Made by a program: the position numbers and the translations under genes. From a virus (taxonomy: Duplodnaviria; Caudoviricetes): 64,000 bases of DNA. This document shows, in pieces, positions 1 to 64,000 of this stretch. The stretch is from the IMG/VR virus record IMGVR_UViG_3300020577_008743, positions 33,491-97,490 of that record; one strand, given 5' to 3'. Positions within the stretch are counted from its first letter, which is position 1; each line of letters opens with the position of its first letter. The notes beneath the pieces were generated by a model. The model saw only the letters and a list, made by a program, of their open reading frames with translations, was not told the DNA's origin and made no database searches.

Positions 1-99
1 GATTCCTGGAAATACAGGCAAGAGTTAGACCAGATGTTTGGTCCAAACGCTTTTTTAGGACCAATGTTGATGAACGTCGTTCTGAAAATTGAAAATTGA

Positions 100-107
100 T
101 GGTATAA
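100..107 (+). promoter_or_regulatory. TGGTATAA promoter-like motif (extended -10 type)
   Basis: Same motif recurs upstream of + strand units at 1833, 2061, 4446, 10193, 12441, 16177, 51862, 55233. Confidence 0.6.
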
Positions 108-141
108 AAAAGAGCAACTATCTTTATGAAAGAACAATAAC

Positions 142-489
142 ATGGCAATGAATGAATCTCTGAAAAGAGCTTGGGTGTATGCTCTGAGAAGTGGTGAGTA
201 CAGACAAATCAAAGGCAGACTATCGTATGCCGGCGGCTACTGCGCTTTAGGCGTGCTTGAAAAGCTTGCCTCCAACCGGACGGGGCAACCGTTTACCTCC
301 CAAATCGGAACCCTGTCTCTCTCAACCGCCAAGCTTGCTGGAATCGGATGCAACCCCGTGGTAAAAATCCCATTGGGGATGAACCTCAAGGACGTCGTTC
401 CTGGTCAATACGTTACCATCAGCACGTTGAATGACAACGCTGGTGCCACATTTGAACAAATCGCTGGAATCATCGAAACACAACTGTAA
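142..489 (+). CDS. conserved phage hypothetical protein
   Basis: WVxALRSGxYxQ...YCxLGVL pattern common in phage small proteins; follows promoter motif. Confidence 0.7.
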   Translation: MAMNESLKRAWVYALRSGEYRQIKGRLSYAGGYCALGVLEKLASNRTGQPFTSQIGTLSLSTAKLAGIGCNPVVKIPLGMNLKDVVPGQYVTISTLNDNAGATFEQIAGIIETQL

Positions 490-498
490 GGAGTTAAA

Positions 499-903
499 AT
501 GGCCACCAGAAAAACCATTCTCAAGCCTTATCTTTCGGAATTTGAATATCTCAAGGCCAAAGCCAGCCCGAAAGACATCTGTGATGCTCGTGGTGTCTCC
601 CCATTCTCGGTGTCCATTTTTAGCGGGGCTGATTACTCCGCAAAGATTGGTGTGGTTTGGGCGAAAGGCAGTGAAGTAGCTATCTATAGTGCCGGGGGTG
701 ATCTGGTCTGGGGTACTTCCTCCAGGCGTACCATTTACCTAAAAGGGAAAGTTCCTTTATATTCTGGTATCTACAGCAGCAGAGATACCCTCACCAAGAG
801 AGTGACCAAAGTTCCAGTCACTGACATCAGCTACGACGAAGTTACTCGCATTGAAAGATTCCCCTCCTTTCAGGCTTGGATCACTGGGCCGGTAGCAGCC
901 TAA
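499..903 (+). CDS. hypothetical protein
   Basis: ORF with AAGGAG RBS, operon spacing. Confidence 0.75.
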   Translation: MATRKTILKPYLSEFEYLKAKASPKDICDARGVSPFSVSIFSGADYSAKIGVVWAKGSEVAIYSAGGDLVWGTSSRRTIYLKGKVPLYSGIYSSRDTLTKRVTKVPVTDISYDEVTRIERFPSFQAWITGPVAA

Positions 904-905
904 TC

Positions 906-1217
906 ATGGAAAAGACCTTAAAAATCAAGGACTTAACAGAGCAGGAAATAAACCTCTATATTGCAACGTTAGTCTTGAAATATCCCGAACAGGGTTACAA
1001 GGTCTTTATCAGTGAAAACACGGGGAAGTGTGTAGCACGAAAATCAACCGGAAACGCCCCGTGTGAATACGAGGAAAGAAGCTGTGACTTTGCGGCACTG
1101 TGGGATCCTCTAAAGGTCATATTTGCCGACGTTCCGCAGCTCATTCCTGAAAATCTGGTTGAAAGTTTGAGGTACGTTCTAACGCTGCGTTACGGGGAAA
1201 CAATTGATATCTCTTGA
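906..1217 (+). CDS. hypothetical protein
   Basis: ATG at 906 just after previous stop (ORF track start 876 overlaps the upstream gene). Confidence 0.65.
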   Translation: MEKTLKIKDLTEQEINLYIATLVLKYPEQGYKVFISENTGKCVARKSTGNAPCEYEERSCDFAALWDPLKVIFADVPQLIPENLVESLRYVLTLRYGETIDIS

Positions 1218-1479
1218 TTTTGCAAACCTTGTCGAAAAAGTGGGAAACCCAGAAGTCAGCAGACCATGGAAAGACCACAGATTGAAGATTGATGCAGAAT
1301 ACGTAGGAATCCCAAATATGGAACTTGCCGAACTCATGGCTTTCTGTTTGAAGCACATGAAAGAGATACAAGAAGGGCTGGAGCTACGAGACAAACTCCG
1401 TCCTACCAATTGCGCACTGTTGGACAGGGCTACTCTTTTGTATAAGAAGTCAACCTCAGTTCCGCAAGCTGTGCTATAA
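1204..1479 (+). CDS. hypothetical protein
   Basis: ORF coupled to upstream gene, GGGG RBS. Confidence 0.55.
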   Translation: MISLDFANLVEKVGNPEVSRPWKDHRLKIDAEYVGIPNMELAELMAFCLKHMKEIQEGLELRDKLRPTNCALLDRATLLYKKSTSVPQAVL

Positions 1480-1532
1480 TCAAGTCTCAATAGGCCTTCG
1501 GGCCAACAAAGCAAAACTAAAAGGAAAACAAA

Positions 1533-1793
1533 ATGCAATTAAACACCGCACGTCGCCAACTGGCAAGAAAAGTAAGAAACTTCCGGGCCGAGCGTCAACT
1601 CACCCAAACCGAGCTGAGCAATCGCGCCAGCATCGGTGTCTCGCGCAGAACCCTTCAACGTCTTGAGAATTCTGACGTGGTGGCTTATAATCCCAAGCTT
1701 TCCACTCTGCTCAAGCTGGCTCATGGCTTGAACACTGACGTGTCTACTCTGATTGGGCAAATCTCCCGTCAGACTACTGCTGCAGAGCAGTAA
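1533..1793 (+). CDS. XRE-family helix-turn-helix regulator
   Basis: RxxRxERQLTQTELS...VSRRTLQRLE...NPKLSTLLKLAHGL HTH_3 pattern. Confidence 0.9.
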   Translation: MQLNTARRQLARKVRNFRAERQLTQTELSNRASIGVSRRTLQRLENSDVVAYNPKLSTLLKLAHGLNTDVSTLIGQISRQTTAAEQ

Positions 1794-1832
1794 TTTCGAA
1801 TTGAACAATACTCTGAAAATCCCCCCTATTCC

Positions 1833-1841
1833 TGGTATAAG
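1833..1841 (+). promoter_or_regulatory. TGGTATAAG promoter motif
   Basis: Recurrent motif; a closed-stem RNA begins 6 nt downstream. Confidence 0.65.
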
Positions 1842-1846
1842 ACTGT

Positions 1847-2012
1847 GGAGGATTCTCAGGGTATCAATGGTTGTTGAGTTCAATTTGGAAAATTGTGGCC
1901 TAACAAGCCGGGATCTAACAAATCTAACTTAGTGACCAAGAGGAAGAGCTACTCTTTCTTGTTCCATCTGCACGAGGCAGAATCCAAGGCGGGTCGAGCC
2001 TGTGAATCCTCC
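1847..2012 (+). ncRNA. candidate structured ncRNA (GUA/GAG closing-stem family, member 1)
   Basis: GGAGGATTCTCAGG (1847-1860) pairs with CCTGTGAATCCTCC (1999-2012) with one mismatch; internal hairpins; no credible ORF. Confidence 0.6.
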
Positions 2013-2060
2013 CCTTCGGGCAAAAGTGTGGAAAATCAGCTTCCATAAAAATCAAATTGC

Positions 2061-2069
2061 TGGTATAAG
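2061..2069 (+). promoter_or_regulatory. TGGTATAAG promoter motif
   Basis: Recurrent motif. Confidence 0.65.
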
Positions 2070-2073
2070 ACAG

Positions 2074-2290
2074 TGTGATAAAGTATTATCGCGACTTCCG
2101 AACCCCTACTAAAGGTAGGGTCTAGCGGTTCAAGTCCTCGGTGCAAATCCGTGGCAAGTCAAGCGATGAGAGCATGCAACGTGCTCACTTTTCTCCACCT
2201 GGGTGGCCCCAAACCAGAGCTGGAGACCAGGACTGATCAATAGATGTAGTAGTTCTTCCCAGATCACGTCATAAAACAGAGTTTATCACA
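2074..2290 (+). ncRNA. candidate structured ncRNA (GUA/GAG family, member 2)
   Basis: TGTGATAAA (2074-2082) / TTTATCACA (2282-2290) terminal stem; T-loop-like CGG-TGCAAAT-CCG at 2139-2151; several hairpins. Confidence 0.6.
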
Positions 2291-2314
2291 AACGGATTTG
2301 TAGTACGGTAGTAA

Positions 2315-2492
2315 TGGAATAAGTCATAAAGCTGCCTAGGCTTGAGGAGAGGAAACTTCTCCACTTTTCTTTCGTGTCCGGTGAACCGGCACGAGGACTT
2401 AAACGACCACCTTTATATATATATAAAGTATATTAAAGGGCCCCCTGGAGCAGCTCAGCCAGGCGGGGCTGCAAAGTCGTTGAGTTATTCCA
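2315..2492 (+). ncRNA. candidate structured ncRNA (GUA/GAG family, possible member 3)
   Basis: TGGAATAA (2315-2322) / TTATTCCA (2485-2492) stem flanked by GTC and GAG; GAAA- and TGAA-capped hairpins inside. Confidence 0.5.
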
Positions 2493-2863
2493 CCAGTTTC
2501 AGTTTCAAAGTTTAAACCTGGTTAAAGTACCCTAATAAAACCAAAAAAGGGGTGAATGAAACGTTCACATTTTCTCTTCCACACAAGCACACTCAATAGA
2601 AAATCTCCTCGCAAAACCTGCTCGGAGTGGTGGTCTTGTGTGGACAATGGACTGACGGTCCGACAACCAATGCGCCTCCGGCAGCTATGCGTTGTTCGAA
2701 GACGTCGTCGACACTACAACTGATGTCTGCTGGTTGCGTATCGGCAGGCGCGATACCCAGCGGGCCGCCGGACACAAGAAGCGTACTCTTCAGCTGCTCG
2801 AGCACCTCCGCCACGGCACTGGTAGAACGGCTCCTTCAGTCATAAGTCAGTCGAGTTTAACCA

Positions 2864-2940
2864 GGGACTATAGCTCAATTGGTCAGAGCGAAGAACTCAT
2901 AATTCTGGGGTTACAGGTTCGAGCCCTGTTAGTCCCACCA
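2864..2940 (+). tRNA. tRNA with CAT anticodon (Met elongator or Ile2)
   Basis: Full cloverleaf GGGACTA/TAGTCCC, CT-CAT-AA loop, TTCGAGC T-loop, encoded CCA. Confidence 0.93.
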
Positions 2941-2991
2941 ATCCCCCGTAGTAGACCAGCAACAACACATAACCGCACCGAGAAAGACCGT

Positions 2992-3171
2992 ATGACAAAG
3001 TCGCTCTTCGTACTGAAAAACACTAAAACCGGGAAAACATCGGCGGAGACCTTCGCAAACAAGATGGACGCGAAGAATGAACGACGAGCGAGAAACGGAA
3101 TCAGCAAGGACGGCAAGGAAATCCTCACCTGGGTCGTGGCTTACGGCCCGGATCATCACAAGTCGGCTTAG
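2992..3171 (+). CDS. small basic hypothetical protein (59 aa)
   Basis: ATG at 2992 after the tRNA; the upstream part of ORF 2692-3171 overlaps the tRNA. Confidence 0.6.
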   Translation: MTKSLFVLKNTKTGKTSAETFANKMDAKNERRARNGISKDGKEILTWVVAYGPDHHKSA

Positions 3172-3206
3172 AAATAGGTCATCGTAACTGAATGAAAGGC
3201 TTCACC

Positions 3207-4010
3207 ATGGACGCCCGGAAATCCGTAGCACTGCACACCCTCGTCGCTGTTCGCCCGACGTTGGAAACAACCCTGAAAACGATCTCAGCCGAAACGGACA
3301 ACTCCTTCCGAAAACCCGAAAGCCTGACGGAATGGGAAAAGACCTTCACATCGACGGTCACCTGGCCGGAAGGCTCCGAGGCTCTGAAGGTCGCTCTGGA
3401 ATCCCAACGTTCCGGTCACCGTGCGGCGGTCACTTCAACTCAGGATCGAATCGGTTACGAAGCCGCCGAACAGGTCAAGTACTGGGACTTGATGCACAAC
3501 ATCGAGCTGGGCAACCAGGTCGCGGTTGCTGACGTGGTCCTAAAAGACGGCACAGTCTTGATGACCCGCGTCCCCGCAACGCACTTGCGTCGACTGGATA
3601 CGTGGCTCACCACCTTCCGCAACCGCATCGCGAACTGTCCCACGGTCCCGTCAACTATCAACGTGGAACAGGCCTCCCGCAACGGCAGAATGGTCTACGC
3701 CGGACCGGTGAAAACCATCACCGTGTACGAGGAAACCAAAAGCTGGGTGAAGGTCGCCGAGGCCAATGTACACCAGAAGGAAGCCACCGTCCGCGAAGCC
3801 GTCACCAAGACGCCAATCGGCATCGAGAAGGAGATCAACTACTACGGCATGCCCACTTCTTCGGAGAAGGCACAGCTGCTGACCCGTCTTGATGAGCTGA
3901 TCGTGGCAGTCAAGGAGGCGATCACTGAATCAAACACGGTGACCATCGAACCCGTTTCGGTCTCCAAAACTCTCATGGCCTATGCCTTCACCGGCAAGGT
4001 CAATGCCTGA
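3207..4010 (+). CDS. conserved helical hypothetical protein (resembles DUF7873-like family)
   Basis: LHTLVAV N-terminus, N..AVADVV..DG.VL...VPATHL..LD, LL.RLDEL..AVKEA..ESN pattern recalled from a widespread actinobacterial/phage family; GAAAGG RBS. Confidence 0.6.
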   Translation: MDARKSVALHTLVAVRPTLETTLKTISAETDNSFRKPESLTEWEKTFTSTVTWPEGSEALKVALESQRSGHRAAVTSTQDRIGYEAAEQVKYWDLMHNIELGNQVAVADVVLKDGTVLMTRVPATHLRRLDTWLTTFRNRIANCPTVPSTINVEQASRNGRMVYAGPVKTITVYEETKSWVKVAEANVHQKEATVREAVTKTPIGIEKEINYYGMPTSSEKAQLLTRLDELIVAVKEAITESNTVTIEPVSVSKTLMAYAFTGKVNA

Positions 4011-4028
4011 AAAGGAATGAAGTCGTAA

Positions 4029-4407
4029 GTTTGGCTAACGCACATTGCGCAACTCACAGCTGACATTGGGTCTGATAACCCTGAGGGTTATCTTGCAAGG
4101 CCCACAAACGCACAACGCAAAACGCCAAACAAACGCACATAACTTCCTGGAGTAGAAAACCGCCGAAAACATCGCCTTGGAGTTTCAAACGAAATCGTGT
4201 CGGGGGTTCGAGCCCCTCCGCCGCTTCAAATTGCATACTAACGTGTGTAATTCGGAGCGGTGTAACTCAGTGGTAGAGTACGGTTTCCAATACACCCAAA
4301 AAACCTCTAATGAGCGTGGTCAAAAGCACAACCAGGTATACTAATAGCGTATATTGCTACCAATGATACCAGGTCCCTATGGGGTCGGATAATGCCCTGT
4401 GGGGACC
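4029..4407 (+). ncRNA. large structured RNA with circularly permuted tRNA-like domain (4191-4287)
   Basis: T arm GGGGG-TTCGAGC-CCCTC, then acceptor CGCCGCT/AGCGGTG closed by a hairpin, then D arm ACTC-AGTGGTA-GAGT; nested long-range stems; AACGC repeats; terminal hairpin 4372-4407. Confidence 0.75.
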
Positions 4408-4445
4408 GCTTAATGCAGATTTGGATTCAATAAGTCTCCATTAAG

Positions 4446-4454
4446 CGGTATAAG
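4446..4454 (+). promoter_or_regulatory. GGTATAAG promoter motif
   Basis: Recurrent motif. Confidence 0.6.
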
Positions 4455-4461
4455 AATATGA

Positions 4462-4773
4462 AGGTAAAGTAACTGCTGTACTAAAAAAAAGCAAAGTGGG
4501 TGTAACATCCACACGTTTCTTTCAGTCCTAACAACTTGTGTCGTTCGCCTTTGGGCTCACTGGCCCCCTAACGGGTGCCCCACAAGTTGCCAGCTCTGAT
4601 GAGCTGGGCCTCAGGATCCAACGACTGGGTCCCCGGGGACTGGATGTCTTCTTGCACACCCGGTGCATTTTGGATGCTGAGCAAGATGGGCAACGCAATT
4701 GCCCGCCGGCTCAGTGAGATCTGCAGACATCGTCACCTGGTGTTGTTCTGGATCCCGAAGGTCGAGTTTACCT
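4462..4773 (+). ncRNA. candidate structured ncRNA (GUA/GAG family, member 4, ~310 nt)
   Basis: AGGTAAA/TTTACCT closing stem; helices CAACTTGTG/CACAAGTTG (4532-4540/4581-4589), TTCAGTCC/GGACTGGA, CCAGCTC/GAGCTGG, GGGCAA/TTGCCC. Confidence 0.6.
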
Positions 4774-4812
4774 ACATTAGCAACAGAAGTAGAAACAAAA
4801 TGAATTCAAGAA

Positions 4813-4936
4813 TTGAGGCTCTGGGAACAACATTGCGCCGCCTGAATGTCGGAACAAGGTCTTCCCCCCTGTGAGTTCGGCATTCCGCAATTTGGCGTCC
4901 TCCCGCCGAGTTGCATACCAATGCCCAGAGCCTCAA
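4813..4936 (+). ncRNA. candidate structured ncRNA
   Basis: Perfect 13-bp terminal stem TTGAGGCTCTGGG/CCCAGAGCCTCAA with inner GAATGTCGGA/TTCGGCATTC helix. Confidence 0.5.
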
Positions 4937-4941
4937 CCTTA

Positions 4942-5020
4942 CAAACGAAGAGCGTAAGCTCATGAATACGCCATCAACGAAGCTGACCACTTCGTTTCAA
5001 GCCCGGTCGTTCTTCGTTTG
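4942..5020 (+). ncRNA. candidate structured ncRNA or processing/terminator element
   Basis: 13-bp stem CAAACGAAGAGCG/CGTTCTTCGTTTG with inner AACGAAG/CTTCGTT hairpin. Confidence 0.4.
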
Positions 5021-5033
5021 TTTTAGCCACAAT

Positions 5034-5171
5034 TAGGACCGCAGAATTACGATTATCTATAATAGCTGACATGCTGCAGGTTCGAGTCCTGCCTGGCCCA
5101 CCATCTATGGGTCCAGTGGCGAAATGGTATACGCATCAGCCCTAAACCAGTCGTATTCATAATTTGTCCTA
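5034..5171 (+). ncRNA. Y RNA, YrlA-type (Ro-binding stem plus permuted tRNA-Leu-like domain)
   Basis: TAGGAC-CG...TTT-GTCCTA stem, TTATC motif, T arm GCAGG-TTCGAGT-CCTGC before acceptor loop and D arm. Confidence 0.85.
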
Positions 5172-5244
5172 TTCTTCAACGGGGGCGAAGTAGAAACTTA
5201 TGAAGTTCGCAGCTTCTATTTTTCGATACGCTTCCACCAACAAA

Positions 5245-5571
5245 ATGTCTCACACAACCGAGTTGTACTTCGAGTCACATATCACTATTGAGCCCGTGTT
5301 CGATGAAAGACTGGAACAGTTCAAGGGAATATGTGCTTCGGAGGGTTTCAAGGCAGCAGAGCTGCTGATGAAAAAACGTTCGGGTGATACCGCTGAACGT
5401 TCGCAGTACGATACCTTTTGCACTAGTAGAGATCTTATTTATGATAAAATCCAGACTAGAACATTAACCTTGGTCGAAAAGTTGCAGTCTTCCGGGTTTG
5501 ACGTCTGGAGATATAAGATTGAGAATACCTTGTTGGATGTTAGACTTAAATTAGAGTCTAAAATCCAGTAG
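5245..5571 (+). CDS. hypothetical protein
   Basis: ORF between Y RNAs; YFESHITI...RYKIENTLLD pattern; ATG at 5245 avoids the upstream hairpin. Confidence 0.7.
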   Translation: MSHTTELYFESHITIEPVFDERLEQFKGICASEGFKAAELLMKKRSGDTAERSQYDTFCTSRDLIYDKIQTRTLTLVEKLQSSGFDVWRYKIENTLLDVRLKLESKIQ

Positions 5572-5672
5572 GGCAAAAGATTCGATTGTTGTTTATATTA
5601 CTAAATATATTGAGTCTGTAAAAGCTGTTTGCAGTAGAATCAAGAAACATTCGTAGTACTAGAAGCATCCTC

Positions 5673-5734
5673 AGGGCCGCAGGAAGATCGGTTATCCCCT
5701 ACACTGATGACTCCGATTTCCGTATTTTCGCCCT
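5673..5734 (+). ncRNA. minimal Y-like RNA
   Basis: AGGGC-CG...TTC-GCCCT stem, upper stem ATCGG/CCGAT, GGTTATC motif. Confidence 0.8.
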
Positions 5735-5744
5735 TCCCCCAATT

Positions 5745-5805
5745 AGAGCCGATTTGAGCTGGGTTATCCTTCTAAGATACCTCCCCATCTCAGTTCCCTT
5801 GCTCT
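5745..5805 (+). ncRNA. minimal Y-like RNA
   Basis: AGAGC-CG...CTT-GCTCT stem, upper TGAG.TGGG/CCCA.CTCA, GGGTTATC motif. Confidence 0.8.
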
Positions 5806-5834
5806 CCCTCTTGTAGTTGTGGTACAATCAACTT

Positions 5835-5963
5835 TTGAGCCGCTGTTAAATTCCGTTATCTTCCTTAGAAATAGGAAGTTGCGGGTTCGAATCCCGTCGC
5901 CAGCTTATATCTGGCGTAGTTTAATTGGTAAAACTAAAACCGGAACTACACTAATTCGCTCAA
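5835..5963 (+). ncRNA. Y RNA, YrlA-type with permuted tRNA domain
   Basis: TTGAGC-CG...TTC-GCTCAA stem, TTATC, T arm GCGGG-TTCGAAT-CCCGT, acceptor CGCCAG/CTGGCG, D arm GTTT-AATTGGTA-AAAC. Confidence 0.85.
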
Positions 5964-5970
5964 CCCCATT

Positions 5971-6040
5971 TAGGGCCGTCAGGTTATGTCGGTTATCTCA
6001 CTTTTAGCGAAAACCCCGATTAACCATAAATTTTGCCCTA
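5971..6040 (+). ncRNA. minimal Y-like RNA
   Basis: TAGGGC-CG...TTT-GCCCTA stem, GGTTA..TCGG/CCGA.TAACC upper stem, TTATC motif. Confidence 0.8.
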
Positions 6041-6059
6041 CTGATTTAAATTTCAATTT

Positions 6060-6119
6060 GGAGCCGCTTAAAACTGGGTTATCAATTGGTGATTACTCCC
6101 CAGTCTAACTTTTCGCTCC
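6060..6119 (+). ncRNA. minimal Y-like RNA
   Basis: GGAGC-CG...TTC-GCTCC stem, ACTGGG/CCCAGT upper stem, GGGTTATC motif. Confidence 0.8.
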
Positions 6120-6173
6120 TCCCGTTTAAACAAAGATTGCTGGGTTCAAACCTCTTTCTTTTAGCTGTTCAAA

Positions 6174-6377
6174 ATGACCTCTCACAGAAAAATTACCCCG
6201 TCTGAACGAAATATTCTCCACCTCATAAATCGTAGCATAGCGGATTCAGAAGGCTGGTGTAATGTAAGTTCTGCCGTGTTTCCCCTTGTCAAAGACTTTG
6301 ACTCTGAACTAGTTGAAATAAACGGCAACAAAATTCGGTTGACATCGGTAGGTAAGATACTTGCAGATTGGACTTGA
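6174..6377 (+). CDS. hypothetical protein
   Basis: ORF in a tightly packed small-gene run. Confidence 0.6.
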   Translation: MTSHRKITPSERNILHLINRSIADSEGWCNVSSAVFPLVKDFDSELVEINGNKIRLTSVGKILADWT

Positions 6378-6379
6378 TT

Positions 6380-6751
6380 ATGACCGACTCAGAACTAATA
6401 CAAAATGCGGCTAAAGCCATCGGACTCATTGCAACCCCGATATTTACGGAAAATTTCGAGGGCCAGGAGTGGTGGGCGTATGAAGAAGGCAAGCCTACAC
6501 AAACGCTAAGGCCGTGGAATCCTCTTGTGGATGATGGGGATGCCCTACGGTTGCTCGTAGAACTTGGAGACTATGTCCAGGAGGGGAGCTGGCCTTATAT
6601 GTGGGGAGAGGCCCAAGAACAGGCTAAAGAAAACGATGGGCAAATAGACTGGTGTAAGGTTGTTCGTAGAACCATAGTAAAAGCTGCCGCCAATAAATGG
6701 TTAAGGATGGATAGATCAAATGAAAAAGCAACCTCTAAATCCGCAGATTGA
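6380..6751 (+). CDS. conserved phage hypothetical protein
   Basis: ELIQNAAKAIG...WNPLVDDGDALRL...RRTIVKAAA pattern typical of phage small proteins. Confidence 0.75.
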   Translation: MTDSELIQNAAKAIGLIATPIFTENFEGQEWWAYEEGKPTQTLRPWNPLVDDGDALRLLVELGDYVQEGSWPYMWGEAQEQAKENDGQIDWCKVVRRTIVKAAANKWLRMDRSNEKATSKSAD

Positions 6752-7013
6752 AAAACTTCTCGAGTTGTTAGACAAGGCCACGGAAGAACAACGAGGCAGC
6801 GAGAGGGCCCTGTACCTGTTGCTGAAACTCAATGTCGCTGTTCTTCCTGAACTGGATTACAGTTTTCACAAGGCTTTCAGACAGTATGATGTAACTGAGT
6901 CCGGTGAAATGGATATGGCAATCTGGCATCTTTTAGGGGTTTCAAAGACGTTCTGGGAGGTGTTCGGGAAAATTACCGGAACAGATGATGAGGAGCCCGG
7001 CGAAGATGGCTAG
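6720..7013 (+). CDS. hypothetical protein
   Basis: ORF overlap-coupled to neighbours. Confidence 0.65.
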   Translation: MKKQPLNPQIEKLLELLDKATEEQRGSERALYLLLKLNVAVLPELDYSFHKAFRQYDVTESGEMDMAIWHLLGVSKTFWEVFGKITGTDDEEPGEDG

Positions 7014-7224
7014 AATAGAACTTATCTTCCCCGAGGAAGGATACCGTGAAGTAATCGGTGAAAGAGCACTCACTTTGGAAGAGGCTTTTGAAGCAGGAGT
7101 ATTTTGGGCGACCAGGCAGTTTCAAAGTAAATTCGGCATGTACTACCGCAAAGATGAGTGGGGAGAAAGAGACTACGTAGATGTAAAGTCCATTTTCCCC
7201 GATCATGTCAGGGACAAGATATGA
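7006..7224 (+). CDS. hypothetical protein
   Basis: ATG at 7006 with AGGAG upstream. Confidence 0.6.
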   Translation: MARIELIFPEEGYREVIGERALTLEEAFEAGVFWATRQFQSKFGMYYRKDEWGERDYVDVKSIFPDHVRDKI

Positions 7225-7397
7225 CCTGTAGGTTTTGCAACAAACCTTCCGTCAGTTACTACGATATATCTTTGACTGGTATTGGCAATTTCATTGAATA
7301 CTGCAAGAATCACCAGGAAGAGGCTCGTCAAAAGCGCGATGAGCATGATAGATATTGGGAAGAAATCCGAAAGGAAGTTATGAGGGAAAATGGCTAA
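7221..7397 (+). CDS. small Cys-containing hypothetical protein
   Basis: ATGA overlap with previous gene; CxxC...CxxH. Confidence 0.6.
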   Translation: MTCRFCNKPSVSYYDISLTGIGNFIEYCKNHQEEARQKRDEHDRYWEEIRKEVMRENG

Positions 7398-7773
7398 AGT
7401 AACCTGGACAATAGAGGATCACATATGTAGTTCTTGCGGGGGTCGAATAGTAAGATCAGCCAAGGGAACTGGTCCCACCCCTGGAGGAAATCCCGTATAC
7501 AAGTGTTCTTTATGTGGTAAAGTTACAACAGAAATGGGAGGTCATTCCCTGTGTTGGTGCGGATATTCACAGAAATCCAATAACAACTCCCTTCCATATA
7601 AATGCGTTCCGTATTCGATATTAGAGAAATACCCTGACGGCTTAAGTTACTTTAAGTTTTGTGGATGTGATCCTAGGCGGGGAGGGGAAGTGGGAGTAAT
7701 GTTAGAGGAGGATTGGAATGAACTTAGAAAAAAAGACATTGCCGTACAAGTCATACCACCAACAGCTGATTGA
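7390..7773 (+). CDS. Cys-rich putative zinc-binding protein
   Basis: CxxCGG, CxxCG, CWCG motifs. Confidence 0.7.
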   Translation: MAKVTWTIEDHICSSCGGRIVRSAKGTGPTPGGNPVYKCSLCGKVTTEMGGHSLCWCGYSQKSNNNSLPYKCVPYSILEKYPDGLSYFKFCGCDPRRGGEVGVMLEEDWNELRKKDIAVQVIPPTAD

Positions 7774-8119
7774 GGCTAACACCAAAACAGAGGCTCTTCG
7801 AGAACTAATCTCAACATTGGGTGAATTGTTGGTAAAAGAACAGGAAGCCCGTATTTTATACGAAGATGCTGTATGGAAAATGGTCAACGATGGTTGGTTA
7901 GTCCACGGTCCGGAAGGCATGAGTGAAGCTCAACAAGCTGTCTATGATGTTTGTAAAAATCATCCGGAGCTAAAAACTCGAATAAAACAAAAGCAAGAAG
8001 AACAGAGAAATTACGAAGAAGCTACGAACAGAAATGTTCGGCTAGAATCCACTCCGGGAACATACGTACCAAATCCCAAACCCCTACCAGCCTGGCGTCG
8101 TTTGTTTCGCTGGCTGTAA
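7718..8119 (+). CDS. hypothetical coiled-coil protein
   Basis: ORF with GAGGAGG RBS. Confidence 0.65.
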   Translation: MNLEKKTLPYKSYHQQLIEANTKTEALRELISTLGELLVKEQEARILYEDAVWKMVNDGWLVHGPEGMSEAQQAVYDVCKNHPELKTRIKQKQEEQRNYEEATNRNVRLESTPGTYVPNPKPLPAWRRLFRWL

Positions 8120-8125
8120 CCAAAT

Positions 8126-8253
8126 TTGAGCCGTTAGAATTTGATTATCCAATCGCAGGACGTGGTCAAAGGTTCGAATCCTTTCTCCCCCGCCATCAAT
8201 GGGGGAGTAGCTCAGAGGTAGAGCACGTAAACTCGAATTCTGTTTTTGCTCAA
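8126..8253 (+). ncRNA. Y RNA, YrlA-type with permuted tRNA domain and encoded GCCA
   Basis: TTGAGC-CG...TTT-GCTCAA stem, TTATC, T arm AAAGG-TTCGAAT-CCTTT, acceptor CTCCCCC-GCCA.../GGGGGAG, D arm GCTC-AGAGGTA-GAGC. Confidence 0.88.
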
Positions 8254-8260
8254 TTCCAAT

Positions 8261-8391
8261 TTGGACCGAAGTTATTCAGTTATCGCTCCCAATGCGCCAG
8301 ATCGGTTAAGTCCAGCACCCGTTGATTCATGGGTCGTAGTGTATAGAAGCACGGCGCATATTTTCAATTGATTAACGTTCACTTTGTCCAA
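8261..8391 (+). ncRNA. Y RNA with degenerate tRNA-like domain, immediately 5' of Ro60
   Basis: TTGGAC-CG...TTT-GTCCAA stem, AGTTATC, TGCGCC/GGCGCA helix, GG-TTAAGT-CC T-like loop. Confidence 0.8.
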
Positions 8392-8431
8392 CTCTGTTTT
8401 TACCCGTAGTAAACCAACCTGGAGAACCGAA

Positions 8432-10108
8432 ATGTCTGCAAAGAATCTTGTGAATCACCTCGTTCCGGGCCGCTATGCTTCCATTCCTGCGAAGCGTACT
8501 CCCGCCGCCCCGAAGGTGACCAAATCCACCAACCCGAACGCTGGCCTGCCGCCAGTGTCCACTTCTGCGTATCAGAAAACCGCCGCCGGCCAAGTTCAAA
8601 ACTCGTCCGGAGCCTATGTTGGCAAATTGGATGTGTGGGCTCATCTGAATCGGTTTCTCATTCTCGGCACTTCCGGCTCGTCCTACTACGCCTCAGAGCG
8701 CAAGATGACCGTTGACATGGCCAAGGCCGTGGAAGCTGCAGTGAAATACAACGGCATTTCCACCGTCGATCTGATCGTGGAAATCAGCCAAGCCGGTGCC
8801 GCTCCAAAGAATGATCCGGCCTTGCTGGCTCTGGCCATCTGCGTCGCCAAGGGGGATGATTCCACCAAGGCCTACGCAATGAACCAGCTGCCGAAGGTAG
8901 CCAGAATTTCGACTCACCTGTTCGATTTTCTGACCTACGTTCAGGCCATGAGAGGCTGGGGAAGAACCCTGAAAGAAGGTGTTGCCAACTGGTATACTTC
9001 CAAGGATCTGAACCCCTTAGCCATGCAGATGACGAAGTATCGTCAAAGAAATGGCTGGACTCACCGCGACGTTCTGAGACTGGCTCACCCGAAGCCCACC
9101 TCCGAGTCCATGAACAATCTGTTCAAGTGGGCCATCAAAGGTCCAGAAGCACTGGAAAGAGGTGCGGAAATCCCTGAACAAGTCATCGGCTTCGAGAAGG
9201 CAAAGACCGCAGGTTCCGGTACTCTGGTCAAACTGATTCAGGATTACCGCCTGACCTGGGAGATGATTCCGACTGAGATGCTGAATGATGCCAACGTGTT
9301 TCACGCTCTAGTCATGAGCATGAATCTCGAGGCCATGATTCGCAATCTGCCGCGCATCACCAATCTCAACTTGTTGCTTACTCGGGAAGTCAGGGACCGT
9401 ATTCTGAGTCTTCTGAGAAACGCAGAGGAGATCAAGGCCAAGCGGTACCATCCCCTCAAGGCTCTGGTGGCTAGAAAGACCTACGCCAGTGGCCGAGGTC
9501 TGAAGGGTAGCATGACCTGGGTACCCAACGCCGAGGTTGCCAGGGCCCTGGAAGACACGTTCTATCTGGGGTTCGATGCAGTGGAACCCACAGGCAAAAG
9601 ACTTCTGTTGGGTATCGACGTCTCCGGCTCCATGACCATGGGCCAAGTAGGGGGCATGCCCCTTGCTCCGTACGAAGCTGTTGCCGCAATGGCAATGGTT
9701 ACGGCACGTTGCGAACCTCTGGCAGAAATCCTCGGCTTTTCGTACAACCTGCAAGACCTTGGTATCAAGAACACCGATACTCTGGCCCAGGTTCTGAAGA
9801 AAGTGCAATTGGCTCGATTTGGAAGTACGAATCCCGGAGCACTAATTCAGTACGCAGCCAAGAAAGGCAATGTGGAAGGCCTGGTCGTCTACACCGACAA
9901 CGAAGTGAACCAAGGTTCCAGCGTTGCGGCAGAGATGAAGAAATATCGCACCAAGGCTTCTGTGGCCAGAGCAACGATGACTGTAGTCGGAATGACGGTC
10001 AACAATTTCACCCTAGCCGACCCCAAAGATCCAGACATGCTCGACATTGTTGGATTCGATACCGCTGCTCCAGCAGTGATGTCCGAGTTCATCAAGGGCA
10101 CTTTCTGA
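8432..10108 (+). CDS. rsr: Ro60/Rsr RNA-binding protein (TROVE plus vWA)
   Basis: LNRFLILGT..SSYY, KYRQRNGWTHRDVLRLAHPK TROVE signature, DVSGSM MIDAS, YTDNE, DIVGFD; ATG 8432 with GGAG RBS. Confidence 0.96.
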   Translation: MSAKNLVNHLVPGRYASIPAKRTPAAPKVTKSTNPNAGLPPVSTSAYQKTAAGQVQNSSGAYVGKLDVWAHLNRFLILGTSGSSYYASERKMTVDMAKAVEAAVKYNGISTVDLIVEISQAGAAPKNDPALLALAICVAKGDDSTKAYAMNQLPKVARISTHLFDFLTYVQAMRGWGRTLKEGVANWYTSKDLNPLAMQMTKYRQRNGWTHRDVLRLAHPKPTSESMNNLFKWAIKGPEALERGAEIPEQVIGFEKAKTAGSGTLVKLIQDYRLTWEMIPTEMLNDANVFHALVMSMNLEAMIRNLPRITNLNLLLTREVRDRILSLLRNAEEIKAKRYHPLKALVARKTYASGRGLKGSMTWVPNAEVARALEDTFYLGFDAVEPTGKRLLLGIDVSGSMTMGQVGGMPLAPYEAVAAMAMVTARCEPLAEILGFSYNLQDLGIKNTDTLAQVLKKVQLARFGSTNPGALIQYAAKKGNVEGLVVYTDNEVNQGSSVAAEMKKYRTKASVARATMTVVGMTVNNFTLADPKDPDMLDIVGFDTAAPAVMSEFIKGTF

Positions 10109-10155
10109 TTTACAGTTTCACGTACTAGCCCAAAAACCGACTGGGTTGGTATTTT

Positions 10156-10182
10156 AGGGTGCAGAACATCGTACCCTTTTTT
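10156..10182 (+). terminator. intrinsic terminator after rsr
   Basis: AGGGTGC/GTACCCT hairpin plus T-run. Confidence 0.7.
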
Positions 10183-10235
10183 AGCCTTTACTTGGTATAA
10201 GGGAAATAACGAGACGAATTATTTAAGGAGCAGTT

Positions 10236-10397
10236 ATGGACGTGACGGGAAAGGATTCAAAATACTTACGTGGTGTTAAAGACACCCTATCGTGGGCACT
10301 TACCGGGAGCGGAACTAAGTTGCATCGCAGCGTCAGGGAAATTTCCGAGCTTATGCATAAGGCCGACGATGCAGAGAAGGCTGCCCTCACACGATAG
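10236..10397 (+). CDS. short hypothetical protein, paralog of the N-terminus of 10574-11122
   Basis: MDVTGKDSKYLRGVKDTLSWAL vs MDVIGKSEEFKRGAIEALTWAL; AAGGAG RBS; stop falls inside the repeat. Confidence 0.6.
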   Translation: MDVTGKDSKYLRGVKDTLSWALTGSGTKLHRSVREISELMHKADDAEKAALTR

Positions 10398-10571
10398 TTT
10401 GTTGGACCTCGTAGCAGTAGCTCTGGCCGTCAATTTTCTGGTTACCCTCTGGACTTGAAAGGATTCTTACCTTGCTCAACATCATTCGCAGCCTCATCAC
10501 GGAACGGCTCAACGCCTACAAGAAGGAACGGGACGAGCTGATCAAAATCTCGAAACTTCCGTTGATCGTTC
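10392..10571. repeat. 180-bp direct repeat, copy 1
   Basis: Identical by eye to 11229-11408. Confidence 0.95.
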
Positions 10572-10573
10572 AT

Positions 10574-11122
10574 ATGATGGACGTGATAGGGAAGTCAGAA
10601 GAGTTCAAACGAGGAGCAATAGAAGCTCTGACGTGGGCCCTGGAGCAGGGGCTGATTCCAAACGCCAAGACCTTCACTGCTTTGGCCATCGAGGGTCTGA
10701 AGAAAGAACTGGGGTCTGCTCAAGAACCTGAGCTCGAAACTTGGTGGGAACAAAGGGGGCTTGTCTCATACGGAGTGGGCAGAACCACATGGTCAGAATG
10801 GAGCAGAATACCCGTCGAAGAGGTGGAACGATACAAACAATGGGCCGCAAAAACCCCTAACCGAGTGCAGATTCGAATGGTTCGACAAGTTTCTCGTACC
10901 TGTTTAGAGGTTATCTTTCCCACTGAACCAACCCCGCTGAATAGCAATGAAAAGGAACTCGAAACCCTTCTTCGTGAAGCCTGGTCCGTCATTCGCTGGC
11001 ATTGTTTCGGCCAGTGCAGAACCGAGGGGGTGGAGGGTATGATTACTCCGGCAGAAATCGACGCCAAGATCCACGTCAAGTTGACCGGCAGAATGTCGGA
11101 TCAGGAAAGGGCAGGGCAATGA
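10574..11122 (+). CDS. hypothetical protein (in frame with the duplicated start at 10472)
   Basis: ORF; the first 33 codons from 10472 are the repeat copy of gene 11309. Confidence 0.65.
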   Translation: MMDVIGKSEEFKRGAIEALTWALEQGLIPNAKTFTALAIEGLKKELGSAQEPELETWWEQRGLVSYGVGRTTWSEWSRIPVEEVERYKQWAAKTPNRVQIRMVRQVSRTCLEVIFPTEPTPLNSNEKELETLLREAWSVIRWHCFGQCRTEGVEGMITPAEIDAKIHVKLTGRMSDQERAGQ

Positions 11123-11295
11123 CTGTCTTGATGAAAGCTACAATTACTCTGGCCGTTGTCTGGGGGATCTTGCTTTGCTGGAGCCATGATGAGCGATTGC
11201 GGGGCTGTCCTTGGTGTCGAGGAGTGGTCGATAGTTTGTTGGACCTCGTAGCAGTAGCTCTGGCCGTCAATTTTCTGGTTACCCTCTGGACTTGA
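11119..11295 (+). CDS. small membrane protein
   Basis: Two hydrophobic segments; ATGA overlap. Confidence 0.55.
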   Translation: MTVLMKATITLAVVWGILLCWSHDERLRGCPWCRGVVDSLLDLVAVALAVNFLVTLWT

Positions 11296-11408
11296 AAGGA
11301 TTCTTACCTTGCTCAACATCATTCGCAGCCTCATCACGGAACGGCTCAACGCCTACAAGAAGGAACGGGACGAGCTGATCAAAATCTCGAAACTTCCGTT
11401 GATCGTTC
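11229..11408. repeat. 180-bp direct repeat, copy 2
   Basis: Identical by eye to 10392-10571. Confidence 0.95.
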
Positions 11409-11809
11409 CGGCGGGTCAAACCCCCAACTACAGCCCAGAAATTCGTCGGTTGATTGCATATGTGGATGCCTATACGGACATCCTCAACCGCATCGACACC
11501 AAGGTAGTTGACATTGCCGACGTTAGCCCGACAATGACGGAGGGGGAGAAACAGTTGGCAATGCTCAATTCCTTTCTGGGTGAAATCAGCCCGGAGAACT
11601 GGGTGACCGAAATCCTGGACCGTTCCAACCCGGAGACTGTCGAACGTCTGACCAAGGCCGTGGATTCGTTGACGTTCTGCCCGGCCAACTTTCCGGCCAT
11701 GCTGTACCTGTGGTACATGAATAAGTTTCATCCGGCCACACCCAAGTTCGACGTTCCGATGGAACCCATCGACCCACCACAACCTCCCCCTGCTCCCGAC
11801 GCAGCCTGA
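11309..11809 (+). CDS. hypothetical protein with Pro-rich tail
   Basis: ORF with GAAAGGA RBS. Confidence 0.7.
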   Translation: MLNIIRSLITERLNAYKKERDELIKISKLPLIVPAGQTPNYSPEIRRLIAYVDAYTDILNRIDTKVVDIADVSPTMTEGEKQLAMLNSFLGEISPENWVTEILDRSNPETVERLTKAVDSLTFCPANFPAMLYLWYMNKFHPATPKFDVPMEPIDPPQPPPAPDAA

Positions 11810-11819
11810 AAGGACCGCA

Positions 11820-12428
11820 ATGAGTCAGCCACCAGTTTACCGCAACACTCTCCCCGATCATCTGTTTCAGATGTACCCGCTGTTGAAACGTACCCTCACG
11901 CTGATTCAGCTGGGACACGCCGGTCAGTTGTACAACGGGCATCCTTACTGGCATCATCCGGTGCGGGTTGCCATGAGGCTGGAATCACTGTGGGTACAGA
12001 ACGAGGGGTCTTTGCTGTATTCCGCTCTTCTTCACGACTTGATCGAAGATACTTCCCTGGAAGTCGATGATTTGAAGGAGTTCGGATATTCCGACACCGT
12101 GGTAAAAACGGTCAAAGCCCTGACTCATGATGCATTCGATACCCGGACGTACATGGAGTATGTCCAGGACATCACCATTCATCCGGAGTCTTTCGTTCGC
12201 CACGGAGCCAGCCTTGTCAAGTTGGCAGACCTGACGGAGAACGTGAACGGAGCCAGGTTTCTGCCCATGGAGAAAAGGGGAAGAATGGAACGTTACGGAA
12301 AGGCAATATCGGTCATTCAAGACTCTCTCATTCTTCACAGCCCCTGGGTAGCCCACTCCGTCCACGTCGGTGAGTTGGACGCAGCCAAGCTTGAGATGTG
12401 GTTCGGCCATCCCCCAGCGTTTCTGTAA
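11820..12428 (+). CDS. HD-domain hydrolase, RelA/SpoT hydrolase (SAH/Mesh1)-like
   Basis: HAGQ...PYWHHP, ALLHDLIEDT, VKALTH, VKLADLTEN motifs. Confidence 0.85.
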   Translation: MSQPPVYRNTLPDHLFQMYPLLKRTLTLIQLGHAGQLYNGHPYWHHPVRVAMRLESLWVQNEGSLLYSALLHDLIEDTSLEVDDLKEFGYSDTVVKTVKALTHDAFDTRTYMEYVQDITIHPESFVRHGASLVKLADLTENVNGARFLPMEKRGRMERYGKAISVIQDSLILHSPWVAHSVHVGELDAAKLEMWFGHPPAFL

Positions 12429-12469
12429 CCGGCTCAAACCTGGTATAAGGAGTTGGAAGTAAAACAAGT

Positions 12470-12546
12470 CTGCCCGTAGCTCAGTTGGATAGAGCACCGA
12501 GCTTCTACCTCGGGTGTCGGGGGTTCGAATCCCTCCGGGCAGGCCA
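12470..12546 (+). tRNA. tRNA-Arg(TCT)
   Basis: Cloverleaf CTGCCCG/CGGGCAG, CT-TCT-AC loop, encoded CCA; promoter motif at 12441. Confidence 0.95.
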
Positions 12547-12603
12547 CTCTCATTTCGCAGTTTTCAACGAGGAAATTCACCTCGTTTTTTCGGAGTCGAA
12601 GCA

Positions 12604-13287
12604 ATGTACACAGTAAGTCCGAATCTCAAACCTCTCACGCTCATTCCGGAAGTCTTTGAATACGTAGCAGGGAAAATTGAAAGGGACTACCGAGATTATG
12701 GTTATGTTTTCGGTCTCTGTTCCATCTTCAACAATCTAATCCATAATCCCTTATTTATAAATCCCCTCCCGTATTCAGATGTCGTATACAGAAAAAAAGC
12801 GGCGGAGTTTCACATGGCTCTATTGTCGGTTTTGATGAGCAAGAAATCCGGCAAAAACTACTGGTGGCCCTCCAACATCCTGTGGTTGCATAACGAACAG
12901 GTTTTAGCTTTATCCCCCCGAATCATCGCCTGTCAACTGGCTGCTGAAGTAGTCAGAGACATACCGAAAACTCCGACAGAGGCTTGGAGGAAAAAGTACT
13001 ACAGAACGGCGGTGTTTTTGAACTGCAAAGCCACGGAAGGCCTATGCTGTCAGATGGCAAGCGAATCTCGAGAGTTGGTGACTAAATTTGGCCATTCGCA
13101 CTGGTACGCATGGGACTTAGAGGACGCCAGTAGAGCTTTATTGAAAGGACCGGGGAATAAAATCCGGACGACTTCAAAGAAAAGTGGCTACTGGTGGTAC
13201 AATCCCCAAGAACGAAAACTGGCCCTGTCCGAACTGATTCACCGGGCCTTCATCGAAGACATTCGAAACCCCCTGCATATTTACTAA
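12604..13287 (+). CDS. hypothetical protein
   Basis: ATG 12604 with GGAG RBS; internally repeated GLC...YWW module. Confidence 0.7.
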   Translation: MYTVSPNLKPLTLIPEVFEYVAGKIERDYRDYGYVFGLCSIFNNLIHNPLFINPLPYSDVVYRKKAAEFHMALLSVLMSKKSGKNYWWPSNILWLHNEQVLALSPRIIACQLAAEVVRDIPKTPTEAWRKKYYRTAVFLNCKATEGLCCQMASESRELVTKFGHSHWYAWDLEDASRALLKGPGNKIRTTSKKSGYWWYNPQERKLALSELIHRAFIEDIRNPLHIY

Positions 13288-13291
13288 CCGC

Positions 13292-13624
13292 ATGCTACAA
13301 CTAAAATGGATGGGAACCCTGCTCTGTGCAGCAGGGATTCTCCTAACCTCCTTCAACGTCTTTCCCCTCAACATCATTTTAGGGGGAATAGGCTCTTTTC
13401 TATGGGTGATAGCCGCAGCAAAAGTGAAAGACAAGCCCCTGTTGACAATCGAGGCCTATGCGTGTATCGTATACGTGATGGGCCTTGTGACATGGTTTTT
13501 CTCTCCACCACCGCCTCAAGCCGTAGAGAAAGTCTGTTCTCCACCTCCAATCACACAAAAAGGGCTCAAAAGGGATTGGGACGAAACCGATAGAATAGTA
13601 ATAAGACCGTTGGATCCCCTATAA
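13292..13624 (+). CDS. small membrane protein (PnuC-like repeat)
   Basis: LKWMGT...FPLNI...G..LW..A...KDKPL hydrophobic pattern. Confidence 0.65.
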   Translation: MLQLKWMGTLLCAAGILLTSFNVFPLNIILGGIGSFLWVIAAAKVKDKPLLTIEAYACIVYVMGLVTWFFSPPPPQAVEKVCSPPPITQKGLKRDWDETDRIVIRPLDPL

Positions 13625-13626
13625 CT

Positions 13627-13716
13627 GGAAGAATGGCCGAGTGGTTAAGGCAACGGATTGCTAATCCGTCACTGACGTGAGTTGGTGCCAGGGTTCGATT
13701 CCCTGTTCTTCCGCCA
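13627..13716 (+). tRNA. tRNA-Ser(GCT)
   Basis: Cloverleaf with long variable arm, TT-GCT-AA loop, G73, CCA. Confidence 0.95.
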
Positions 13717-13727
13717 ATATTCAAGGA

Positions 13728-14168
13728 ATGAAAATGAAGTATAGTCATTTTTACACCGCAGTTTTTGCAGCAGGAATACTGGGGGGTTTAGCCACTTGGT
13801 GGGTCACTTTGCCGCCTTTGTTTCAGGCTAGCGTTTACTGGATAGTGTTTTCTGGGTTTACGGTGCTGGTTGACCTATACATTGCGTACCGTCAGGTCAG
13901 CCTACAATCCAGTCAGGACTTTGATGCAAAAAGGATCAGTTTCTCCTTACTGCATGACATGATATTGGTTCAGTCAGGAAAAGACCGGGCCTTTGCTTGT
14001 TTGGTCGCCGTACTACTCCTGTCCCTATCCCTGTTTTTGACTCCACCAGCAACTGAGTATTTATATGGAGCGGTCTGCTATTTCAGCTGGTTCATGTTTA
14101 CCCAGTCTATACTGGACTTGATATATTACTGGCGCAACTACAAACCCAGAGTGGACAAATTCATATGA
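13728..14168 (+). CDS. membrane protein
   Basis: Four hydrophobic segments; start after tRNA. Confidence 0.7.
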   Translation: MKMKYSHFYTAVFAAGILGGLATWWVTLPPLFQASVYWIVFSGFTVLVDLYIAYRQVSLQSSQDFDAKRISFSLLHDMILVQSGKDRAFACLVAVLLLSLSLFLTPPATEYLYGAVCYFSWFMFTQSILDLIYYWRNYKPRVDKFI

Positions 14169-14695
14169 ACATCTTCTTTCTAGCCGACGAACCAAGACGC
14201 TGTGCCATTAACCACTGCGATAAACACGTCGTCAAAATGATTCTGGAATACGCCCAACTTTTGAGCACAGCAGTGGAACTCACAACCGGTACCGGTTTAG
14301 GGTATAAGAAAACGCATGAGAATCATCCGTGCTCTGTCTGGGTTCGTGAAAGTGCTGCCAATTTTTGGTGGTTATTCAACATGGCAACGTACCTGACCCG
14401 GGAATACAACTTTCGTTACAACAAAGATCACAAATCTGCCGAAATTATTCAGAGGGCGGGGGCTTACACGCAGTTCTTTCCCGGCTATTCAGAGTACAAA
14501 ATCCAAGACTTTAGCACGGCTCCACAATGCATGCCGGAAAGGTATCGGTCCAATTCTCTGTTTTACTCCTACCAGGTGTATTACATCGCTGAAAAACTTC
14601 GGTTTGCAAAATGGAAAATGGATGGGCCCCCTCCCTGGACATTAGATTTGAAATGGATGCGTCCAGAAACAAAAGAACTATTAGGAATAGATTAA
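14165..14695 (+). CDS. pyrimidine-dimer DNA glycosylase-like protein
   Basis: MNIFFL...HCDKHVVKMILEYAQLLSTA...THENHPC family signature. Confidence 0.85.
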   Translation: MNIFFLADEPRRCAINHCDKHVVKMILEYAQLLSTAVELTTGTGLGYKKTHENHPCSVWVRESAANFWWLFNMATYLTREYNFRYNKDHKSAEIIQRAGAYTQFFPGYSEYKIQDFSTAPQCMPERYRSNSLFYSYQVYYIAEKLRFAKWKMDGPPPWTLDLKWMRPETKELLGID

Positions 14696-14696
14696 C

Positions 14697-15206
14697 ATGA
14701 ATGAAACAATCATAGGAGACAGTACAGGAGATTTTCACATCCTTAAGGGGGGGTATATGACCCCTGCAAGCTCCGGGGATTACTCTCGTCTGACAGGAAT
14801 GCAGCACCCCTGGAAAGACAGACATAGAGACATCTCTTGGCCCCTGCCCCCCGTTCAGTCCAAAGAACTTCCCCCGATGCAGCCTGAAACTCCGAAGGCT
14901 AAAAAAGAGGTCCCAGCTTCGGAATTTCTAGAGGAGGCTTCTAGAGTAATGAAGGCTAGAGCTGCTCAACGGGATGCCCAGAACGGCGAACGTAGCATGG
15001 CCAAAACCGTGGAAATGTTCAACGCCTATAAGGGAATAAGTCTGTCGGAATCCGACGGCTGGGTGTTCATGGTCCTACTCAAATTGGTGAGAGGATCTCA
15101 GGGCCAGTTTCACATGGACGATTACGTTGATGGGTCGGCGTACTTCAGCCTGCTGGGGGAAGCCGAATCAAAAGGGAGGGAACCCCGTGAAGATTCAAGT
15201 ACTTAG
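14697..15206 (+). CDS. phage protein with C-terminal DUF6378-like domain
   Basis: LEEA...R..QRD..GERSM...GWVFMVLLKLVR...DDYVD..AY..L.GE. Confidence 0.7.
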   Translation: MNETIIGDSTGDFHILKGGYMTPASSGDYSRLTGMQHPWKDRHRDISWPLPPVQSKELPPMQPETPKAKKEVPASEFLEEASRVMKARAAQRDAQNGERSMAKTVEMFNAYKGISLSESDGWVFMVLLKLVRGSQGQFHMDDYVDGSAYFSLLGEAESKGREPREDSST

Positions 15207-15918
15207 TGATCTACACTACGAATTCAACGAAGGTTACTATTTAAAAAAAGAGCACTTCGTTGGAGACGTAATAGTCCTGGCTGGGGACATCTGTAGCCTA
15301 CCGGATCACAGATTTGCAGATCTTCCGGATGTACCTGTGATTCATGTGCTGGGTAATCATGAACACTATGGCAAGAACTTTGTCGATACCAAGCGTAAGA
15401 CGGAAGATGCTTGGCTGCGGCTAGGCAAAGAGAACGTCAGCGTGCTGAACAATCAGGTTCGAGTGGAAGACGGAGTCAGATTCCTCTGCACCACTCTTTG
15501 GACTGATTTTCTCACCGAAGACAAAATGTATCAGATGGCTGAGTGTAAAAGGGGAATGAACGATTTCTACCAAATTCGTAACTTCACCACCGCCACCTGG
15601 ATCTACGAAAATGACGTGGCCGTGACGTGGCTGAAGCAGGAACTGGCCAAAGAGCACGAAGGAAAGACGGTGGTAGTTACTCACCATGCCCCTTCTTTCA
15701 AAAGCAATGGGGAATGGTACAGAAACAGTAGTATCCGTGCCGGGTTTTGTACTGACATGGAGTATCTAATGAAGGAGGAGAAGATTGACCTCTGGATTCA
15801 CGGTCACACTCACGAACCGGCCGATTACATGGTTGGATCAACAAGAGTGGTGTGTAATCCTCTGGGGTATCGAGCTGAGAATCCCAGATTTCAAGAATCG
15901 CTTGTAGTAGAAATTTGA
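15187..15918 (+). CDS. calcineurin-like metallophosphoesterase
   Basis: SDLH, LAGD, GNHE, THHAP, HGHTH, NPLGY motifs; GTG start 15187. Confidence 0.93.
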   Translation: MKIQVLSDLHYEFNEGYYLKKEHFVGDVIVLAGDICSLPDHRFADLPDVPVIHVLGNHEHYGKNFVDTKRKTEDAWLRLGKENVSVLNNQVRVEDGVRFLCTTLWTDFLTEDKMYQMAECKRGMNDFYQIRNFTTATWIYENDVAVTWLKQELAKEHEGKTVVVTHHAPSFKSNGEWYRNSSIRAGFCTDMEYLMKEEKIDLWIHGHTHEPADYMVGSTRVVCNPLGYRAENPRFQESLVVEI

Positions 15919-16184
15919 AAGGAAACATCTTGAACAGACTCACTATTTCGCTTGATAAAGAACTCCTTACTCTTGAAGGAGAACATGGAATTTGCTCTCT
16001 GCCTGTTGATCATCTCAGCACCGCTTTAAGAGCCGAATTGGTGAAGCTGACGGGCTGGGATATGAGCGAATTTTTCTATCCAGGCTCTCTTTTGTTGTGT
16101 AAGGTGACTAGAGTCACGGTGCATCCCCTTTCTTCGGTATACCTGGCCTACCTTTCTGATTTCCACATCAAGGAATTGGTATAA
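15915..16184 (+). CDS. hypothetical protein
   Basis: ORF overlapping previous stop. Confidence 0.5.
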   Translation: MKGNILNRLTISLDKELLTLEGEHGICSLPVDHLSTALRAELVKLTGWDMSEFFYPGSLLLCKVTRVTVHPLSSVYLAYLSDFHIKELV

Positions 16185-16192
16185 GTAAAGTA

Positions 16193-16449
16193 CAGGGGGG
16201 TTATTCTCTGAAACCGAAAAGGACTTGATATGGACCTCAATCGTCGAAGGAAGGGAGCGGGCTTGTTCCGTCGGAACAGGACACCGTCCATGCTGAAGGG
16301 CGGAGACAGGCCTACCGTTCACATCCCCAAGGCTGGGAAACGCCCCCGGGAATCCCGCAAACCGCTCACCACAGTTCAAACCTGATTCATCCTCGTCTTC
16401 CCTACGATTCCTAACGGAATCTTTCGGCCCGATTCACTGGGCCTTTTTT
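16193..16449 (+). ncRNA. candidate stand-alone structured ncRNA (~255 nt)
   Basis: Promoter motif 16177-16185, nested helices (CCGAAA/TTTCGG, AATCGT/ACGATT, GAGCGG/CCGCTC, CCGTCC/GGGCGG), ends in terminator. Confidence 0.6.
16426..16449 (+). terminator. intrinsic terminator
   Basis: GGCCC/GGGCC hairpin plus T6. Confidence 0.75.
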
Positions 16450-16465
16450 CGCTTCAGGAATTCTC

Positions 16466-16939
16466 ATGGCATATGTACTGAAAATCAATCCCAGAAACAA
16501 GATATTGCTTTCCCTTCTGGCGATGGACCGGAAACTTCTTATTCACGTAGGGCATCCGTACCTCTGCGGAAATCTCTGCGACCTAGCCCTATGGGGAGTT
16601 AAACTTCTTCTCTGCCTTGCCGCTACTTTAATCTGGTACGGATTTCTGTGGGGAACCATGGCCTGTGCTGCGTATGTAACATACGGAATTTGGAACGATA
16701 TATTTATCCCCTCAACAGATCACTCCACCTGGGGTGTGGCTAAGGTGATGTTTGTATTCTTCGGAACCTGCATTGGTTGGATGGTATTCATTGTGTGGAT
16801 ACTGCCCATTCTTTTACGAACAGGTGTACGTTGGATAAAACTTCTATGGGGGAAACTTACTGAGTCGATGTTCTGTATCACTATTGACTTTGATGATCGT
16901 AAGTTGGACGTTCCCAAACGTCGAGGAGAATATGAATAA
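16466..16939 (+). CDS. membrane protein
   Basis: Hydrophobic segments; AGGA RBS. Confidence 0.7.
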   Translation: MAYVLKINPRNKILLSLLAMDRKLLIHVGHPYLCGNLCDLALWGVKLLLCLAATLIWYGFLWGTMACAAYVTYGIWNDIFIPSTDHSTWGVAKVMFVFFGTCIGWMVFIVWILPILLRTGVRWIKLLWGKLTESMFCITIDFDDRKLDVPKRRGEYE

Positions 16940-18169
16940 ATGAGCCAACACGAAGTACTAATATACAAGGCAAAGCTGCTGCCTCATCCCAACGCGGATA
17001 TGATAGAGCTTTGTCAGATCGGAGACTACCTCTCTATTGTCAAGAAGGGTGATTTCAAGGAAGATCAGCCGGTAGCCTATATTCCTGAACAATCAATTGT
17101 TCCAGAACCTCTTTTGGAAGAAATGGGGTTGAAGAACAAGCTCTCTGGTGCAGCCCGAAACCGGGTCAAAGCCATCAAGTTGCGTGGTACTCTATCCCAG
17201 GGCTTGGTGTACGTCAAACCGGGAGGTTACGCCGAAGAGGACGTAGGTCGAAACGTAGCTGAAGAGCTGGGGATCATCAAGTGGTCTCCGACTCTACCGG
17301 TCCACCTACGAGGAAAAGCCAAAGGCATGGCTTACGATATTACTGTCAACTACGATATAGAGAATATCAAAAAATGGAACCGACACATTGAAGAAGGGGA
17401 CTTGGTAGTAATCACCGAGAAAATTCATGGAACAAACGTCCAGATTGGTTATGCTCCACGTTGTGGGAGCAGTGGCGGAGGGGTGGGCATTAGTTATGAC
17501 GGACAGTCTTCCTCCGGAGGGCCCGATGGAGGTGGGTCAGGCGTTGACGTGGTCTCATCCGAGACCAGGAATATTCTGTTTGAGAACTCATTCTGGGTTA
17601 GTTCAAAAGGTTTGGGTGGTAGGGGAATCATTCTCGATATGGAAGATTCCTCCAACGTTTACGCCAATATTGCTCGTTCCATCGAATATAACCTTCTTGA
17701 GAAAATCCGCAATTTTTACACCGGAAAAAACCTCAGACACATCGAGTATCTCTCAGGCCTTCAATGCCCCCCGATAGTCCTGATAGGAGAAATATTCGGG
17801 CCAGGTATTCAAACAGGTTTTCACTACGGTCAAACCAAGCCTGAATTCAGGCTATTCGACATTGCTGTAGGCCCTCGTAATAACAGGATGTACCTGAGCT
17901 GGGACGATTACATGCAAGCAGCCTTTATCATGGGCATTCCGACAGTCCCTACTTTGTATATCGGTCCGTTCTCAAAAGAGATTCTGGCACAGTACACCTC
18001 TGGCAAGGAAAAGGTTACCAACCATTCCCACCACATGAGGGAAGGTTGCGTAGTTCGGTTGATCAATGAGAAGTCTTCAGGAAACCTGGGCAGGGTTATT
18101 CTGAAGAGCATATCGGAAGAGTATCTAACTAGAAAAGGTACCGAGGAAGAATTGACGGAGTACCAGTGA
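16940..18169 (+). CDS. ATP-dependent RNA ligase, DRB0094/Rnl5 type with N-terminal OB domain
   Basis: PHPNAD.IE, RVKAIKLRG..SQG, motif I TEKIHGTN, GEIFG, FDI, EGCVV, ILKSIS. Confidence 0.92.
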   Translation: MSQHEVLIYKAKLLPHPNADMIELCQIGDYLSIVKKGDFKEDQPVAYIPEQSIVPEPLLEEMGLKNKLSGAARNRVKAIKLRGTLSQGLVYVKPGGYAEEDVGRNVAEELGIIKWSPTLPVHLRGKAKGMAYDITVNYDIENIKKWNRHIEEGDLVVITEKIHGTNVQIGYAPRCGSSGGGVGISYDGQSSSGGPDGGGSGVDVVSSETRNILFENSFWVSSKGLGGRGIILDMEDSSNVYANIARSIEYNLLEKIRNFYTGKNLRHIEYLSGLQCPPIVLIGEIFGPGIQTGFHYGQTKPEFRLFDIAVGPRNNRMYLSWDDYMQAAFIMGIPTVPTLYIGPFSKEILAQYTSGKEKVTNHSHHMREGCVVRLINEKSSGNLGRVILKSISEEYLTRKGTEEELTEYQ

Positions 18170-18175
18170 CGGAAA

Positions 18176-18454
18176 CTAGGAGCAGCTTTTAGCCGCTGCT
18201 TCTAGTTTTTCCTCGTAGCTTTGACGAAGTTCAATCTCGGCCAGTGCTTTTTTTATCTTGGAAAAGACGTTTTCTTCTGGACTGGTGGAATCCAAAGGCA
18301 TTACTGGACGTTCGGGTAAAGTAACCTTGCAAGGAACCTGCACAGCTACGTTTACTATCTTGTCTTCAGTTTTGATTATAGGAGCTTGGCTGGAAGCGCA
18401 GCCTACTAAGAGTAAGGCGAATAGTGGAATCAGCATTTGTTGTAGGGGTTTCAT
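18176..18454 (-). CDS. o-spanin (Rz1-like lipoprotein)
   Basis: Lipobox LLVGC, Pro-rich, overlaps i-spanin 3' end. Confidence 0.85.
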   Translation of the reverse strand: MKPLQQMLIPLFALLLVGCASSQAPIIKTEDKIVNVAVQVPCKVTLPERPVMPLDSTSPEENVFSKIKKALAEIELRQSYEEKLEAAAKSCS

Positions 18455-18848
18455 TTCTCTTTTTTCGTGTTGCCAGGTATTCGTTCAGAATCTTGTCCCC
18501 CTCTGAACAATAGTCGGTAGTGTTTGGAGTTCTAGCCAAAAGCTCTTGGGCCAAGGATTCGTTCTTAGAGGCTCTTTTTTTAGCCTCTGATACCTCGGTA
18601 GCAGCTTTTGCTGATCGTTCGTCTGAGGCCGTTTTAAGGGCCTCTATGCTGGCATTCTGCTTGTCTATGTCCCTGTCCTTGCTTGCCAGGGTTCCTTCCA
18701 GGTTCTTTACTGCCTGTTTGAACTCGCCTATGTCCTGGTTAAGCTGGCCGTTCTGGTTTTCCAGATATTTGATTCTCCAGCCCATCAAACCAATAACGAC
18801 AATCAATACAACCAAGCCTATGAGTTGAATTTGTGAAAAGCCAAACAT
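18366..18848 (-). CDS. i-spanin (Rz-like)
   Basis: N-terminal TM helix, coiled coil, C-terminal Cys. Confidence 0.85.
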   Translation of the reverse strand: MFGFSQIQLIGLVVLIVVIGLMGWRIKYLENQNGQLNQDIGEFKQAVKNLEGTLASKDRDIDKQNASIEALKTASDERSAKAATEVSEAKKRASKNESLAQELLARTPNTTDYCSEGDKILNEYLATRKKRNETPTTNADSTIRLTLSRLRFQPSSYNQN

Positions 18849-18849
18849 A

Positions 18850-19158
18850 TCAGATCATGGACCAAGTAGGAGAGCCGGTGATAACCGTGTAACTTCCCCC
18901 TCCAGTGGTACCAGTGTCTCCAACTCTGTGAATTGCCAACCCGCCCAAAGTACAAGTAGCTGAACCAGTGAGGGCTGTGGTGGTATGACCACAAGTGGCC
19001 AAACCTTGACTCCCAACTACGCAAATAGCTGCTCCATCCAAAGTCCCAATAGGGGATCCAGTGGTGAAAGTGACTGTGTATGCTACTGGGGTTACTCCAT
19101 GGAGCGTGCAAATTCCGGAACCGGTATCTCCAACTCTTGCTACTGCTTGAACTGTCAT
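18850..19158 (-). CDS. PAAR-like spike tip protein
   Basis: VARVGD...H...TGS...CGH...AIHRVGD. Confidence 0.8.
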   Translation of the reverse strand: MTVQAVARVGDTGSGICTLHGVTPVAYTVTFTTGSPIGTLDGAAICVVGSQGLATCGHTTTALTGSATCTLGGLAIHRVGDTGTTGGGSYTVITGSPTWSMI

Positions 19159-19571
19159 GTCAGTATTCCTGTAACTTTAACGGAGGCTGCAACGTAGCCT
19201 TGTAGAGGGATATCAGCCTGTGGGGCAATGTACTTAAGCAACGTTGCAAACCCGTTAGCAAAACTGATTCTGTAGCCGGTATCCATCTGAACTAAAAACA
19301 ACTCATACCACAAATTTCCAGGTCCGTATCCTTGTAGATCGTAGGGTTTGATTCGTATGGAAACCAAAGAATTATCATAGTCCATCTCAATGGAACTGTC
19401 AAGGCTGGAATACGTTTTGATAAGGGTGTCACTACCTTTTTCAGGCCTTACGTACAGAGTGGCTACGTAGTTGGATATATCCATCGGGAGATTGGTGGAA
19501 GAGTCTCTCCACTCAAACTCTATTGTCTTGTCCGATATCGGTGAGACGTTGAAGTTATAGAATATTGTCAT
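19155..19571 (-). CDS. putative virion protein (BppU N-terminal-like)
   Basis: PMDISNY.A.L.VR...WYELFL beta-sandwich pattern. Confidence 0.55.
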   Translation of the reverse strand: MTIFYNFNVSPISDKTIEFEWRDSSTNLPMDISNYVATLYVRPEKGSDTLIKTYSSLDSSIEMDYDNSLVSIRIKPYDLQGYGPGNLWYELFLVQMDTGYRISFANGFATLLKYIAPQADIPLQGYVAASVKVTGILT

Positions 19572-19583
19572 CTTATCACGCTA

Positions 19584-20264
19584 TTACGGTACTTTCTTGG
19601 TGGATACTACGACCCTATCCACTCCTCCAGCCGAAGAGTTGGTTTTCTGAACCGTCTTGGACTTGATGTCTATGTTGGCAGCGGAAATACCTTTGTCCAA
19701 CGGGGTTTGAGAGCCAAAGACCTTATCTTTGACATCTTCGTTGTAAATCCACACTCCGTTGTAGTACATGGCCGAACCAAGGAGTTCTGCAGCCACAAGA
19801 AGTTGTAACTGACGGGCAGTAAGATTGCTCTCGAGAATCTCGTCCCAGACTCCGGCTGCAATTTCAGAAACCGTAGGAAAGGTCGAAGAGCCCGAACCAG
19901 AGCCGGAGCCATCCCCGGTAATAACAGTAGCTGCTGCGCTTGAAAGAACCAGGACCTGAGGACTTCCGGTATTTATGATTCTGTTCAAAGCGTCGGACAG
20001 GTTCCCCCCCGTGACTGTAGCCTGGTATGATCCCGCTGCGAACTTTAGCTTCCACTGGTTTCTAAGGCTGGCAGTAATACCAGTAAAGACTGAGCTGCCG
20101 AGGTCGTCTTTCCCCACGGCAGCAAGAATGGAAGGTTCAACTATTCCTCTTTCGCTAGCCTCTTCTTGTCTTATGGTGTTGACTAAAGTCTGAACAGTAA
20201 GCGGCTGTGCGTCGGCTTGAGGAACGTTGATGAAGCTCGACGCATAGTCGAAAGTAATAGTCAA
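19584..20264 (-). CDS. putative virion protein
   Basis: Structural block; Ser/Gly linker, EIAAGVWD motif. Confidence 0.55.
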   Translation of the reverse strand: MTITFDYASSFINVPQADAQPLTVQTLVNTIRQEEASERGIVEPSILAAVGKDDLGSSVFTGITASLRNQWKLKFAAGSYQATVTGGNLSDALNRIINTGSPQVLVLSSAAATVITGDGSGSGSGSSTFPTVSEIAAGVWDEILESNLTARQLQLLVAAELLGSAMYYNGVWIYNEDVKDKVFGSQTPLDKGISAANIDIKSKTVQKTNSSAGGVDRVVVSTKKVP

Positions 20265-20280
20265 AAGACACCTATATCAA

Positions 20281-22173
20281 TTAGGTAGCTACTGGGTCAA
20301 CTGTTCTGATAGCGGAGAAGGAAACATCGGAACTTCCAACTGCGCCAGAGTTCTCGAACGGAAGAATTGAATTCCCTGCTCCAGTGGCGTACTTACGTAC
20401 TCTATACACAACGTTGAATCCTGTCAAGTATGTAATGGGTTGGGCAGTGACAGAAGTGCTGGCAGCCGCTTGATCCACCAAGGGAACGTAACAATAATCC
20501 GTGGATGAGTATGTAGCCGCCAAGGTTCCGCTGAGAGTGAAGACTCCTGTTGCCTTGTTTAGAGCGGTGTAAGTATACCCTACATCCGCCAGTCTGATAA
20601 CCCCCGTGCTGGCTATATCAGTGGGCACTGCTCCTGTCATAGCGGTGCTGGAAACAGTTTGAGAAATAGAGACTGAATATGTACCCGTGCTTCCGGTGCT
20701 TCCCGTAAGCTGAGCAGTAATCAAGGTTCCTGTAGTTACTCCAGTCCCGGTAACCATGGATCCGTAGGCAAGGGTTCCGGAACCCACAGCACTTACGGTC
20801 ATTGTCGTGCCTGAAATGCTTGCGGTAAAGGTAGAAGTAGTATCTACCGTAACTGTTCCTGCGCCACTTGTTGCAGTCTTGATCTTGAATTGATTTCTGT
20901 TGATAACCAAGCTGCCAGAGCCGGTTGATCTTGCAACCAGTACTCTGTCTCCACTTACAACTCCGGTAACAGACACGGTTACCGAGAGAGGAGGAGTACG
21001 AGTGTTACCCGCGTTGTCAATCAGTACTCTGTTGTTTGAATCAGAAACATTGGTGATAAGAACGCCTCTCGCACCAAAGATCTTACCACCAGCAAACGTG
21101 CCGAAGGGAGATTGTTTCGTTTCTGCGTAAGTATTTGAATAATAACGATAAAACTTACCGTCTCTAGTCGTCGGAGGAGAACCTGCAGCCCTTGCTCCCG
21201 CAGTTGCGTACTTCAAGTACTTGTAAACTTGGAGACAAGTAAGGCCGGCTCCGTTTACAGTAATATCATAGTTTTCGTTGTTGCCATCGCCGTCAATGTC
21301 TGCTGCGTACGGGCCGGCATATGAAATGGTAACAGCACCATAGCTACCCCCGGTTCCATCATCGTTAGTATCGACTGAGGTAGCCAGCGGAACAGGGTTT
21401 CTACCCCCGGTTGCCGTAGCAGTTGCGGAGAAGTTATCGTACAGGTTACCCAAGTCTCGAACATAGGCAGTAATTGCCTTTGCGGTGCCATCGGTGGAAA
21501 TGTCAGAGCCAGCTACAGTTACTTTGACTAACTGATCTACGTGACCACTGGCGTAGCCCGGAGGGGCAGAGAGTGCCAAACTGTTTTGGTACAGGTATAC
21601 AACCCCGCCAGCAACCAAAGTGCCGATGGTATAGAAGTTGGCCCAAATATCCTCTCCAGAAGCTTGGGAGGGTCCCGTTCCTGCTCCGGTTCCTCCGGTG
21701 GTGGAAATGTTGCCTGAAAAAGTTTGAGCAGAACCTGGAGTTCTTACCCATATTTTCTTCGCGGTATTGTCGTAAGCAAGTAAAGTTCCAGTACCAGTCG
21801 TAGCTCCAACGATGGTTTTGCCAATGTCCCCGGCAACCCAAGAGGCGGAAACGGTAGTTAAGGTAATTTGATAAATAGCGGTACTAGTGGCATAAGTTGT
21901 GGCATCCCAACCTATGGTCCTTACAGAGCCGCCGGTGAGATATCCATAACTAGTGTCGTCAATCATCCACCCGTTGATGAGAGCATATTCTGTCGGGGTC
22001 GAGGCCGACATTGGAACTGGGTCATCCATCTGAGTTGCGTTATCAAACTCATTCATGATCTCGGAATACAAAGCGTTTACCGTTATACGACTAGACCCAG
22101 TATTATGCTTTATAAGTCTGAGAGCAGTATCGTATTGCCAGTCAGTCAGATTGGTGAAGTTAACAAATGCCAT
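20281..22173 (-). CDS. putative virion fibre/appendage protein
   Basis: Thr/Gly-rich beta protein, [12 protein letters not shown] insert; own late-promoter motif. Confidence 0.65.
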
Positions 22174-22203
22174 TTCTTGCCTTGAATTTAGTTAGGTACT
22201 CTG

Positions 22204-22210
22204 ATTTTAG
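22204..22210 (-). promoter_or_regulatory. CTAAAAT putative late-promoter motif
   Basis: Also upstream of - strand genes at 40300, 48636, 63812. Confidence 0.5.
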
Positions 22211-22221
22211 CTTTTGGCCGG

Positions 22222-22659
22222 TTAGGCTATTGTGTCCGGCACTTGAATAACATAGACGTTCACTACTCCGGTACTAGCCGTTAAAAAGGTTTCAAACGGT
22301 AAATATTTCTGTCCGGTAGTGCCCTTCCTAAGTCGCAGCCGAAGATCGTTCAAGGGATTTCCTATGCTGTAATAGTATAGAGTCAGATCAAACTGGGCTA
22401 TAGTCGAATCCAGAGTTCCGGATACAACCCCTAGATTTGAGCTGGTACCCCCAGCAGCAGCATTAGTGGAACTAACAAATACCCCGTATTCAGATCCTGC
22501 AATAGAGTTTTGAATTCTAAGGGTAAAAGATCCTACCGGTTCTGAATCGAGTCTTTGTCTTCCGAGAGAGATGCTACCTTGTGGGTAAATGCCCGTATCG
22601 GTATTCAAAGTCAGTATTGAAGGCTGAGTAACCCACGTTAGGGTTGTAAAGGAGGTCAT
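22222..22659 (-). CDS. putative virion protein
   Basis: C-terminus RLRKG...YLPFE...QVPD resembles the C-terminus of 20281-22173. Confidence 0.6.
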   Translation of the reverse strand: MTSFTTLTWVTQPSILTLNTDTGIYPQGSISLGRQRLDSEPVGSFTLRIQNSIAGSEYGVFVSSTNAAAGGTSSNLGVVSGTLDSTIAQFDLTLYYYSIGNPLNDLRLRLRKGTTGQKYLPFETFLTASTGVVNVYVIQVPDTIA

Positions 22660-24635
22660 GTTACAACGAATTCCGGATCAATAAATATTGCTGAAGTTCC
22701 ACTGGAACAAGGGCTGAATATAATCCATTCCACTGTTATTTCCGTGTTCTGTTGAACGGAAGCCGCCGATATTGAAAACTTCTTAGGCACGTAGTTAGCC
22801 CAACTTCCTATGTTGGCCCAAGTGTCTCCGGCCGAAGAGGGATCGTCTTTCAACATAGTGGAGTACGACTGTGGGTTATTAGAAGAATCCACCCAAGATA
22901 CTCGCACACCAAACTGTTGTTTACCGGTTGTTAAGGTAGAGTCATGACAAAATTTACAGTCAATAGTTCTCGCCCCGGTGGCTAGTCTGTTGTATATCGT
23001 TGTCCGGTATGAAAAAGGATAATGTATAGACATTACGTTGGTGCTGTACCAAGATAACTGTATTGAATAGGATGTTCCATCTGGCATTGTTGCGGCCAGA
23101 GTTGGAAAAGGCGTTAAGCTGGCCGGATTCCAATACGCTGCCCCACAGGAATTTTCGTATCTTTGAGCTCTATTGTCTGGACCGCCAATAAAACTAAGAA
23201 AGTTGTTTCTTGGAATTCTACCCATAGCAAGCTGTGCTTGTAAGCCCACTACCACGGAGTCTATGTTTAGGTTGTAATTACCTTCAACAACAAAATGAAA
23301 AGGGGAGGTTGTAACGCCGGTTATACCGGAAGTTAGTAACTGTACTCTTGGGTATAGACCGTTATTGGTTGAGAATCTGCATCTAGTTATTCTAAGCTCT
23401 ACTCCACTAGAACCGCCCAAAGTTCCAGACGCAAGTAATGGTTGCGCATCCGCTGGGCTACCCCCAAGATTGAACAAAAAATCACAATTATCAAATTCTC
23501 TGACCCCGTTTGTAGCAGCGCCCAGGGTGAGAATGCCGACAGAAGGTAAAGTAGATCTGGAATAAGTAGATTGAGTGATCTTACAATCTTGAAATCTGTA
23601 CGTCATCGTACCGCTGGCAGAGGTTCCAAACCCCCACATGGAGCCCGAACCAATCCCACTTCCCCCATCCGCAAATTCCATTCCGATACCCGTGAATCTT
23701 CCAGTTGCACCGTCCATTACTCTGCCTGTTGCGCTGGCAGCACTAACATCGAATGTTACTTTTGCATTGTAGGGGTACAAACATCTCCAGACTACGTCAG
23801 TACCTGCTGACCCGGAATTATCAGGCCTGAAATACACGAAACTACTACCCCCACAAACCAGATTAAGGGTAAACACTCCGGTCCCTGAATCTCCGGTCCA
23901 CTTCGTAGCAGAATCAAATATCAAGTTGAGGGGGGACCCGGCAGCGGTTCTATTAAAGTGAACGCTGGAGCCCAAAGTAATACTCTTTCCAGAAGCAGTT
24001 CTGACGTAAACAAAGTCTTGTTCATTTAATGCTGCCTGGCTAGTCTTGGGACTAACCATTGGTTTACCTACTGCTATTCCGTAGGCAGCGGCGGCTATAG
24101 AACTACTCACTCCTATAGCGGAAGGGTTGATAAACCATCCGAAGCATCCGCCGGTGCCACCCGTAAATTGAGTGATAGTCGGAGTGCCCCAACTTGCAGT
24201 TGCTAGAGCCCAGTTAGAATTAATAGAATTATTACATTGAGTACTCCCCACTCTCGACATTACCTCTAGCGTAGTACCGCTTGTGTTTCTAGTAAATATA
24301 AGGTTTCGAAGTTGAGGAACTCCGTAAGCAACTCCGGCTCCAACCGCAGTTGTACTTGCGTTCATAGCAGTGACTAAATTATCTATTGAGTTTGTTAAAG
24401 CAGCCCCGACATTAAATTGGTTGCCCGTGGCTCCAGAAGCAACTGCAGTAAACACAATCCCGCAGACAGTTACGGTTGCCCCGGCGGAGCAATTGATACC
24501 AAATACTATACTGCCTATAGAAGAGGCCCCTGATGCAGTAGTCGCAGTTCCATCTCCTTCCTGAGGGGTATTCCAAGTAGGAGTGGTCCCTATATTCGTG
24601 GCGTATGCCCCATGATCTACATAATAATCAGCCAT
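22656..24635 (-). CDS. putative virion/receptor-binding protein (beta-helix-like)
   Basis: MADYYVD start, Gly/Ser/Thr-rich, repeated F.DC.I/F rungs. Confidence 0.6.
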   Translation of the reverse strand: MADYYVDHGAYATNIGTTPTWNTPQEGDGTATTASGASSIGSIVFGINCSAGATVTVCGIVFTAVASGATGNQFNVGAALTNSIDNLVTAMNASTTAVGAGVAYGVPQLRNLIFTRNTSGTTLEVMSRVGSTQCNNSINSNWALATASWGTPTITQFTGGTGGCFGWFINPSAIGVSSSIAAAAYGIAVGKPMVSPKTSQAALNEQDFVYVRTASGKSITLGSSVHFNRTAAGSPLNLIFDSATKWTGDSGTGVFTLNLVCGGSSFVYFRPDNSGSAGTDVVWRCLYPYNAKVTFDVSAASATGRVMDGATGRFTGIGMEFADGGSGIGSGSMWGFGTSASGTMTYRFQDCKITQSTYSRSTLPSVGILTLGAATNGVREFDNCDFLFNLGGSPADAQPLLASGTLGGSSGVELRITRCRFSTNNGLYPRVQLLTSGITGVTTSPFHFVVEGNYNLNIDSVVVGLQAQLAMGRIPRNNFLSFIGGPDNRAQRYENSCGAAYWNPASLTPFPTLAATMPDGTSYSIQLSWYSTNVMSIHYPFSYRTTIYNRLATGARTIDCKFCHDSTLTTGKQQFGVRVSWVDSSNNPQSYSTMLKDDPSSAGDTWANIGSWANYVPKKFSISAASVQQNTEITVEWIIFSPCSSGTSAIFIDPEFVVT

Positions 24636-25071
24636 GATATAACTCGTCTTCTGTTGGTGGGGTATCTAGAATTATCAAGGCTCTGCCTGTTCCTAGTAGC
24701 CCGAAAGCCTCTAATTGTTGAACTCCTGCCCTCGTGTCAGGTCGTTTTAAATCAATGAAAGTAGCAACGGTTAAATCTGCTTGAGAAGCTCTGAGTGACG
24801 CTGCCAACCCCCTGGCTTGCATACTTGCTTGAGGATTGTCCAAACCGGCTATTTCAATAGCTATTTTCTCGTTTGAAGTAAATCTGTTTCTAAAGGCAAG
24901 CTTGGTTATCTTCCAAGGCCCATTGTATGGTATCGTCTGGGGAGTTTCTGGTGGGACTATGGTGTAGTCATAGTCAGAAACTGGCCAGCTGTCCCAAATC
25001 ACCTGAGAGTCGGCTTGGTATCTATATACTTCCTTGCCGTCAGATTTTCTTGTAATTTTATATTCAGTCAT
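24628..25071 (-). CDS. putative fibre assembly chaperone
   Basis: ITKLAFRNRFT..E...IDL...DT..G...L...GLL...RA..IL pattern. Confidence 0.65.
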   Translation of the reverse strand: MTEYKITRKSDGKEVYRYQADSQVIWDSWPVSDYDYTIVPPETPQTIPYNGPWKITKLAFRNRFTSNEKIAIEIAGLDNPQASMQARGLAASLRASQADLTVATFIDLKRPDTRAGVQQLEAFGLLGTGRALIILDTPPTEDELYHG

Positions 25072-25072
25072 T

Positions 25073-25519
25073 TCAATTGTAAGTTATAACAAGGTTTCCA
25101 ACAGCGAACTTCTTCGCAGCAGAACCAAGTCCAACTGTGATTTTACTAGGAAATGTAGCGTAGTACAACAGATTTCCACCACTGGCCGAGTCATACAATC
25201 CAAACGCTACGAGATCTCCCCAACTAGCAGTCGGGACTGCAAAGTTGACGTCCACCAGATTGCTGGTAGAACCAGAAGTTCCCGTGGAAGGAGCGGTGTT
25301 GGTTCCTTGAGTGGTGGACCAATTCGCGGAACTGGAAGTAGCTATGGCAGCTCTGGCATACCCCGTTCCTACCGTACTTACTTCTGTTCCAGTGTCAGAG
25401 TCTCCGGGAGAGACAGTGAAAAGGGCTACATAAATCGTACTTGGAGCAGTGTAGGGAGTTTGTTTGAAAACGTGATCAATCAGTTTGTTTTCTAGATAGT
25501 TTGAAAGTCCGCTTGCCAT
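25073..25519 (-). CDS. conserved phage virion/tail-associated protein
   Basis: SNYLENKLIDHVF...YVALFT..P...EVS...GYAR...YDSASGGNLL pattern. Confidence 0.7.
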   Translation of the reverse strand: MASGLSNYLENKLIDHVFKQTPYTAPSTIYVALFTVSPGDSDTGTEVSTVGTGYARAAIATSSSANWSTTQGTNTAPSTGTSGSTSNLVDVNFAVPTASWGDLVAFGLYDSASGGNLLYYATFPSKITVGLGSAAKKFAVGNLVITYN

Positions 25520-25541
25520 GGTGTTTCCTAGTTATTTTAAA

Positions 25542-25567
25542 TAGAAACCCCGGAATGAATCCGGGGC
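25542..25567 (-). terminator. putative terminator
   Basis: CCCCGG/CCGGGG hairpin followed by TTTCTAT on - strand. Confidence 0.55.
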
Positions 25568-25605
25568 ACGAGATTAGAAAAAGTCCGTCCCTTCCTATAC
25601 TCGAT

Positions 25606-26271
25606 TTATCGGCGTACCTCAAAGGCTACTTTAAAGTCTGGGCAGTCATAAAACATTTGAGGCGTTAAGTTGTTTACGTTGGCTATCATAGCCTCCAAGT
25701 TGGGAAACTTGGTTGTGTAATCCGGTAGTGATTTGAGAGCATCCCTGCAGACTTCCACACAGGAAACGTGGGAACTATCAGAGACATCGAACAGATTATC
25801 GTAGGGCTTGCCAAGGTCTTGAAGCCCGCCAGTTACTACCTTCGTCCAGTCTGAGAGTTCCATGTTCTTTGGAATCAGAACGGCCACTGAGTCACAGTCG
25901 AAGGCCTCCATGAATGTGGAGAGCTTAGTCCCAGAACCGAGAGCTTCCAGAATCATGAAATCGTTATCTGATTTAACTACATCCCCTTCAACGTTCATCA
26001 TGGAGTGAGTCCAATGAGAGCCTTTTCCTGTTGTGAGCAGAGAGGCCAGGGAAATAAGGTAAGAAGTCAAATGACAACTTCTTCGAGTTAAGAGGATGTA
26101 GTGATCCTTAACCAGAGCCTTACGAAGCCAGTTATGGTCTTCTTCCGTAAGTCTGTAATACAAGCCGCCGTTTATCGCTGCCTGTAGTCTGGGCCATCTA
26201 ATCCAGGAAAAGATGGAGAAGACGAAGGTTAAAACTTTGTAGGCAAACGTTTGGTACTTATTAGGCATCAC
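25606..26271 (-). CDS. permuted papain-like NlpC/P60 (YiiX/YaeF-type) hydrolase
   Basis: WTHS His precedes GKPYD..FD...SCVE Cys; final TPQ motif. Confidence 0.75.
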   Translation of the reverse strand: MMPNKYQTFAYKVLTFVFSIFSWIRWPRLQAAINGGLYYRLTEEDHNWLRKALVKDHYILLTRRSCHLTSYLISLASLLTTGKGSHWTHSMMNVEGDVVKSDNDFMILEALGSGTKLSTFMEAFDCDSVAVLIPKNMELSDWTKVVTGGLQDLGKPYDNLFDVSDSSHVSCVEVCRDALKSLPDYTTKFPNLEAMIANVNNLTPQMFYDCPDFKVAFEVRR

Positions 26272-26618
26272 TTACTCCCAGGTTCTTTCCCCTGTGTGTT
26301 TGGATTTCTATCCTTACCCCAGATTCTACCGGCAATGAAAGTACCTGCGTAAAGTCCAGCGTAACCCTCCGTCATTTTTCCTTCGTTTAGTAATACGATA
26401 AAACCGTAGGTCATAGTGACCAGCACGGTTATGAATGCAAATTTGTAAGACGATACTTTCCCTGTGGTGTCATCCAACACCAGAGACCATAAATCAAAGT
26501 TAGTATTTTTGTTGAAATGAGCTGCTACAAGGCTAGCCATCAGCAACAAAAGAGCTACAAATCCAAGAATTTGGATAAGAGATAGCTTAGCTAACAGAAC
26601 AGCAATATGCTCAATCAT
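26268..26618 (-). CDS. putative holin
   Basis: 2-3 TM helices, basic C-tail, adjacent to endolysin. Confidence 0.6.
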   Translation of the reverse strand: MIEHIAVLLAKLSLIQILGFVALLLLMASLVAAHFNKNTNFDLWSLVLDDTTGKVSSYKFAFITVLVTMTYGFIVLLNEGKMTEGYAGLYAGTFIAGRIWGKDRNPNTQGKEPGSK

Positions 26619-27142
26619 GCTCCGAGCTCTTTCTTGGCTCGTTCCCAGAACTTCAATCGGTCATCGTAACCGTTATACCCGCCATTGATTTTCTTGGTTA
26701 TCAAACGAAAATCCCCGGCATCGGCCAGGGGATTTAGATTTTTGTACACATGCCAAAACCATCCAGCGGATTTGACTGCATAATCGGGCTGTTCTAAGAC
26801 GGCTGGATTAGAGATCAAATCAACGCCTAGATAATCACCGAGAAGTTTATAGTTGTTTCTTCCGGTTATTTGTATCAATCCTCTGCCTTTGAACTTGGGG
26901 CCGTCTCCAGGTTGAGTATTACCCAAGTCTTTTCTACCCTCATAGGCTTTTCCATCGGCCAGTTCTCTGACGTATCGAAACTGTCCCGATTCATGTGCTA
27001 GCTGGGCTAAAAAAGCGGCCTGCCTAGCTGGGGTGTTAACCTCGAACATCTCCAAGGCTTCTTCTACATGGGGGCCGAATTTGTCCACGTTGGCTTGTGT
27101 AGCCAGCGGCATTATTTTGCGAAGGACGGAGGTATCAAACAT
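26615..27142 (-). CDS. GH19 endolysin
   Basis: AAFLAQLAHES, FKGRGLIQITGRNNY, SAGWFW, TKKINGG.NG. Confidence 0.95.
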   Translation of the reverse strand: MFDTSVLRKIMPLATQANVDKFGPHVEEALEMFEVNTPARQAAFLAQLAHESGQFRYVRELADGKAYEGRKDLGNTQPGDGPKFKGRGLIQITGRNNYKLLGDYLGVDLISNPAVLEQPDYAVKSAGWFWHVYKNLNPLADAGDFRLITKKINGGYNGYDDRLKFWERAKKELGA

Positions 27143-27677
27143 TTAAAAAGCTCTTGTAGGGTTGAATGTTAAAAACAAATTGAGCCGGTTTGGTCATGTC
27201 TTCATTCATGAGCTTCCAGCCCATTCTGAATCTAAGACATTTGTTGCTGGTTCCGTACTGTTTGACTAGGTAAAGCATCCAGACATTGCTGTATTCCACA
27301 AACACAAATCCAGATTTTCCTTGGGGTTGGTCTTGAGTAGTAGGGTCTCCTTTTACTACTCTAGTACCGGAAGGAACTCTTCCCAGGACGCTTATGTCGA
27401 ATCCGTAACCAGGATTTCTTATCAACCAAAGGACTTGGTTTATATAGATTTTAATACAATTGGTGTCTACATCCGCATCGTTTCTGAACAACCTGTGCTC
27501 TGATTTAAATCCCGAATCCCCGTTCAGAGAATTGTCAGGAGTCTGAAACCAGCTCAACCAGGAAGGTAGCCAACCCTGTTTATCGGCAAAAAGAGGCCAT
27601 AGCCAAGCCGTAGATATGGCGAACAGGGTGAACAGGCCACCTTGAATAAACAGACGGAACCAGGTTATGTATTTCAT
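27135..27677 (-). CDS. conserved phage membrane-anchored protein
   Basis: WLPSWLSWFQTPDNSL.GD...WLIRNPGYGF...GWKL pattern. Confidence 0.65.
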   Translation of the reverse strand: MKYITWFRLFIQGGLFTLFAISTAWLWPLFADKQGWLPSWLSWFQTPDNSLNGDSGFKSEHRLFRNDADVDTNCIKIYINQVLWLIRNPGYGFDISVLGRVPSGTRVVKGDPTTQDQPQGKSGFVFVEYSNVWMLYLVKQYGTSNKCLRFRMGWKLMNEDMTKPAQFVFNIQPYKSFLNV

Positions 27678-28321
27678 AGAGCTGATAAGCTATTAATTGT
27701 TTGGGTAAGAATGTCAACCACTTGTATCTGGGTAGTAGCTGCTGCTACTCTAATCTTGCCAATACGTCTTTGTTCTTCGATTTGATCGGCTTTGTAGTAC
27801 CAAGCCCCAGCAGTGGCAGTAATGTAGTCAACAACACTTTGTATAGTCGCACTAGGATCTGCTGATCTGAAGGCCATAACTTCTGCGTACAGGCCAGGGT
27901 ATGTTATTCTGTCAATAGTAAGTGGCTTTCCATTGGCAACCCAGAGAGTGCTGCTGGACAACTTAAGCTGGTACGTGATTTCCTGAGCAGTTCTTTCAGT
28001 GACATATCTACGGCTGACTTCCCCCGCTTTGGAATCTATTTGTAGCGCAGACCTTTCCTTCATCTGAACAAGTTCGTCAACGTCGAAATTAGCTTGGTGA
28101 TAAGCTACAACAACATCAATATCATCAGAAACCTTGGATTGAGCTCCTGGAATATCATTGCCAGGTTTAAGGGAAAGACAAAGAGAGTCCTCCACTTCCA
28201 TTTCAATGGTTCTGGCATCCCCTCCAAGCTTGAACGTCCACTTATAGTCTCCCAGTAACACTCCGAGACTCTTGTGGAGCCTGCCTGCGTTAAAAGGGGG
28301 ATTGATTACTTTAGTCAGCAT
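27674..28321 (-). CDS. putative tail-fibre assembly protein
   Basis: Follows fibre genes; ID..AG...RY....Q..TY..K...IE..R..GK..V pattern. Confidence 0.55.
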   Translation of the reverse strand: MLTKVINPPFNAGRLHKSLGVLLGDYKWTFKLGGDARTIEMEVEDSLCLSLKPGNDIPGAQSKVSDDIDVVVAYHQANFDVDELVQMKERSALQIDSKAGEVSRRYVTERTAQEITYQLKLSSSTLWVANGKPLTIDRITYPGLYAEVMAFRSADPSATIQSVVDYITATAGAWYYKADQIEEQRRIGKIRVAAATTQIQVVDILTQTINSLSAL

Positions 28322-28323
28322 AT

Positions 28324-29310
28324 TTAGAAGTCGGCGTCAGCAGTGACGTATGTGGTTGAGTCTGCGCAAGAGAAAGAAGAAGCTCCCGTAGCGTTCTGAG
28401 TTGCGTAAACCATAAGACTGGAGTCTGTGATCCCATTTATCGTGGGCTGGGCGGAGTTGGATACCGTCCAGGTGCCTACTTTTGTTGGGCTGGGGGGAGC
28501 TATTCTCATTTTGACCGGGAAAATTATAGGGATCGAAAAAGCATCTTGGGAAGTCGAAGAATAAGATCCTCTTAAGGCTCCGCTGACTCCACCAAATTTC
28601 TGGTAGTATCTTTGACAGCCCCTCCAGATCTCTCCTTGGGGAAGCATTTCGAAATCCGAAGCAACTCCACCAATCTCAAGCTGGACCTGAGCAATATCAA
28701 AAGTGCCTGATTGCTGGCCAAGTGAATTCGTTCTTGCGTTGTAAGTAGAACCTGCATCTAACCAAAAAGCCAGCCTTAAATAGCTGGTTTCAATAGTGGA
28801 GCTTACTGTGGCCACAATAGCCGGAACTGTGAAAGTGGAAGTGAATTTTTGCCACGTTGTAGTCAAACCGTAAGTCGTAACACCAATACTGGTTACATCA
28901 GAGCCTCCGCCGGAGCCAAAGCTTTGAATAGCTTCTGTGGCTATGTTCTTGGAGGCGTCAGCCTTGGCCAGGAAAGAAAGAGTAACTGTCTGACCTTGGG
29001 TAAGAGTCACGTCTTCCAAGCTGGTGTATAAAGCTGCAAAGTTACCGGCTGCTGCCGAAGTAACAACAGCACAGCGGTTGTAGTATCTCGGGTTATTTGG
29101 AACTGCAGTCTGAATACCGAAAGCCTGTTGGCTATTAGCTATAGTTGAGCCGGTTGAGTTGGTGAACCATCTATCAGCAAGGTATCTGGAAGAACCAGCA
29201 ACGGCAGAGTTCGACGTGCCTCTTTGCCAGATGTCAAAGTTTCCGTTAATGACCAGATTTCTACCTCTGGCCGGGCTAACTCCTGCTTGTGGGATTTTAT
29301 CTACTGGCAT
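28324..29310 (-). CDS. tail fibre protein with carbohydrate-binding module
   Basis: RNLVINGNFDIWQRG...DRW...QVQLE.G..A..FE...CQRYY. Confidence 0.8.
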   Translation of the reverse strand: MPVDKIPQAGVSPARGRNLVINGNFDIWQRGTSNSAVAGSSRYLADRWFTNSTGSTIANSQQAFGIQTAVPNNPRYYNRCAVVTSAAAGNFAALYTSLEDVTLTQGQTVTLSFLAKADASKNIATEAIQSFGSGGGSDVTSIGVTTYGLTTTWQKFTSTFTVPAIVATVSSTIETSYLRLAFWLDAGSTYNARTNSLGQQSGTFDIAQVQLEIGGVASDFEMLPQGEIWRGCQRYYQKFGGVSGALRGSYSSTSQDAFSIPIIFPVKMRIAPPSPTKVGTWTVSNSAQPTINGITDSSLMVYATQNATGASSFSCADSTTYVTADADF

Positions 29311-29312
29311 GT

Positions 29313-30386
29313 TTAGTATTTAACGCAAAATAGTACGACAATGTTTCGGGGACGAGTTTCTATAGCAACTCTAGGTGTCCCATTTGTTCCATCTGAAATT
29401 GCTTGTTGAACTGCATCCGGCATTCTTGAGGTTTGTGGGCCTGATTGAATAGCAGCATATCCACCGCCGGAGCCTGCTGCTGTTCCTTGAGAGTAAAATG
29501 CATGCCAATGACCCTGGAAAGCATCTGTTTGATTGGTACCAAAAGTTCTACCTGAATCAACACCTCTTCCCCCATCATAGCCTCTTAGGAACTCTCCTCT
29601 AAGATCAGGGACTCTAAATGTAGTGCTAAGATCTCCGGAAGAAAATGCACCTTGATTTCCGCTGGACCAAGAAGCTTCGGCTATCACATTTCCACTGCTC
29701 TGAGCAAAACTCCACAAAGCAGGGTAATTACTCCTAAGGATAGAACTGCCGTCAAGGGCAAGATACCCAGAAGGGGCACTAGTTCCCAGCATGTTAATAA
29801 CCGTTCCAACAGGGTTGGCGTTGATAATAAGGGGGTTTATGAGCCTGAATCCACCAGCACTTCCGTTAAGAGTAGAATCATAGATGTATATGTGTTTACC
29901 ACCAACAGCTCCGGCTACTGGATCATTGCCACTGTTATCATAAATTCGTTTGACGCCCAGTCCGTCTACGTTAATGGTAGGGGTAGAGCTCACACTAAGG
30001 GCCGGAGCACCTACTTCTATAACCATGTTTTGAACATAGCCGACGAAGGCCGGAACGAATGAAGCAATTTGTGCATCCCCACTTCCCGTTGCCTGAGTTG
30101 AAGCTATTGATCCACTAAGTCCGGCTGATCCGCTTACAACCCCCGCGTACCATACTAGTACGGCAGATCCGGCAGCAAGGCCTGCCCCAGAGTTTATTGT
30201 CAAAACCGCGCCATTAAGAGTATAGTTCGTTCCCGCCCTTTGGATGACCCCGTTTACGAATACCAGAATTGCATTTGGAGAACCAGGAGCTCTTCCAAGG
30301 GTGAAGTTTGTTTGACCAGAAGTAGCAACAAAATAATCTACCGGGTGATCTTCACGAATTAGTTGTTTACCGATTAATCCTGGCAT
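29313..30386 (-). CDS. tail fibre protein with tail-collar domain
   Basis: PVGTV...APSGYL..DG...YPAL...TFRVPDLRGEFLRG.D.GRG.D...ETRPRN. Confidence 0.9.
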   Translation of the reverse strand: MPGLIGKQLIREDHPVDYFVATSGQTNFTLGRAPGSPNAILVFVNGVIQRAGTNYTLNGAVLTINSGAGLAAGSAVLVWYAGVVSGSAGLSGSIASTQATGSGDAQIASFVPAFVGYVQNMVIEVGAPALSVSSTPTINVDGLGVKRIYDNSGNDPVAGAVGGKHIYIYDSTLNGSAGGFRLINPLIINANPVGTVINMLGTSAPSGYLALDGSSILRSNYPALWSFAQSSGNVIAEASWSSGNQGAFSSGDLSTTFRVPDLRGEFLRGYDGGRGVDSGRTFGTNQTDAFQGHWHAFYSQGTAAGSGGGYAAIQSGPQTSRMPDAVQQAISDGTNGTPRVAIETRPRNIVVLFCVKY

Positions 30387-30388
30387 GT

Positions 30389-31108
30389 TTATTTACCTAT
30401 TGCCATCCAATAAAATTGAGAAGTTTCTGCAGCTGCAGTCTGACCGACTCTACGATAGTAGTTGAATCCAGAAGTTGTAACCGATTGAATATTAACGGTT
30501 AAGTTATTGCTGACTCCAGGAGTAGCAGTCACAGAATAACACGCCGTTGGATAGGTTAAAGTGAAACTTGCTGTGCTATCAGCGGCTCCCCCAGTGGCTA
30601 CTAGACCCCATTGTATAATCAATCCTGAGGGAAGTTTCTGGTATCCAGCAGGACCGTGGCTATAAGCAAATTCTGGAGAATACGTCAATGCTGCAACTCC
30701 GTCCCCGTACCAAGCTGAAGTCCCGTCAGCCATCAGAATAAGACCATCTCCGTTTGTTGCCAGGGTAAATGAAGTTACTGAAGTGACGCCAAATTTTATA
30801 GTGTCAGATCCTGCTCTGTTGATAGTTACGGAGTTTGCCGTTGAATCCGTTCTACGGAACATGTACCGAAGGACGGGATTTGTCTGGAGGTTAGCTGCAG
30901 GTAGGTTAAGGATAACGTTCCCACCCGTTGCATCAACTTTGATCAACCCTACGTGAGTAACCCCTAAGGCCGTAGTTCCGCTAGTGACGGAAGAAAATCC
31001 AGGTACAGATCCAATGGCTAAGTTAGACCCTGCAACTGAATTAGTTGCTATATCGGACCCCGTCAGTACTCTTGGGGCTACGCTTTTGCCTAAATATCCA
31101 CCTGGCAT
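30389..31108 (-). CDS. tail fibre protein (gp53-like C-terminus)
   Basis: GYQKLPSGLIIQWG...YWMAIG. Confidence 0.85.
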   Translation of the reverse strand: MPGGYLGKSVAPRVLTGSDIATNSVAGSNLAIGSVPGFSSVTSGTTALGVTHVGLIKVDATGGNVILNLPAANLQTNPVLRYMFRRTDSTANSVTINRAGSDTIKFGVTSVTSFTLATNGDGLILMADGTSAWYGDGVAALTYSPEFAYSHGPAGYQKLPSGLIIQWGLVATGGAADSTASFTLTYPTACYSVTATPGVSNNLTVNIQSVTTSGFNYYRRVGQTAAAETSQFYWMAIGK

Positions 31109-31117
31109 TATTTATCC

Positions 31118-31468
31118 TTAGCTTAGTTCTACGAGATGTATTTTCGCTGCCAGCTTACCGCTAACACTTGCGTTCATACAAAGATACTCCCCTGTCATTA
31201 ATACCATTTTTGGTAGTTGAAAGCTTGAACCAAAAGGAATGGTAATGGTTTGGAGAGTAACGTCATAAGTGCCGCCAGATCTCTTGATGCTTACAGTAAC
31301 GACCTGGTCAGCCAACCCAGAAGTATCGGTGTTAGCTACGGTGCCGTCAAACACAACAGCGGTAGTAGCTGCTGGCACTGGGCCATAAATAGTATCCGGA
31401 CTTGCTTGGTTGGTAGAGGTGATTGTCTGGCTACCGGTACTAGGGGCATTTTTAAAAGTTGAAGCCAT
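31118..31468 (-). CDS. putative virion protein
   Basis: MASTFKN...VPAATTAVV...KMVL..GE pattern in the fibre block. Confidence 0.6.
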   Translation of the reverse strand: MASTFKNAPSTGSQTITSTNQASPDTIYGPVPAATTAVVFDGTVANTDTSGLADQVVTVSIKRSGGTYDVTLQTITIPFGSSFQLPKMVLMTGEYLCMNASVSGKLAAKIHLVELS

Positions 31469-31481
31469 TTAATTTTCCTAA

Positions 31482-32267
31482 TTATCCACCGAAAACGATG
31501 GAGTAGAGAATTGAGTCTGAGGCTACTGCCGTTCCAGACAAAATAGAATATGCAGATTGGTAAACTTCAAAAGTATCTGCGGCTGAAGGCGCTACGCCAT
31601 AGCCAGAAGCCCAGCTTAAAGTATTCGTTCCGGAGGAGCTTACCAACCTTGCTGTGCCTTGGTTAGTTCCGGATGTAAACTGAACTATGTATTTTCCTGC
31701 AACCAATCCTGCCAGAGTCGACCCAATTGCTGTTGAAGTAATGCTGGTCGTCGTTGCTGAGCCAACCGCCCCAGAAATTATCACCTTTGGATGACTCAGA
31801 AATCTCCAATAACTTGAAGTTGTGTAAAGGGCAACAATCGGGTTACCGCCATCGTCTACCGCTTGGCAAATATATGAATTACTGTCGGAGGTAGAAGGGC
31901 TGGTCAGAGACTCCGGGCCTGTAACCACGTACATTCTATCCTGAACTCTGGTGAATTGCCCCAGAATCCCTGCCGTTGTTCTCATCTCAACAGCGGCTCC
32001 AACACCCCACCCAGAAGCAACTGTACTTTCCATTCCCCTACCCAGAGTAGGAGAAGTTCTTACAGTCAGGGCATCCCCTGTTCTGCTAACTATGTCAATT
32101 ATCTCTACGGAACCACCGGATTCAATAGTAATCAGAAAAAACTGATTAGCACCAGGAGTAGGAAACAAACTTCCCGTTCCAGCTGCCAGCTGAATGGTAG
32201 TAGCACTGCTGGTAATCGGGGACGCCAATGTGCTTTTGGCGTTATTGGCATAAAGTTGTGTACGCAT
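31482..32267 (-). CDS. tail fibre base/attachment protein
   Basis: ANNAKSTLAS.I...G.G.LFP...RG.E.T.A..W..G..VE.R.TAG. Confidence 0.75.
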   Translation of the reverse strand: MRTQLYANNAKSTLASPITSSATTIQLAAGTGSLFPTPGANQFFLITIESGGSVEIIDIVSRTGDALTVRTSPTLGRGMESTVASGWGVGAAVEMRTTAGILGQFTRVQDRMYVVTGPESLTSPSTSDSNSYICQAVDDGGNPIVALYTTSSYWRFLSHPKVIISGAVGSATTTSITSTAIGSTLAGLVAGKYIVQFTSGTNQGTARLVSSSGTNTLSWASGYGVAPSAADTFEVYQSAYSILSGTAVASDSILYSIVFGG

Positions 32268-32273
32268 ATTACG

Positions 32274-32627
32274 TTAGAGGGTAATTACTTGGGTTGAGGA
32301 ATGTTTAGCAGCGAAGGTGCTATTCAATATTTTAACCGAGTCCGTCAGTCGACTAATCACCTCATCTGGGTCTGCCCCTTGAGTAACGTTGATTATGCCG
32401 GTGGTGTGTCTTACAAACTTGTTACCGAAAGTTGGAATAGCTGCTCCAGTCCATTGTTGAAACCGAGCTATGTCCTCAAAGTTAACCACGCCCGCATACG
32501 GACCAAGTACGTTAGTTCCACTATTTTCATAGACGAATATAGCAGTAGGCAAACTACCGCCGCTGATCTGGCCAGTGATAACCCACGATCCATTTTGCAA
32601 GTCCTTAGTTACTGTCAAGGTTGTCAT
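32274..32627 (-). CDS. putative virion protein
   Basis: Structural block context. Confidence 0.55.
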   Translation of the reverse strand: MTTLTVTKDLQNGSWVITGQISGGSLPTAIFVYENSGTNVLGPYAGVVNFEDIARFQQWTGAAIPTFGNKFVRHTTGIINVTQGADPDEVISRLTDSVKILNSTFAAKHSSTQVITL

Positions 32628-33103
32628 GCGAACTTAATAGTCCATTCAAAATGTAAAGTAAACTCTGAAGTTTTCGGAATACCAGGAAAACACTTTACAT
32701 TAAACATCGCGCCAGAAACCTTGAATAGTCCAGCTTCAGTTATCAAAGAACCATTACCCATTCCTTGATCCAGGTCAGCCAAATACGTTACAGAAGGGAC
32801 CGCGCTGTTTGTGGTATAGGCAGTTGTAACACTCATTAGAGGGGTATTCAGATTGGACCAGGAAGGATCTTCTGTTTTAGGAAAAAGACCCTGAGGATCA
32901 ATACTTCCTCCAATCCCTACTTTAAGAGCATTGATGGGGTCCGATAGCAAATTGGGGACGTACAGTCCAGAAAGTAGGACTTGTTTGCTAGCCAAGGTGA
33001 TCAAGTTTTCTTCTTTGAAAACCAAATCTTTGCCGGCATCCGTTACTCTGAATATGCTAAGTTCTCCCAGAATAGGAAGTGTTTCTTCCGAAGTTAAGTT
33101 CAT
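32624..33103 (-). CDS. baseplate/tail-fibre attachment protein
   Basis: ENLIT...GNG..ITEAGLF...F..I.K....L...WTI.F. Confidence 0.7.
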   Translation of the reverse strand: MNLTSEETLPILGELSIFRVTDAGKDLVFKEENLITLASKQVLLSGLYVPNLLSDPINALKVGIGGSIDPQGLFPKTEDPSWSNLNTPLMSVTTAYTTNSAVPSVTYLADLDQGMGNGSLITEAGLFKVSGAMFNVKCFPGIPKTSEFTLHFEWTIKFA

Positions 33104-36100
33104 GAAAATTCTTTGGATATGTTAAAAACAACTCCGTTTCTATTTATGGAAACAGGAGTGGGGTTGGGGATGTCAGCGTAGTATACATCTATTTTAGATC
33201 CCGAGTCAATAGATGCATCGATAGGTTGAGCGTCGATAGCCAGAGAGTTCTGTATTGAGTTAGTACCACCACCTCGTATGTTGTAATAAGGGCTATACAT
33301 TCCATCCCCTCTGCGCAAAGGAATGTTTCTCATTCCAAGGGTAAGCCCGTCCGTGACTTTAACGCCTCTAACATTGGGGGCGGAGGCAGTCAGGTTTGAA
33401 GTCACCCAAAAAACTCCGATGGTATTTTCGTAAATTCGAATACACCATATAAAGTCTCCTTCGAGTACTTCTGAGATGGGAGGGGTGTACGTTTCATACC
33501 CAATCGGGCGAGGTGTGAAATTGCCCAGGTAAGGCATACCAACCCGGTTGAAAATGGTTGAAAAGTTACTAATCAAGTAGGGATAGTAGCTCGTCACTCT
33601 TGAGGTGTCTATGGCTTGAGCGTTTATAAGTTCTCCGACTGTTCTTTGAGTTTCGAACATAGTCCATTCCCATGTAGAAAGGGGAGGGATTTGCTGACCG
33701 ACCGTACCCATACGAGCTGATAGCTCAGCCTGGGTAGTAACATGCAACAACACCTTTCTCATCAACCCGGAGCCCTTTGTGAAGGTCTGTACCCCTAGAT
33801 TAGTGGAAGTAGTGCCTCGGTTGAACGCCATCATTGAACGAGGCTTACCAAAGGTTTCAGAATCCCTATACATCACAGAGGATATCCACTCATTGGTCTG
33901 CAGGGCCTTACCGTTCTGGTATTGATTGTCCGAACCGATATACCCAGTTACAATGCCATTTTCATAGCTTCTAACAGCTCCATTTACTGCAAGGTCATTG
34001 CCCAATTGACCATAAATTTTCCAGGACGTGTTGCAACGAATGAATTGAGGGCAGCCTCGAGCTAGGTTGTCGTATTGTCCATCCCCACCAAACCAGCCGG
34101 GGACAACTCCGCCCGGGGGTGCGTACGTAAACGGAGTGGCTCCAGTATTGTAAGTTACAGTAGTTTTGTCATAAAGAGTTATAGCAGGGTAATATACTCC
34201 CGGCCCCACTGTTCCCATTATTCCTGTGTTGACTCCGTTTTTGTATATAGTGAAATTACCTGAAGAGGCTTCGAATAAAAGACCGATTCTATCCCCCGGT
34301 CTTGATGCTCGAATATCCGGAGAAGGGAAGTTCATCCAAACGTTGTTGTTCAACAGAAATGATCCTTCATACCCCCCGAATCCATACAGAGGACCCCCTG
34401 GGATAGACGAAGAGTTTACGCATAAGTACATAAACGAGTTGGGGTGTAGCCCCAAGGCTTCGGACATTGGGTAATCAGCTTGACATACACCAATCCCAAA
34501 TCCGTAGTAGCCAGATAAGTCCGCAGTAGTGAATGAATATTCGGTCCAATAAACCCCGGTGGCTTTTCCGATATTTGAGTTTGCAACCACCCCTCCATAA
34601 CTTCCTCTAGCCGAAACCAGGTAAGAAATGGTTCCGGTGATAGTATTTTCGGAAACAGTTATCACGGGATATCTGTCTGAAGAAAATTCTGCGTATTGAC
34701 GACCATAGCTAAAAGAGTAAACCCCTTGGTTTACCGTAGGATCGGTAGGTGGATAAGAGAATTCTCTCTCTCCGAAATTAACAGTTGTTTTAATTCTGTC
34801 ATCGAAGGAAGAAATCATGGGGTAATACGTACCCACGGGTAGAGTATGGGCTACTCCACAAGAAACTCCGTTGACATAAAAGCTTAGTTGACGTGTATCA
34901 GCGTTGAACAAAACTCCGATCACGTCAGTGGGCTTGGGGTTTATTCCATAGCCAGAGCCCACCATGCTTCCATTTTTGAACAACAAACTAAATGCTCCAA
35001 CTCCCCCCATGGTGGTGTAAGCCAAAGAGTCCACCTTGGAGTATCCGTAGTTGGGAGTATAGAAATACCAGGAGGCCCCGTTAAGTCCTACTTGTTCTCC
35101 GAAACTTCCAGTAGTGAACGTGTCAGGTCCTCCAACACCAATCTGCATGGTGAATACCGGAATGTTGTCCCATTTGTTAAAGTCTGCTGTGTACCTGTTT
35201 TCGTTGGTTATTTCCCAATACCAGGTTCCAGAAGCCAAGGGAATATCTGATTTGACTGATTCCCAGCCGACACCCCAGGATATGGTGTTTCCCTGTAGTT
35301 GAAGACTGGTGCCTGCCGTGTAGAGAGTAGCGTACCGAACGTTTTTCCGAATCATCTTGTTGATCGGAAAGCTCAGATTATCACACTTGTTTTGAATCCA
35401 GCCTTGAGTAAGGGAAGAATCATCCAGAGTAATGGTGTCATCCGCTGTGGGGACGGTCCAGATGTACAGCGGGGTTGTATAACTAGGTTTGGCGTCCCTG
35501 ATAATGTCAAATAACTGTTCGAACGTTTGCAGATTTTTGAAGTCAATGGTTTTTACATTGACCAAAAACGTATGTTTTTTCAAATAGTTACGCATCAAAT
35601 AATCAGCGTAGCTACCAGCCTTAGCGTATCTATCAGGCTCGCCCGGGGGAATGTAAGGCATTACTGACGGAGGGATTTGCAGGTTTATCCACCACTCTCC
35701 GTCATTGATATAGTCTTTTACTTCAATCCATTCGGCCAGCTCATCGGTAGGGGCCAGAACATCTCCTGTAGAAACCGTGGGGGTCAATCCGTAGGGAATA
35801 AGATAGGAGTTAGAATCGGTTATTACGACGTACTGGTCGGTGTTGAGATACTTACGAGTTTCCAGAACGGTCTCAACATCACGGGCCAAAGGAATACCCA
35901 AGGCTATGTTCAAGCCCTTCTTCATATTGGCTAAGTCCGGGCCGTTTATGAATAGGTAATGGAGTCCATAAATGAAGTTCTTGTATGATTCAGTACTATG
36001 CTCTGGCTCCCCTGGAACAAGGATTTTACCAAAGTATTTGTATATGAACTTCTCGTCTATGTTCGCATCAACAAACCAAAGGGCGTATTGTTTGTCCCCA

Positions 36101-36555
36101 GTTGAAGTAATGCGAGCAGGAAAGCCGAGGGTACTCAGACTTGAGTTAAAAGAAATCTCGTTAGCCGAGTCAGAGATGGAAAAGTGGACCCCATCTTCCA
36201 AATACAAAGTAGGTAGCAGCGGTCTATTCGCAATGTGCCTTGCGGAGATAACCTCGTTGGATAGAGAATACGTATTTACTTTACCAACTACGGCGTCAGA
36301 CTCTGACAGAAGAACCAATTTAAGCTGCTTCTCTGAATAGACTTGGATATCCTCGAGAGAAATGGTTGAACAAAGCTGCAAAAAGTGACTATAAATCTCA
36401 CTCAATTGCTGACTGGAGGCCTCATAAAACAGATTGATCTTGTCACTGTCTTCGAATACGGACGACCAGAAATCAGACACACCATACAGGTACGTCATGT
36501 TTCTGTCGTTGGCCCCAATAGGCAGGCCGTCAGCAGTAAAATTGGCTTTGCTCAT
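33100..36555 (-). CDS. baseplate wedge protein with two SPRY-like domains
   Basis: KPSYT wedge motif; two GxWYWE/YWTE...IGV...D.IG.LF...F..NG...YYP...N.G repeats. Confidence 0.7.
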   Translation of the reverse strand: MSKANFTADGLPIGANDRNMTYLYGVSDFWSSVFEDSDKINLFYEASSQQLSEIYSHFLQLCSTISLEDIQVYSEKQLKLVLLSESDAVVGKVNTYSLSNEVISARHIANRPLLPTLYLEDGVHFSISDSANEISFNSSLSTLGFPARITSTGDKQYALWFVDANIDEKFIYKYFGKILVPGEPEHSTESYKNFIYGLHYLFINGPDLANMKKGLNIALGIPLARDVETVLETRKYLNTDQYVVITDSNSYLIPYGLTPTVSTGDVLAPTDELAEWIEVKDYINDGEWWINLQIPPSVMPYIPPGEPDRYAKAGSYADYLMRNYLKKHTFLVNVKTIDFKNLQTFEQLFDIIRDAKPSYTTPLYIWTVPTADDTITLDDSSLTQGWIQNKCDNLSFPINKMIRKNVRYATLYTAGTSLQLQGNTISWGVGWESVKSDIPLASGTWYWEITNENRYTADFNKWDNIPVFTMQIGVGGPDTFTTGSFGEQVGLNGASWYFYTPNYGYSKVDSLAYTTMGGVGAFSLLFKNGSMVGSGYGINPKPTDVIGVLFNADTRQLSFYVNGVSCGVAHTLPVGTYYPMISSFDDRIKTTVNFGEREFSYPPTDPTVNQGVYSFSYGRQYAEFSSDRYPVITVSENTITGTISYLVSARGSYGGVVANSNIGKATGVYWTEYSFTTADLSGYYGFGIGVCQADYPMSEALGLHPNSFMYLCVNSSSIPGGPLYGFGGYEGSFLLNNNVWMNFPSPDIRASRPGDRIGLLFEASSGNFTIYKNGVNTGIMGTVGPGVYYPAITLYDKTTVTYNTGATPFTYAPPGGVVPGWFGGDGQYDNLARGCPQFIRCNTSWKIYGQLGNDLAVNGAVRSYENGIVTGYIGSDNQYQNGKALQTNEWISSVMYRDSETFGKPRSMMAFNRGTTSTNLGVQTFTKGSGLMRKVLLHVTTQAELSARMGTVGQQIPPLSTWEWTMFETQRTVGELINAQAIDTSRVTSYYPYLISNFSTIFNRVGMPYLGNFTPRPIGYETYTPPISEVLEGDFIWCIRIYENTIGVFWVTSNLTASAPNVRGVKVTDGLTLGMRNIPLRRGDGMYSPYYNIRGGGTNSIQNSLAIDAQPIDASIDSGSKIDVYYADIPNPTPVSINRNGVVFNISKEFS

Positions 36556-38510
36556 TAAATAGTTGTAGTAGTTGTGCTTAAGGATTCAAGGACAATTATA
36601 GCAGTTCTGTCGTTAGTGTCCAAGTAGTCTGTGATAGTGCCTGTCTTAGGTCCTTGCAGAAGATAGTCTCTGTGGTAATACTTGTAAGTAATTGCCAGAG
36701 GAGTTTGAATAGAGGTGATCCCCCCGGCGGATAACTTGGACAGAAGATCTGCCATTATAAAAAGCTCACCAGGAGCAAGACCTTTCAAGTATTCGGTTAC
36801 TATATTTGAACAAGTAACTTCATCCGGGGCTGGGCCGTTGTATCCGGTTATGGCAACGGTCAGCATGTATAGATTATAACCTCTGGCCAGGTAATCAGCG
36901 CAGAGAACTTTGTTGCTCGAATCCTCCAGATAATCCTGTAGCCCGTCGATGTCTTGAAAATATTCCAACAAGAAACTACAAGTCTTGCTGGCTTGGGGAA
37001 TTCCAAAGTCTACCTTCAAGGATTGTCTAGTGCTGAACCCGTAGTCTTTGGTGGGATCTGTATACGTAATGCTTATAGTGCCAGTAGCCGGGGTGGTAAG
37101 GGTTGTAGTAATGTTGTAGGTAAAGGTATCCTGAGCGGCAGAAGTAACCAATACTTCCCCGTTGTATCCGGCAGGAGTAGCTCCACTGACGGTCACATAC
37201 CGGCCAGCCGAAATACCATGGTTGTTTCTAGTTACAGTAACCACGGTCCCGGCTGAGGTTACAGACGTTGCTGTGAAGCTAGTAGAGTACGTATTGGACA
37301 AGGTATACGACGTTGGAATGTTCGCTGACAAAAGACCCGTGGCAGGAGTGGCTGGAGTTCCCGTAACAGTGTAGTGAAACTGGTTAACCGAGTCCACAGT
37401 AATGATGAAAGTTCCGTTATACTCAACTTGATCAGCTTGGAATATGGTTACGCTTTGTCCAGTAGTATACCCATGGTTGGTTGCGGTGGTTACGTTTGCC
37501 GTAGAACCGGATCTAGTAATGGAGGTGATAGCCTTCGTCTGGTAAAAGGGAATAGTATCGTTGGATTCTCCACCAGTAGTTTGGCTTCGGGCCAGTCTGT
37601 ACACAGGGCCTGTTATCTCGGCTATGCCACTGGAGTTGGTTGTAAATTGTACAATACCGCTAGTCAAAGGAACTCGAGAATACACATCCACCATTCCTCC
37701 GTTGTGTATCAACACTTGTGGGGGAGACAGGGTAGGAACATAGGCTACAACTTGATCCCTGATCATTTCTGCATCGCCAAAACCGATAGAGGTTACTCCG
37801 TCCAACAAGGGGAAGTCCTCTAGGAGCCGGGAAGAGATGGATGGGGTATTGATGAGGTTTCTAGTGGAAATTGCTGTTTGAGCCCTTGCTATGAACTCTG
37901 AATTGGACTCCGTCTTGCTAGCCGTCTGCTTTAGAAAGTTGACTTCTGCATGTAAAAAATATGGATCGAAGTTGGTAAAATACAACAAGCTACCGGAAGT
38001 GATGTTGTAATCATTACCCTCGATCTCAGCCACCAGGTCTACATCGTAGTAATACTCGTTCAAGTACACATCAAAAGAGAGTTCGGAAGAAGGAACTATC
38101 TGTGAGATGATAGGGAAGAACTTCAGATCCCCATCCGTGGAGAAATACAGTTCAGTAGAAATACTAATCTCTTTTTGTCTAGCAAAATATAACCGTGCGT
38201 TGATTATGGACTTGGTTCCTAGTTTTCTGGTTAGAAACCAATTGGACAAGAGCTTGTCTAGAAACTCACTTGGAGTGTTATCCGTGACTCCAGCAATGGT
38301 TTTCTGCTCATGATAATAGTCCAGGCCCTTCATGAGCATAGCCATGATAGTTGCCGTAGGTCTAATAGCCAAGTCTCGGACAGCCGTGCCTATTCTAGTA
38401 TCCATGTCTGGAAACTTGGCTTGCATAATTTGTTCTAGAACCAATTCAGCCTCGAGAATTTCCTCTGCTGAAGGTTGCATTCCAGGTACTACGTCGTATA
38501 AAGTTGCCAT
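36555..38510 (-). CDS. baseplate J/gp6-like wedge protein
   Basis: GTAVRDL, G..YNI, ESNSEFI.R; two inserted (N)HG...G..VT..GA...YNG beta-barrel repeats. Confidence 0.8.
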   Translation of the reverse strand: MATLYDVVPGMQPSAEEILEAELVLEQIMQAKFPDMDTRIGTAVRDLAIRPTATIMAMLMKGLDYYHEQKTIAGVTDNTPSEFLDKLLSNWFLTRKLGTKSIINARLYFARQKEISISTELYFSTDGDLKFFPIISQIVPSSELSFDVYLNEYYYDVDLVAEIEGNDYNITSGSLLYFTNFDPYFLHAEVNFLKQTASKTESNSEFIARAQTAISTRNLINTPSISSRLLEDFPLLDGVTSIGFGDAEMIRDQVVAYVPTLSPPQVLIHNGGMVDVYSRVPLTSGIVQFTTNSSGIAEITGPVYRLARSQTTGGESNDTIPFYQTKAITSITRSGSTANVTTATNHGYTTGQSVTIFQADQVEYNGTFIITVDSVNQFHYTVTGTPATPATGLLSANIPTSYTLSNTYSTSFTATSVTSAGTVVTVTRNNHGISAGRYVTVSGATPAGYNGEVLVTSAAQDTFTYNITTTLTTPATGTISITYTDPTKDYGFSTRQSLKVDFGIPQASKTCSFLLEYFQDIDGLQDYLEDSSNKVLCADYLARGYNLYMLTVAITGYNGPAPDEVTCSNIVTEYLKGLAPGELFIMADLLSKLSAGGITSIQTPLAITYKYYHRDYLLQGPKTGTITDYLDTNDRTAIIVLESLSTTTTTI

Positions 38511-39016
38511 TATTGTTGAGCCAATTTCATATCAAGCTGAGGGAAAGGAACGGCTACTTGAGCGTATTCTCCGGCTGCGGTAACCAATCTCAAATACAGA
38601 GTTATGGACTCTGGCCCCAGGTCCAAGCCTAGAACCGACAAACTATCCAATTGGCTTGCAGAGTCAGAACCGGAAATATTCAATACGTATTTAGCCTGGT
38701 TCTCAGCATCCCTGACTTCGCTTATTATACCAGATTGCATCTGAGAAACATCGGATTGTCTGTTAGCCCCAATGGTGTAATCAGTGAAATAAGTGCCTAC
38801 AGTAGGGTTCAACACATCACTCCCCTTTCTAGTCATCAACAATTTGATGATTAGCTGGGCCACTTTTTGAATCCCAGTGATTTTACGAGGGGTATCCTCT
38901 AGTTTAAATTCCAGTTTACCTTCTGGGTATCCATCGGGAAAAGAAAACAGTAGAAGATCATGAGTTCCACCGGTAGGTAGATTTGTTGGAATTCCTATGC
39001 GGGTGTTGGTACTCAT
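38510..39016 (-). CDS. baseplate gp25-like protein
   Basis: TGIQKVAQ...LMT.KGS...P..GT. Confidence 0.7.
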   Translation of the reverse strand: MSTNTRIGIPTNLPTGGTHDLLLFSFPDGYPEGKLEFKLEDTPRKITGIQKVAQLIIKLLMTRKGSDVLNPTVGTYFTDYTIGANRQSDVSQMQSGIISEVRDAENQAKYVLNISGSDSASQLDSLSVLGLDLGPESITLYLRLVTAAGEYAQVAVPFPQLDMKLAQQ

Positions 39017-39396
39017 TAGTCTTTTGCCTGTTCTGGAGAAGTTCTTCTAATGTAATTCAAGTACTTGGCGTACATGCTCTTGTAAAAAACAGTTTGAGTG
39101 CCAAGATCATCAGTAGCATCGGAGAAGTATGCACTCTTTGATTTGGTCCTGACGTTCATTTCTCTCTTAACCGCGTCAGCTCTATGAACGGTATCCGTCA
39201 GGGCACCAGTGGCGAAGCTCGAAGACCTATTTTCAGACGCCACAGAGTCCACTAGAACATTAGGGACTTCCATTCTGGTTATGTAATCTTCGAAACTGGG
39301 TAGAGCGTTGGCCGTGGATACGAGATTATCCTTTATAGCCGTATGATATTCTTCAAGGGCGGCGAAACAATCCTTTATTTGAAGCAGAGATGACAT
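39016..39396 (-). CDS. hypothetical protein
   Basis: ORF coupled to neighbours. Confidence 0.6.
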   Translation of the reverse strand: MSSLLQIKDCFAALEEYHTAIKDNLVSTANALPSFEDYITRMEVPNVLVDSVASENRSSSFATGALTDTVHRADAVKREMNVRTKSKSAYFSDATDDLGTQTVFYKSMYAKYLNYIRRTSPEQAKD

Positions 39397-40094
39397 TAGT
39401 AATACCCAATTTCTCTCTTCATCTCATCGATTTTTTTAGTCAGCTTTGACTTGAGATAGTTTAGGCGGTTAACGTTAACCCCTAGCTTGACAGCCATATC
39501 GGCTGAAGACATTCCTTTAGCATTGTACAGAATGAACTTCTCGGTGGAATCAAGATGAGAAATTATATGATCAAAAAGAATCTTCTCTTGGTCGAATGTT
39601 TTAAATTCGTCAGGTCTGGCGGCTGCAGATTCAATCAAGTCTGCATACAGAGAATTCTTGAATTTAACTACATGACCTTTTGACCAACCCAGTTCGGTAG
39701 CCATCTCCTCTTCGGTTGGATCTCGGTTGAGTTTATCCAGCAAATCTTGGTTGGCTTTGTTGTATAGGTGAAACTTCAGTTGAACGTTCTCAGGCAATCG
39801 GGCAGCGTTCTGATATTTGTAGTTGATACGTCTGACCTTAGGCAGCCATGTAACAACGTGGGTGGAGATAGTCGTTCCCTTGGTGGGATCATACGTTTCT
39901 ATAGCCTTGTAGGCCCAACGCTTGGCTTCTGCAGACAGGGCAGCGGAGGGCAAAGTACCCTCTTGTCTTCTAACCTCGGAATATAAAAGCGGACTGAGCT
40001 GCGTTATCAGGGCGCTCAGAGCCTTTTTGTCACCAGTTTGTTTCCAATGCTCGTATAGTTCCTGGTCTTTTCTTTTTAGGTCGGAGAAGGTCAT
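39396..40094 (-). CDS. phage sigma70-family factor
   Basis: GDK.A...LI, AIETYDP.KG...ST, L.RDPT.EEMA.ELG, region 4 HTH. Confidence 0.88.
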   Translation of the reverse strand: MTFSDLKRKDQELYEHWKQTGDKKALSALITQLSPLLYSEVRRQEGTLPSAALSAEAKRWAYKAIETYDPTKGTTISTHVVTWLPKVRRINYKYQNAARLPENVQLKFHLYNKANQDLLDKLNRDPTEEEMATELGWSKGHVVKFKNSLYADLIESAAARPDEFKTFDQEKILFDHIISHLDSTEKFILYNAKGMSSADMAVKLGVNVNRLNYLKSKLTKKIDEMKREIGYY

Positions 40095-40294
40095 TTGTAA
40101 ACGGAGTAGTAGGAAGAGACTGACAGGACGTATTGGATTAGAAAGGCTTGTAGTTTTGCGGAGAATTGCTGCTTTGCAAAACAGTCATAAGCGTGGCTGT
40201 TATCTGACAGAAGCCCTTGAGAAATGATGTTGGTAGAAATCAGGTTGGCCTGATCCAACTTCCCGTCCTGAGGGCCGTATACGAGCTTTGACAT
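40091..40294 (-). CDS. hypothetical protein
   Basis: Short ORF after late-promoter motif. Confidence 0.5.
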   Translation of the reverse strand: MSKLVYGPQDGKLDQANLISTNIISQGLLSDNSHAYDCFAKQQFSAKLQAFLIQYVLSVSSYYSVYK

Positions 40295-40309
40295 ATTATA
40301 TTTTAGCCC

Positions 40310-42754
40310 TTATTCCTGATTCCAAAAAGGGTCATAATCAAGAAACGGACTTTCCCCAGGTTCTAGCTGGTCTTTGTCCTTGAGGACTTCGTTAGTGTAC
40401 TTGATTACGGTAGGGTTGTAGTTACTAGGTGTCATGTCAATGAAATCGACACCCTTTCTTTCTTCAACCTTACCTCTGCTTTCAATGCTTCGGTAAACCA
40501 ACTCCAAGTTACCTTCTGTTGATAGCATTTGATTGGTCTCCCCGCCGTTTGCGTCTATGACCGAACCGGTAACTCCAGTTAGAAGAGGGCTGTTGCCTTC
40601 TCTTTTCACGGGATTGATTCCACCAGTCTCAAAGTTATACAACTGGTCAGGGGAAGCAGCTCTAATTCCCAGGGAAGTGTAATAGAAATCATCTGCTGTG
40701 GATTTAGCCTCCTTGTTGCCTATGATCGTCTGCTTTTCCGCCAGATTCAGGTTGACTTGAAGCCAGGGATGGATCGGAGGTTGGTAATAGTTAGCCAACT
40801 CCGTGTAGGACATGGCACAAGCAAAGGACACCGACGTGGAGATAGAAGATCCCGTAAACGTATGGGTAACTGAAGTACAATAGGCATGAAAACTGGGGTG
40901 ACTAGGAGTGTCGTCCAGAATCTCCATTGGGTATCCCGGTACGATGTAGGGGTTGAACACACACTCCACGTTACCGGCCTTGGATCTGCCAATGGCCATA
41001 CCAAAGCTGTAGTCTGCAGAAGCCATTAGAAGCTTCTGGTAGCTGTTGAGACCAGAGTCCTGACTCCAAGGGTTCAGATTGCTGTTCTTGGTGCCGTAGC
41101 GGGCTTCCCAACCCTTGGATAACTTTGTGATATTAGCCTGAGCAGCTTCCATGGATTGAGGTGTAGCGTCACCTGATCTGACCCCCGCTGCTGCACTTGA
41201 GGCGTAGTAAGCCAGCCATCTTGGCATGATGGACTTTTCAAACTTGACTCCACGACCTTGTTCATACTTGCCCAGTTTACCGTGGGAACCAGCTAGAGTG
41301 TTGGCTAAATTTCCTCTAGGTACGTCGGTTACTGGAGTTGAGGACGCGGGAATATCAACAGAAGTCCTGGTTCCCGGCTTGTTCGCTTCTAACGCTGATC
41401 TCGTCGTTTTCGTGGTGGAACTGGAAGCACCAGTAGATCCAACTTCTTTAGTCTCGGTGCCCCTGGCTGTAGATATAGCCTCACGGATGGATGGAGGGGA
41501 CCGAAAATTCGTCCCTCCGATGTTAGAAGCCCCGGGTAGTTCATCGTTCCGGATATTAATTCTAGTAGGTATATTGTATTCATCCTGAGCGATATTAATC
41601 GACCTGATCATGTTAGGATACAGCACATTACACATAGGGGCGTAGTAGAACGGGAGCTGGGGTTTCACAATGACGTCCATTCCCAACGTAACAGGTTCTC
41701 CCGTACTGAGGTCAACTAATCCTGCGCTTCCTGGAGCAGGAATTTCAACAGGGGATGCCAGGAACAATAGCTCATAATCAAACACAGACAGAAACTTACC
41801 CCATACTCCGATCATATCCGCAAGCTCGCCAGAGAACTGAAGAGTCTGCTGGGTTAACTTTACAGCCAAGTCCGTTTCTACCGCTGCCCGAAGAAAGGTT
41901 TGAAGAGACGGTGGAACTATTCGTTTCTTGTTGTTTGCGCCGGGATTAGGAATACCAGGACAGGGATCAACCCTATCGTTCTCTATCAATGTCTCAATGA
42001 GGTAATGTCCACCCATTCTCTCGAATAGCTGCAATCCTTCTTCCACAAGAGGAATATACAGCTTGTTCATCATTTCGTTTTCTTCAATATCCCAGTATGC
42101 ATTGATTTTCATTTGATTCCAGAAGTTCAACAGAATACCGGGAATACCTTCAAATCTGGTTGCGTAATCTTTGAGACTCTCTGGAAGAACGGCTGGAGAA
42201 GTTACGGCGGTATTGTTTTTTTTATCAGTCAGGATTCCATCCAAGGTTACTTCTTTAGAATCACCCTTTAAGTATCCGTCTCTGAATATTCCAGTCATGG
42301 CGAGGGAAATGGCATAGTCAGAACTCATGGACGGCTGCTTTGCTGCCCCTTCATTAGTGGCATTGGGATTCAACAACTCACTAGTCCAGCCAGCATAGTC
42401 CAGCAAAAGCTGGGTTAAGTGAGTGTAAGTATGCAAGCAAGAAAAGGAGATAGAAACACCCCCGCCCCCTTCCGAAGTCTTAGAGTAATTTACAGAGGCT
42501 ATGAAGCCTGTAAATAGAACTTTTTCCTCCCCGTCTACCGGGTCGACGAAAAAGATATGGACTTTAGGGTTGTAGTAACGAGCAATGTCCATCATCCCAA
42601 TCTGTGGCGGGACGGAGATATTGGCGGTTGGGAGAGAACCTATTTGGGAAGTGACACTGATGGATAAAAAGGGGACCTGAACTCCTTCTATGAAGAGTTT
42701 TATATCCTGGAAGATTACATCAGTTTTACCCTTTTGAGGAAAAGGTCTGGACAT
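40310..42754 (-). CDS. putative baseplate hub protein
   Basis: KLFIEGVQVP...VHIF...LFTG; FNPYIVPGYP...V.H hub-like C-terminus. Confidence 0.6.
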   Translation of the reverse strand: MSRPFPQKGKTDVIFQDIKLFIEGVQVPFLSISVTSQIGSLPTANISVPPQIGMMDIARYYNPKVHIFFVDPVDGEEKVLFTGFIASVNYSKTSEGGGGVSISFSCLHTYTHLTQLLLDYAGWTSELLNPNATNEGAAKQPSMSSDYAISLAMTGIFRDGYLKGDSKEVTLDGILTDKKNNTAVTSPAVLPESLKDYATRFEGIPGILLNFWNQMKINAYWDIEENEMMNKLYIPLVEEGLQLFERMGGHYLIETLIENDRVDPCPGIPNPGANNKKRIVPPSLQTFLRAAVETDLAVKLTQQTLQFSGELADMIGVWGKFLSVFDYELLFLASPVEIPAPGSAGLVDLSTGEPVTLGMDVIVKPQLPFYYAPMCNVLYPNMIRSINIAQDEYNIPTRINIRNDELPGASNIGGTNFRSPPSIREAISTARGTETKEVGSTGASSSTTKTTRSALEANKPGTRTSVDIPASSTPVTDVPRGNLANTLAGSHGKLGKYEQGRGVKFEKSIMPRWLAYYASSAAAGVRSGDATPQSMEAAQANITKLSKGWEARYGTKNSNLNPWSQDSGLNSYQKLLMASADYSFGMAIGRSKAGNVECVFNPYIVPGYPMEILDDTPSHPSFHAYCTSVTHTFTGSSISTSVSFACAMSYTELANYYQPPIHPWLQVNLNLAEKQTIIGNKEAKSTADDFYYTSLGIRAASPDQLYNFETGGINPVKREGNSPLLTGVTGSVIDANGGETNQMLSTEGNLELVYRSIESRGKVEERKGVDFIDMTPSNYNPTVIKYTNEVLKDKDQLEPGESPFLDYDPFWNQE

Positions 42755-43602
42755 TAAGCGGCATTAGAAAAAAGGGAATACAAACAGAGAATATATAAAG
42801 CTCGTTCCAGTCTGTTTTTTATCCTTGTGCTGTAAGTTAACAAACTGTCTGGAATCAAAGGAAAAGCTTTTAGCTCTTTTTCCATAGAAACCAATTGAGG
42901 CTCAGCTATTAGTTTTTGAAACAACCCCGATCTCAGCACCAGGGAGTCTGTGGGTAAATACTTAATTCCCAACAGGCTTCCACTGTACGTATCGGCCATG
43001 TATCCCATGTACGGTTGAGTACTGGTTTTGTAGTATTTTACAACGATATTACTGTTCAACGCAAGAGGTGAAGTCAGAGTAATACCAGAACCAGAAATGG
43101 TGTATCCCGTCGTTTGAATAATGCCGTTTTGTATGACAAGGGCTTTTTCGTATGTGTCTGGCGCCTGGCTAAGGGAAAAGTACAACAGGGATCCTGTTCC
43201 TCTAAGGACATCTGTTTGGAAGTTGTAGGAGGGAGACATTTCGACGACAGTTCCTACCGGGGGTATAGGGGCATCTATGTAAGTGCCTGCATAACACTTT
43301 TGACATACCCCGTCCGTGCTGACACAGGAGTGGGCAGTACGAACAGCAATCTGATATGTACCCCCACTTAGAATAGAGTCTATCCTGGATTTGGTCAATG
43401 TCGCTTCTGTTGCCAGCTCCAGCTCCCCTTCTCTATCATAATTCAGGTCAACTATAGTTCCGACTGTCGTACCACAGTCATCATCCACGATAGTTACTCG
43501 TGGGCTGAGAACCATCTTTCCAAAGCCATATAGGGATGAATTGATTTGTGGAACTGAGTCCAGAAGGTTTTCAAACAACAAAAACCCTGAATAAGTCCTC
43601 AT
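42754..43602 (-). CDS. protein with RNA polymerase beta-prime Zn-binding fragment fused to a virion-type beta module
   Basis: IVDDDCGT...VRTAHSC....GVCQKCY matches the RpoC second zinc site; NGIIQ..GY.I.G..ITL module resembles N-terminus of 29313-30386. Confidence 0.75.
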   Translation of the reverse strand: MRTYSGFLLFENLLDSVPQINSSLYGFGKMVLSPRVTIVDDDCGTTVGTIVDLNYDREGELELATEATLTKSRIDSILSGGTYQIAVRTAHSCVSTDGVCQKCYAGTYIDAPIPPVGTVVEMSPSYNFQTDVLRGTGSLLYFSLSQAPDTYEKALVIQNGIIQTTGYTISGSGITLTSPLALNSNIVVKYYKTSTQPYMGYMADTYSGSLLGIKYLPTDSLVLRSGLFQKLIAEPQLVSMEKELKAFPLIPDSLLTYSTRIKNRLERALYILCLYSLFSNAA

Positions 43603-45353
43603 AAAAATGCCCCTCGTTTAGGAGTATACGGAGGTCCGGAACTCAGCAGGGCAGATTTACCCCCGGAGTAAGCTCCGCCAGAAGAAAGGAATGCACTGCT
43701 TCGAGAGATATTACCTGACATCACCAATCTTTTTATAGTGTCCGATATAGACTCCGGAAGCCGAGTAATTACCCCCGCCGCATTCTTAAGGGCGATCATC
43801 GTAGCATTAAATTCGTTTATGGTTCTTCCGGGAATGTTTACCAGTTGGCTTACGCTGTTTTCAACAAGTTTAGTTACGGCTATAGCTTGAGCAGCAACAC
43901 CACGAATGTCCCGTAGAATAGTATTCACGGGACTGGTGAACATGCTTATCAAACTAGCTGCAGAACCAGTCACTGAAGTAACAACCTTGGTTATTGAGGA
44001 AAGGATGCCATAAACAGGGGAGAACAGACTGGACTTGAAGCCGAAAATGCTAGTAGAATTACTTCCAAACATTCCCCCACCAATACCACCTCCACTGATG
44101 AACTTGTCAGCTCCGTTAGGCAACGAGGCTCCCCCACCCATCATTCCTGATACACCAGATACTCCCCCCAGTCCTCCCGCCATTCTACTGGCCATGGACG
44201 TAAGGCCACCAAGTCCGGTAGATGATAATCCGACAGAAGCTACGGCCTTGGTTGGGTCTATACCTGCCATCTGTCCGGATAGAGTATTGAGAATACCAGA
44301 AGAGGAAACTGTGGAAGCCATTGGCCCCATCATATTAGCAACACCACCCAAACTAGATACGGCGCTGTTGTTAACAAAGCTTCCGACACTGCCAATACTG
44401 GGTAGGTTTTGAGTCAAACCACTACCAAGCCCTGACAAACCGCTACCCAGGCTGCCTATGCCAGATATTCCTAGGTTAGCCATATTACCCCCACCTACGG
44501 CGGAGAATGAGGACAAAGCACCAATTCCCAATCCATCACCAAGACTTCCTAGTTGTTTTATATTTGTGGTTATAGCGGCAGTAGAAGCGAAGGGATTCTG
44601 TACTGCTCCGAAAATACCCGCCAGTTTGGATTTAAGACTGTTTATCTGAGCAACAGAAGTGAAGTCCTTAAAACCTGCTGCCTTTCCAAAATTCAAAAGA
44701 ACCGCAGCGTTGTTCACCGCAGTTTTGGGACGAGTTGCTGGAATGGGAATGACGGATTTGGCCAGAACTTGCATGTTGAAGTTAACGTCGGTCTCTCTGG
44801 CTGAATTCTGAGAGTAACCAAAGGACATGGCACTACCCACGATCATCATGTTAGGAAGTTCCAACTCCAACAGTTCATAGTTTTGAGCCAATTGAGTTCC
44901 ACGCATGAAACCCATATATGCCTCGAAGAATTGAGTGAACCAACCATTGTCAATATCGTCTACGATGACGCCAGAAAGAGAGAAAAGAACTGGCTGTTTT
45001 CCGAAGTAGTAGGCTACTTCCGTATCTCCAAACGTTTGATTTATTTGGGCTTTTTCGTTGTAAGTAACACTAACGTCCGTCAATATAAAGTCGGTAAAAC
45101 CGCCAGGAGCCTTATTCAAAAGATCATTCAGTAGCTTCTCTGATCCGGGAGCACCCGAGGCTCTATTTCTAGTTCTAGCTTCGTTTGAACTAAGGATTCT
45201 AATCTTGGCCCGAGTTCCCCTGCTCCCTCCATCACCAATGTTTGTAGGGCTGAAAGACGTGTTTCTCCCTCTGACCGTAAACATACGTTCAGTTTGACGA
45301 ATAGTGGTTGTCTCTGCCTGAGACCCGGTTGGTAAGTCTGATCCAAAAGCCAT
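43599..45353 (-). CDS. putative tail/baseplate protein with long Gly/Ser-rich linker
   Basis: EKAQI..TFG...YFG.QP...SG tube-initiator-like N-domain; directly after tape measure. Confidence 0.6.
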   Translation of the reverse strand: MAFGSDLPTGSQAETTTIRQTERMFTVRGRNTSFSPTNIGDGGSRGTRAKIRILSSNEARTRNRASGAPGSEKLLNDLLNKAPGGFTDFILTDVSVTYNEKAQINQTFGDTEVAYYFGKQPVLFSLSGVIVDDIDNGWFTQFFEAYMGFMRGTQLAQNYELLELELPNMMIVGSAMSFGYSQNSARETDVNFNMQVLAKSVIPIPATRPKTAVNNAAVLLNFGKAAGFKDFTSVAQINSLKSKLAGIFGAVQNPFASTAAITTNIKQLGSLGDGLGIGALSSFSAVGGGNMANLGISGIGSLGSGLSGLGSGLTQNLPSIGSVGSFVNNSAVSSLGGVANMMGPMASTVSSSGILNTLSGQMAGIDPTKAVASVGLSSTGLGGLTSMASRMAGGLGGVSGVSGMMGGGASLPNGADKFISGGGIGGGMFGSNSTSIFGFKSSLFSPVYGILSSITKVVTSVTGSAASLISMFTSPVNTILRDIRGVAAQAIAVTKLVENSVSQLVNIPGRTINEFNATMIALKNAAGVITRLPESISDTIKRLVMSGNISRSSAFLSSGGAYSGGKSALLSSGPPYTPKRGAFL

Positions 45354-45571
45354 TATGTTACCTCAAAATCTATAAGTTCCAGCGTAGCCATATCTTGTTG
45401 AACTGCAAGCTGCCCGAAGATTCCCCCCATTTGACCGGGGATATAGTCCATGCCTCTGGCTTGGTATCTAACCGAGTCATAGTTACCCTTAACCTGTTGA
45501 AGCATAAGCTCCAGCGGAGTTATCGGAGTTAACTGCGGGATTATTTTATTGGGTGCTTTTAGTATGGGCAT
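45353..45571 (-). CDS. hypothetical protein
   Basis: Short coupled ORF. Confidence 0.6.
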   Translation of the reverse strand: MPILKAPNKIIPQLTPITPLELMLQQVKGNYDSVRYQARGMDYIPGQMGGIFGQLAVQQDMATLELIDFEVT

Positions 45572-45573
45572 AG

Positions 45574-48500
45574 TTACGCTCCTGGACGTCTAGTTGGGGA
45601 AGCTCCCATTGTGGATCCGGGAGCAACCAAGGGGGAAATCTCTTTATATCCCGGTATTCCCTTGACTGCTGATCCAAATCCTTCCACATACTGGCCAAAT
45701 TTATCAACGGCTCCATTCATGTCAATGTTGTTGATCATCCCATATCCTGCAGAAAAGTCTATACGACCTTCCTTCATTGCGGTTTGAACGTGTCGTATTT
45801 GTTCTCTACGAGCACGGTCCTGAGCCAAGAATGCAGCTCTGGCTTCGGGTGTCTGGTTGGCGTTAGTGTACTTGGATCCCGGGGATTCAACTTGTAGATC
45901 ATCTCGTTCTATAAGTCCGCTGGTGACTGCGTTTCTAGCCTCTTCTTCAGACTTGGCCCCCAAGAAGGCCTCTTCAAATTTACTGCCTTTCTTGAATACA
46001 TCTCCGCGTTTGTTGGGATCTCTTGCAGCTGCCATTGCATTGGAAAGCTTGCCTCCGAATCTGGAGAAAGGATCTTCACCCATGACTCTGGATTTGTCTG
46101 CGTCACTGAATATCTTACGGGCTGCAGCATACACATCAGTATTAGTGGCATCCCCCATACCATCACCACCGGCTGCGGTAACAACTCCAGCCCTTTTAAG
46201 CAGAGAACGGTCGGCTTTAATTCCGGAGTATTCTTCCCCTCCGGCTTCAACCATTCTTCTAGCAGCAGACATGATCTCATACTGAGAACCCAGATCTTTG
46301 CCTTTGAGCCCATCGATGGAATTGATTTTATCCATGACTCCAGCGTAGCCAGTCTTCCCTCCACCACTTTCTCGTTCCAACCCTTCGAAGCTTTTACTTA
46401 GATCAAAGTCTTGGCCGGCTTCTGCATATCTTTCTGGAATATGGCCACTCTTTGCCAGTCTGGCAATTGCATTGGCCCGTTCTACTGTAGAACCAGCAGT
46501 GAGTACTGCCTTGGCATCCTGATTTCCTCCCCGTGCCAACTCATTGACTTTGTCGGCAAGAGCTGAGCGACCGGCCAAACCTTTTCCGTTTGATTTGAAC
46601 TTTCCGAATTCTTTATAAGACAAAGATTCCGTCATTTCGGAATAAGAACGACCCACCATCTCACTGTTGGAACCCATCATCTTTTCGGTGAACCAACTTT
46701 GAATATCGTCAGTAGCCCCACCAGTGGTTTGGAGTAGACTACCAATTGCTCCAGCCATGCCTGACTTAGCAGAACGAAACGCTTTACTTACAGGAGAAAA
46801 CATGGCTGAGAAAAAAGTGTTGCCCTGCTGTTCGTTGTAATCTCTGGATGCCCTGAGTCTATCGGTGTTGATACCTGCTATCGCCAAGCCTCCGGCTTTT
46901 TCATCCTGCATAGACCCTTGACGAGCAATAGCTGCTTGTGCTTCCTGGTGAGAAAGACCGAACTGTCCCGTTAGAACAGAGTAGTACTCTCCGGCGGATC
47001 CTTTTCTACCCCTCGTTTGTGGCATGGATGCTTGCATTGCTTCCCCCGCCATTTTAATAAGAGCTTGAGGATCCTTTAACTGATCAGAAAGCATTGCCCC
47101 CTTATTTAACATCATGGATCCATACATATCCAGGGGATTTCTAGCCATAGCCTGCCCAAAGTTAGATACGTTACCTATCACACTGCTAGAAGTCTGGCCC
47201 GTCATGTATCGATTGGCCAACCTCATCATGTTGTATGGATTTTGCATACCGTTGACGCTAGCCGTAATGGCAGACTGAGAAGCCCCTTCTACTCCCCCCA
47301 TTTGGGCCATCAGGGCAGGGCTTACCAAGCCGCTTCTAAATGCAGTGGCGAACGAAGCCATGGCTTGAGCTCCGGCTATCTGACCTTGAAATCCATTAAG
47401 TCCGTTTGACTGAAATAGGTATTGACCTTGAGCCCCAACGGTATTCATCATTCGACTGGCAGAAATACCTGCTGCGGAGGCCAGTCCACCAACTGAAGCC
47501 ATTGCCGCTCCGGCTTGACTGATGCTAGCTCCGGCAGATTTGAATTTAGCTAAAAGTTGTACAGCTTCCTGTACGGAAGGTGTTTGGGCAATGGTCATAA
47601 TCATTTTCACCTGATTAGACATTGCTTCAACTCGTTTAGTTATTTGGCCTGCTCCAGCATCATCGAACAAACCCATCTGTGAACCCATGTCCAGCATGGT
47701 GTTCATATCTCGCCCGGAGAACATGGAGTCCTTGGCTCCGAACTTGGCCAGTCCAGTTCCAATGCGGGCTGACATGGCTCTGTTTAGACCTCCGCCGGTA
47801 TTGTCTCCGTAACCAGCCCCGAAGCTGACCCCCTGGAAGTTACGTCTGGCCAAGTTTTGGCCTTCTCGAATTGAGTTATAGTTATCGAAGACGAAGTAGT
47901 CAGCAGCTTTAGTTGCCAACTGGGCGGCGGCCATAGTTCCGAACAAAGTTCCACCCACAGAGCCTGCAATGCCTAAAGCCCCCAGGGCTCCTCTTCCAGC
48001 AGCTGAGCCAGCTATATCCATTCCCGTTGCAGCACCAAGACCCTTCATAAGCCCAGATCCTGCCCCTACCGCCATTCTCTCGCCCATCCCTGCAAACAGA
48101 CCCTGAGTTGCAGAACCTGCGGCATAAGCAGAGCTAAACGCAGTTCCCATCTCTGCCCTGGTCCCGCCGCTCATGAATGAGCCTACAGCAGCGGGTATTC
48201 CAGAAAGTCCACCGTAAAATGCCCGAGCCCCACCGGAAGCTATGCTAGTTCTAAAGTGACTATTGATTCCGCTGGCCATCGCCCACGCAGCTACTGGAAA
48301 GGCAATTTTTTGCATTCCGGCCATGGGGGCGTCCCATGCTTTACTGCCGGCTACATCATAAGCAGTGTTATCATAATGTTGATTTCCAACCCCATACATA
48401 GGGCCTTTGGTAAACTGCGCAGCTCCAGCCATAGCAGTTAAAAAGGAGGGGTTAGGATTTATATGCGGATAGGGTCCCTGACCTCCGTAAGGAGGCCGAT

Positions 48501-48630
48501 AAGGAGCATCATAACTGGGAGTGAGATAATTGGGGTTTATGCCCCAATTACCTCTGTTCATGTTGAAGGAGTTGAACGGTTGTTCGAAGGAATTCTGCTC
48601 GGTATTCGCAAATGTCGAAAAGATAGACAT
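45574..48630 (-). CDS. putative tape measure protein
   Basis: 1018 aa Ala/Gly/Met-rich helical; preceded by frameshifted chaperone pair. Confidence 0.7.
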   Translation of the reverse strand: MSIFSTFANTEQNSFEQPFNSFNMNRGNWGINPNYLTPSYDAPYRPPYGGQGPYPHINPNPSFLTAMAGAAQFTKGPMYGVGNQHYDNTAYDVAGSKAWDAPMAGMQKIAFPVAAWAMASGINSHFRTSIASGGARAFYGGLSGIPAAVGSFMSGGTRAEMGTAFSSAYAAGSATQGLFAGMGERMAVGAGSGLMKGLGAATGMDIAGSAAGRGALGALGIAGSVGGTLFGTMAAAQLATKAADYFVFDNYNSIREGQNLARRNFQGVSFGAGYGDNTGGGLNRAMSARIGTGLAKFGAKDSMFSGRDMNTMLDMGSQMGLFDDAGAGQITKRVEAMSNQVKMIMTIAQTPSVQEAVQLLAKFKSAGASISQAGAAMASVGGLASAAGISASRMMNTVGAQGQYLFQSNGLNGFQGQIAGAQAMASFATAFRSGLVSPALMAQMGGVEGASQSAITASVNGMQNPYNMMRLANRYMTGQTSSSVIGNVSNFGQAMARNPLDMYGSMMLNKGAMLSDQLKDPQALIKMAGEAMQASMPQTRGRKGSAGEYYSVLTGQFGLSHQEAQAAIARQGSMQDEKAGGLAIAGINTDRLRASRDYNEQQGNTFFSAMFSPVSKAFRSAKSGMAGAIGSLLQTTGGATDDIQSWFTEKMMGSNSEMVGRSYSEMTESLSYKEFGKFKSNGKGLAGRSALADKVNELARGGNQDAKAVLTAGSTVERANAIARLAKSGHIPERYAEAGQDFDLSKSFEGLERESGGGKTGYAGVMDKINSIDGLKGKDLGSQYEIMSAARRMVEAGGEEYSGIKADRSLLKRAGVVTAAGGDGMGDATNTDVYAAARKIFSDADKSRVMGEDPFSRFGGKLSNAMAAARDPNKRGDVFKKGSKFEEAFLGAKSEEEARNAVTSGLIERDDLQVESPGSKYTNANQTPEARAAFLAQDRARREQIRHVQTAMKEGRIDFSAGYGMINNIDMNGAVDKFGQYVEGFGSAVKGIPGYKEISPLVAPGSTMGASPTRRPGA

Positions 48631-48643
48631 AATAGATTTTAGC

Positions 48644-49051
48644 CTAGCGTCTTCTTACGTCCTTTGCGAAATCCTTCGGTAAACCAACAACTTCTATACC
48701 GCCCGTTTTGGAAGGTCTCAAGTATAACTGAAGGTCTTTCATATTCTCGTATTCCTTGAACATGGTATCTTGAGTAAGATTAGAAGCAAGTAATTCGAGA
48801 CTAAGTCCATAGGAAAGAGAGATGAATCTGTGCCAGTTTTCTTTAAGTTCAGCAGCAGTACTGTTACTATCCGGACCCAACCCAGAAATGCAGGCCTGAG
48901 CCATGAATTTAGTCCGGATCACCTCTCTCTCCATTTCCTGCTGGATGAAAGTGGTCAAAATGTAATCTTGTGGAGTGCCAAGAGGTGGGGGAGTTCGCCC
49001 TGTAAGGAAGAGTCTGAGCCTAGCTAAGGCCCAGGGCTTTGTTAGAAATTT
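48644..49051 (-). CDS. tail assembly chaperone GT-like extension (via -1 frameshift)
   Basis: Only a TTG start; -1 frame relative to 49042-49482 at A AAT TTC. Confidence 0.7.
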   Translation of the reverse strand, partial: KFLTKPWALARLRLFLTGRTPPPLGTPQDYILTTFIQQEMEREVIRTKFMAQACISGLGPDSNSTAAELKENWHRFISLSYGLSLELLASNLTQDTMFKEYENMKDLQLYLRPSKTGGIEVVGLPKDFAKDVRRR

Positions 49052-49482
49052 TGCTCTCCCTCTTGGCAAGCCGCAGCTACTTTGTCATCGAATTTGGCAA
49101 GCTCGTTGGAGATTGTATCGACGATATTAAGAGGCAGTTTGTTGAGGAATTTGATCTTGTCTTCTTTGGACATAACGGTCAGGTCTTTACCCTGGTATTC
49201 CGATAGAGAATAGATAAGGGCTTGAAATGCCCGTTCCTGTTGAAGTGTTGAGATAAGGTTGTAAGAAGTCTTATCCAATTCTTTGGCGATGTCCATAACC
49301 TCGCTAGTTGAACGGGTTCTGAAAGTAACCGCAAGCTTTCCTCTAATCTTAACTTCTTCCGCGTACTCTCCATTAAACAGAAGATCATCAAAGATCTTCA
49401 TTAGTTCGGTGGAATCATACTTGGGTTTTTTTGGTGTGGCTTCTTCTACCGCAGGTTTTTCTTGGTTAGGCGTAGTTTCCAT
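49042..49482 (-). CDS. tail assembly chaperone (G-like)
   Basis: Acidic helical protein ending in slippery heptamer plus TAA, upstream of tape measure; ATG 49482. Confidence 0.75.
   Translation of the reverse strand: METTPNQEKPAVEEATPKKPKYDSTELMKIFDDLLFNGEYAEEVKIRGKLAVTFRTRSTSEVMDIAKELDKTSYNLISTLQQERAFQALIYSLSEYQGKDLTVMSKEDKIKFLNKLPLNIVDTISNELAKFDDKVAAACQEGEQNF
49045..49051 (-). other. -1 ribosomal frameshift site A AAU UUC
   Basis: X XXY YYZ heptamer in frame immediately before the stop. Confidence 0.75.
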
Positions 49483-51091
49483 CTGATGTATTTTCTTTAG
49501 TAGTATCGTCAACGTATACAAAATCGCCGGAGATAATCATGTGAGCTAAGTTAGCAAAAACAACGCTATGAAAGCTATCATCTGGTATATCTTCATCGTG
49601 TCTAAAAACCCGTCTGCCTGAGTTGGTTTCCTCTTCAAAGATACTCAAACAATCAGACCAAAAAGGCTTTTCGGTTATTTCCCATCTAGGAGCTTCAAAT
49701 CGGTCCCGGCCTAACTTCATCTTTACAAACACGGTGTCCATAGCCATGGTTCTATCAGCGGCGTAATATTGACCTTGCATATCATACCGTAAATAGTGTT
49801 TGGCTGCAACATAATTTATAGGGAAAACTCGGTCACGGCCGAGTTTCTGTTGGAGCAGTTGACATTGAAGAACTCCGACTCCACGGTCTGAGCCAATAGC
49901 TTGGGCTCTGTATTGGGTGAAAATCTGGGCTACTCTATCAACTTGTTCCAAAATATCAACTCCGTTAAGGCGTTGGGAATACATAAGGTACATCTTGCCC
50001 AAGTAATCAAATCCTAAAACAGAGACAATAGTGAATGACTTTTCAGAAGCAGTAACGGACCAATCTACCCCCACAACCACGCTGGTTATACTTCTCCCGT
50101 CGATTTCCCAACCTTTATCCCACTCGGTCCATGAGGGGTTTGAGCAGGCCATAGCTTCGTATTCAGATAAAATGCGGCCTCCTATACCAACGGGGAGACC
50201 AAAGACTTCGTTTGAAAGTTTGGGCAGTGGGTATGTTAGAACTTTCTCTCTGAGTTCCGCCCATTTTTTAGGGGTAGTTCTAAAGGGTATTATAAGCTGA
50301 GGAAGGGAGAAGCCAAGTTTTTCTTTAATGTCCGGTCGACCCGCGATCCATTGACCGGTGGACATATCCAAAAGGGTTTTGCATTTCTGACAACTTGGAC
50401 CCTCATCCCTGGTACACATTGCCATGCATTCTTCAAATGTCTTTGGTATGTTGTGGTAATTACAACTAGGACATTTGACTACCCAGTGACATTGAGACGT
50501 GGTTCTGAACACATACTCCAAGGTATTATTCAAAGTTTTGGACGTACCCATTAGTCGTTTGAAACCATGTTTAGACGCGGAAAGGGTTTCATATACTACC
50601 GGCAAAGCATCGTGGGCTATCCCCTGAACTTCGTCTAGAAAAACAGAGTCCGCCGAAATCCCCCGGATACGGTTTGAATCAGATTCAGTCTCAACATAGG
50701 ACAGGTAAACAATGGAACCATTTTTAAGAGTTTTTTCGCCTACATTCTTTTTTGAGTCTGCATTCCTGAAGTATTTTTTTACCAAAGGAGCATCAAAGAA
50801 ACTATCCAGATACATGGATGAAAATCTGGATGTCTGTTGTTGGAGAGGGGACAAAAACAAAGTTATAAAGTGATTCCTAATTATACTTTTTGTAGTTATG
50901 ATCGCCCCCATGAAAACAGTTTTTCCTATCTGGCGGGATGCCCTACATACTAATAATTCCGGGTCAACGTCATATAGAATTTGCATGGGTTTGTACCCTT
51001 CAAAATCCAACGGTTGTCCTTTTACTTTCAATAGGGCTTTTGCAACCTGAGATCCAGATATATGATGTATTGCATCCAGCGGATTAGTCAT
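49466..51091 (-). CDS. terL: terminase large subunit (GpA-like)
   Basis: SRQIGKT Walker A, RGISAD...LDEVQ Walker B, MGT, CxxC pairs, GVDW nuclease, PDD..HS. Confidence 0.92.
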   Translation of the reverse strand: MTNPLDAIHHISGSQVAKALLKVKGQPLDFEGYKPMQILYDVDPELLVCRASRQIGKTVFMGAIITTKSIIRNHFITLFLSPLQQQTSRFSSMYLDSFFDAPLVKKYFRNADSKKNVGEKTLKNGSIVYLSYVETESDSNRIRGISADSVFLDEVQGIAHDALPVVYETLSASKHGFKRLMGTSKTLNNTLEYVFRTTSQCHWVVKCPSCNYHNIPKTFEECMAMCTRDEGPSCQKCKTLLDMSTGQWIAGRPDIKEKLGFSLPQLIIPFRTTPKKWAELREKVLTYPLPKLSNEVFGLPVGIGGRILSEYEAMACSNPSWTEWDKGWEIDGRSITSVVVGVDWSVTASEKSFTIVSVLGFDYLGKMYLMYSQRLNGVDILEQVDRVAQIFTQYRAQAIGSDRGVGVLQCQLLQQKLGRDRVFPINYVAAKHYLRYDMQGQYYAADRTMAMDTVFVKMKLGRDRFEAPRWEITEKPFWSDCLSIFEEETNSGRRVFRHDEDIPDDSFHSVVFANLAHMIISGDFVYVDDTTKENTSDGNYA

Positions 51092-51842
51092 ATAGTAGCC
51101 CCATTTCTAAAAAACGAGAACGTTTACGTTCTAGACAAAATTGGTATTCGTAACCGGTGTAGATGTAATCATAAAATCGTTTAACATCTTGACGATTTTT
51201 TACGATAACAGAATGTTGGCCATTCGGTATCGGGGAAGTAACTTTCTTCTTTTTTGTGAAATGATTCCTCAGAACGTAAAAAGAAGGGCGTTCCCATTCA
51301 ACATGCTTAGCTATATCAGTAATCAATTGCCAAGAACCGACTATTTCTATGTACGCGTACTTATGATTTTGATCCGTAAAAACTATACAACCATCCCCCT
51401 CAAAAATGCCCCGTAGATACCCCTTCTTAGATTCAACAGTAGGTAAATCATCGAAATTTGAAGGTTGAGTGTAAGTTTTAGCCTGAGATAGGCCCAAGTC
51501 TTTAAGTTTGGAAACTAATTTCTTAGAACAAATACATAATCTTACAGAAGTAGTTTCGTGTGTTTTTTTAGGTACGAGTCTGGTAACGTATGACTTACTC
51601 CCTCCTAAAACCGCGTGAACATAATCTATCAGGGCTTCGTCTCGATCATTCACATCAAACTTTATGTGGTAGGGAATATCTCTGATATACCCATCAGAGC
51701 TTATAAGTCCCAGTATATATCCCTTGTGTTCATCAGACAGATCATCAAAGAAAGTTTCGTCTTTAAATACTCCGTGCAGTCCTGCAGTTTTCGTAGGCAA
51801 CTTATTAATATCTTGGCTCATACCTAATTTTAACATTTCCAT
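51084..51842 (-). CDS. free-standing LAGLIDADG homing endonuclease
   Basis: GYILGLISSDG and GYLRGIFEGDG motifs, LERK end; visibly AT-rich. Confidence 0.88.
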   Translation of the reverse strand: MEMLKLGMSQDINKLPTKTAGLHGVFKDETFFDDLSDEHKGYILGLISSDGYIRDIPYHIKFDVNDRDEALIDYVHAVLGGSKSYVTRLVPKKTHETTSVRLCICSKKLVSKLKDLGLSQAKTYTQPSNFDDLPTVESKKGYLRGIFEGDGCIVFTDQNHKYAYIEIVGSWQLITDIAKHVEWERPSFYVLRNHFTKKKKVTSPIPNGQHSVIVKNRQDVKRFYDYIYTGYEYQFCLERKRSRFLEMGLLYD

Positions 51843-51861
51843 TCAATAAATGCAAATACCG

Positions 51862-51870
51862 TGGTATAAC
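51862..51870 (+). promoter_or_regulatory. TGGTATAA promoter motif for the ubiquitin-like module
   Basis: Recurrent motif upstream of Ubl gene. Confidence 0.6.
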
Positions 51871-51960
51871 TATTATGAGCAGGAGTTCATAGCTCTTGTT
51901 TTACCCTCTCTTTTTCCTGCTCAAATAACACAACCTAAACGTTTGGAGTAAAAAGCAAAA

Positions 51961-52161
51961 ATGGCAACTATCACCACCACCGTTCTCGAAGTCGTGTCGA
52001 CCGGTCAAGAATTCAGCATCCCCGGCGATTACACTCCGGAACAACTGGTAACCACGTACGGCGCCAATGTGCCCGGCCTGGCTTCCATGCAGTCCGAAGT
52101 TTCCGTGAGCGGCAGCACGAAGCGCGTGACCTTCCGTCCCCGCACCGGCAACAAGGGCTAA
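51961..52161 (+). CDS. ubiquitin-like protein (PRTRC protein C-like)
   Basis: 66 aa; TPEQL...Y....P.L...F....GNKG C-terminal Gly; next to E2, JAB, E1. Confidence 0.85.
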   Translation: MATITTTVLEVVSTGQEFSIPGDYTPEQLVTTYGANVPGLASMQSEVSVSGSTKRVTFRPRTGNKG

Positions 52162-52179
52162 ACCCCTGGTTTGACGAAG

Positions 52180-52218
52180 AAACAGCTTGGGTCCTTGGGG
52201 ATTCAAGCTGTTTTTTTT
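52180..52218 (+). terminator. strong intrinsic terminator after Ubl
   Basis: AACAGCTTGGGTCC/GGATTCAAGCTGTT plus T8. Confidence 0.85.
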
Positions 52219-52252
52219 AGGTGTAAATTTCCCGTTAAGAGGATAACAAAAT

Positions 52253-52936
52253 ATGTATGAACAAGTTATTGATTCCCTCTATTTAGGATCCCAAACCGAT
52301 GGCCTGTTGAATTCTTCCAACGCCAGGACTAAGTTGAATAGCTTGGGATTGCAACTTTTGTATGACAATGGCCTAGTGACCAAAAGTTTCAAAAGTCCTC
52401 TAAACGTAGTGGACTCAACGGATAGAAAACGAACACAAATTCGGCTGGGCAATATCATCGCTGCCCATCTGTACAAGGTAATTCCGGCGCTGAAGCACAT
52501 GATTGAAACATCTGAATCAATCATGACATTCCCTGCTGCAGATCTTAACTACGCCCCCCCGGTGATAACTCACCGTGACAACAAAGTACAAGTTCCCCTT
52601 ATTCGGTACATGGATCCTTTCGTTGCAACCCCTAAGTACACCAAGGCGAAAAGAGCTCTTGAAAAGTACATCGGAATGCTGAACAGAAAGCTTGCTGGAA
52701 TATGTGGAGTGTCTGGCTCAGGTCTCTGGGTTATTGGGCTTGTCCGTAGAAATTTAGGGGCAGGAAGTATCCACTATTTGGTTCTGGAAATGGAATTCGG
52801 GGTGTCCAACTCGAATGCATTTGCTGCGTTCATGATGGTTCTGACCGACATGCCCTCTCTTCTCAAAATAACGAAAACCATCTCTAGGGTGAGACTTTCC
52901 GAAAGGATCCCGAATGCTGGACTTTTTAGCCGCTGA
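52253..52936 (+). CDS. hypothetical protein in Ub module
   Basis: ORF with GAGG RBS. Confidence 0.7.
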   Translation: MYEQVIDSLYLGSQTDGLLNSSNARTKLNSLGLQLLYDNGLVTKSFKSPLNVVDSTDRKRTQIRLGNIIAAHLYKVIPALKHMIETSESIMTFPAADLNYAPPVITHRDNKVQVPLIRYMDPFVATPKYTKAKRALEKYIGMLNRKLAGICGVSGSGLWVIGLVRRNLGAGSIHYLVLEMEFGVSNSNAFAAFMMVLTDMPSLLKITKTISRVRLSERIPNAGLFSR

Positions 52937-53156
52937 GCTAGAAAAAGCAGAGAGCATCACAGAAACTCTGACAGAACTCAAAAGGGTAGTTGAAGTTGGA
53001 CCAAAGACCTTCAAGGATTTCTCGACGGTATTCACCCTTGCCGTGGGGGGTACTATCGATGCAGTCTCTCCAAAGAGAAGGATCAGTTCCGGCGTCATGA
53101 GATCTCTGATTAACACCGCACAATACTGTGTAACCGATGATGAGGATTTCGTCTAA
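52914..53156 (+). CDS. hypothetical protein in Ub module
   Basis: Coupled ORF, acidic tail. Confidence 0.6.
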   Translation: MLDFLAAELEKAESITETLTELKRVVEVGPKTFKDFSTVFTLAVGGTIDAVSPKRRISSGVMRSLINTAQYCVTDDEDFV

Positions 53157-53158
53157 TC

Positions 53159-53920
53159 ATGCAAGAGCCTAACATTCTGGTAAGCCCCGTTTCTCTGGCA
53201 CCTCCAGGGCCAACAGTTCAACCAGCCGCCCCCGTGAGAGCCCCAGCTCAGCAGGTTACTATGTTCGAATCCCACGTCGAACTAAGGCAGCCCGACGGTA
53301 CCACCAAAGCAATCACTCTGGCCTCCTTCTACGACATTCTCACTCAAGCAATGTCCATCAAGGCGACTTCGGTGAAGAGCAATTTCTTGCTTCCCGCCGG
53401 CTGCTACAACTTCGGAGTGTCGGCAACATCCCTTCAGCTCAGTTGTTACTATCCCGGTAAGGTCCGGGCGATCAAGTTCGACAATTCCAGGGATGGGGAG
53501 AAGATCAAAGAGTTTCAGATTCCGTTTCCCAACATTCTAATCACCCACACTCTGACCAAGTCGAAAGACGAGTGGAGACTTTCGTCTACTCATTACTTCT
53601 GTACAAACCTGGGAGTCAATTCTCTCCCCACCGGTCACCCAATCAGAAATCCAGCGGGGGGAATTTGGCACGTACCTCTTCCGAACATGTACACCGATGG
53701 AAGAATGTGTTATGGGGGAAATTCCCTTATTGTCAACTTTCCCCTGGACAATCTACGCGGTCTGGACTGGTATTTCCGCATGTTGTTTGAATCTCCCTTC
53801 AATACCGACCTGGGAGTACAGGAACTTTCTGACTCCTCCGGAGTGAAGGCCTGGCTCACTCACCTTGACACCATCGGCAGAGCTGGCGGTGAATTCCCCT
53901 ACAAGAAACTCAGAGGCTAA
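53159..53920 (+). CDS. prokaryotic E2 family D (PRTRC protein B-like)
   Basis: IPFPNIL, PLPNMYTDGRMCYG catalytic Cys region, FESPFNTDL. Confidence 0.85.
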   Translation: MQEPNILVSPVSLAPPGPTVQPAAPVRAPAQQVTMFESHVELRQPDGTTKAITLASFYDILTQAMSIKATSVKSNFLLPAGCYNFGVSATSLQLSCYYPGKVRAIKFDNSRDGEKIKEFQIPFPNILITHTLTKSKDEWRLSSTHYFCTNLGVNSLPTGHPIRNPAGGIWHVPLPNMYTDGRMCYGGNSLIVNFPLDNLRGLDWYFRMLFESPFNTDLGVQELSDSSGVKAWLTHLDTIGRAGGEFPYKKLRG

Positions 53921-53924
53921 AGAA

Positions 53925-55232
53925 ATGCAAGTTCTGACTCCACACATTTCGTGCATCGTCGCTCCTTCCGAACTCCAATCCGCAGTGGATCAGGGTTTTG
54001 GGGAAATCTACGTCATCACCCCTAAGGGCCCCTACAAGAGAACGAGGCTCACTCACGGCAGAACTCTGCTTCTGAAAGTGGATTCCATTCCTGGAATCAC
54101 CGACGATGTGAGAGAAGAGATCAACTTCCTTCCGGCCGGCAAGGTGCCGTACGCCCTCTTCAACGACATCGTCAACTTCTTCCGGGCGGTGATGACCGTC
54201 AAGAAAGCCGAGCAAGAAGCCATGGCCCACATTCTGTGGAATCCCACGGCTGGTTATCACATCGGTATTCCCACTCAGTCCGTGTCGAAAGCTTCTGTTC
54301 GGTATGACTTCGACGACGTGAAACAAGGTGACGTGATCGTGGTTGACATTCACAGCCACAACACCATGGGCGCGTTCTTCAGCGGAACCGACAACAACGA
54401 TGATCGTCGGTCCATTTGCTATTCGGGCGTCGTTGGTCATCTTGAAAAACCAGAGCCCATGACGGTCTGGAGATTCAACATCGGCGAAGTAAAGAAGGAG
54501 TGCAAATTCTCGGACATCTTCGACGTGGAAGTGGCGACAACTGAAGTCAGTGAAGAATGGCTGAACAAAGTGACAGTCGGTCACTCCTACTCAGGAGGAC
54601 ACCACTACCCAAAAACCGGCGGGTCTCCGTGGGAAATGACTCCTCGGGGACCCCACTTCTACACGGGGGGACAGGGAGTGGCAAGAAGGGGAAGCGTGGT
54701 AAACGGAGAGGCAAGTAGCAATCAAGCCTCTTTCGGGTTTCTGTCTCATCTTCCTAACGCCAACTCTAGCGTTCATCCCGATGGGCCTTCCAACCTTGAA
54801 CAGGCTCTGGGAGTAACCGCTGATCCTGACCTGTGGAATGACTATGAAGAACTGCTGGGAATTCAATATCCCGAAATGAAAACACAAGCTCCTGGCCCGT
54901 TGGCAGTTACTCACAAGACTATCCCGGCTCCTGAGGATGACTCTGGAATTTCCAACATCAACGCAGGGGCCAAGGATTTCCATCGGGTAAGGCCTGGTGA
55001 TCTGACTGACGTGGACGACGAAGACAACGATCCTGTCGGTTTTGGTAGTCCTGGATCAGAAGCTCATATGATCTGCGAGTATGGCCCCCTTGCTGCAACG
55101 GCCTATGAACAGATTGGCGTCTATCTGCAAGACCTGGAACAAGTGGATGAATTACTGATGGATCTGCTGAGAGATGTCTATGACATGCTTAGCGAATCTG
55201 CTCAAGCAAGGATTCAGACAAACGGGTTTTAA
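53925..55232 (+). CDS. JAB/MPN metallopeptidase (PRTRC protein A-like) with long low-complexity tail
   Basis: E...P.Q.VS, DIHSHNTMGAFFSGTDNNDD JAMM motif; ATG 53925. Confidence 0.9.
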   Translation: MQVLTPHISCIVAPSELQSAVDQGFGEIYVITPKGPYKRTRLTHGRTLLLKVDSIPGITDDVREEINFLPAGKVPYALFNDIVNFFRAVMTVKKAEQEAMAHILWNPTAGYHIGIPTQSVSKASVRYDFDDVKQGDVIVVDIHSHNTMGAFFSGTDNNDDRRSICYSGVVGHLEKPEPMTVWRFNIGEVKKECKFSDIFDVEVATTEVSEEWLNKVTVGHSYSGGHHYPKTGGSPWEMTPRGPHFYTGGQGVARRGSVVNGEASSNQASFGFLSHLPNANSSVHPDGPSNLEQALGVTADPDLWNDYEELLGIQYPEMKTQAPGPLAVTHKTIPAPEDDSGISNINAGAKDFHRVRPGDLTDVDDEDNDPVGFGSPGSEAHMICEYGPLAATAYEQIGVYLQDLEQVDELLMDLLRDVYDMLSESAQARIQTNGF

Positions 55233-55291
55233 AGGTATAAGGGGGTGTAATTCCCCCGCCCCCTTCCCTTCCTTTGAAAAGGTAAGTCATT

Positions 55292-56746
55292 ATGTTTGCG
55301 TACAAATCAACCTTCATCCCCAGAAACTTCGTAGTGATCGGAGCTGGTGGAACGGGATCCAGACTGATCCCAATGCTGGCTCAATTCATCAAAACTCTGG
55401 GCTGGGTTATCAATCCCCAGATCATCATCTTCGATCCGGACGTGGTTGAAGTAAAAAACCTGGTCAGACAGAACTTCATCCCCCGTGACGTCGGCAAGAA
55501 CAAGGCACAAGTCCTGGCCGAGAGATACTCCAAGCACTACGAGATGAATATCTACGCAGTTGCTGGAGCAGTAGGACCGACTAACGCCGTAACCAAAGAA
55601 ATGACTGCGGCCGGCATTCCTAATATCAGCAGCATTTCCGGCATTGCGGACGCTGTCTTTTTCCTCTGTGTGGATTCGGTAAAAGCCAGATTGGATATCT
55701 TGACCAATATCTACTCTGTCCCAAGAAGATGTCTGGTTCTCGATGCAGGCAACGAAGATGACTTCGGACAGATCACCGTTCACACTTCTCCTGCTTCCGC
55801 GTATGGGGCTCAAAGTCTTCTGGATGGTTTGAAGGAATTGCCGTTGCCTGGTAATCTGGTGCCAGTGGATGCACAGGTGACGGAAATCCCCATGGACATG
55901 GAGGACTACTTGACCTTAGAACCAGGAACAGCCAGTGGGGGCTGTGCAGACCTGGACCAGACTCTTGCTGTCAACGCCCAGATGGCAGTGAATATGTTGT
56001 CAATCTTTCAGAACTTCGTCTACAACAAACCGATTTTCTATCGTCGACTCAACGTATCCTTGCTGGAAGGTGCTCAGCCACAGTACATCACTCTCCCCTG
56101 GATACTGTCAGTTCACGACTCTACCCGCTGGGAGAAATCTCTGGATAAGACCTCTCCCTTCTTCAAGGAACGATCAAGTCTACGGAGCGTGTGCCTGAAC
56201 GCAGTTACCAGCCATCACATGGCAGAGACTTTGGCTAAGACTCTGGCTCCACAGATGATCGATATTCGCGAAGCTGCAGGATTGGAGATTCCCAAGTACT
56301 TTCAAACGGGTACGGCGTATTGGTCAGCTGCCAAGAAGAAGGAGCATGTTCGAAAGAAGCTGAGAGAGATTGCCCCTGACTTGAAGGAAGACGAGTTTCT
56401 AGCCGGCCTGACTGAGAACGACATTCGGTTCGTTATTGAATCTCGGGATGCCGCTTCCCGCATCAAAGCCAAATTCGAAGAGGTCAAGACGAGATTGGAC
56501 TTGGCAGCGGAGAATACAGCATTAGAAGCTCGTATTTCAGCGCAGCAAGCCCAGATAATGGCTGAGGCGACTCAACGGGCTGTGAGAGCAGCGGAACAAG
56601 ACGCGGGGACACAAGCTGAAGTGATAGAGGAAATAGCTCGTGCTAACGAAGAATTCGACACCAGAAACTTCACCCCCATGGGAGCTGCTAGACCAAGACG
56701 ACCCAGAGCTGCCGCAGTTACCAATGTAACAATCCGTACCATCTAA
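55292..56746 (+). CDS. ThiF/E1-like adenylyltransferase with C-terminal helical extension
   Basis: VIGAGGTG, DPDVVE.KNLVRQNF, G.NKA, CVDSVKAR, DAGNE, GCAD. Confidence 0.92.
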   Translation: MFAYKSTFIPRNFVVIGAGGTGSRLIPMLAQFIKTLGWVINPQIIIFDPDVVEVKNLVRQNFIPRDVGKNKAQVLAERYSKHYEMNIYAVAGAVGPTNAVTKEMTAAGIPNISSISGIADAVFFLCVDSVKARLDILTNIYSVPRRCLVLDAGNEDDFGQITVHTSPASAYGAQSLLDGLKELPLPGNLVPVDAQVTEIPMDMEDYLTLEPGTASGGCADLDQTLAVNAQMAVNMLSIFQNFVYNKPIFYRRLNVSLLEGAQPQYITLPWILSVHDSTRWEKSLDKTSPFFKERSSLRSVCLNAVTSHHMAETLAKTLAPQMIDIREAAGLEIPKYFQTGTAYWSAAKKKEHVRKKLREIAPDLKEDEFLAGLTENDIRFVIESRDAASRIKAKFEEVKTRLDLAAENTALEARISAQQAQIMAEATQRAVRAAEQDAGTQAEVIEEIARANEEFDTRNFTPMGAARPRRPRAAAVTNVTIRTI

Positions 56747-56752
56747 CGGTGC

Positions 56753-56785
56753 AAAAAGAAAGCCGGAAAACATCCCGGCTTTTTT
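56753..56785. terminator. bidirectional terminator
   Basis: A-run, AGCCGG/CCGGCT hairpin, T-run between convergent genes. Confidence 0.8.
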
Positions 56786-56788
56786 AGC

Positions 56789-57211
56789 TTATGAAGTCCT
56801 CTGTCGTGTTGCAGAGGTTAGTGTATCCGTAACAGCAAAGGTGCTGAAGGTGGAACCGTCTTGCCTAGTTAGAGTGAGAACTCCAGTTACTTTGTCCCAG
56901 GTCCAGGAGCCGATAGCCTCATCTTCAAGATTCTTAAGAAAGGTGTATAAGGATTTGGTAACGACGTTTACAACCGCTGCTATAGTCTGTTCAATGAATA
57001 AAGAATACACTCCAGTTACGCCTGGAGTGAAGGTAAGAACGTAAAGGCCATTACCTATTTCGGCAGTGGTGTAAGAAATAGAAGTTAAAACTCCGTCAAT
57101 AAGAAATTTGACGTTGTTAAATGAGCCCATTCCAGTAGCAAGATTAACGCTTGTAAAAGGGATCTTGACTACGGTGTTGACTTGAAAATCTGGTAGAGTT
57201 ACTGAGGCCAT
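56789..57211 (-). CDS. putative virion protein
   Basis: EIGNGLY..TFTP...G.Y Ig-like pattern. Confidence 0.55.
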   Translation of the reverse strand: MASVTLPDFQVNTVVKIPFTSVNLATGMGSFNNVKFLIDGVLTSISYTTAEIGNGLYVLTFTPGVTGVYSLFIEQTIAAVVNVVTKSLYTFLKNLEDEAIGSWTWDKVTGVLTLTRQDGSTFSTFAVTDTLTSATRQRTS

Positions 57212-57726
57212 TTATTCATCACCTTGAGGTACAGCGATAGGGCATGAGTCTTATCCAGAGTGTCCTTATCAGTTTGGCCCGGAGTTAGTTGATCTGTGGA
57301 AATACCCATCATGTTGAAAGGGGGTACGGCTACTGAATATCCTTCCTGGACCAATATATGCTTTACTACTTCTTTAATCTCTTCACTGAATGTGTGCTTT
57401 TCATTGGGAAAAAGAGAAGATACGGTAGCCACTGCAAAGGCTATTTCCAGGGAAGTGGGGATAGGTACAGTTTCAAAATCAGTGACGGCGTTGTTTAGAA
57501 CGTGAGCCGAATGTAAAAAGAACATCATGTTCTCGTAGAACAACTCCGGGTCCAGTTCCATGATCTGAAGTACGTGTATCTTGTCCCTCAACAGCTCTGA
57601 GAACTCTTGTCCTGCTTCCAGAGTCATGGTTTCCATTTCCAGGGCTGGCCACACTGTTGGACCAAATTGATTATCCAGAGCGTTCTTGAGAACGGTTGGA
57701 GGTGCTTTAACTAAGGATTCAAACAT
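57199..57726 (-). CDS. hypothetical (putative head-associated) protein
   Basis: Coupled ORF. Confidence 0.6.
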   Translation of the reverse strand: MFESLVKAPPTVLKNALDNQFGPTVWPALEMETMTLEAGQEFSELLRDKIHVLQIMELDPELFYENMMFFLHSAHVLNNAVTDFETVPIPTSLEIAFAVATVSSLFPNEKHTFSEEIKEVVKHILVQEGYSVAVPPFNMMGISTDQLTPGQTDKDTLDKTHALSLYLKVMNKWPQ

Positions 57727-57735
57727 GTTGAAAGC

Positions 57736-58626
57736 TTAGCACTTTCCTACGAAATTTGCAAGTGTTCGTTGAGAATCCATAGGTAGGGACTCAAGTACTT
57801 GTTTGTTGTAAGCAGGATCAGATGTCATTTCTTTGGCTACATCAGAGCCAAGAACGGACGCAATTCTTTCCATGCCAAATTTGTGAATGGACTCATACGG
57901 AACTTGCTTACCGGCCAGTTTTACTAACAGAATGGAACGAATGGCGGCTTCTTTGAACAACTGTGTTTCCTTGTAGAAGTTAAAGCCTTTCATGGACAAG
58001 CCTGCTTTTTTATCCAAAGCAGTTACGAACCGGGAGACATCAACTACGTCTTTCTCGGTAAATCCATCAGACATGCTTCGGTCAACAATCTCCGCAACCT
58101 TTTCAAACATCTGGTTACCTGTTGCTCTGGCCCGAGCTTCAAGACTTGCTACCGCAGCGGCCTTATGGAAATAACCCTTACAAGCATATGTCTTTGCTAC
58201 TGAAGATTGAGCAGCGGCTTCAGGGTAGAGTTCAAAAGCTTCTTGGGCTTGCTCCGCCAGCTTTTCCAGGTCAGCACTACCAGTAGCGGAGCCTTCCAGG
58301 TTGGCCATATAGACATCCTTGGGAAGAGTCATAGCTTTGGCCAGGCCTGCTTGTTTTTGCAGGACGAGAGCACTGTCCAGTTCAGCAGTCAGAGAGTCTA
58401 CAGTGTCTTTAACACCATAAAGACTGGCTGCCTTTTTGACAAGCTCGACCTTTTCAGGATTGACTATCTTCTTGGCGACTTTGATGAGGTATTCGCATCT
58501 CAAAGAAGAAGCCACTGCTCCATCCTTGTTGTCTAGAGGAAAATCCTCTTCAAAGTTAGCCTCTTTAATATGTTCCCCCAGGGAGGGAACTAGAGTAAGC
58601 ATATCTTTAAGGTTATGAGCTAGCAT
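57736..58626 (-). CDS. putative head/internal protein rich in K-x-A motifs
   Basis: KEA, KVA, KKA, KQA, EKLA, KAA, EKVA, VKLA repeats. Confidence 0.6.
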   Translation of the reverse strand: MLAHNLKDMLTLVPSLGEHIKEANFEEDFPLDNKDGAVASSLRCEYLIKVAKKIVNPEKVELVKKAASLYGVKDTVDSLTAELDSALVLQKQAGLAKAMTLPKDVYMANLEGSATGSADLEKLAEQAQEAFELYPEAAAQSSVAKTYACKGYFHKAAAVASLEARARATGNQMFEKVAEIVDRSMSDGFTEKDVVDVSRFVTALDKKAGLSMKGFNFYKETQLFKEAAIRSILLVKLAGKQVPYESIHKFGMERIASVLGSDVAKEMTSDPAYNKQVLESLPMDSQRTLANFVGKC

Positions 58627-58628
58627 GA

Positions 58629-59150
58629 TTATTCGTTTTTGTAAAGGTTGTGAACATTGTGGGTAATGTGTTGCAGAATAGGGGAAACGTTACCCATATA
58701 CAACATGGCAGGCTTTGCAGCTGCCATTTCTTTAGGCTTTCTTGCCTGAGTTGAAATGGCCTTTACGGCATTTGATTTATCGTCAGCTAATGAGGATAAA
58801 TACCTGTTCATACTTTCGTAATGACCCTGCTGTTGGTTGGACTGTAACTTGCCAATAGTAGCCCCAAGCAAAGCTCCCCCACCTACATTCCAGACTTTAG
58901 TTACTATGTGTGGGTTACCGCCTAATACCGTTGCGATAGCTCCAAGCCCGGCTCCTACTGCGGCTTTGCCTAGTATGGTTTTAATTGGGGAGGGGGCCTT
59001 CATACCTGACTGGATTTCCGATGCATACGTACGCAGAGCGTCGACTTGTTGGTCCAGAGTCAGAGATTTAAATACGGCGTCGCCAATAATCTCTTCCAGA
59101 GAAATACCCTTTTCTCTGTAAAATTCTATTAAAGTCTGTACTGGGTTCAT
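58629..59150 (-). CDS. glycine-zipper putative virion protein
   Basis: GAGLGA...GGALLGATIG. Confidence 0.55.
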   Translation of the reverse strand: MNPVQTLIEFYREKGISLEEIIGDAVFKSLTLDQQVDALRTYASEIQSGMKAPSPIKTILGKAAVGAGLGAIATVLGGNPHIVTKVWNVGGGALLGATIGKLQSNQQQGHYESMNRYLSSLADDKSNAVKAISTQARKPKEMAAAKPAMLYMGNVSPILQHITHNVHNLYKNE

Positions 59151-60028
59151 AAAGGAATTGTATCGAGGTTTCCGTCCGCATCTCCATTGAAGACAGGCAT
59201 TCTTAACCTAGATGCTTGGGGCGTCATTGCCCTGACTTGAACTAGCTTATCGAGCCAATTGTGCGGATTGTCGTATATGTCTTTTCTCTGTGCCTTGCTA
59301 AACCCAGTACCAACTGCTCCCACTTCCCGGCCTGTGGCGTCTGTGAGCATCAAAGCTCCTGCCGAGGATTTTGGAAAGCCATGTTTGTCCACTTCCTGCT
59401 GAATACCTGAAACCCTAAGATTGTATGTTTGATAGTGCTTTAACTTGATTCTCGGGTTTTCATGTTCGGGGGTGTGCAGGTCTGTGATTATGACACCTTC
59501 CCTTTTTTCGGACTTAGTCTTAGTGATCAATTCACCAATACCGTCTTTGTCTATTTTAACGTCTGGGGCAAATAGTAAGTCTGGTAGAGCTACTTCCTTC
59601 TCCAGATTGCGCAGATATTCTAGTTTTCCATTGTAAGTTTCTATACGAGGATGACGGACATCCAAAAGCACAGCCCTTACCGGGCCCGTGATGGATTGAG
59701 TCTCTATTGCCCTGGGGGCCAAAGAGTTTAGTATACCAGAAACAGCCGAGTGGGACTCCGGTTTGTTTTTATCCCAACCGGTATGTATCAGTTCGGTTGA
59801 GACAACGTGTCCGGCTTTTTCTGGAATAAGGATATTATGAAATTGTGGTAGTTTTTCTGTTCGGTCGGGGTAGTGGCCTTTTACCGATTGCCTGCGTGAA
59901 ATAAAGGCGGGCTTTCCCTGTTCATTAAAGACCATGAAGAAATGACCGCCATCATATTTTATAGAGGCGGCCGGAGCTTTCAAATGGTCATAGCCATCTG
60001 TTTCTATGTATTTATGCCGTTCGTACAT
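59147..60028 (-). CDS. minimal ATP-dependent DNA ligase
   Basis: IKYDG motif I, SR, EGVII, KLK, OB domain VGTGFS...LR.PVF. Confidence 0.9.
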   Translation of the reverse strand: MYERHKYIETDGYDHLKAPAASIKYDGGHFFMVFNEQGKPAFISRRQSVKGHYPDRTEKLPQFHNILIPEKAGHVVSTELIHTGWDKNKPESHSAVSGILNSLAPRAIETQSITGPVRAVLLDVRHPRIETYNGKLEYLRNLEKEVALPDLLFAPDVKIDKDGIGELITKTKSEKREGVIITDLHTPEHENPRIKLKHYQTYNLRVSGIQQEVDKHGFPKSSAGALMLTDATGREVGAVGTGFSKAQRKDIYDNPHNWLDKLVQVRAMTPQASRLRMPVFNGDADGNLDTIPL

Positions 60029-61860
60029 CAGCCTTCCAGAGTAGTTTTTTCAGCGAGATCTTTGATCTGGTCAGAGACCTTGAGCTTCTCTTTGGAGTAG
60101 TGATTCAAGTACTCATCTATGGACTTGGATTTGATACCCAGAATCTTATCAGACAACTGAGGTTTGATAGTGCTTAAGTATCTCTCAACCTCTACTTTAC
60201 GCTCTTCTGGAGGTAAATGCAAGTGACTTTTGTATCTCACACCACGACCGATAACCTGACGAATTTTCTCGTCGTTGAAGTGCGGTTCTAAGACTTGTAC
60301 GAGCTTGGTGCCTTTAAGATCCAAGCCTTCTGTACCTGAACTGCTAACCAGCAGTACTTTAGTCTTACCTTTGTTGTAGTCCTCAACTAACTTGGCCTTC
60401 TCTTTGGCTGTCAGTTGCCCGGTAAACACGGAATGGTTGATTCCAGCCGTTTGTAGGGCTTTGGAATATGGGTTAATACCAGAGGCTAGGTAGTTGCTAT
60501 AAACCACGCCACGGAAGTTCTTGTCCTGATTATGACGACGTAGAAGATTGCTGACAGCCGTGTCTATCTTAGGACTACTACCACCATCAAAATCCTTAGT
60601 GAAGGGATGATGAGAATTGGAGATCTGCCTAAGGGCGCTGGCAAAGGAATTGAGACGGGCAGCTTCTGTCTTATTAGGGGCAATACCCATACGAATCTTC
60701 CAGCGGATTGGGGCAGGAAGATTGCCTTCATAATACTGGTACATACGTTGCTGTTCATCCGACATAGGAACAGTAACTTCCTGTTCCGTCATCTTGGGAA
60801 ACATAGGATTGGTCTGTTCAGACTTGGAGTTCCTAGCGTCGTAGAAATCAACGTATTGTTTCAGGGCTTTGTTAAGGACTTTGTTGTCTTTACGAAGCTC
60901 CATGTGTTCCCCTGGACGAACACCAAAGAAGACTCTTTTGATGAATCCTGGGTTATCCCGTACTTTCTTTACAAAGGCTTCCTGGAATTCCTTTTCATCG
61001 GTAGGTAGTATCTTTCTACCTGCAGCAAGATTCACCAGAGTGCCAATGTCCTTTGGCTTGTTGTACATCGGTGAGCCAGAGAGGAGCAAAACTCTATCTG
61101 CCTTGTTAACAATGGGTGCTAGTTTTCTAAATCCTGCACTATCCTCGTTACGAAGACGATGAGCCTCGTCCAGAACCAACAGAGAGTTCTTGTCTTCTTT
61201 CAGCTTGTCTAACTGATTGACAGCCTTTTGATAACTAAGGATTTTGACCCTCTTTGAGTCTAGTTTAATACCGTGCTTTTTGGCGTCCTTCTCTACGTTC
61301 TTTGTAAGAGAGGCGGGGGTTATGAAAGTAACAGTCTTGTCCGGGTTATCCTTCAAGGCTTTTTGAGCGGCCTTTAAAGACGTAAGAGTCTTGCCAGAAC
61401 CTAGGCTGTGAAAAGCTATAAGTCTTGGGTGATCTTTGTCGAGTTTATTTACAACTCGTTCTTGTTGTTCTTGAGGGTTCTCAGTGCGGGCGTAGGCCAA
61501 TTTCACAAAAGCTCTCTTGAGCAAGGTTTCTCTACTCAGCTCAACAGTGCTCTTAACCGGGCTGTCCGGGCTATAAGTAGACCTAGTGTCCTTCCTGGGC
61601 ATTTTGCCACGTTTTACCCCAGCTCCAGTGACCGGCGGAGCAGGGGGAAGAATCTTCAATTCACCGGGGGTATCCATGGCCGCCTTTACCATGCTTAAAT
61701 TCTGGCCCAGCTTTCTCTTACCGGCATGGAATCTAACCCCGGTAAACTCGTAGCCATCCTCCGTTGGTTTTCCTCCCTTAGTAACCCAGACGTGCTTAGC
61801 CCCGGGTTTCTTGTAGAGCTCCATGGTTACAGCTATTTTCTCAAGGTACTTATTTGGCAC
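60028..61860 (-). CDS. SNF2-family helicase with NKYLEKIA leader
   Basis: HSLGSGKT, LDEAH, LSGSP, EGLDLK, QVIGRGVR; GTG start 61860. Confidence 0.9.
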   Translation of the reverse strand: MPNKYLEKIAVTMELYKKPGAKHVWVTKGGKPTEDGYEFTGVRFHAGKRKLGQNLSMVKAAMDTPGELKILPPAPPVTGAGVKRGKMPRKDTRSTYSPDSPVKSTVELSRETLLKRAFVKLAYARTENPQEQQERVVNKLDKDHPRLIAFHSLGSGKTLTSLKAAQKALKDNPDKTVTFITPASLTKNVEKDAKKHGIKLDSKRVKILSYQKAVNQLDKLKEDKNSLLVLDEAHRLRNEDSAGFRKLAPIVNKADRVLLLSGSPMYNKPKDIGTLVNLAAGRKILPTDEKEFQEAFVKKVRDNPGFIKRVFFGVRPGEHMELRKDNKVLNKALKQYVDFYDARNSKSEQTNPMFPKMTEQEVTVPMSDEQQRMYQYYEGNLPAPIRWKIRMGIAPNKTEAARLNSFASALRQISNSHHPFTKDFDGGSSPKIDTAVSNLLRRHNQDKNFRGVVYSNYLASGINPYSKALQTAGINHSVFTGQLTAKEKAKLVEDYNKGKTKVLLVSSSGTEGLDLKGTKLVQVLEPHFNDEKIRQVIGRGVRYKSHLHLPPEERKVEVERYLSTIKPQLSDKILGIKSKSIDEYLNHYSKEKLKVSDQIKDLAEKTTLEG

Positions 61861-62197
61861 GTTTTGCCGACTCCACGTCTTTCTCTTTTTTACGACCAAT
61901 CAAGTACCCGCTGACTGCAGCAATGGCAGCCCCGGGAGCAGCCTTGGCAGCCCCCTCAATAAAGGATTCTGGTAACAGCCTGCGTGAATGAGCAGTATCT
62001 TTGTCTGCGATTGATTTACGTAGATCTGCCCGTTGAGCTCGATTTATAAGCTTCTCTTTAAGGGTTGGGTTACTTGTCAATGCAGCACGATACTTGTATC
62101 TATCAGCAGCCTTGGCGTACAAGCGGCCCCTGGCTCCGGTCATAGTTTTAATGGCTGAACCGATGCTGGCTATTTTTTCTAAGTACTTATTTGTCAT
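61850..62197 (-). CDS. basic putative internal virion protein
   Basis: MTNKYLEKIA leader. Confidence 0.65.
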   Translation of the reverse strand: MTNKYLEKIASIGSAIKTMTGARGRLYAKAADRYKYRAALTSNPTLKEKLINRAQRADLRKSIADKDTAHSRRLLPESFIEGAAKAAPGAAIAAVSGYLIGRKKEKDVESAKRAK

Positions 62198-63065
62198 GAT
62201 AAATTTTAAGTTTACCCTGCGTTGAAGTAGAGTTAACCGCTGTATTAGATTTCTTATTACCTTTATTAAGCAAGTACGCGGCCCCGGCTACAGTACCTAC
62301 TCTAGCTAAACTGGCAATAGCATGGGTACCGAAGGCTTTTTTCAAATAAGGAGAAACTTTGTTCGTTACATCAGCTCCTCTGGTTTTTGTAATATGATTC
62401 AGGGCTTTTCTACTTGCTGCATGCTCATCATAAAGATAAGGTAGCTCAGCCAACGCAGTGACCGGTACCGCATAGTTTTTAGTTTTTTCATTAGTAGCCA
62501 ATCCAAGTCCGGTTACAAAACCTGCCCTACCTCTACTTAAATACCCCGCCCTTCTAAGAACAGAGTTTTTATTATTTAAATGATGCCCCAATTCATGTAA
62601 CGTTCCCGCTGCGTTCGGTTTTCGAGTATTACCCGAAAAAAACCCTCTGCCCTGTATATAGGCTTTGCTTTTAGGTGTTGTAATAAAAGGGGCTCTGAAA
62701 TAAAAAGGGCCTGTATGAGGTTTACCCTTAACCGTTTCCGAAAATGCCTCAGACATAACTTGCTTAATAGTCCCTTTAGGATGACCTTCGCTTATATGCT
62801 TAGCAAATCTATGGGTAGAAAAAGTTACCTCTTTGCTTACGTTCTTATCTTTTATAAAGGATTTAACATCCTTCATATTTACATGGGTAGAAGCTTGGGT
62901 CTCAGCGCCCGCCAATCCTGAGATCATTTTAGGCTGATATAAAAGTCTGGCACTGGTAACACCGACATGTGCTCCCGCTGCGCCAGCCAGGGCGGATCCG
63001 ACTCTCCAATTACTCTTTTTCTTATCGTCGGCCTTAGCCAGTTTTTCCAGGTACTTATTTGTCAT
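62187..63065 (-). CDS. putative zinc metallopeptidase-like internal virion protein
   Basis: MTNKYLEKLA leader; LHELGH...DE..AS..AL...L..AFGT neutral Zn-peptidase pattern. Confidence 0.7.
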   Translation of the reverse strand: MTNKYLEKLAKADDKKKSNWRVGSALAGAAGAHVGVTSARLLYQPKMISGLAGAETQASTHVNMKDVKSFIKDKNVSKEVTFSTHRFAKHISEGHPKGTIKQVMSEAFSETVKGKPHTGPFYFRAPFITTPKSKAYIQGRGFFSGNTRKPNAAGTLHELGHHLNNKNSVLRRAGYLSRGRAGFVTGLGLATNEKTKNYAVPVTALAELPYLYDEHAASRKALNHITKTRGADVTNKVSPYLKKAFGTHAIASLARVGTVAGAAYLLNKGNKKSNTAVNSTSTQGKLKIYHDK

Positions 63066-63474
63066 GTTTGTCACGTGATTTCTGTAACCCAGTCAAATTA
63101 ACAAGTAACCAGGCTTTATCACTATAAGATGGCATTTTCTTTATGTAATACCGATCCCCGTTGTTCAAGGCTAGCTCAAAGTAATTATCATGTTCAAACT
63201 TGGCTGTGCCTTTTTGAGCATACTCCAGATGGGTAACCCCTGCTCCGTACTGTCCTTTTGGTATAACTACTTTCTTGGATAAGGCGTATTCTCTGTCATG
63301 AACTGGTTGTTCCCAAAGAATAATCTTACCTTTCGGAGGGGGGGTTTCTTTTTTAGTAGCCCAGGAATAGGCTTTATCTCCAACCACAATTCTATAGTCG
63401 ACGTGTTCCCCCGCACGGTCTGCCATGTGCCGTTGTTTAACTAGTATGATTGGAGTGGTGGGCTCATTCACCAT
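63055..63474 (-). CDS. stand-alone LigD-type 3'-phosphoesterase (PE domain)
   Basis: Q.H.A...H.D.R...SWA..K...H...Y...IPKGQYGAG. Confidence 0.85.
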   Translation of the reverse strand: MVNEPTTPIILVKQRHMADRAGEHVDYRIVVGDKAYSWATKKETPPPKGKIILWEQPVHDREYALSKKVVIPKGQYGAGVTHLEYAQKGTAKFEHDNYFELALNNGDRYYIKKMPSYSDKAWLLVNLTGLQKSRDKHDK

Positions 63475-63781
63475 ATAATTCCTGTTTGAAATCGTCTTCA
63501 GCCAGGCTGCAAAGAGTAATGGATTCTTGAGGTATCATACCTGCAGCGTAGGCTTGATGTAAGTAGTAGGTATCGTAATCTTCCAGGAGAATCAAAACAC
63601 ACTTATTGGTTTGAATCTTTCCTGATTTCAAGGCTTGAATAGTTTGTTCCAGTAGATCAATAACTGTTTCTTTACAAGGCTCATTATTTTCAATTGCTAT
63701 CTGTATTCGTTTCTCTTCCAGGTTAGGAACCTTAGTCGAACCGGGAATGTCTGACTTGCTCTCTTTGCTTGGTTTAGCCAT
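63464..63781 (-). CDS. hypothetical protein
   Basis: ATG 63781 with GGAG RBS, CTAAAAT motif at 63812-63818. Confidence 0.6.
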   Translation of the reverse strand: MAKPSKESKSDIPGSTKVPNLEEKRIQIAIENNEPCKETVIDLLEQTIQALKSGKIQTNKCVLILLEDYDTYYLHQAYAAGMIPQESITLCSLAEDDFKQELYGE

Positions 63782-64000
63782 TGCTTGCTCCAATAAATTA
63801 GCCTATTCAATATTTTAGACTTTACCTAATATCATATCCGTTCCCAACGGGAATTGCAACTAGGTGAGCTAAAAAGAGGCCTGGACAACCTTTTTGTCCC
63901 AAAAATATCTATATAAATCAAGTACTTAGCTTACTTTAAGAAATTTCTGGTCAGGTGGACTTCAGACTTTTGCCGCCTATTTTTTAGGCAGTTTAGAAGA

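What the first reader, a model, noticed from the sequence alone, without database searches (positions are those of the whole stretch)
5673..6119. Minimal 60-70 nt Y RNAs lacking a tRNA domain but carrying the animal-type GUUAUC motif
Seen: four short elements, e.g. GGAGCCGCUUAAAACUGGGUUAUC...CCCCAGU...UUUUCGCUCC (6060-6119), made only of lower stem, upper stem and a loop beginning UUAUC. Known: human Y1/Y4 begin GGUCCG-N11-UUAUC and nematode stem-bulge RNAs conserve UUAUC, whereas the widespread bacterial YrlA class is defined by a tRNA-like domain. Inference: these are viral RNAs with animal-like Y architecture that YrlA-based searches would probably miss. They suggest UUAUC is an ancient Ro-RNP element.
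Basis: partly seen in the sequence, partly recalled or inferred. Interest (0 to 1): 0.88.

Follow-up and report, generated by a model that had tools for sequence, protein, structure and literature searches.

The report
Phage mini Y RNAs, animal-like
Four ~60-base hairpin RNA genes upstream of a phage's Ro60 gene belong to a large family of miniature Y RNAs that I found described in no paper I could search; the family sits beside Ro60 genes in bacteria and phages, and its stems and UUAUC motif match animal Y RNAs and nematode stem-bulge RNAs almost letter for letter.

Summary
Window 5673-5734, 5745-5805, 5972-6039 and 6060-6119 (+ strand) are four 60-68 nt hairpins. Each has a lower stem with a bulged C (RGRGC[C]G / YGYYCY), an upper stem, and a loop that opens with UUAUC. 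None has a tRNA-like domain.

They lie 2.3-2.7 kb upstream of a TROVE/vWA Ro60 gene. Four longer, tRNA-like Y RNAs in the same window also carry UUAUC.

I built a covariance model from 40 similar elements of other loci, excluding this phage and its nearest relative. In the 64-kb window it finds exactly these four (E 3.5e-6 to 2.3e-3). In 161 Ro60 loci it finds 215 copies, all on the Ro60 strand, with strong covariation.

UUAUC follows the CCG 11 nt downstream. Rfam's vertebrate Y RNA and nematode sbRNA consensus sequences show the same spacing. The nematode sbRNA model (RF01656) scores bacterial family members above its gathering cut-off. It does not reach the window's own diverged copies, and neither do the YrlA and Y_RNA models.

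The most likely function is as small Ro60-binding gate or adaptor RNAs. Expression and binding are untested.

The scan found this family before on other DNA (e1-5758126, e1-5339957). I found no published description.

The parts
5673..5734 (+). Mini Y RNA 1 (62 nt): lower stem AGGGC[C]G / CGCCCU, upper stem GGAA(G)AUCGG / CCGAUUUCC, UUAUC at 5692-5696
   Evidence: R1 gives 35.1 bits, E 6.5e-6. It is the positional counterpart of L003:9121-9182, which lies after the same conserved ORF.
5745..5805 (+). Mini Y RNA 2 (61 nt): lower stem AGAGC[C]GA / UUGCUCU, UUAUC at 5764-5768, apical hairpin UAUC / GAUA with the 7-nt loop CUUCUAA
   Evidence: R1 gives 36.3 bits, E 3.5e-6. Its counterpart L003:9454-9515 keeps the loop (GUUCUAA) while both stems change with compensation.
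5972..6039 (+). Mini Y RNA 3 (68 nt): lower stem AGGGC[C]G / UGCCCU, UUAUC at 5993-5997
   Evidence: R1 gives 28.5 bits, E 2.1e-4.
6060..6119 (+). Mini Y RNA 4 (60 nt): lower stem GGAGC[C]G / CGCUCC, UUAUC at 6079-6083
   Evidence: R1 gives 24.0 bits, E 2.3e-3.
5835..5965 (+). tRNA-like (YrlA-type) Y RNA lying between minis 2 and 3. It has the same Ro-binding stem and UUAUC (5856-5860), plus a T arm, a closed acceptor hairpin and a D arm.
   Evidence: Rfam YrlA gives 33.5 bits, below its cut-off of 69. Fold.
5034..5171 (+). tRNA-like Y RNA with an AGGACCG...UUAUC 5' module
   Evidence: Rfam YrlA gives 20.7 bits over the full model length..
8125..8255 (+). tRNA-like Y RNA (GAGCCG, 11 nt, UUAUC)
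8261..8391 (+). Y RNA with GGACCGAAG, GUUAUC and a diverged tRNA-like interior; it abuts the Ro60 gene
8432..10108 (+). Ro60 (TROVE + vWA_Ro60) gene, 558 aa. The ORF is open from 8384.
   Evidence: Pfam TROVE E 3e-39 and vWA_Ro60 E 1e-41. P0001. PDB relatives: Deinococcus Rsr 331 bits, Xenopus Ro60 309 bits, human RO60 304 bits.

Best explanation
The four elements are genes for miniature Y RNAs, the small RNA partners of the phage's own Ro60 protein.

Proposed mechanism, step by step:
- Each is probably cut out of a long + strand transcript that also carries the neighbouring tRNA-like Y RNAs and small ORFs (inferred; each element is preceded by AAUUU).
- It folds into a ~60-nt bulged hairpin (shown by covariation in the family).
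- Ro60 binds the lower stem, meaning the 5' strand GRNC[C]G with its bulged C, on the outer face of its ring, as in the Xenopus Ro60-Y RNA structure (inferred by analogy).
- The upper stem has a nearly fixed length. It places the UUAUC junction and a small apical hairpin at a set distance from that site, near the rim of the central cavity.
- There the RNA gates access of substrate RNAs, or docks one partner protein (inferred).
- With no tRNA-like effector domain, the minis would act as lids or as alternative adaptors beside the four tRNA-like Y RNAs. The phage would then have eight interchangeable regulators of Ro60.

UUAUC is most likely a sequence-specific contact or kink element of the Ro RNP. 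It is not a tRNA-mimicry element, because it is kept whether or not the tRNA domain is present.
For: Linkage:
- The Ro60 gene is in the window, and all eight elements are on its strand.
- In 161 other Ro60 loci, model R1 finds 215 elements at E<=0.01, all on the Ro60 strand. About 193 are upstream and 19 downstream. 54 of 81 viral loci and 58 of 80 bacterial loci have at least one element of 80 nt or less.
- In five whole genomes of 3.3-9.4 Mb, four have hits and every hit lies in the Ro60 locus; the fifth has none.

Structure:
- 94.4% of cells are paired, against 68-76% in shuffles and 33-52% when the partner is slid.
- 351-370 cells have changes on both sides, against about 105 in shuffles (0 of 500 shuffles reach the observed value).
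- There are many G-U pairs, which fit only this strand as RNA.
- Within the phage pair, positions 1 and 3 of the lower stem covary: AU, UA and GC at position 1; GC and AU at position 3.

Membership: R1 excluded this phage, yet it finds exactly the four elements.

Motif:
- UUAUC is as invariant as the known Ro60 contact GGnCCG in the alignment.
- It lies 11 nt after the CCG in 132 of 161 copies. Rfam's Y_RNA and sbRNA consensus sequences have the same 11 nt.
- It is present in 12 of 13 elements picked up by the YrlA and Deinococcus Y RNA models, which do not contain the motif.

Literature:
- Bacteria have a second, hairpin-type Y RNA bound by Rsr (PMC4201824).
- A phage Ro60 binds phage-encoded hairpin Yrl RNAs and host PNPase (PMC12135203).
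- The UA of the motif makes a kink in the YrlA crystal structure (bioRxiv 10.1101/312249).
Against:
- There is no promoter or terminator signal above chance.
- Single-sequence folding z-scores are weak.
- The four minis lack the AA of the bacterial Ro-binding motif GNCGAA (they read GCCGCA, GCCGAU, GCCGUC, GCCGCU). In phage phiLo, each base of CGAA contributes 3-4 fold to affinity (PMC12135203).
- The seeds of R1 were chosen with a TTATC filter, so the 80% motif frequency among R1 hits is biased upward.
- The alignments used for the pair counts were fitted to the model.
- In nematodes, the UUAUC-bearing sbRNAs were not found in ROP-1 (Ro60) immunoprecipitates (PMC4726728). A Ro60 contact for UUAUC is therefore not supported on the animal side.
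Confidence: 0.8

Rival explanations
1. They are not stand-alone RNAs. They are cis-acting hairpins within a polycistronic transcript: processing sites, stabilisers, attenuators, or Ro60-binding operators that let Ro60 regulate neighbouring genes.
For: The elements are packed 8-30 nt apart between ORFs and other RNAs, with no promoter or terminator signal above chance. In many bacteria one mini lies directly before the Ro60 start (for example at about 2810 of L095, L098, L105, L115, L126, where Ro60 starts at 3001). That position would suit an autoregulatory leader.
Against: Generic processing hairpins would not keep GGnCCG, UUAUC and CUUG across phyla. The same module closes the tRNA-like Y RNAs, which in Salmonella, Mycobacterium and Deinococcus accumulate as discrete Rsr-bound RNAs cut from precursors (PMC4201824). 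In the window, five ORFs separate the minis from Ro60.
Confidence: 0.08
2. They are decaying remnants of tRNA-like Y RNAs that lost the T, acceptor and D domain. They have no function of their own.
For: The minis and the tRNA-like forms share one scaffold. The same model aligns 100-125 nt elements as minis with an insertion in the loop. The window's minis 3 and 4 have no mini counterpart in L003, where tRNA-like elements follow instead.
Against: Minis occur in 112 of 161 loci, often in several copies, with stems kept by compensatory changes. Mini 2 and its L003 counterpart keep the loop sequence while both stems changed. Decay would not preserve this.
Confidence: 0.05
3. TTATC and the flanking inverted repeats are DNA-level protein-binding sites (for example a DnaA-box-like TTATC), not RNA.
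For: TTATC is the first half of the DnaA box, and mini 1 reads TTATCCCCT. This reading comes from my own knowledge only.
Against: The strand bias is complete (215 to 0). G-U pairs are frequent: pair 7 is G-U in 100 of 120 rows and pair 4 in 42 of 120, and these would be mismatches in DNA hairpins of the other strand. Only TTATC is conserved, not the rest of a DnaA box. The motif position is fixed relative to the RNA helices.
Confidence: 0.02

Closest known systems
Nematode stem-bulge RNAs (sbRNAs; Rfam RF01656 ceN72-3_ceN74-2)
   Same: The conserved letters and their order are the same: CGGnCCGrAG, a 4-bp variable block, UGGGUUAUC opening the loop, then CCCA, the variable block, and CACCAACUUGnCCG. 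There is a bulged C, and 11 nt separate CCG from UUAUC. Bacterial family members score 39-44 bits, above the cut-off of 38.
   Different: sbRNAs have a loop of about 60 nt, against 10-20 nt here. They are eukaryotic transcripts needed for DNA replication, and they were not recovered with the worm Ro60 (PMC4450293, PMC4726728). The window's four copies do not reach the model at all.
Vertebrate Y RNAs (Rfam RF00019)
   Same: Both have a Ro60-binding lower stem with a bulged C, an upper stem ending GUGGG / CCCAC, UUAU(C) at the start of the loop, the same 11-nt spacing and ACUUG on the 3' side.
   Different: They are longer (84-112 nt), with large pyrimidine-rich loops. The best bacterial relative scores only 23.4 bits against a cut-off of 38, and the window copies give no hit.
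YrlA (Rfam RF02553; Chen 2014, PMC4201824; Wang 2018, bioRxiv 10.1101/312249)
   Same: Both have a Ro60-binding stem and are encoded beside Ro60 on the same strand. UUAUC sits where YrlA has its conserved YUAY, whose UA makes a kink. The window has four such tRNA-like RNAs beside the minis.
   Different: The T arm, closed acceptor stem and D arm that define YrlA are absent. YrlA's consensus at the motif position is CUA, not UUAUC.
YrlB (Salmonella, M. smegmatis) and Yrn2 (D. radiodurans): second, hairpin-type bacterial Y RNAs
   Same: These are Rsr-bound RNAs encoded next to rsr. [quoted passage not shown]
   Different: No conserved family or UUAUC motif was reported for them. M. smegmatis YrlB has a possible T arm.
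Yrl1 and Yrl2 of Thermus phage phiLo (PMC12135203)
   Same: They are phage-encoded hairpin Y-like RNAs upstream of a phage Ro60, shown to bind that Ro60 and to form a complex with host PNPase.
   Different: They were defined by a CGAA motif, which the window's minis lack. The phiLo Ro60 is only distantly related (28 bits). No UUAUC is mentioned in that paper.

Membership tests
Y RNA (functional class: small RNA bound by Ro60) | Encoded close to, and on the same strand as, a Ro60/TROVE gene (the prokaryotic criterion of Chen 2014) | tested here: met
   The Ro60 gene is at 8432-10108 (+). The minis lie 2.3-2.7 kb upstream on the + strand. Chen 2014 describes the characterised Deinococcus and Salmonella Y RNAs as encoded within 2 kb of Rsr, so these lie slightly beyond that range.
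Y RNA (functional class: small RNA bound by Ro60) | The 5' and 3' ends pair into a stem with a bulged C and a conserved 5' strand (GGUCCG-like) | tested here: met
   RGRGC[C]G pairs with YGYYCY in all four, with covariation at positions 1 and 3.
Y RNA (functional class: small RNA bound by Ro60) | Physically bound and stabilised by Ro60, and accumulates as a discrete small RNA | not testable with these tools
There is no binding assay.
YrlA (Rfam RF02553) | tRNA-like domain (T arm, closed acceptor stem, D arm) | tested here: not met
   None of the four has a T-loop or D-loop, and there is no YrlA or tRNA hit at E<=10.
YrlA (Rfam RF02553) | GNCGAAN0-1G motif near the 5' end | tested here: not met
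   The elements read GCCGCAGG, GCCGAUUUG, GCCGUCAGG and GCCGCUUAA. GNCG is kept and AA is not.
Nematode sbRNA (Rfam RF01656) | Covariance-model score at or above the gathering score of 38 bits | tested here: not met
   There is no hit in the window region at E<=10, nor in the whole virus record at E<=1. Bacterial relatives of the same R1 family do pass, at 39.4-44.4 bits.
Nematode sbRNA (Rfam RF01656) | UUAUC at the 5' end of the loop, directly after the upper stem | tested here: met
   Present in all four.
Vertebrate Y RNA (Rfam RF00019) | Covariance-model score at or above the gathering score of 38 bits | tested here: not met
   No hit at E<=10. The best family relative scores 23.4 bits.
   24.0-36.3 bits, E 2.3e-3 to 3.5e-6, covering the full model length, and no other hit in the window.
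   The caveat is that the alignments were fitted to the model.
YrlB / Yrn2 type | Sequence or structural similarity to the characterised YrlB and Yrn2 RNAs | not tested
   Their sequences were not at hand. The supplement of PMC4201824 is not held.

The most novel reading that the evidence does not exclude
The ~60-nt mini Y RNA is the ancestral core of all Y-type RNAs. It consists of a lower stem with a bulged C, an upper stem that sets an 11-nt spacing, UUAUC, and a small apical hairpin. It would be one homologous module that travelled with Ro60 between bacteria, phages and animals. UUAUC would be read by Ro60 itself or by a conserved partner. The bacterial tRNA-like domain and the long animal loops would be later insertions into the apical loop.

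A further twist concerns the apical hairpin. In about 40% of minis it has a 7-nt loop with the anticodon-loop signature Y-U-NNN-R-A (in mini 2 the loop is CUUCUAA, against CUUCUAC in the phage's own tRNA-Arg(UCU)). Some minis may therefore present an anticodon-arm mimic to a tRNA-binding enzyme or nuclease.
Probability: 0.4. Interest if true: 0.85.

Novelty: new variant of a known kind. Interest (0 to 1): 0.72.

Why it matters
[quoted passage not shown] They treat the upper stem and UUAUC as features of animal RNAs tied to DNA replication.

Here the same letters, in the same order and at the same spacing, recur in more than 200 small RNAs beside Ro60 genes of many bacterial phyla and phages. 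The nematode model recognises some of them above its curated cut-off.

This has three consequences.
- It makes an old question testable: what do the upper stem and UUAUC do, and are they part of the Ro RNP? A 60-nt RNA and a bacterial or phage Ro60 are well suited to crystallography and binding assays.
- It gives a search model for Y RNAs that YrlA-based annotation misses. All eight Y RNAs of this phage fall below Rfam's cut-offs.
- It shows that phages can carry whole sets of Y RNAs: here four minis and four tRNA-like forms.

Tried and rejected
- Megablast of 5000-10200 against phage records gave no match.
- A single-protein scan of viral contigs found no relative. An alignment-based scan was needed.
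- Rfam at gathering score finds only three tRNAs in the window. At E<=10 the four minis get no hit.
- RF01656 gives nothing in the whole virus record, and nothing above cut-off in 14 control genomes, including Deinococcus and Bacteroides, which do have Ro60. The family is therefore not universal among Ro60 bearers.
- The promoter and terminator scan gave counts at chance level.
- Antisense idea: the loops of the four minis have no complementary site in the window longer than shuffled loops give (9-10 nt against a mean of 10). Rejected.
- My first structural scanner used 5-bp closure plus a 4-bp upper stem. It was not selective, since 24 of 36 minus-strand controls passed. I replaced it with the covariance model.
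- RNAalifold on a MAFFT alignment of the six phage minis recovers only the lower stem, because the 3' strands are out of register.
- Pairing of the motif itself with the loop is only a modest signal: positions 3-5 are paired in 48 of 152 minis, against 19-31 of 152 after shuffling the loop.
- Coevolution of motif variant with Ro60 type: UUAUC and UUACC co-occur in single loci (L021, L125), so there is no signal.
- The reviews by the Wolin laboratory (PMC10870794, PMC6542706) and the supplement of PMC4201824 are not held. A published mention of this family cannot be excluded.

Full report
**What is there.** The window is part of a 97.5-kb IMG/VR virus record estimated 63% complete. ORF 8384-10108 (+) carries the TROVE and vWA_Ro60 domains. 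The protein on record has 558 aa. It is about as similar to Deinococcus Rsr (331 bits) as to Xenopus Ro60 (309 bits) and human Ro60 (304 bits).

Reading 5000-7000 and 8080-8420 shows eight + strand elements of one grammar:
- a 5' strand RGRNC[C]G;
- 11-14 nt that form the 5' side of an upper stem;
- UUAUC;
- an interior;
- the 3' side of the upper stem;
- a U-rich stretch;
- YGNYCY, which pairs with the 5' end.

Four of the eight have a T arm, a hairpin-closed acceptor stem and a D arm inside (5034-5171, 5835-5965, 8125-8255, 8261-8391). Rfam's YrlA model touches two of these, at 20.7 and 33.5 bits, far below its cut-off of 69.

The other four are the finding: 5673-5734, 5745-5805, 5972-6039 and 6060-6119. 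They have only a 17-23 nt interior and no tRNA-like part. They get no Rfam hit at E<=10.

**Is it more than chance?** GCCG-N8-16-TTATC occurs 8 times in the window against 2.4 expected, and five of the eight are within 5676-6083.

The stronger test is external. I collected 80 viral and 80 bacterial loci that encode Ro60 relatives of 38-47% identity, plus the one close relative, L003. L003 is a 14-kb contig with 68% Ro60 identity and the same gene order.

On the Ro60 strand of these loci, G.CCG-N6-18-TTATC occurs 345 times, against 36 on the other strand. I took 40 short elements from them, excluding the window and L003, aligned them (A3) and built covariance model R1.

The next hit has E 1.7.

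**A family, tied to Ro60.**
- R1 finds 215 elements at E<=0.01 in the 161 loci and the window. All are on the Ro60 strand, and 168 are 80 nt or shorter.
- 54 of 81 viral loci and 58 of 80 bacterial loci have at least one short element.
- About 193 lie upstream and 19 downstream of Ro60.
- The record titles span Chloroflexota, Verrucomicrobiota, Armatimonadota, Myxococcota, Gemmatimonadota, Abditibacteria, an alphaproteobacterial MAG and two archaeal MAG contigs.
- In five whole genomes of 3.3-9.4 Mb, every R1 hit lies in the Ro60 locus; one of the five has no hit.

The helices covary. 94.4% of cells are paired, against 68-76% after shuffling and 33-52% with the partner slid. 351-370 cells have changes on both sides, against about 105 (0 of 500 shuffles). 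G-U pairs are frequent. The alignments were fitted to the model, which inflates pairing somewhat. The gap to the slid controls is nevertheless large.

Between the window and L003, mini 2 and L003:9454-9515 keep the loop (UUCUAAGAUA) while both stems change with compensation.

**The UUAUC motif.** In A2 and A3, UUAUC is invariant, as are C5, C6 and G7 of the Ro60 contact strand. That result is circular, because the seeds were picked with TTATC. Three checks do not depend on that choice.
- After every GGGMCG on the Ro60 strand, TTATC is the most enriched 5-mer (22% against 0.7% on the other strand). It sits at one offset in 212 of 276 cases.
- Twelve of 13 elements found by Rfam's YrlA or Deinococcus Y RNA models carry GUUAUC, GUUAUU, GUUACC or GUUUAUC at this place. 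Those models have no UUAUC. The exception is a different RNA without a Ro-binding stem.
- Every Y-type element I read in L003 (seven) and all eight in the window have it.

Among 201 distinct R1 hits the motif is UUAUC in 161, UUACC in about 24, UUCUC in 6 and UUAUU in 5. The spacer from CCG is 11 nt in 132 of 161.

UUAUC is therefore not special to the minis. It is a feature of all Y-type RNAs beside this Ro60 clade. It corresponds to the conserved YUAY that Chen et al. placed at the start of the V loop of YrlA (PMC4201824). The UA of that YUAY makes a kink in the Salmonella YrlA crystal structure (bioRxiv 10.1101/312249). Rfam's YrlA consensus has CUA there.

**Comparison with animals.** Kowalski and Krude describe UUAUC at the 5' end of the loop as highly conserved in nematode sbRNAs, present in vertebrate Y RNAs, and needed for the DNA-replication activity of sbRNAs. 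They call bacterial Y RNAs not homologous to vertebrate ones (PMC4450293, PMC4726728).

A scan of nine loci with all Rfam models gave six hits of the nematode sbRNA family RF01656 above its gathering score of 38. These range from 39.4 to 44.4 bits and come from Verrucomicrobiota, Armatimonadota and Chloroflexota contigs. All six fall on elements that R1 also finds as minis (60-63 nt).

The printed alignment shows the model consensus CGGUCCGGaG-ucga-UGGGUUAUC ... CCCA-ucga-CACCAACUUGACCG. It lies against bacterial CGGGCCGAAG-AACC-UGGGUUAUC ... CCCA-GGUU-CACCAACUUGCCCG.

The vertebrate Y_RNA model reaches 23.4 bits (cut-off 38). Its consensus is GGUCCgAagguaGUGGGUUAu ... UCCCAC ... ACUuGAC.

The spacer of 11 nt is the same in all three. 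The window's four copies are diverged (A/U-rich internal loops, no CGAAG) and do not reach either animal model. They join the animal-like consensus only through R1.

**How it most likely works.**
- Shown: the elements are structured RNAs under selection, on the Ro60 strand, and found only at Ro60 loci.
- Inferred from the Xenopus and Deinococcus work and from phage phiLo (PMC4201824, PMC12135203): Ro60 binds the lower stem and its bulged C. The rest of the RNA lies over the ring and gates substrates or docks a partner such as PNPase.
- Inferred from the fixed 11-nt spacing, and from retention with or without the tRNA domain: UUAUC is read in a set geometry relative to the Ro60 site, by Ro60 or by a factor docked on it, or it forms a kink that orients the apical part.
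- Evidence against a Ro60 contact: sbRNAs were not recovered with worm Ro60 (PMC4726728).

**Rivals.** I weigh three rivals in the rivals section: cis-acting processing or operator hairpins, decaying YrlA remnants, and DNA-level sites. Together I give them about 0.15.

**Novelty.** Short Rsr-bound hairpin Y RNAs (YrlB, Yrn2) and phage Yrl RNAs are known. The authors themselves say that such RNAs escaped bioinformatic discovery (PMC4201824).

In the searchable library I found no description of either of these:
- a conserved family of 55-70 nt Y RNAs across phyla;
- the letter-for-letter match to sbRNA and Y RNA consensus sequences.

Key reviews are not held, so a published mention cannot be ruled out.

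Earlier agents of this scan reached the same family on other phages (e1-5758126, e1-5339957, e1-5531036). I read those notes after my own analysis.

My verdict is a new variant of a known kind, of which the window holds four diverged members.

Noticed in passing
family-wide; window 5768-5782; window 12470-12546: In 59 of 151 minis the apical hairpin has a 7-nt loop with the anticodon-loop signature: pyrimidine at position 1 (50 of 59), U at position 2 (55 of 59), purine at position 6 (47 of 59) and A at position 7 (37 of 59). Mini 2 has CUUCUAA, while the phage's own tRNA-Arg(UCU) has CUUCUAC. The tRNA-like relatives carry such a hairpin in front of the T arm, for example CUCAUAA in L124 and L126.
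   Followed up: partly
window 5668-5672, 5740-5744, 5967-5971, 6055-6059, 8120-8124, 8256-8260; L003 likewise: Every Y-type element is directly preceded by an A/U-rich AAUU(U) stretch, and several are followed by a C-rich run. This may be a processing signal for release from a polycistronic transcript.
   Followed up: no
L003:6222-6413: The related phage contig has a group I intron hit above Rfam's cut-off (59.1 bits, cut-off 50) in a 1.3-kb stretch without called genes.
   Followed up: no
L003:7739-7866: There is a permuted tRNA-like RNA (T arm, long closed acceptor hairpin, D arm) without a Ro-binding stem or UUAUC. Rfam YrlA scores it only 29 bits. It lies after the DUF7873 gene in the relative.
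   Followed up: no
L098, L124, L116 (Verrucomicrobiota and other MAG contigs): In these genomes the Ro60 gene and its Y RNAs sit inside very dense tRNA arrays. L098 has about 20 tRNA hits in 7.6 kb.
   Followed up: no
L166:2812-2875 (Mycobacterium phage LinStu, NC_023714): A weak mini Y candidate (16.5 bits, E 0.059) lies inside the annotated 57-aa hypothetical CDS gp230, just upstream of the Ro-like gene. A second candidate (15 bits) lies in the unannotated gap at 2536-2602. The CDS call may be wrong.
   Followed up: partly
L094 and L130: Contigs binned as Bathyarchaeota and Nitrosotalea (archaea) carry Ro60 and R1 hits: four in L094, up to 40 bits, and one in L130. This could be gene transfer or a binning error.
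   Followed up: no
window 3192-4010 and L003:6743-7528: A DUF7873 protein gene is conserved upstream of the Y RNA cluster in both phages.
   Followed up: no

What the first reader, a model, noticed from the sequence alone, without database searches (positions are those of the whole stretch)
51961..56746. Phage-encoded ubiquitin-like conjugation module (Ubl, E2-D, JAB, E1) inserted against the late genes
Seen: Ubl ending in GNKG, E2 with a conserved Cys, JAMM peptidase and ThiF E1 with GCAD, plus two unknown ORFs, form a + strand island with early-type promoters. Known: this is the core of the PRTRC (ParB-related, ThiF-related cassette) system; other bacterial E1/E2/JAB systems (CBASS Cap2/Cap3, Bil) act in anti-phage defence by protein conjugation. 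No ParB or recognisable PRTRC E/F is present. Inference: the phage tags host or viral proteins, or deconjugates host defence Ubls; ORFs 52253 and 52914 may select substrates.
Basis: partly seen in the sequence, partly recalled or inferred. Interest (0 to 1): 0.75.

Follow-up and report, generated by a model that had tools for sequence, protein, structure and literature searches.

The report
Phage-core ubiquitin-like tagging operon (PRTRC-type)
This large lytic phage, like its whole lineage including culturable Salmonella and Vibrio phages, carries an intact six-gene kit for attaching a small ubiquitin-like protein to other proteins; the kit is a diverged relative of the never-tested plasmid "PRTRC" cassette, and what it tags is unknown.

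Summary
Observation confirmed. Window 51961-56746 (+) holds six genes. They are a 66-aa beta-grasp Ubl ending GNKG, two unknown proteins (X 227 aa, Y 80 aa), an E2-like protein with an invariant Cys, a JAMM peptidase and a ThiF-type E1.

The order Ubl-X-Y-E2-JAB-E1 recurs between the terminase and the same minus-strand genes in about 33 IMG/VR contigs, Salmonella phage Arash and Vibrio phage D69. It is therefore a lineage core module, not a recent insertion.

The Ubl, E2, JAB and E1 are best matched by PRTRC proteins C, B, A and ThiF, in the same order. All score below curated cut-offs. No ParB, PRTRC E or PRTRC F is detectable; X and Y replace them and evolve about twice as fast as the enzymes.

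Relatives encode tandem di- and tri-Ubl precursors and Ubls with short tails after the final Gly. This argues for JAB trimming and Gly-dependent conjugation.

A conserved TGGTATAA promoter motif and a terminator hairpin right after the Ubl gene are shared across the lineage.

The target and biological role remain unknown; I favour host or defence proteins over virion proteins.

This scan has already reported the same module on at least eight other genomes. I found no paper describing it.

The parts
51862..51869 (+). TGGTATAA promoter-like motif (extended -10 type), 99 nt upstream of the Ubl start
   Evidence: There are 9 copies in the window against 1.9 expected, 8 of them on the + strand. The exact 8-mer lies 68-154 nt upstream of the Ubl gene in 23 of 25 related loci, including Arash and Vibrio phage D69.
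51961..52161 (+). Ubiquitin-like protein, 66 aa, C-terminus ...TGNKG followed directly by the stop codon
   Evidence: The AF2 model has pLDDT 88.7, a beta-beta-alpha-beta-beta topology and a flexible tail. The best structural matches are beta-grasp proteins (GB1, ubiquitin-like proteins, MoaD), Z 4-5.5. G63, K65 and G66 are invariant in 16 homologues. hhalign against PRTRC protein C gives probability 94%, E 1.2e-7.
52176..52218 (+). Terminator or attenuator hairpin with a U-run, immediately after the Ubl gene
   Evidence: The fold has a 19-bp stem, -28.2 kcal/mol, z -3.96. A structured intergenic region with a T-run of 5 or more follows the Ubl gene in 22 of 25 related loci.
52253..52936 (+). 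Protein X, 227 aa, unknown fold. It sits where PRTRC protein F would sit but is not detectably related to it.
   Evidence: jackhmmer links it to the gene at the same position in 22 locus ORFs. There are 217 family representatives in 1.84 billion proteins. No Pfam, NCBIfam or PHROG hit was found. The AF2 model has pLDDT 65 and the best structural match is Z 6.2. hhalign against PRTRC_F gives probability 0.05%.
52914..53156 (+). Protein Y, 80 aa, ending ...DDEDFV
   Evidence: A gene of about 85 aa sits at this position in nearly all loci. The family's invariant feature is a C-terminal (E/D)DF(V/Y/F). hhalign of window Y against the family aligns end to end, E 4.6e-5. No consistent Pfam family was found.
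53159..53920 (+). E2-like protein (Prok-E2_D / PRTRC B type), predicted catalytic Cys184
   Evidence: Prok-E2_D scores 6e-5 here and is hit by 22 of 24 relatives. P124-N125, P173, N176, C184, G186 and N188 are invariant or nearly invariant.
53925..55232 (+). JAMM/JAB metallopeptidase (PRTRC A type) with a tail of about 240 aa that is mostly low-complexity
   Evidence: Prok-JAB scores 4.9e-9 and PRTRC_A 4.9e-20. The HSHx7SxxD motif is present. The start at 53925 is inferred from relatives.
55292..56746 (+). ThiF-type E1 (PRTRC ThiF type), with an adenylation domain of about 280 aa and a variable tail of about 200 aa
   Evidence: ThiF scores 5.9e-15 and PRTRC_ThiF 1.1e-23. GxGGTG, R59-Q60, D128, D151xGN and C218 are invariant. 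The profile hits the NEDD8 E1 (UBA3), MccB and UBA7 in the PDB.
56759..56782 (.). Bidirectional terminator between the E1 gene and the convergent - strand genes
   Evidence: A 10-bp stem is flanked by an A-run and a T-run.

Best explanation
The region is a complete, intact ubiquitin-like protein-conjugation cascade of PRTRC ancestry. It is a core module of the Arash-like large lytic phages.

Proposed mechanism:
1. The Ubl gene is transcribed from a lineage-conserved TGGTATAA promoter. This motif class otherwise marks the + strand non-structural genes of the window.
2. A hairpin terminator after the Ubl gene lets only part of the transcription run on into X-Y-E2-JAB-E1. The tag would then be made in excess over its enzymes.
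3. The JAB peptidase trims Ubl precursors to expose the terminal Gly. Relatives need this step because they encode di-Ubls, tri-Ubls and Ubls with tails. JAB probably also removes the tag again.
4. The E1 adenylates Gly66, probably via a thioester on Cys218.
5. The Ubl passes to Cys184 of the E2 and then to lysines of a target.
6. The co-conserved but fast-evolving X and Y act as specificity or adaptor factors.

What is shown: the gene set, the catalytic motifs, the Ubl fold, homology to PRTRC C/B/A/ThiF, the precursor forms, and the conserved regulatory layout.

What is inferred: every biochemical step, the roles of X and Y, and the target. My estimate for the target is about 40% host or host-defence proteins (takeover or counter-defence), about 30-35% the phage's own proteins, and the rest other.
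For: - Gene set and motifs.
- Ubl: the AF2 model is a beta-grasp. The family always ends G(T/N)KG.
- Precursor forms: a tandem di-Ubl in L032, a triple Ubl in Vibrio phage D69, and 21 clusters of 129-167 aa, four of which were read and are tandem di-Ubls, several carrying Pfam Prok_Ub. Short tails follow the final Gly in L027, L029, L033, L035 and L038.
- Homology to PRTRC: Ubl against PRTRC_C, 94%. The best NCBIfam hits are PRTRC_A and PRTRC_ThiF. The canonical cassettes have the same C-?-B-A-ThiF order.
- Lineage-wide synteny.
- Promoter and attenuator conserved in 23 and 22 of 25 loci.
- X and Y have a median pairwise identity of 19%, against 33-55% for the enzymes and flanking genes.
- This E1 type was found in only 1 locus among 185,579 prokaryote species genomes.
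- The Arash GenBank record marks the E1 and E2 homologues as detected by mass spectrometry (PMC10585845). They are therefore expressed.
- A canonical PRTRC on a plasmid sits next to an antirestriction gene, a DNA methylase and ParB. This is compatible with a role in establishment or anti-defence.
Against: - No biochemical evidence exists for this module or for any PRTRC cassette that I could find.
- The NCBIfam PRTRC models and the window's own Prok-E2_D hit score below their curated cut-offs; Pfam ThiF and Prok-JAB score above theirs.
- X and Y have no recognisable fold or family, so calling them adaptors is only inference.
- The module lies among virion and packaging genes, and its proteins were found in Arash particle preparations. 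This would fit a virion-directed role equally well. However, that proteome lists 116 proteins, including ribonucleotide reductase.
- The timing class of the TGGTATAA promoters has not been measured.
Confidence: 0.6

Rival explanations
1. Virion or assembly tagging. The Ubl is attached to the phage's own structural or assembly proteins, for example as a maturation, cross-linking, targeting or quality-control step. The enzymes travel with, or act on, particles.
For: The module always lies between the terminase operon and conserved - strand genes whose Arash homologues are annotated as structural. The Arash E1 and E2 homologues, and per the paper's Table 2 further module proteins, were detected in purified particle preparations. 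A precedent exists for a Ubl plus JAB acting in tail assembly of lambdoid phages (PMC1779556).
Against: The module is on the opposite strand. It carries the promoter motif of the + strand non-structural genes, whereas the structural block 18-52 kb has almost none of these motifs. The Arash 'structural proteome' covers 116 of 272 proteins, including ribonucleotide reductase and ligases, so detection there does not prove packaging. The fast evolution of X and Y is less expected for partners of conserved virion proteins.
Confidence: 0.25
2. Inter-phage competition. The module works like the bacterial Bil system but for the phage's benefit, tagging proteins of co-infecting or resident phages to exclude them.
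For: [quoted passage not shown] The component list is the same.
Against: Defence-type cargo is usually variable between related phages. This module is a fixed syntenic core in about 35 loci. No PADLOC defence model matches the Ubl, E2 or JAB. Only the nucleotide-binding part of the E1 matches Cap2-type models weakly.
Confidence: 0.08
3. Sulfur relay only. The Ubl is a ThiS/MoaD/TtuB-like thiocarboxylate carrier for a cofactor or nucleoside thiolation, and no protein is tagged.
For: The E1 is of ThiF type and weakly matches ThiF and MoeB models. MoaD is among the structural neighbours of the Ubl. The phage also carries tRNA genes and RNA-repair genes (earlier first-reader notes on this window).
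Against: An E2-like protein with an invariant Cys and a JAMM peptidase are strictly co-conserved. Poly-Ubl precursors are typical of conjugated tags. No rhodanese domain, cysteine desulfurase, ThiG, MoaE or TtuA-type acceptor is in the module.
Confidence: 0.05

Closest known systems
PRTRC cassette (ParB-Related, ThiF-Related Cassette; NCBIfam TIGR03735-03742), for example Ralstonia phage Dina gp02-gp07, a Piscinibacter gummiphilus plasmid, and Burkholderia phage BgVeeders33
   Same: The Ubl has the same C-terminal signature (...F-R-x-x-x-G-T-K-G); hhalign gives 94%. The E2 is of Prok-E2_D / PRTRC_B type. The JAB is best matched by PRTRC_A and the E1 by PRTRC_ThiF. The order Ubl - large unknown - E2 - JAB - E1 is identical. 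Both are carried by mobile elements.
   Different: The NCBIfam PRTRC models all score below their curated cut-offs. No ParB, PRTRC_E or PRTRC_F is present. The unrelated X and the extra small Y take their place. The JAB and E1 carry long tails. The module is a fixed core of large lytic phages rather than cargo of plasmids, ICEs or small temperate phages. PRTRC itself has no tested function that I could find.
Bil (bacterial ISG15-like) anti-phage systems, types I and II
   Same: Both have separate Ubl, E2, JAB-type peptidase and E1 genes, with Gly-dependent conjugation to lysines. The solved bacterial E1-E2-Ubl complex 8tyz is among the Ubl's structural neighbours (Z 3.9).
   Different: This module is encoded by the phage, not the host. 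No PADLOC hit was found for the Ubl, E2 or JAB. X and Y are additional components. The E2 family differs (Prok-E2_D).
Type II CBASS Cap2 (E2-E1 fusion) and Cap3 (JAB)
   Same: Both use E1 adenylation plus E2 chemistry with a JAB antagonist. The E1 N-terminus weakly matches Cap2-type models (9.6e-8).
   Different: There is no CD-NTase. The E1 and E2 are separate proteins. A dedicated Ubl is the substrate.
Bub (6E/DUF6527) bacterial ubiquitination-like operons
   Same: [quoted passage not shown]
   Different: No family-level match was found here. The E2 type differs, and Bub operons are carried by cells, not phages.
Lambdoid and T1-like tail assembly proteins I (Ubl) and K (JAB + NlpC/P60)
   Same: Both are phage-encoded pairs of a Ubl with a conserved terminal Gly and a JAB peptidase (PMC1779556).
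   Different: Those phages have no E1 or E2, so the Ubl is processed rather than conjugated. Here a full activation and transfer cascade is present.

Membership tests
PRTRC cassette | ThiF-family E1 matching TIGR03736 (PRTRC_ThiF) above its cut-off | tested here: not met
   It is the best NCBIfam hit, but scores 83.9 bits against a cut-off of 144.75.
PRTRC cassette | JAB peptidase matching TIGR03735 (PRTRC_A) | tested here: not met
   It is the only NCBIfam hit, at 71.9 bits against a cut-off of 101.8. The JAMM motif is intact.
PRTRC cassette | E2-like protein B (TIGR03737; Pfam Prok-E2_D) | tested here: inconclusive
   PRTRC_B scores only 12.3 bits. Prok-E2_D scores 23.2 bits against a cut-off of 25 in the window, but 22 of 24 relatives hit it, best 5.4e-10.
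PRTRC cassette | Ubl protein C (TIGR03738; Pfam Prok_Ub) ending in Gly | tested here: met
   hhalign of the Ubl family against a PRTRC_C gives 94%, E 1.2e-7, with a shared ...GTKG end. 3 of 16 relatives hit TIGR03738 weakly. Di-Ubl relatives carry PF14454.
PRTRC cassette | Gene order C - F - B - A - ThiF | tested here: met
   The order Ubl - X - (Y) - E2 - JAB - E1 parallels the cassettes of Dina, Piscinibacter and BgVeeders33. X only occupies the position of F.
PRTRC cassette | Proteins E and F | tested here: not met
   No TIGR03741 or TIGR03742 match at E<=1 in the 97.5-kb record. X against PRTRC_F by hhalign gives probability 0.05%. None of the 20 plus 10 X-family members scanned hits NCBIfam.
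PRTRC cassette | Linked ParB-family protein | tested here: not met
   No ParB_N match in the record. The record is estimated to be only about 63% complete.
Bil / CBASS type II / other catalogued defence systems | Matches to the PADLOC models of the system's components | tested here: inconclusive
   Only the first ~100 residues of the E1 (the nucleotide-binding region) match Cap2-type 'E1-E2' models (best 9.6e-8). There are no hits for the Ubl, X, Y, E2 or JAB. PADLOC-DB dates from 2023.
CBASS type II | CD-NTase plus an E2-E1 fusion (Cap2) | tested here: not met
   The E1 and E2 are separate genes, and no nucleotidyltransferase is in the module.
ThiS/MoaD sulfur-carrier systems | A sulfur-acceptor or sulfurtransferase partner (ThiG, MoaE, rhodanese, TtuA) | tested here: not met
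   No such domain is present in the six proteins.

The most novel reading that the evidence does not exclude
Large lytic phages run their own ubiquitin-like conjugation cascade during infection to tag host proteins, such as defence or takeover targets. The rapidly evolving X and Y would serve as substrate selectors. This would make the module the first virus-encoded complete Ubl system of prokaryotic viruses, and it would give the orphan PRTRC family a function.
Probability: 0.35. Interest if true: 0.85.

Novelty: new variant of a known kind. Interest (0 to 1): 0.65.

Why it matters
Ubiquitin-like conjugation in bacteria has so far been shown only for host-encoded anti-phage systems (CBASS type II, Bil, Bub). 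Here the full cascade is on the virus side. It is fixed in a whole lineage and is present in phages that can be grown on Salmonella and Vibrio.

Finding its target would show whether phages use protein tagging for takeover, counter-defence or particle assembly. It would also give a first function to the widespread but untested PRTRC family of plasmids and ICEs.

The conserved promoter-Ubl-terminator layout and the poly-Ubl precursors give concrete, testable handles.

Tried and rejected
- A megablast of the module against 50,697 phage records found nothing. A single-protein scan of IMG/VR found nothing. The alignment-based scan worked.
The contigs of the metagenomic E1 homologues, several of them 170-200 kb long, therefore could not be inspected.
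- X: no Pfam, NCBIfam, PHROG or PADLOC hit, no ESM Atlas lead, no Foldseek match, best VIA Z 6.2. The model has pLDDT of only 65, so I make no claim of a new fold.
- X as a diverged PRTRC_F is rejected at the sensitivity of hhalign. The PRTRC_F side had only 3 sequences.
- Y: no consistent Pfam family.
- The E2 profile against PDB sequences found nothing.
- Longer relatives of the Ubl were searched for fusions to other domains that might reveal the target. The four of 21 longer relatives that I read are tandem Ubls; the other 17, of similar length, carry either the Prok_Ub domain or no precomputed Pfam domain.
- The long JAB, E1 and E2 variants in L008, L021, L031, L033 and L037 carry no extra Pfam domain.
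- The E2 alignment was too variable for a genome-contig scan. The E1 alignment was used instead.
- No Rfam family lies in the window's module.
- 'Recent insertion' is rejected because of the synteny.


Full report
**1. What is there**

The window is the right-hand 64 kb of a 97.5-kb IMG/VR virus record, estimated at about 63% complete.

Pfam and NCBIfam recognise three of the six:
- 53159-53920 as Prok-E2_D (6e-5).
- The next gene as Prok-JAB (4.9e-9) and PRTRC_A (4.9e-20).
- 55292-56746 as ThiF (5.9e-15) and PRTRC_ThiF (1.1e-23).

The NCBIfam PRTRC hits and the window's Prok-E2_D hit are below their curated cut-offs; Pfam ThiF and Prok-JAB are above theirs. PHROGs and PADLOC add nothing beyond weak Cap2-type matches to the first ~100 residues of the E1.

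The JAB ORF is open from 53865. Relatives align from its residue 21, so the gene starts at the ATG at 53925, four bases after the E2 stop, with AGAGG 9 nt upstream.

**2. It is a lineage core, not an insertion**

The nearest cultured relatives are Salmonella phage Arash (180.8 kb) and Vibrio phages D69, D181 and D148 (about 187 kb). The E1 has more than 336 homologues in metagenomes. An alignment of 30 of them (A1) retrieved 35 IMG/VR loci, many on contigs of 100-200 kb.

- In almost all of these loci, and in Arash and D69, the order on one strand is Ubl, a 200-355-aa protein, a protein of about 85 aa, E2, JAB, E1.
- The block is bracketed by the terminase operon on one side and by homologues of window genes 56789, 57199, 57736, 58629, the ligase and the helicase on the other, all on the opposite strand.
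- The module's G+C (0.49-0.51) is like that of the other + strand blocks of the window.
- Scanning 185,579 prokaryote species genomes with the same E1 patterns gave a single 6.8-kb MAG contig. This form therefore appears to be essentially confined to phages, within the limits of a pattern-based scan.

**3. The tag**

- The 66-aa protein folds with pLDDT 88.7 as beta-beta-alpha-beta-beta with a floppy tail. Its structural neighbours are beta-grasp proteins (GB1, ubiquitin-like proteins, MoaD, SUMO, ISG15 and a bacterial Bil-type Ubl), at Z 4-5.5, which is as much as so small a domain can give.
- In 16 homologues, G63, K65 and G66 are invariant, and most genes stop right after ...G(T/N)KG.
- Some relatives have a few extra residues after the Gly (L027, L029, L033, L035, L038). 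L032 encodes a head-to-tail di-Ubl, and Vibrio phage D69 encodes three Ubl domains, each ending ...TGTKG.
- A search for longer relatives found 21 clusters of 129-167 aa, several carrying Pfam Prok_Ub; the four I read are all tandem di-Ubls.
- These precursors make sense only if a peptidase cuts after the Gly, as with polyubiquitin. Iyer et al. predicted this for bacterial cassettes (PMC1779556).
- A canonical PRTRC protein C ends ...ITFRRAVGTKG, and hhalign against the phage family gives 94%, E 1.2e-7.

**4. The enzymes**

- E2: P124-N125 and, about 60 residues later, P173-x-x-N176...C184-x-G-x-N188 and SPFNxDL are invariant or nearly so in 24-31 sequences. 22 of 24 members hit Prok-E2_D.
- JAB: HSHNTMGAFFSGTD fits the JAMM motif HxHx7SxxD and is intact in 34 of 41 ORFs. 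The exceptions are genes split by an intron-like insert (see section 8).
The profile finds UBA3, MccB, UBA7 and SAE2 among solved structures.

**5. The two unknowns**

- X (227 aa here, usually about 300 aa) is homologous to the gene at the same position in 22 locus ORFs. It has 217 representatives in a library of 1.84 billion proteins.
- It has no family, no language-model neighbour and no convincing fold match.
- It sits where PRTRC protein F sits in Ralstonia phage Dina, a Piscinibacter plasmid and Burkholderia phage BgVeeders33, but hhalign sees no relation.
- Y (80 aa) belongs to the family of about 85 aa at the same position. Its only invariant feature is the C-terminal (E/D)DF(V/Y/F); the window copy ends ...DDEDFV.
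- Median pairwise identity across 13-17 loci is 19% for X and for Y. It is 42% for the Ubl, 33% for the E2, 38% for the JAB, 43% for the E1, 55% for TerL and 36-45% for the flanking genes.
- Strict co-conservation with rapid divergence is what one expects of specificity factors facing a variable partner. That is inference.
- A recent preprint reports a PRTRC protein B in a Phocaeicola prophage that is diversified by a retroelement (10.64898/2026.10.01.756045). This again points to variable target recognition in this system family.

**6. Regulation**

- TGGTATAA lies 99 nt upstream of the Ubl ATG. The window has 9 copies against 1.9 expected, 8 on the + strand. Six of these lie in the + strand left arm, which holds tRNA and RNA-repair genes.
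- The exact 8-mer lies 68-154 nt upstream of the Ubl gene in 23 of 25 loci, including Arash and D69.
- Directly after the Ubl stop is a 19-bp hairpin with a U-run (-28.2 kcal/mol, z -3.96). A structured spacer with a T-run of 5 or more follows the Ubl gene in 22 of 25 loci.
- A bidirectional terminator closes the module after the E1.
- This layout would give much Ubl and little enzyme. It also places the module in the promoter class of the non-structural genes. Whether that class is early has not been measured.

**7. Function**

- The biochemical reading (JAB trimming, E1 activation, E2 transfer, JAB reversal) rests on intact motifs and on analogy with CBASS, Bil and Bub (PMC11601603). Nothing has been tested for PRTRC in the literature I could search.
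- For a host-directed role: the promoter class, the fast evolution of X and Y, the restriction to mobile elements, and the company PRTRC keeps on a plasmid (an antirestriction gene, a methylase and ParB).
- For a virion-directed role: the fixed position among packaging and virion genes, and the detection of module proteins in Arash particle preparations. GenBank marks gp246c (E1) and gp248c (E2) as 'structural', and Table 2 of PMC10585845 lists Gp246-249 and Gp251.
- Two cautions apply to that proteomic evidence. The gene numbering of the table and of GenBank may be offset. That proteome also holds 116 proteins, including ribonucleotide reductases. I therefore take it as proof of expression only.

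**8. Seen in passing**

- In L006, L007 and L010 the JAB gene is interrupted inside the catalytic motif (…DIHSH | NTMG…) by about 1.1 kb. The insert carries a homing-endonuclease ORF on the other strand and a sub-threshold group I intron match (33 bits, E 2.5e-6) that starts at the exon end.
- Arash's annotated gp251c is in the wrong frame. The real Ubl is L001:107-307.

**9. Earlier notes and verdict**

The scan's earlier notes describe this same module on at least eight other genomes and reach the same general reading. My checks on this window agree with them.

Verdict: a real, intact, conserved phage Ubl-conjugation module. It is a new variant of the PRTRC kind, and its target is unknown.

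Noticed in passing
L006:5966-7114 (also L007 and L010): In three related phages the JAB gene is split inside the JAMM motif (…VDIHSH | NTMGSFFS…) by an insert of about 1.1 kb. The insert carries a homing-endonuclease ORF on the opposite strand and a sub-threshold Rfam group I intron match (33 bits, E 2.5e-6) that begins at the exon end.
   Followed up: partly
window 51084-51842 (-): A free-standing homing-endonuclease-like ORF (phrog_4645 'endonuclease', 2.7e-24; two LAGLIDADG-like motifs) overlaps the terminase start by 8 nt. None of the related loci has a homologue at this position. Weak homologues lie elsewhere in L006, L007 and L038.
   Followed up: partly
L001:102-320 (Salmonella phage Arash, OQ632216): The annotated gp251c (72 aa) appears to be in the wrong frame. 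The overlapping frame L001:107-307 encodes a 66-aa Ubl ending ...RRTGTKG.
   Followed up: yes
L002:3421-4212 and 7001-7978 (Vibrio phage D69, OZ195729): VPHD69_0307 is a triple Ubl precursor. Separately, the annotated E1 CDS starts at 7223, although the tblastn match to the E1 N-terminus (with the GxGGTG motif) begins at 7001. The start therefore seems to be annotated too far downstream.
   Followed up: partly
window 100, 1833, 2061, 10193, 12441, 16177, 51862, 63259 (+) and 38725 (-): TGGTATAA occurs 9 times against 1.9 expected, almost only on the + strand and mostly ahead of non-structural genes and RNA genes. The same exact 8-mer precedes the Ubl gene in Salmonella, Vibrio and metagenomic relatives. 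It looks like a lineage-wide promoter element, read by host sigma-70 (extended -10) or by a phage sigma factor.
   Followed up: partly
L037:5207-11057: One relative has a 400-aa E2 and a 1046-aa E1 ORF in which the ThiF match is interrupted. No Pfam domain explains the extra sequence. An intein or another insertion is possible.
   Followed up: no
L041:1827-2216 (Burkholderia phage BgVeeders33): This canonical PRTRC protein C has about 65 residues after ...AVGTKG, so the classical cassette also has Ubl precursors that need trimming.
   Followed up: no
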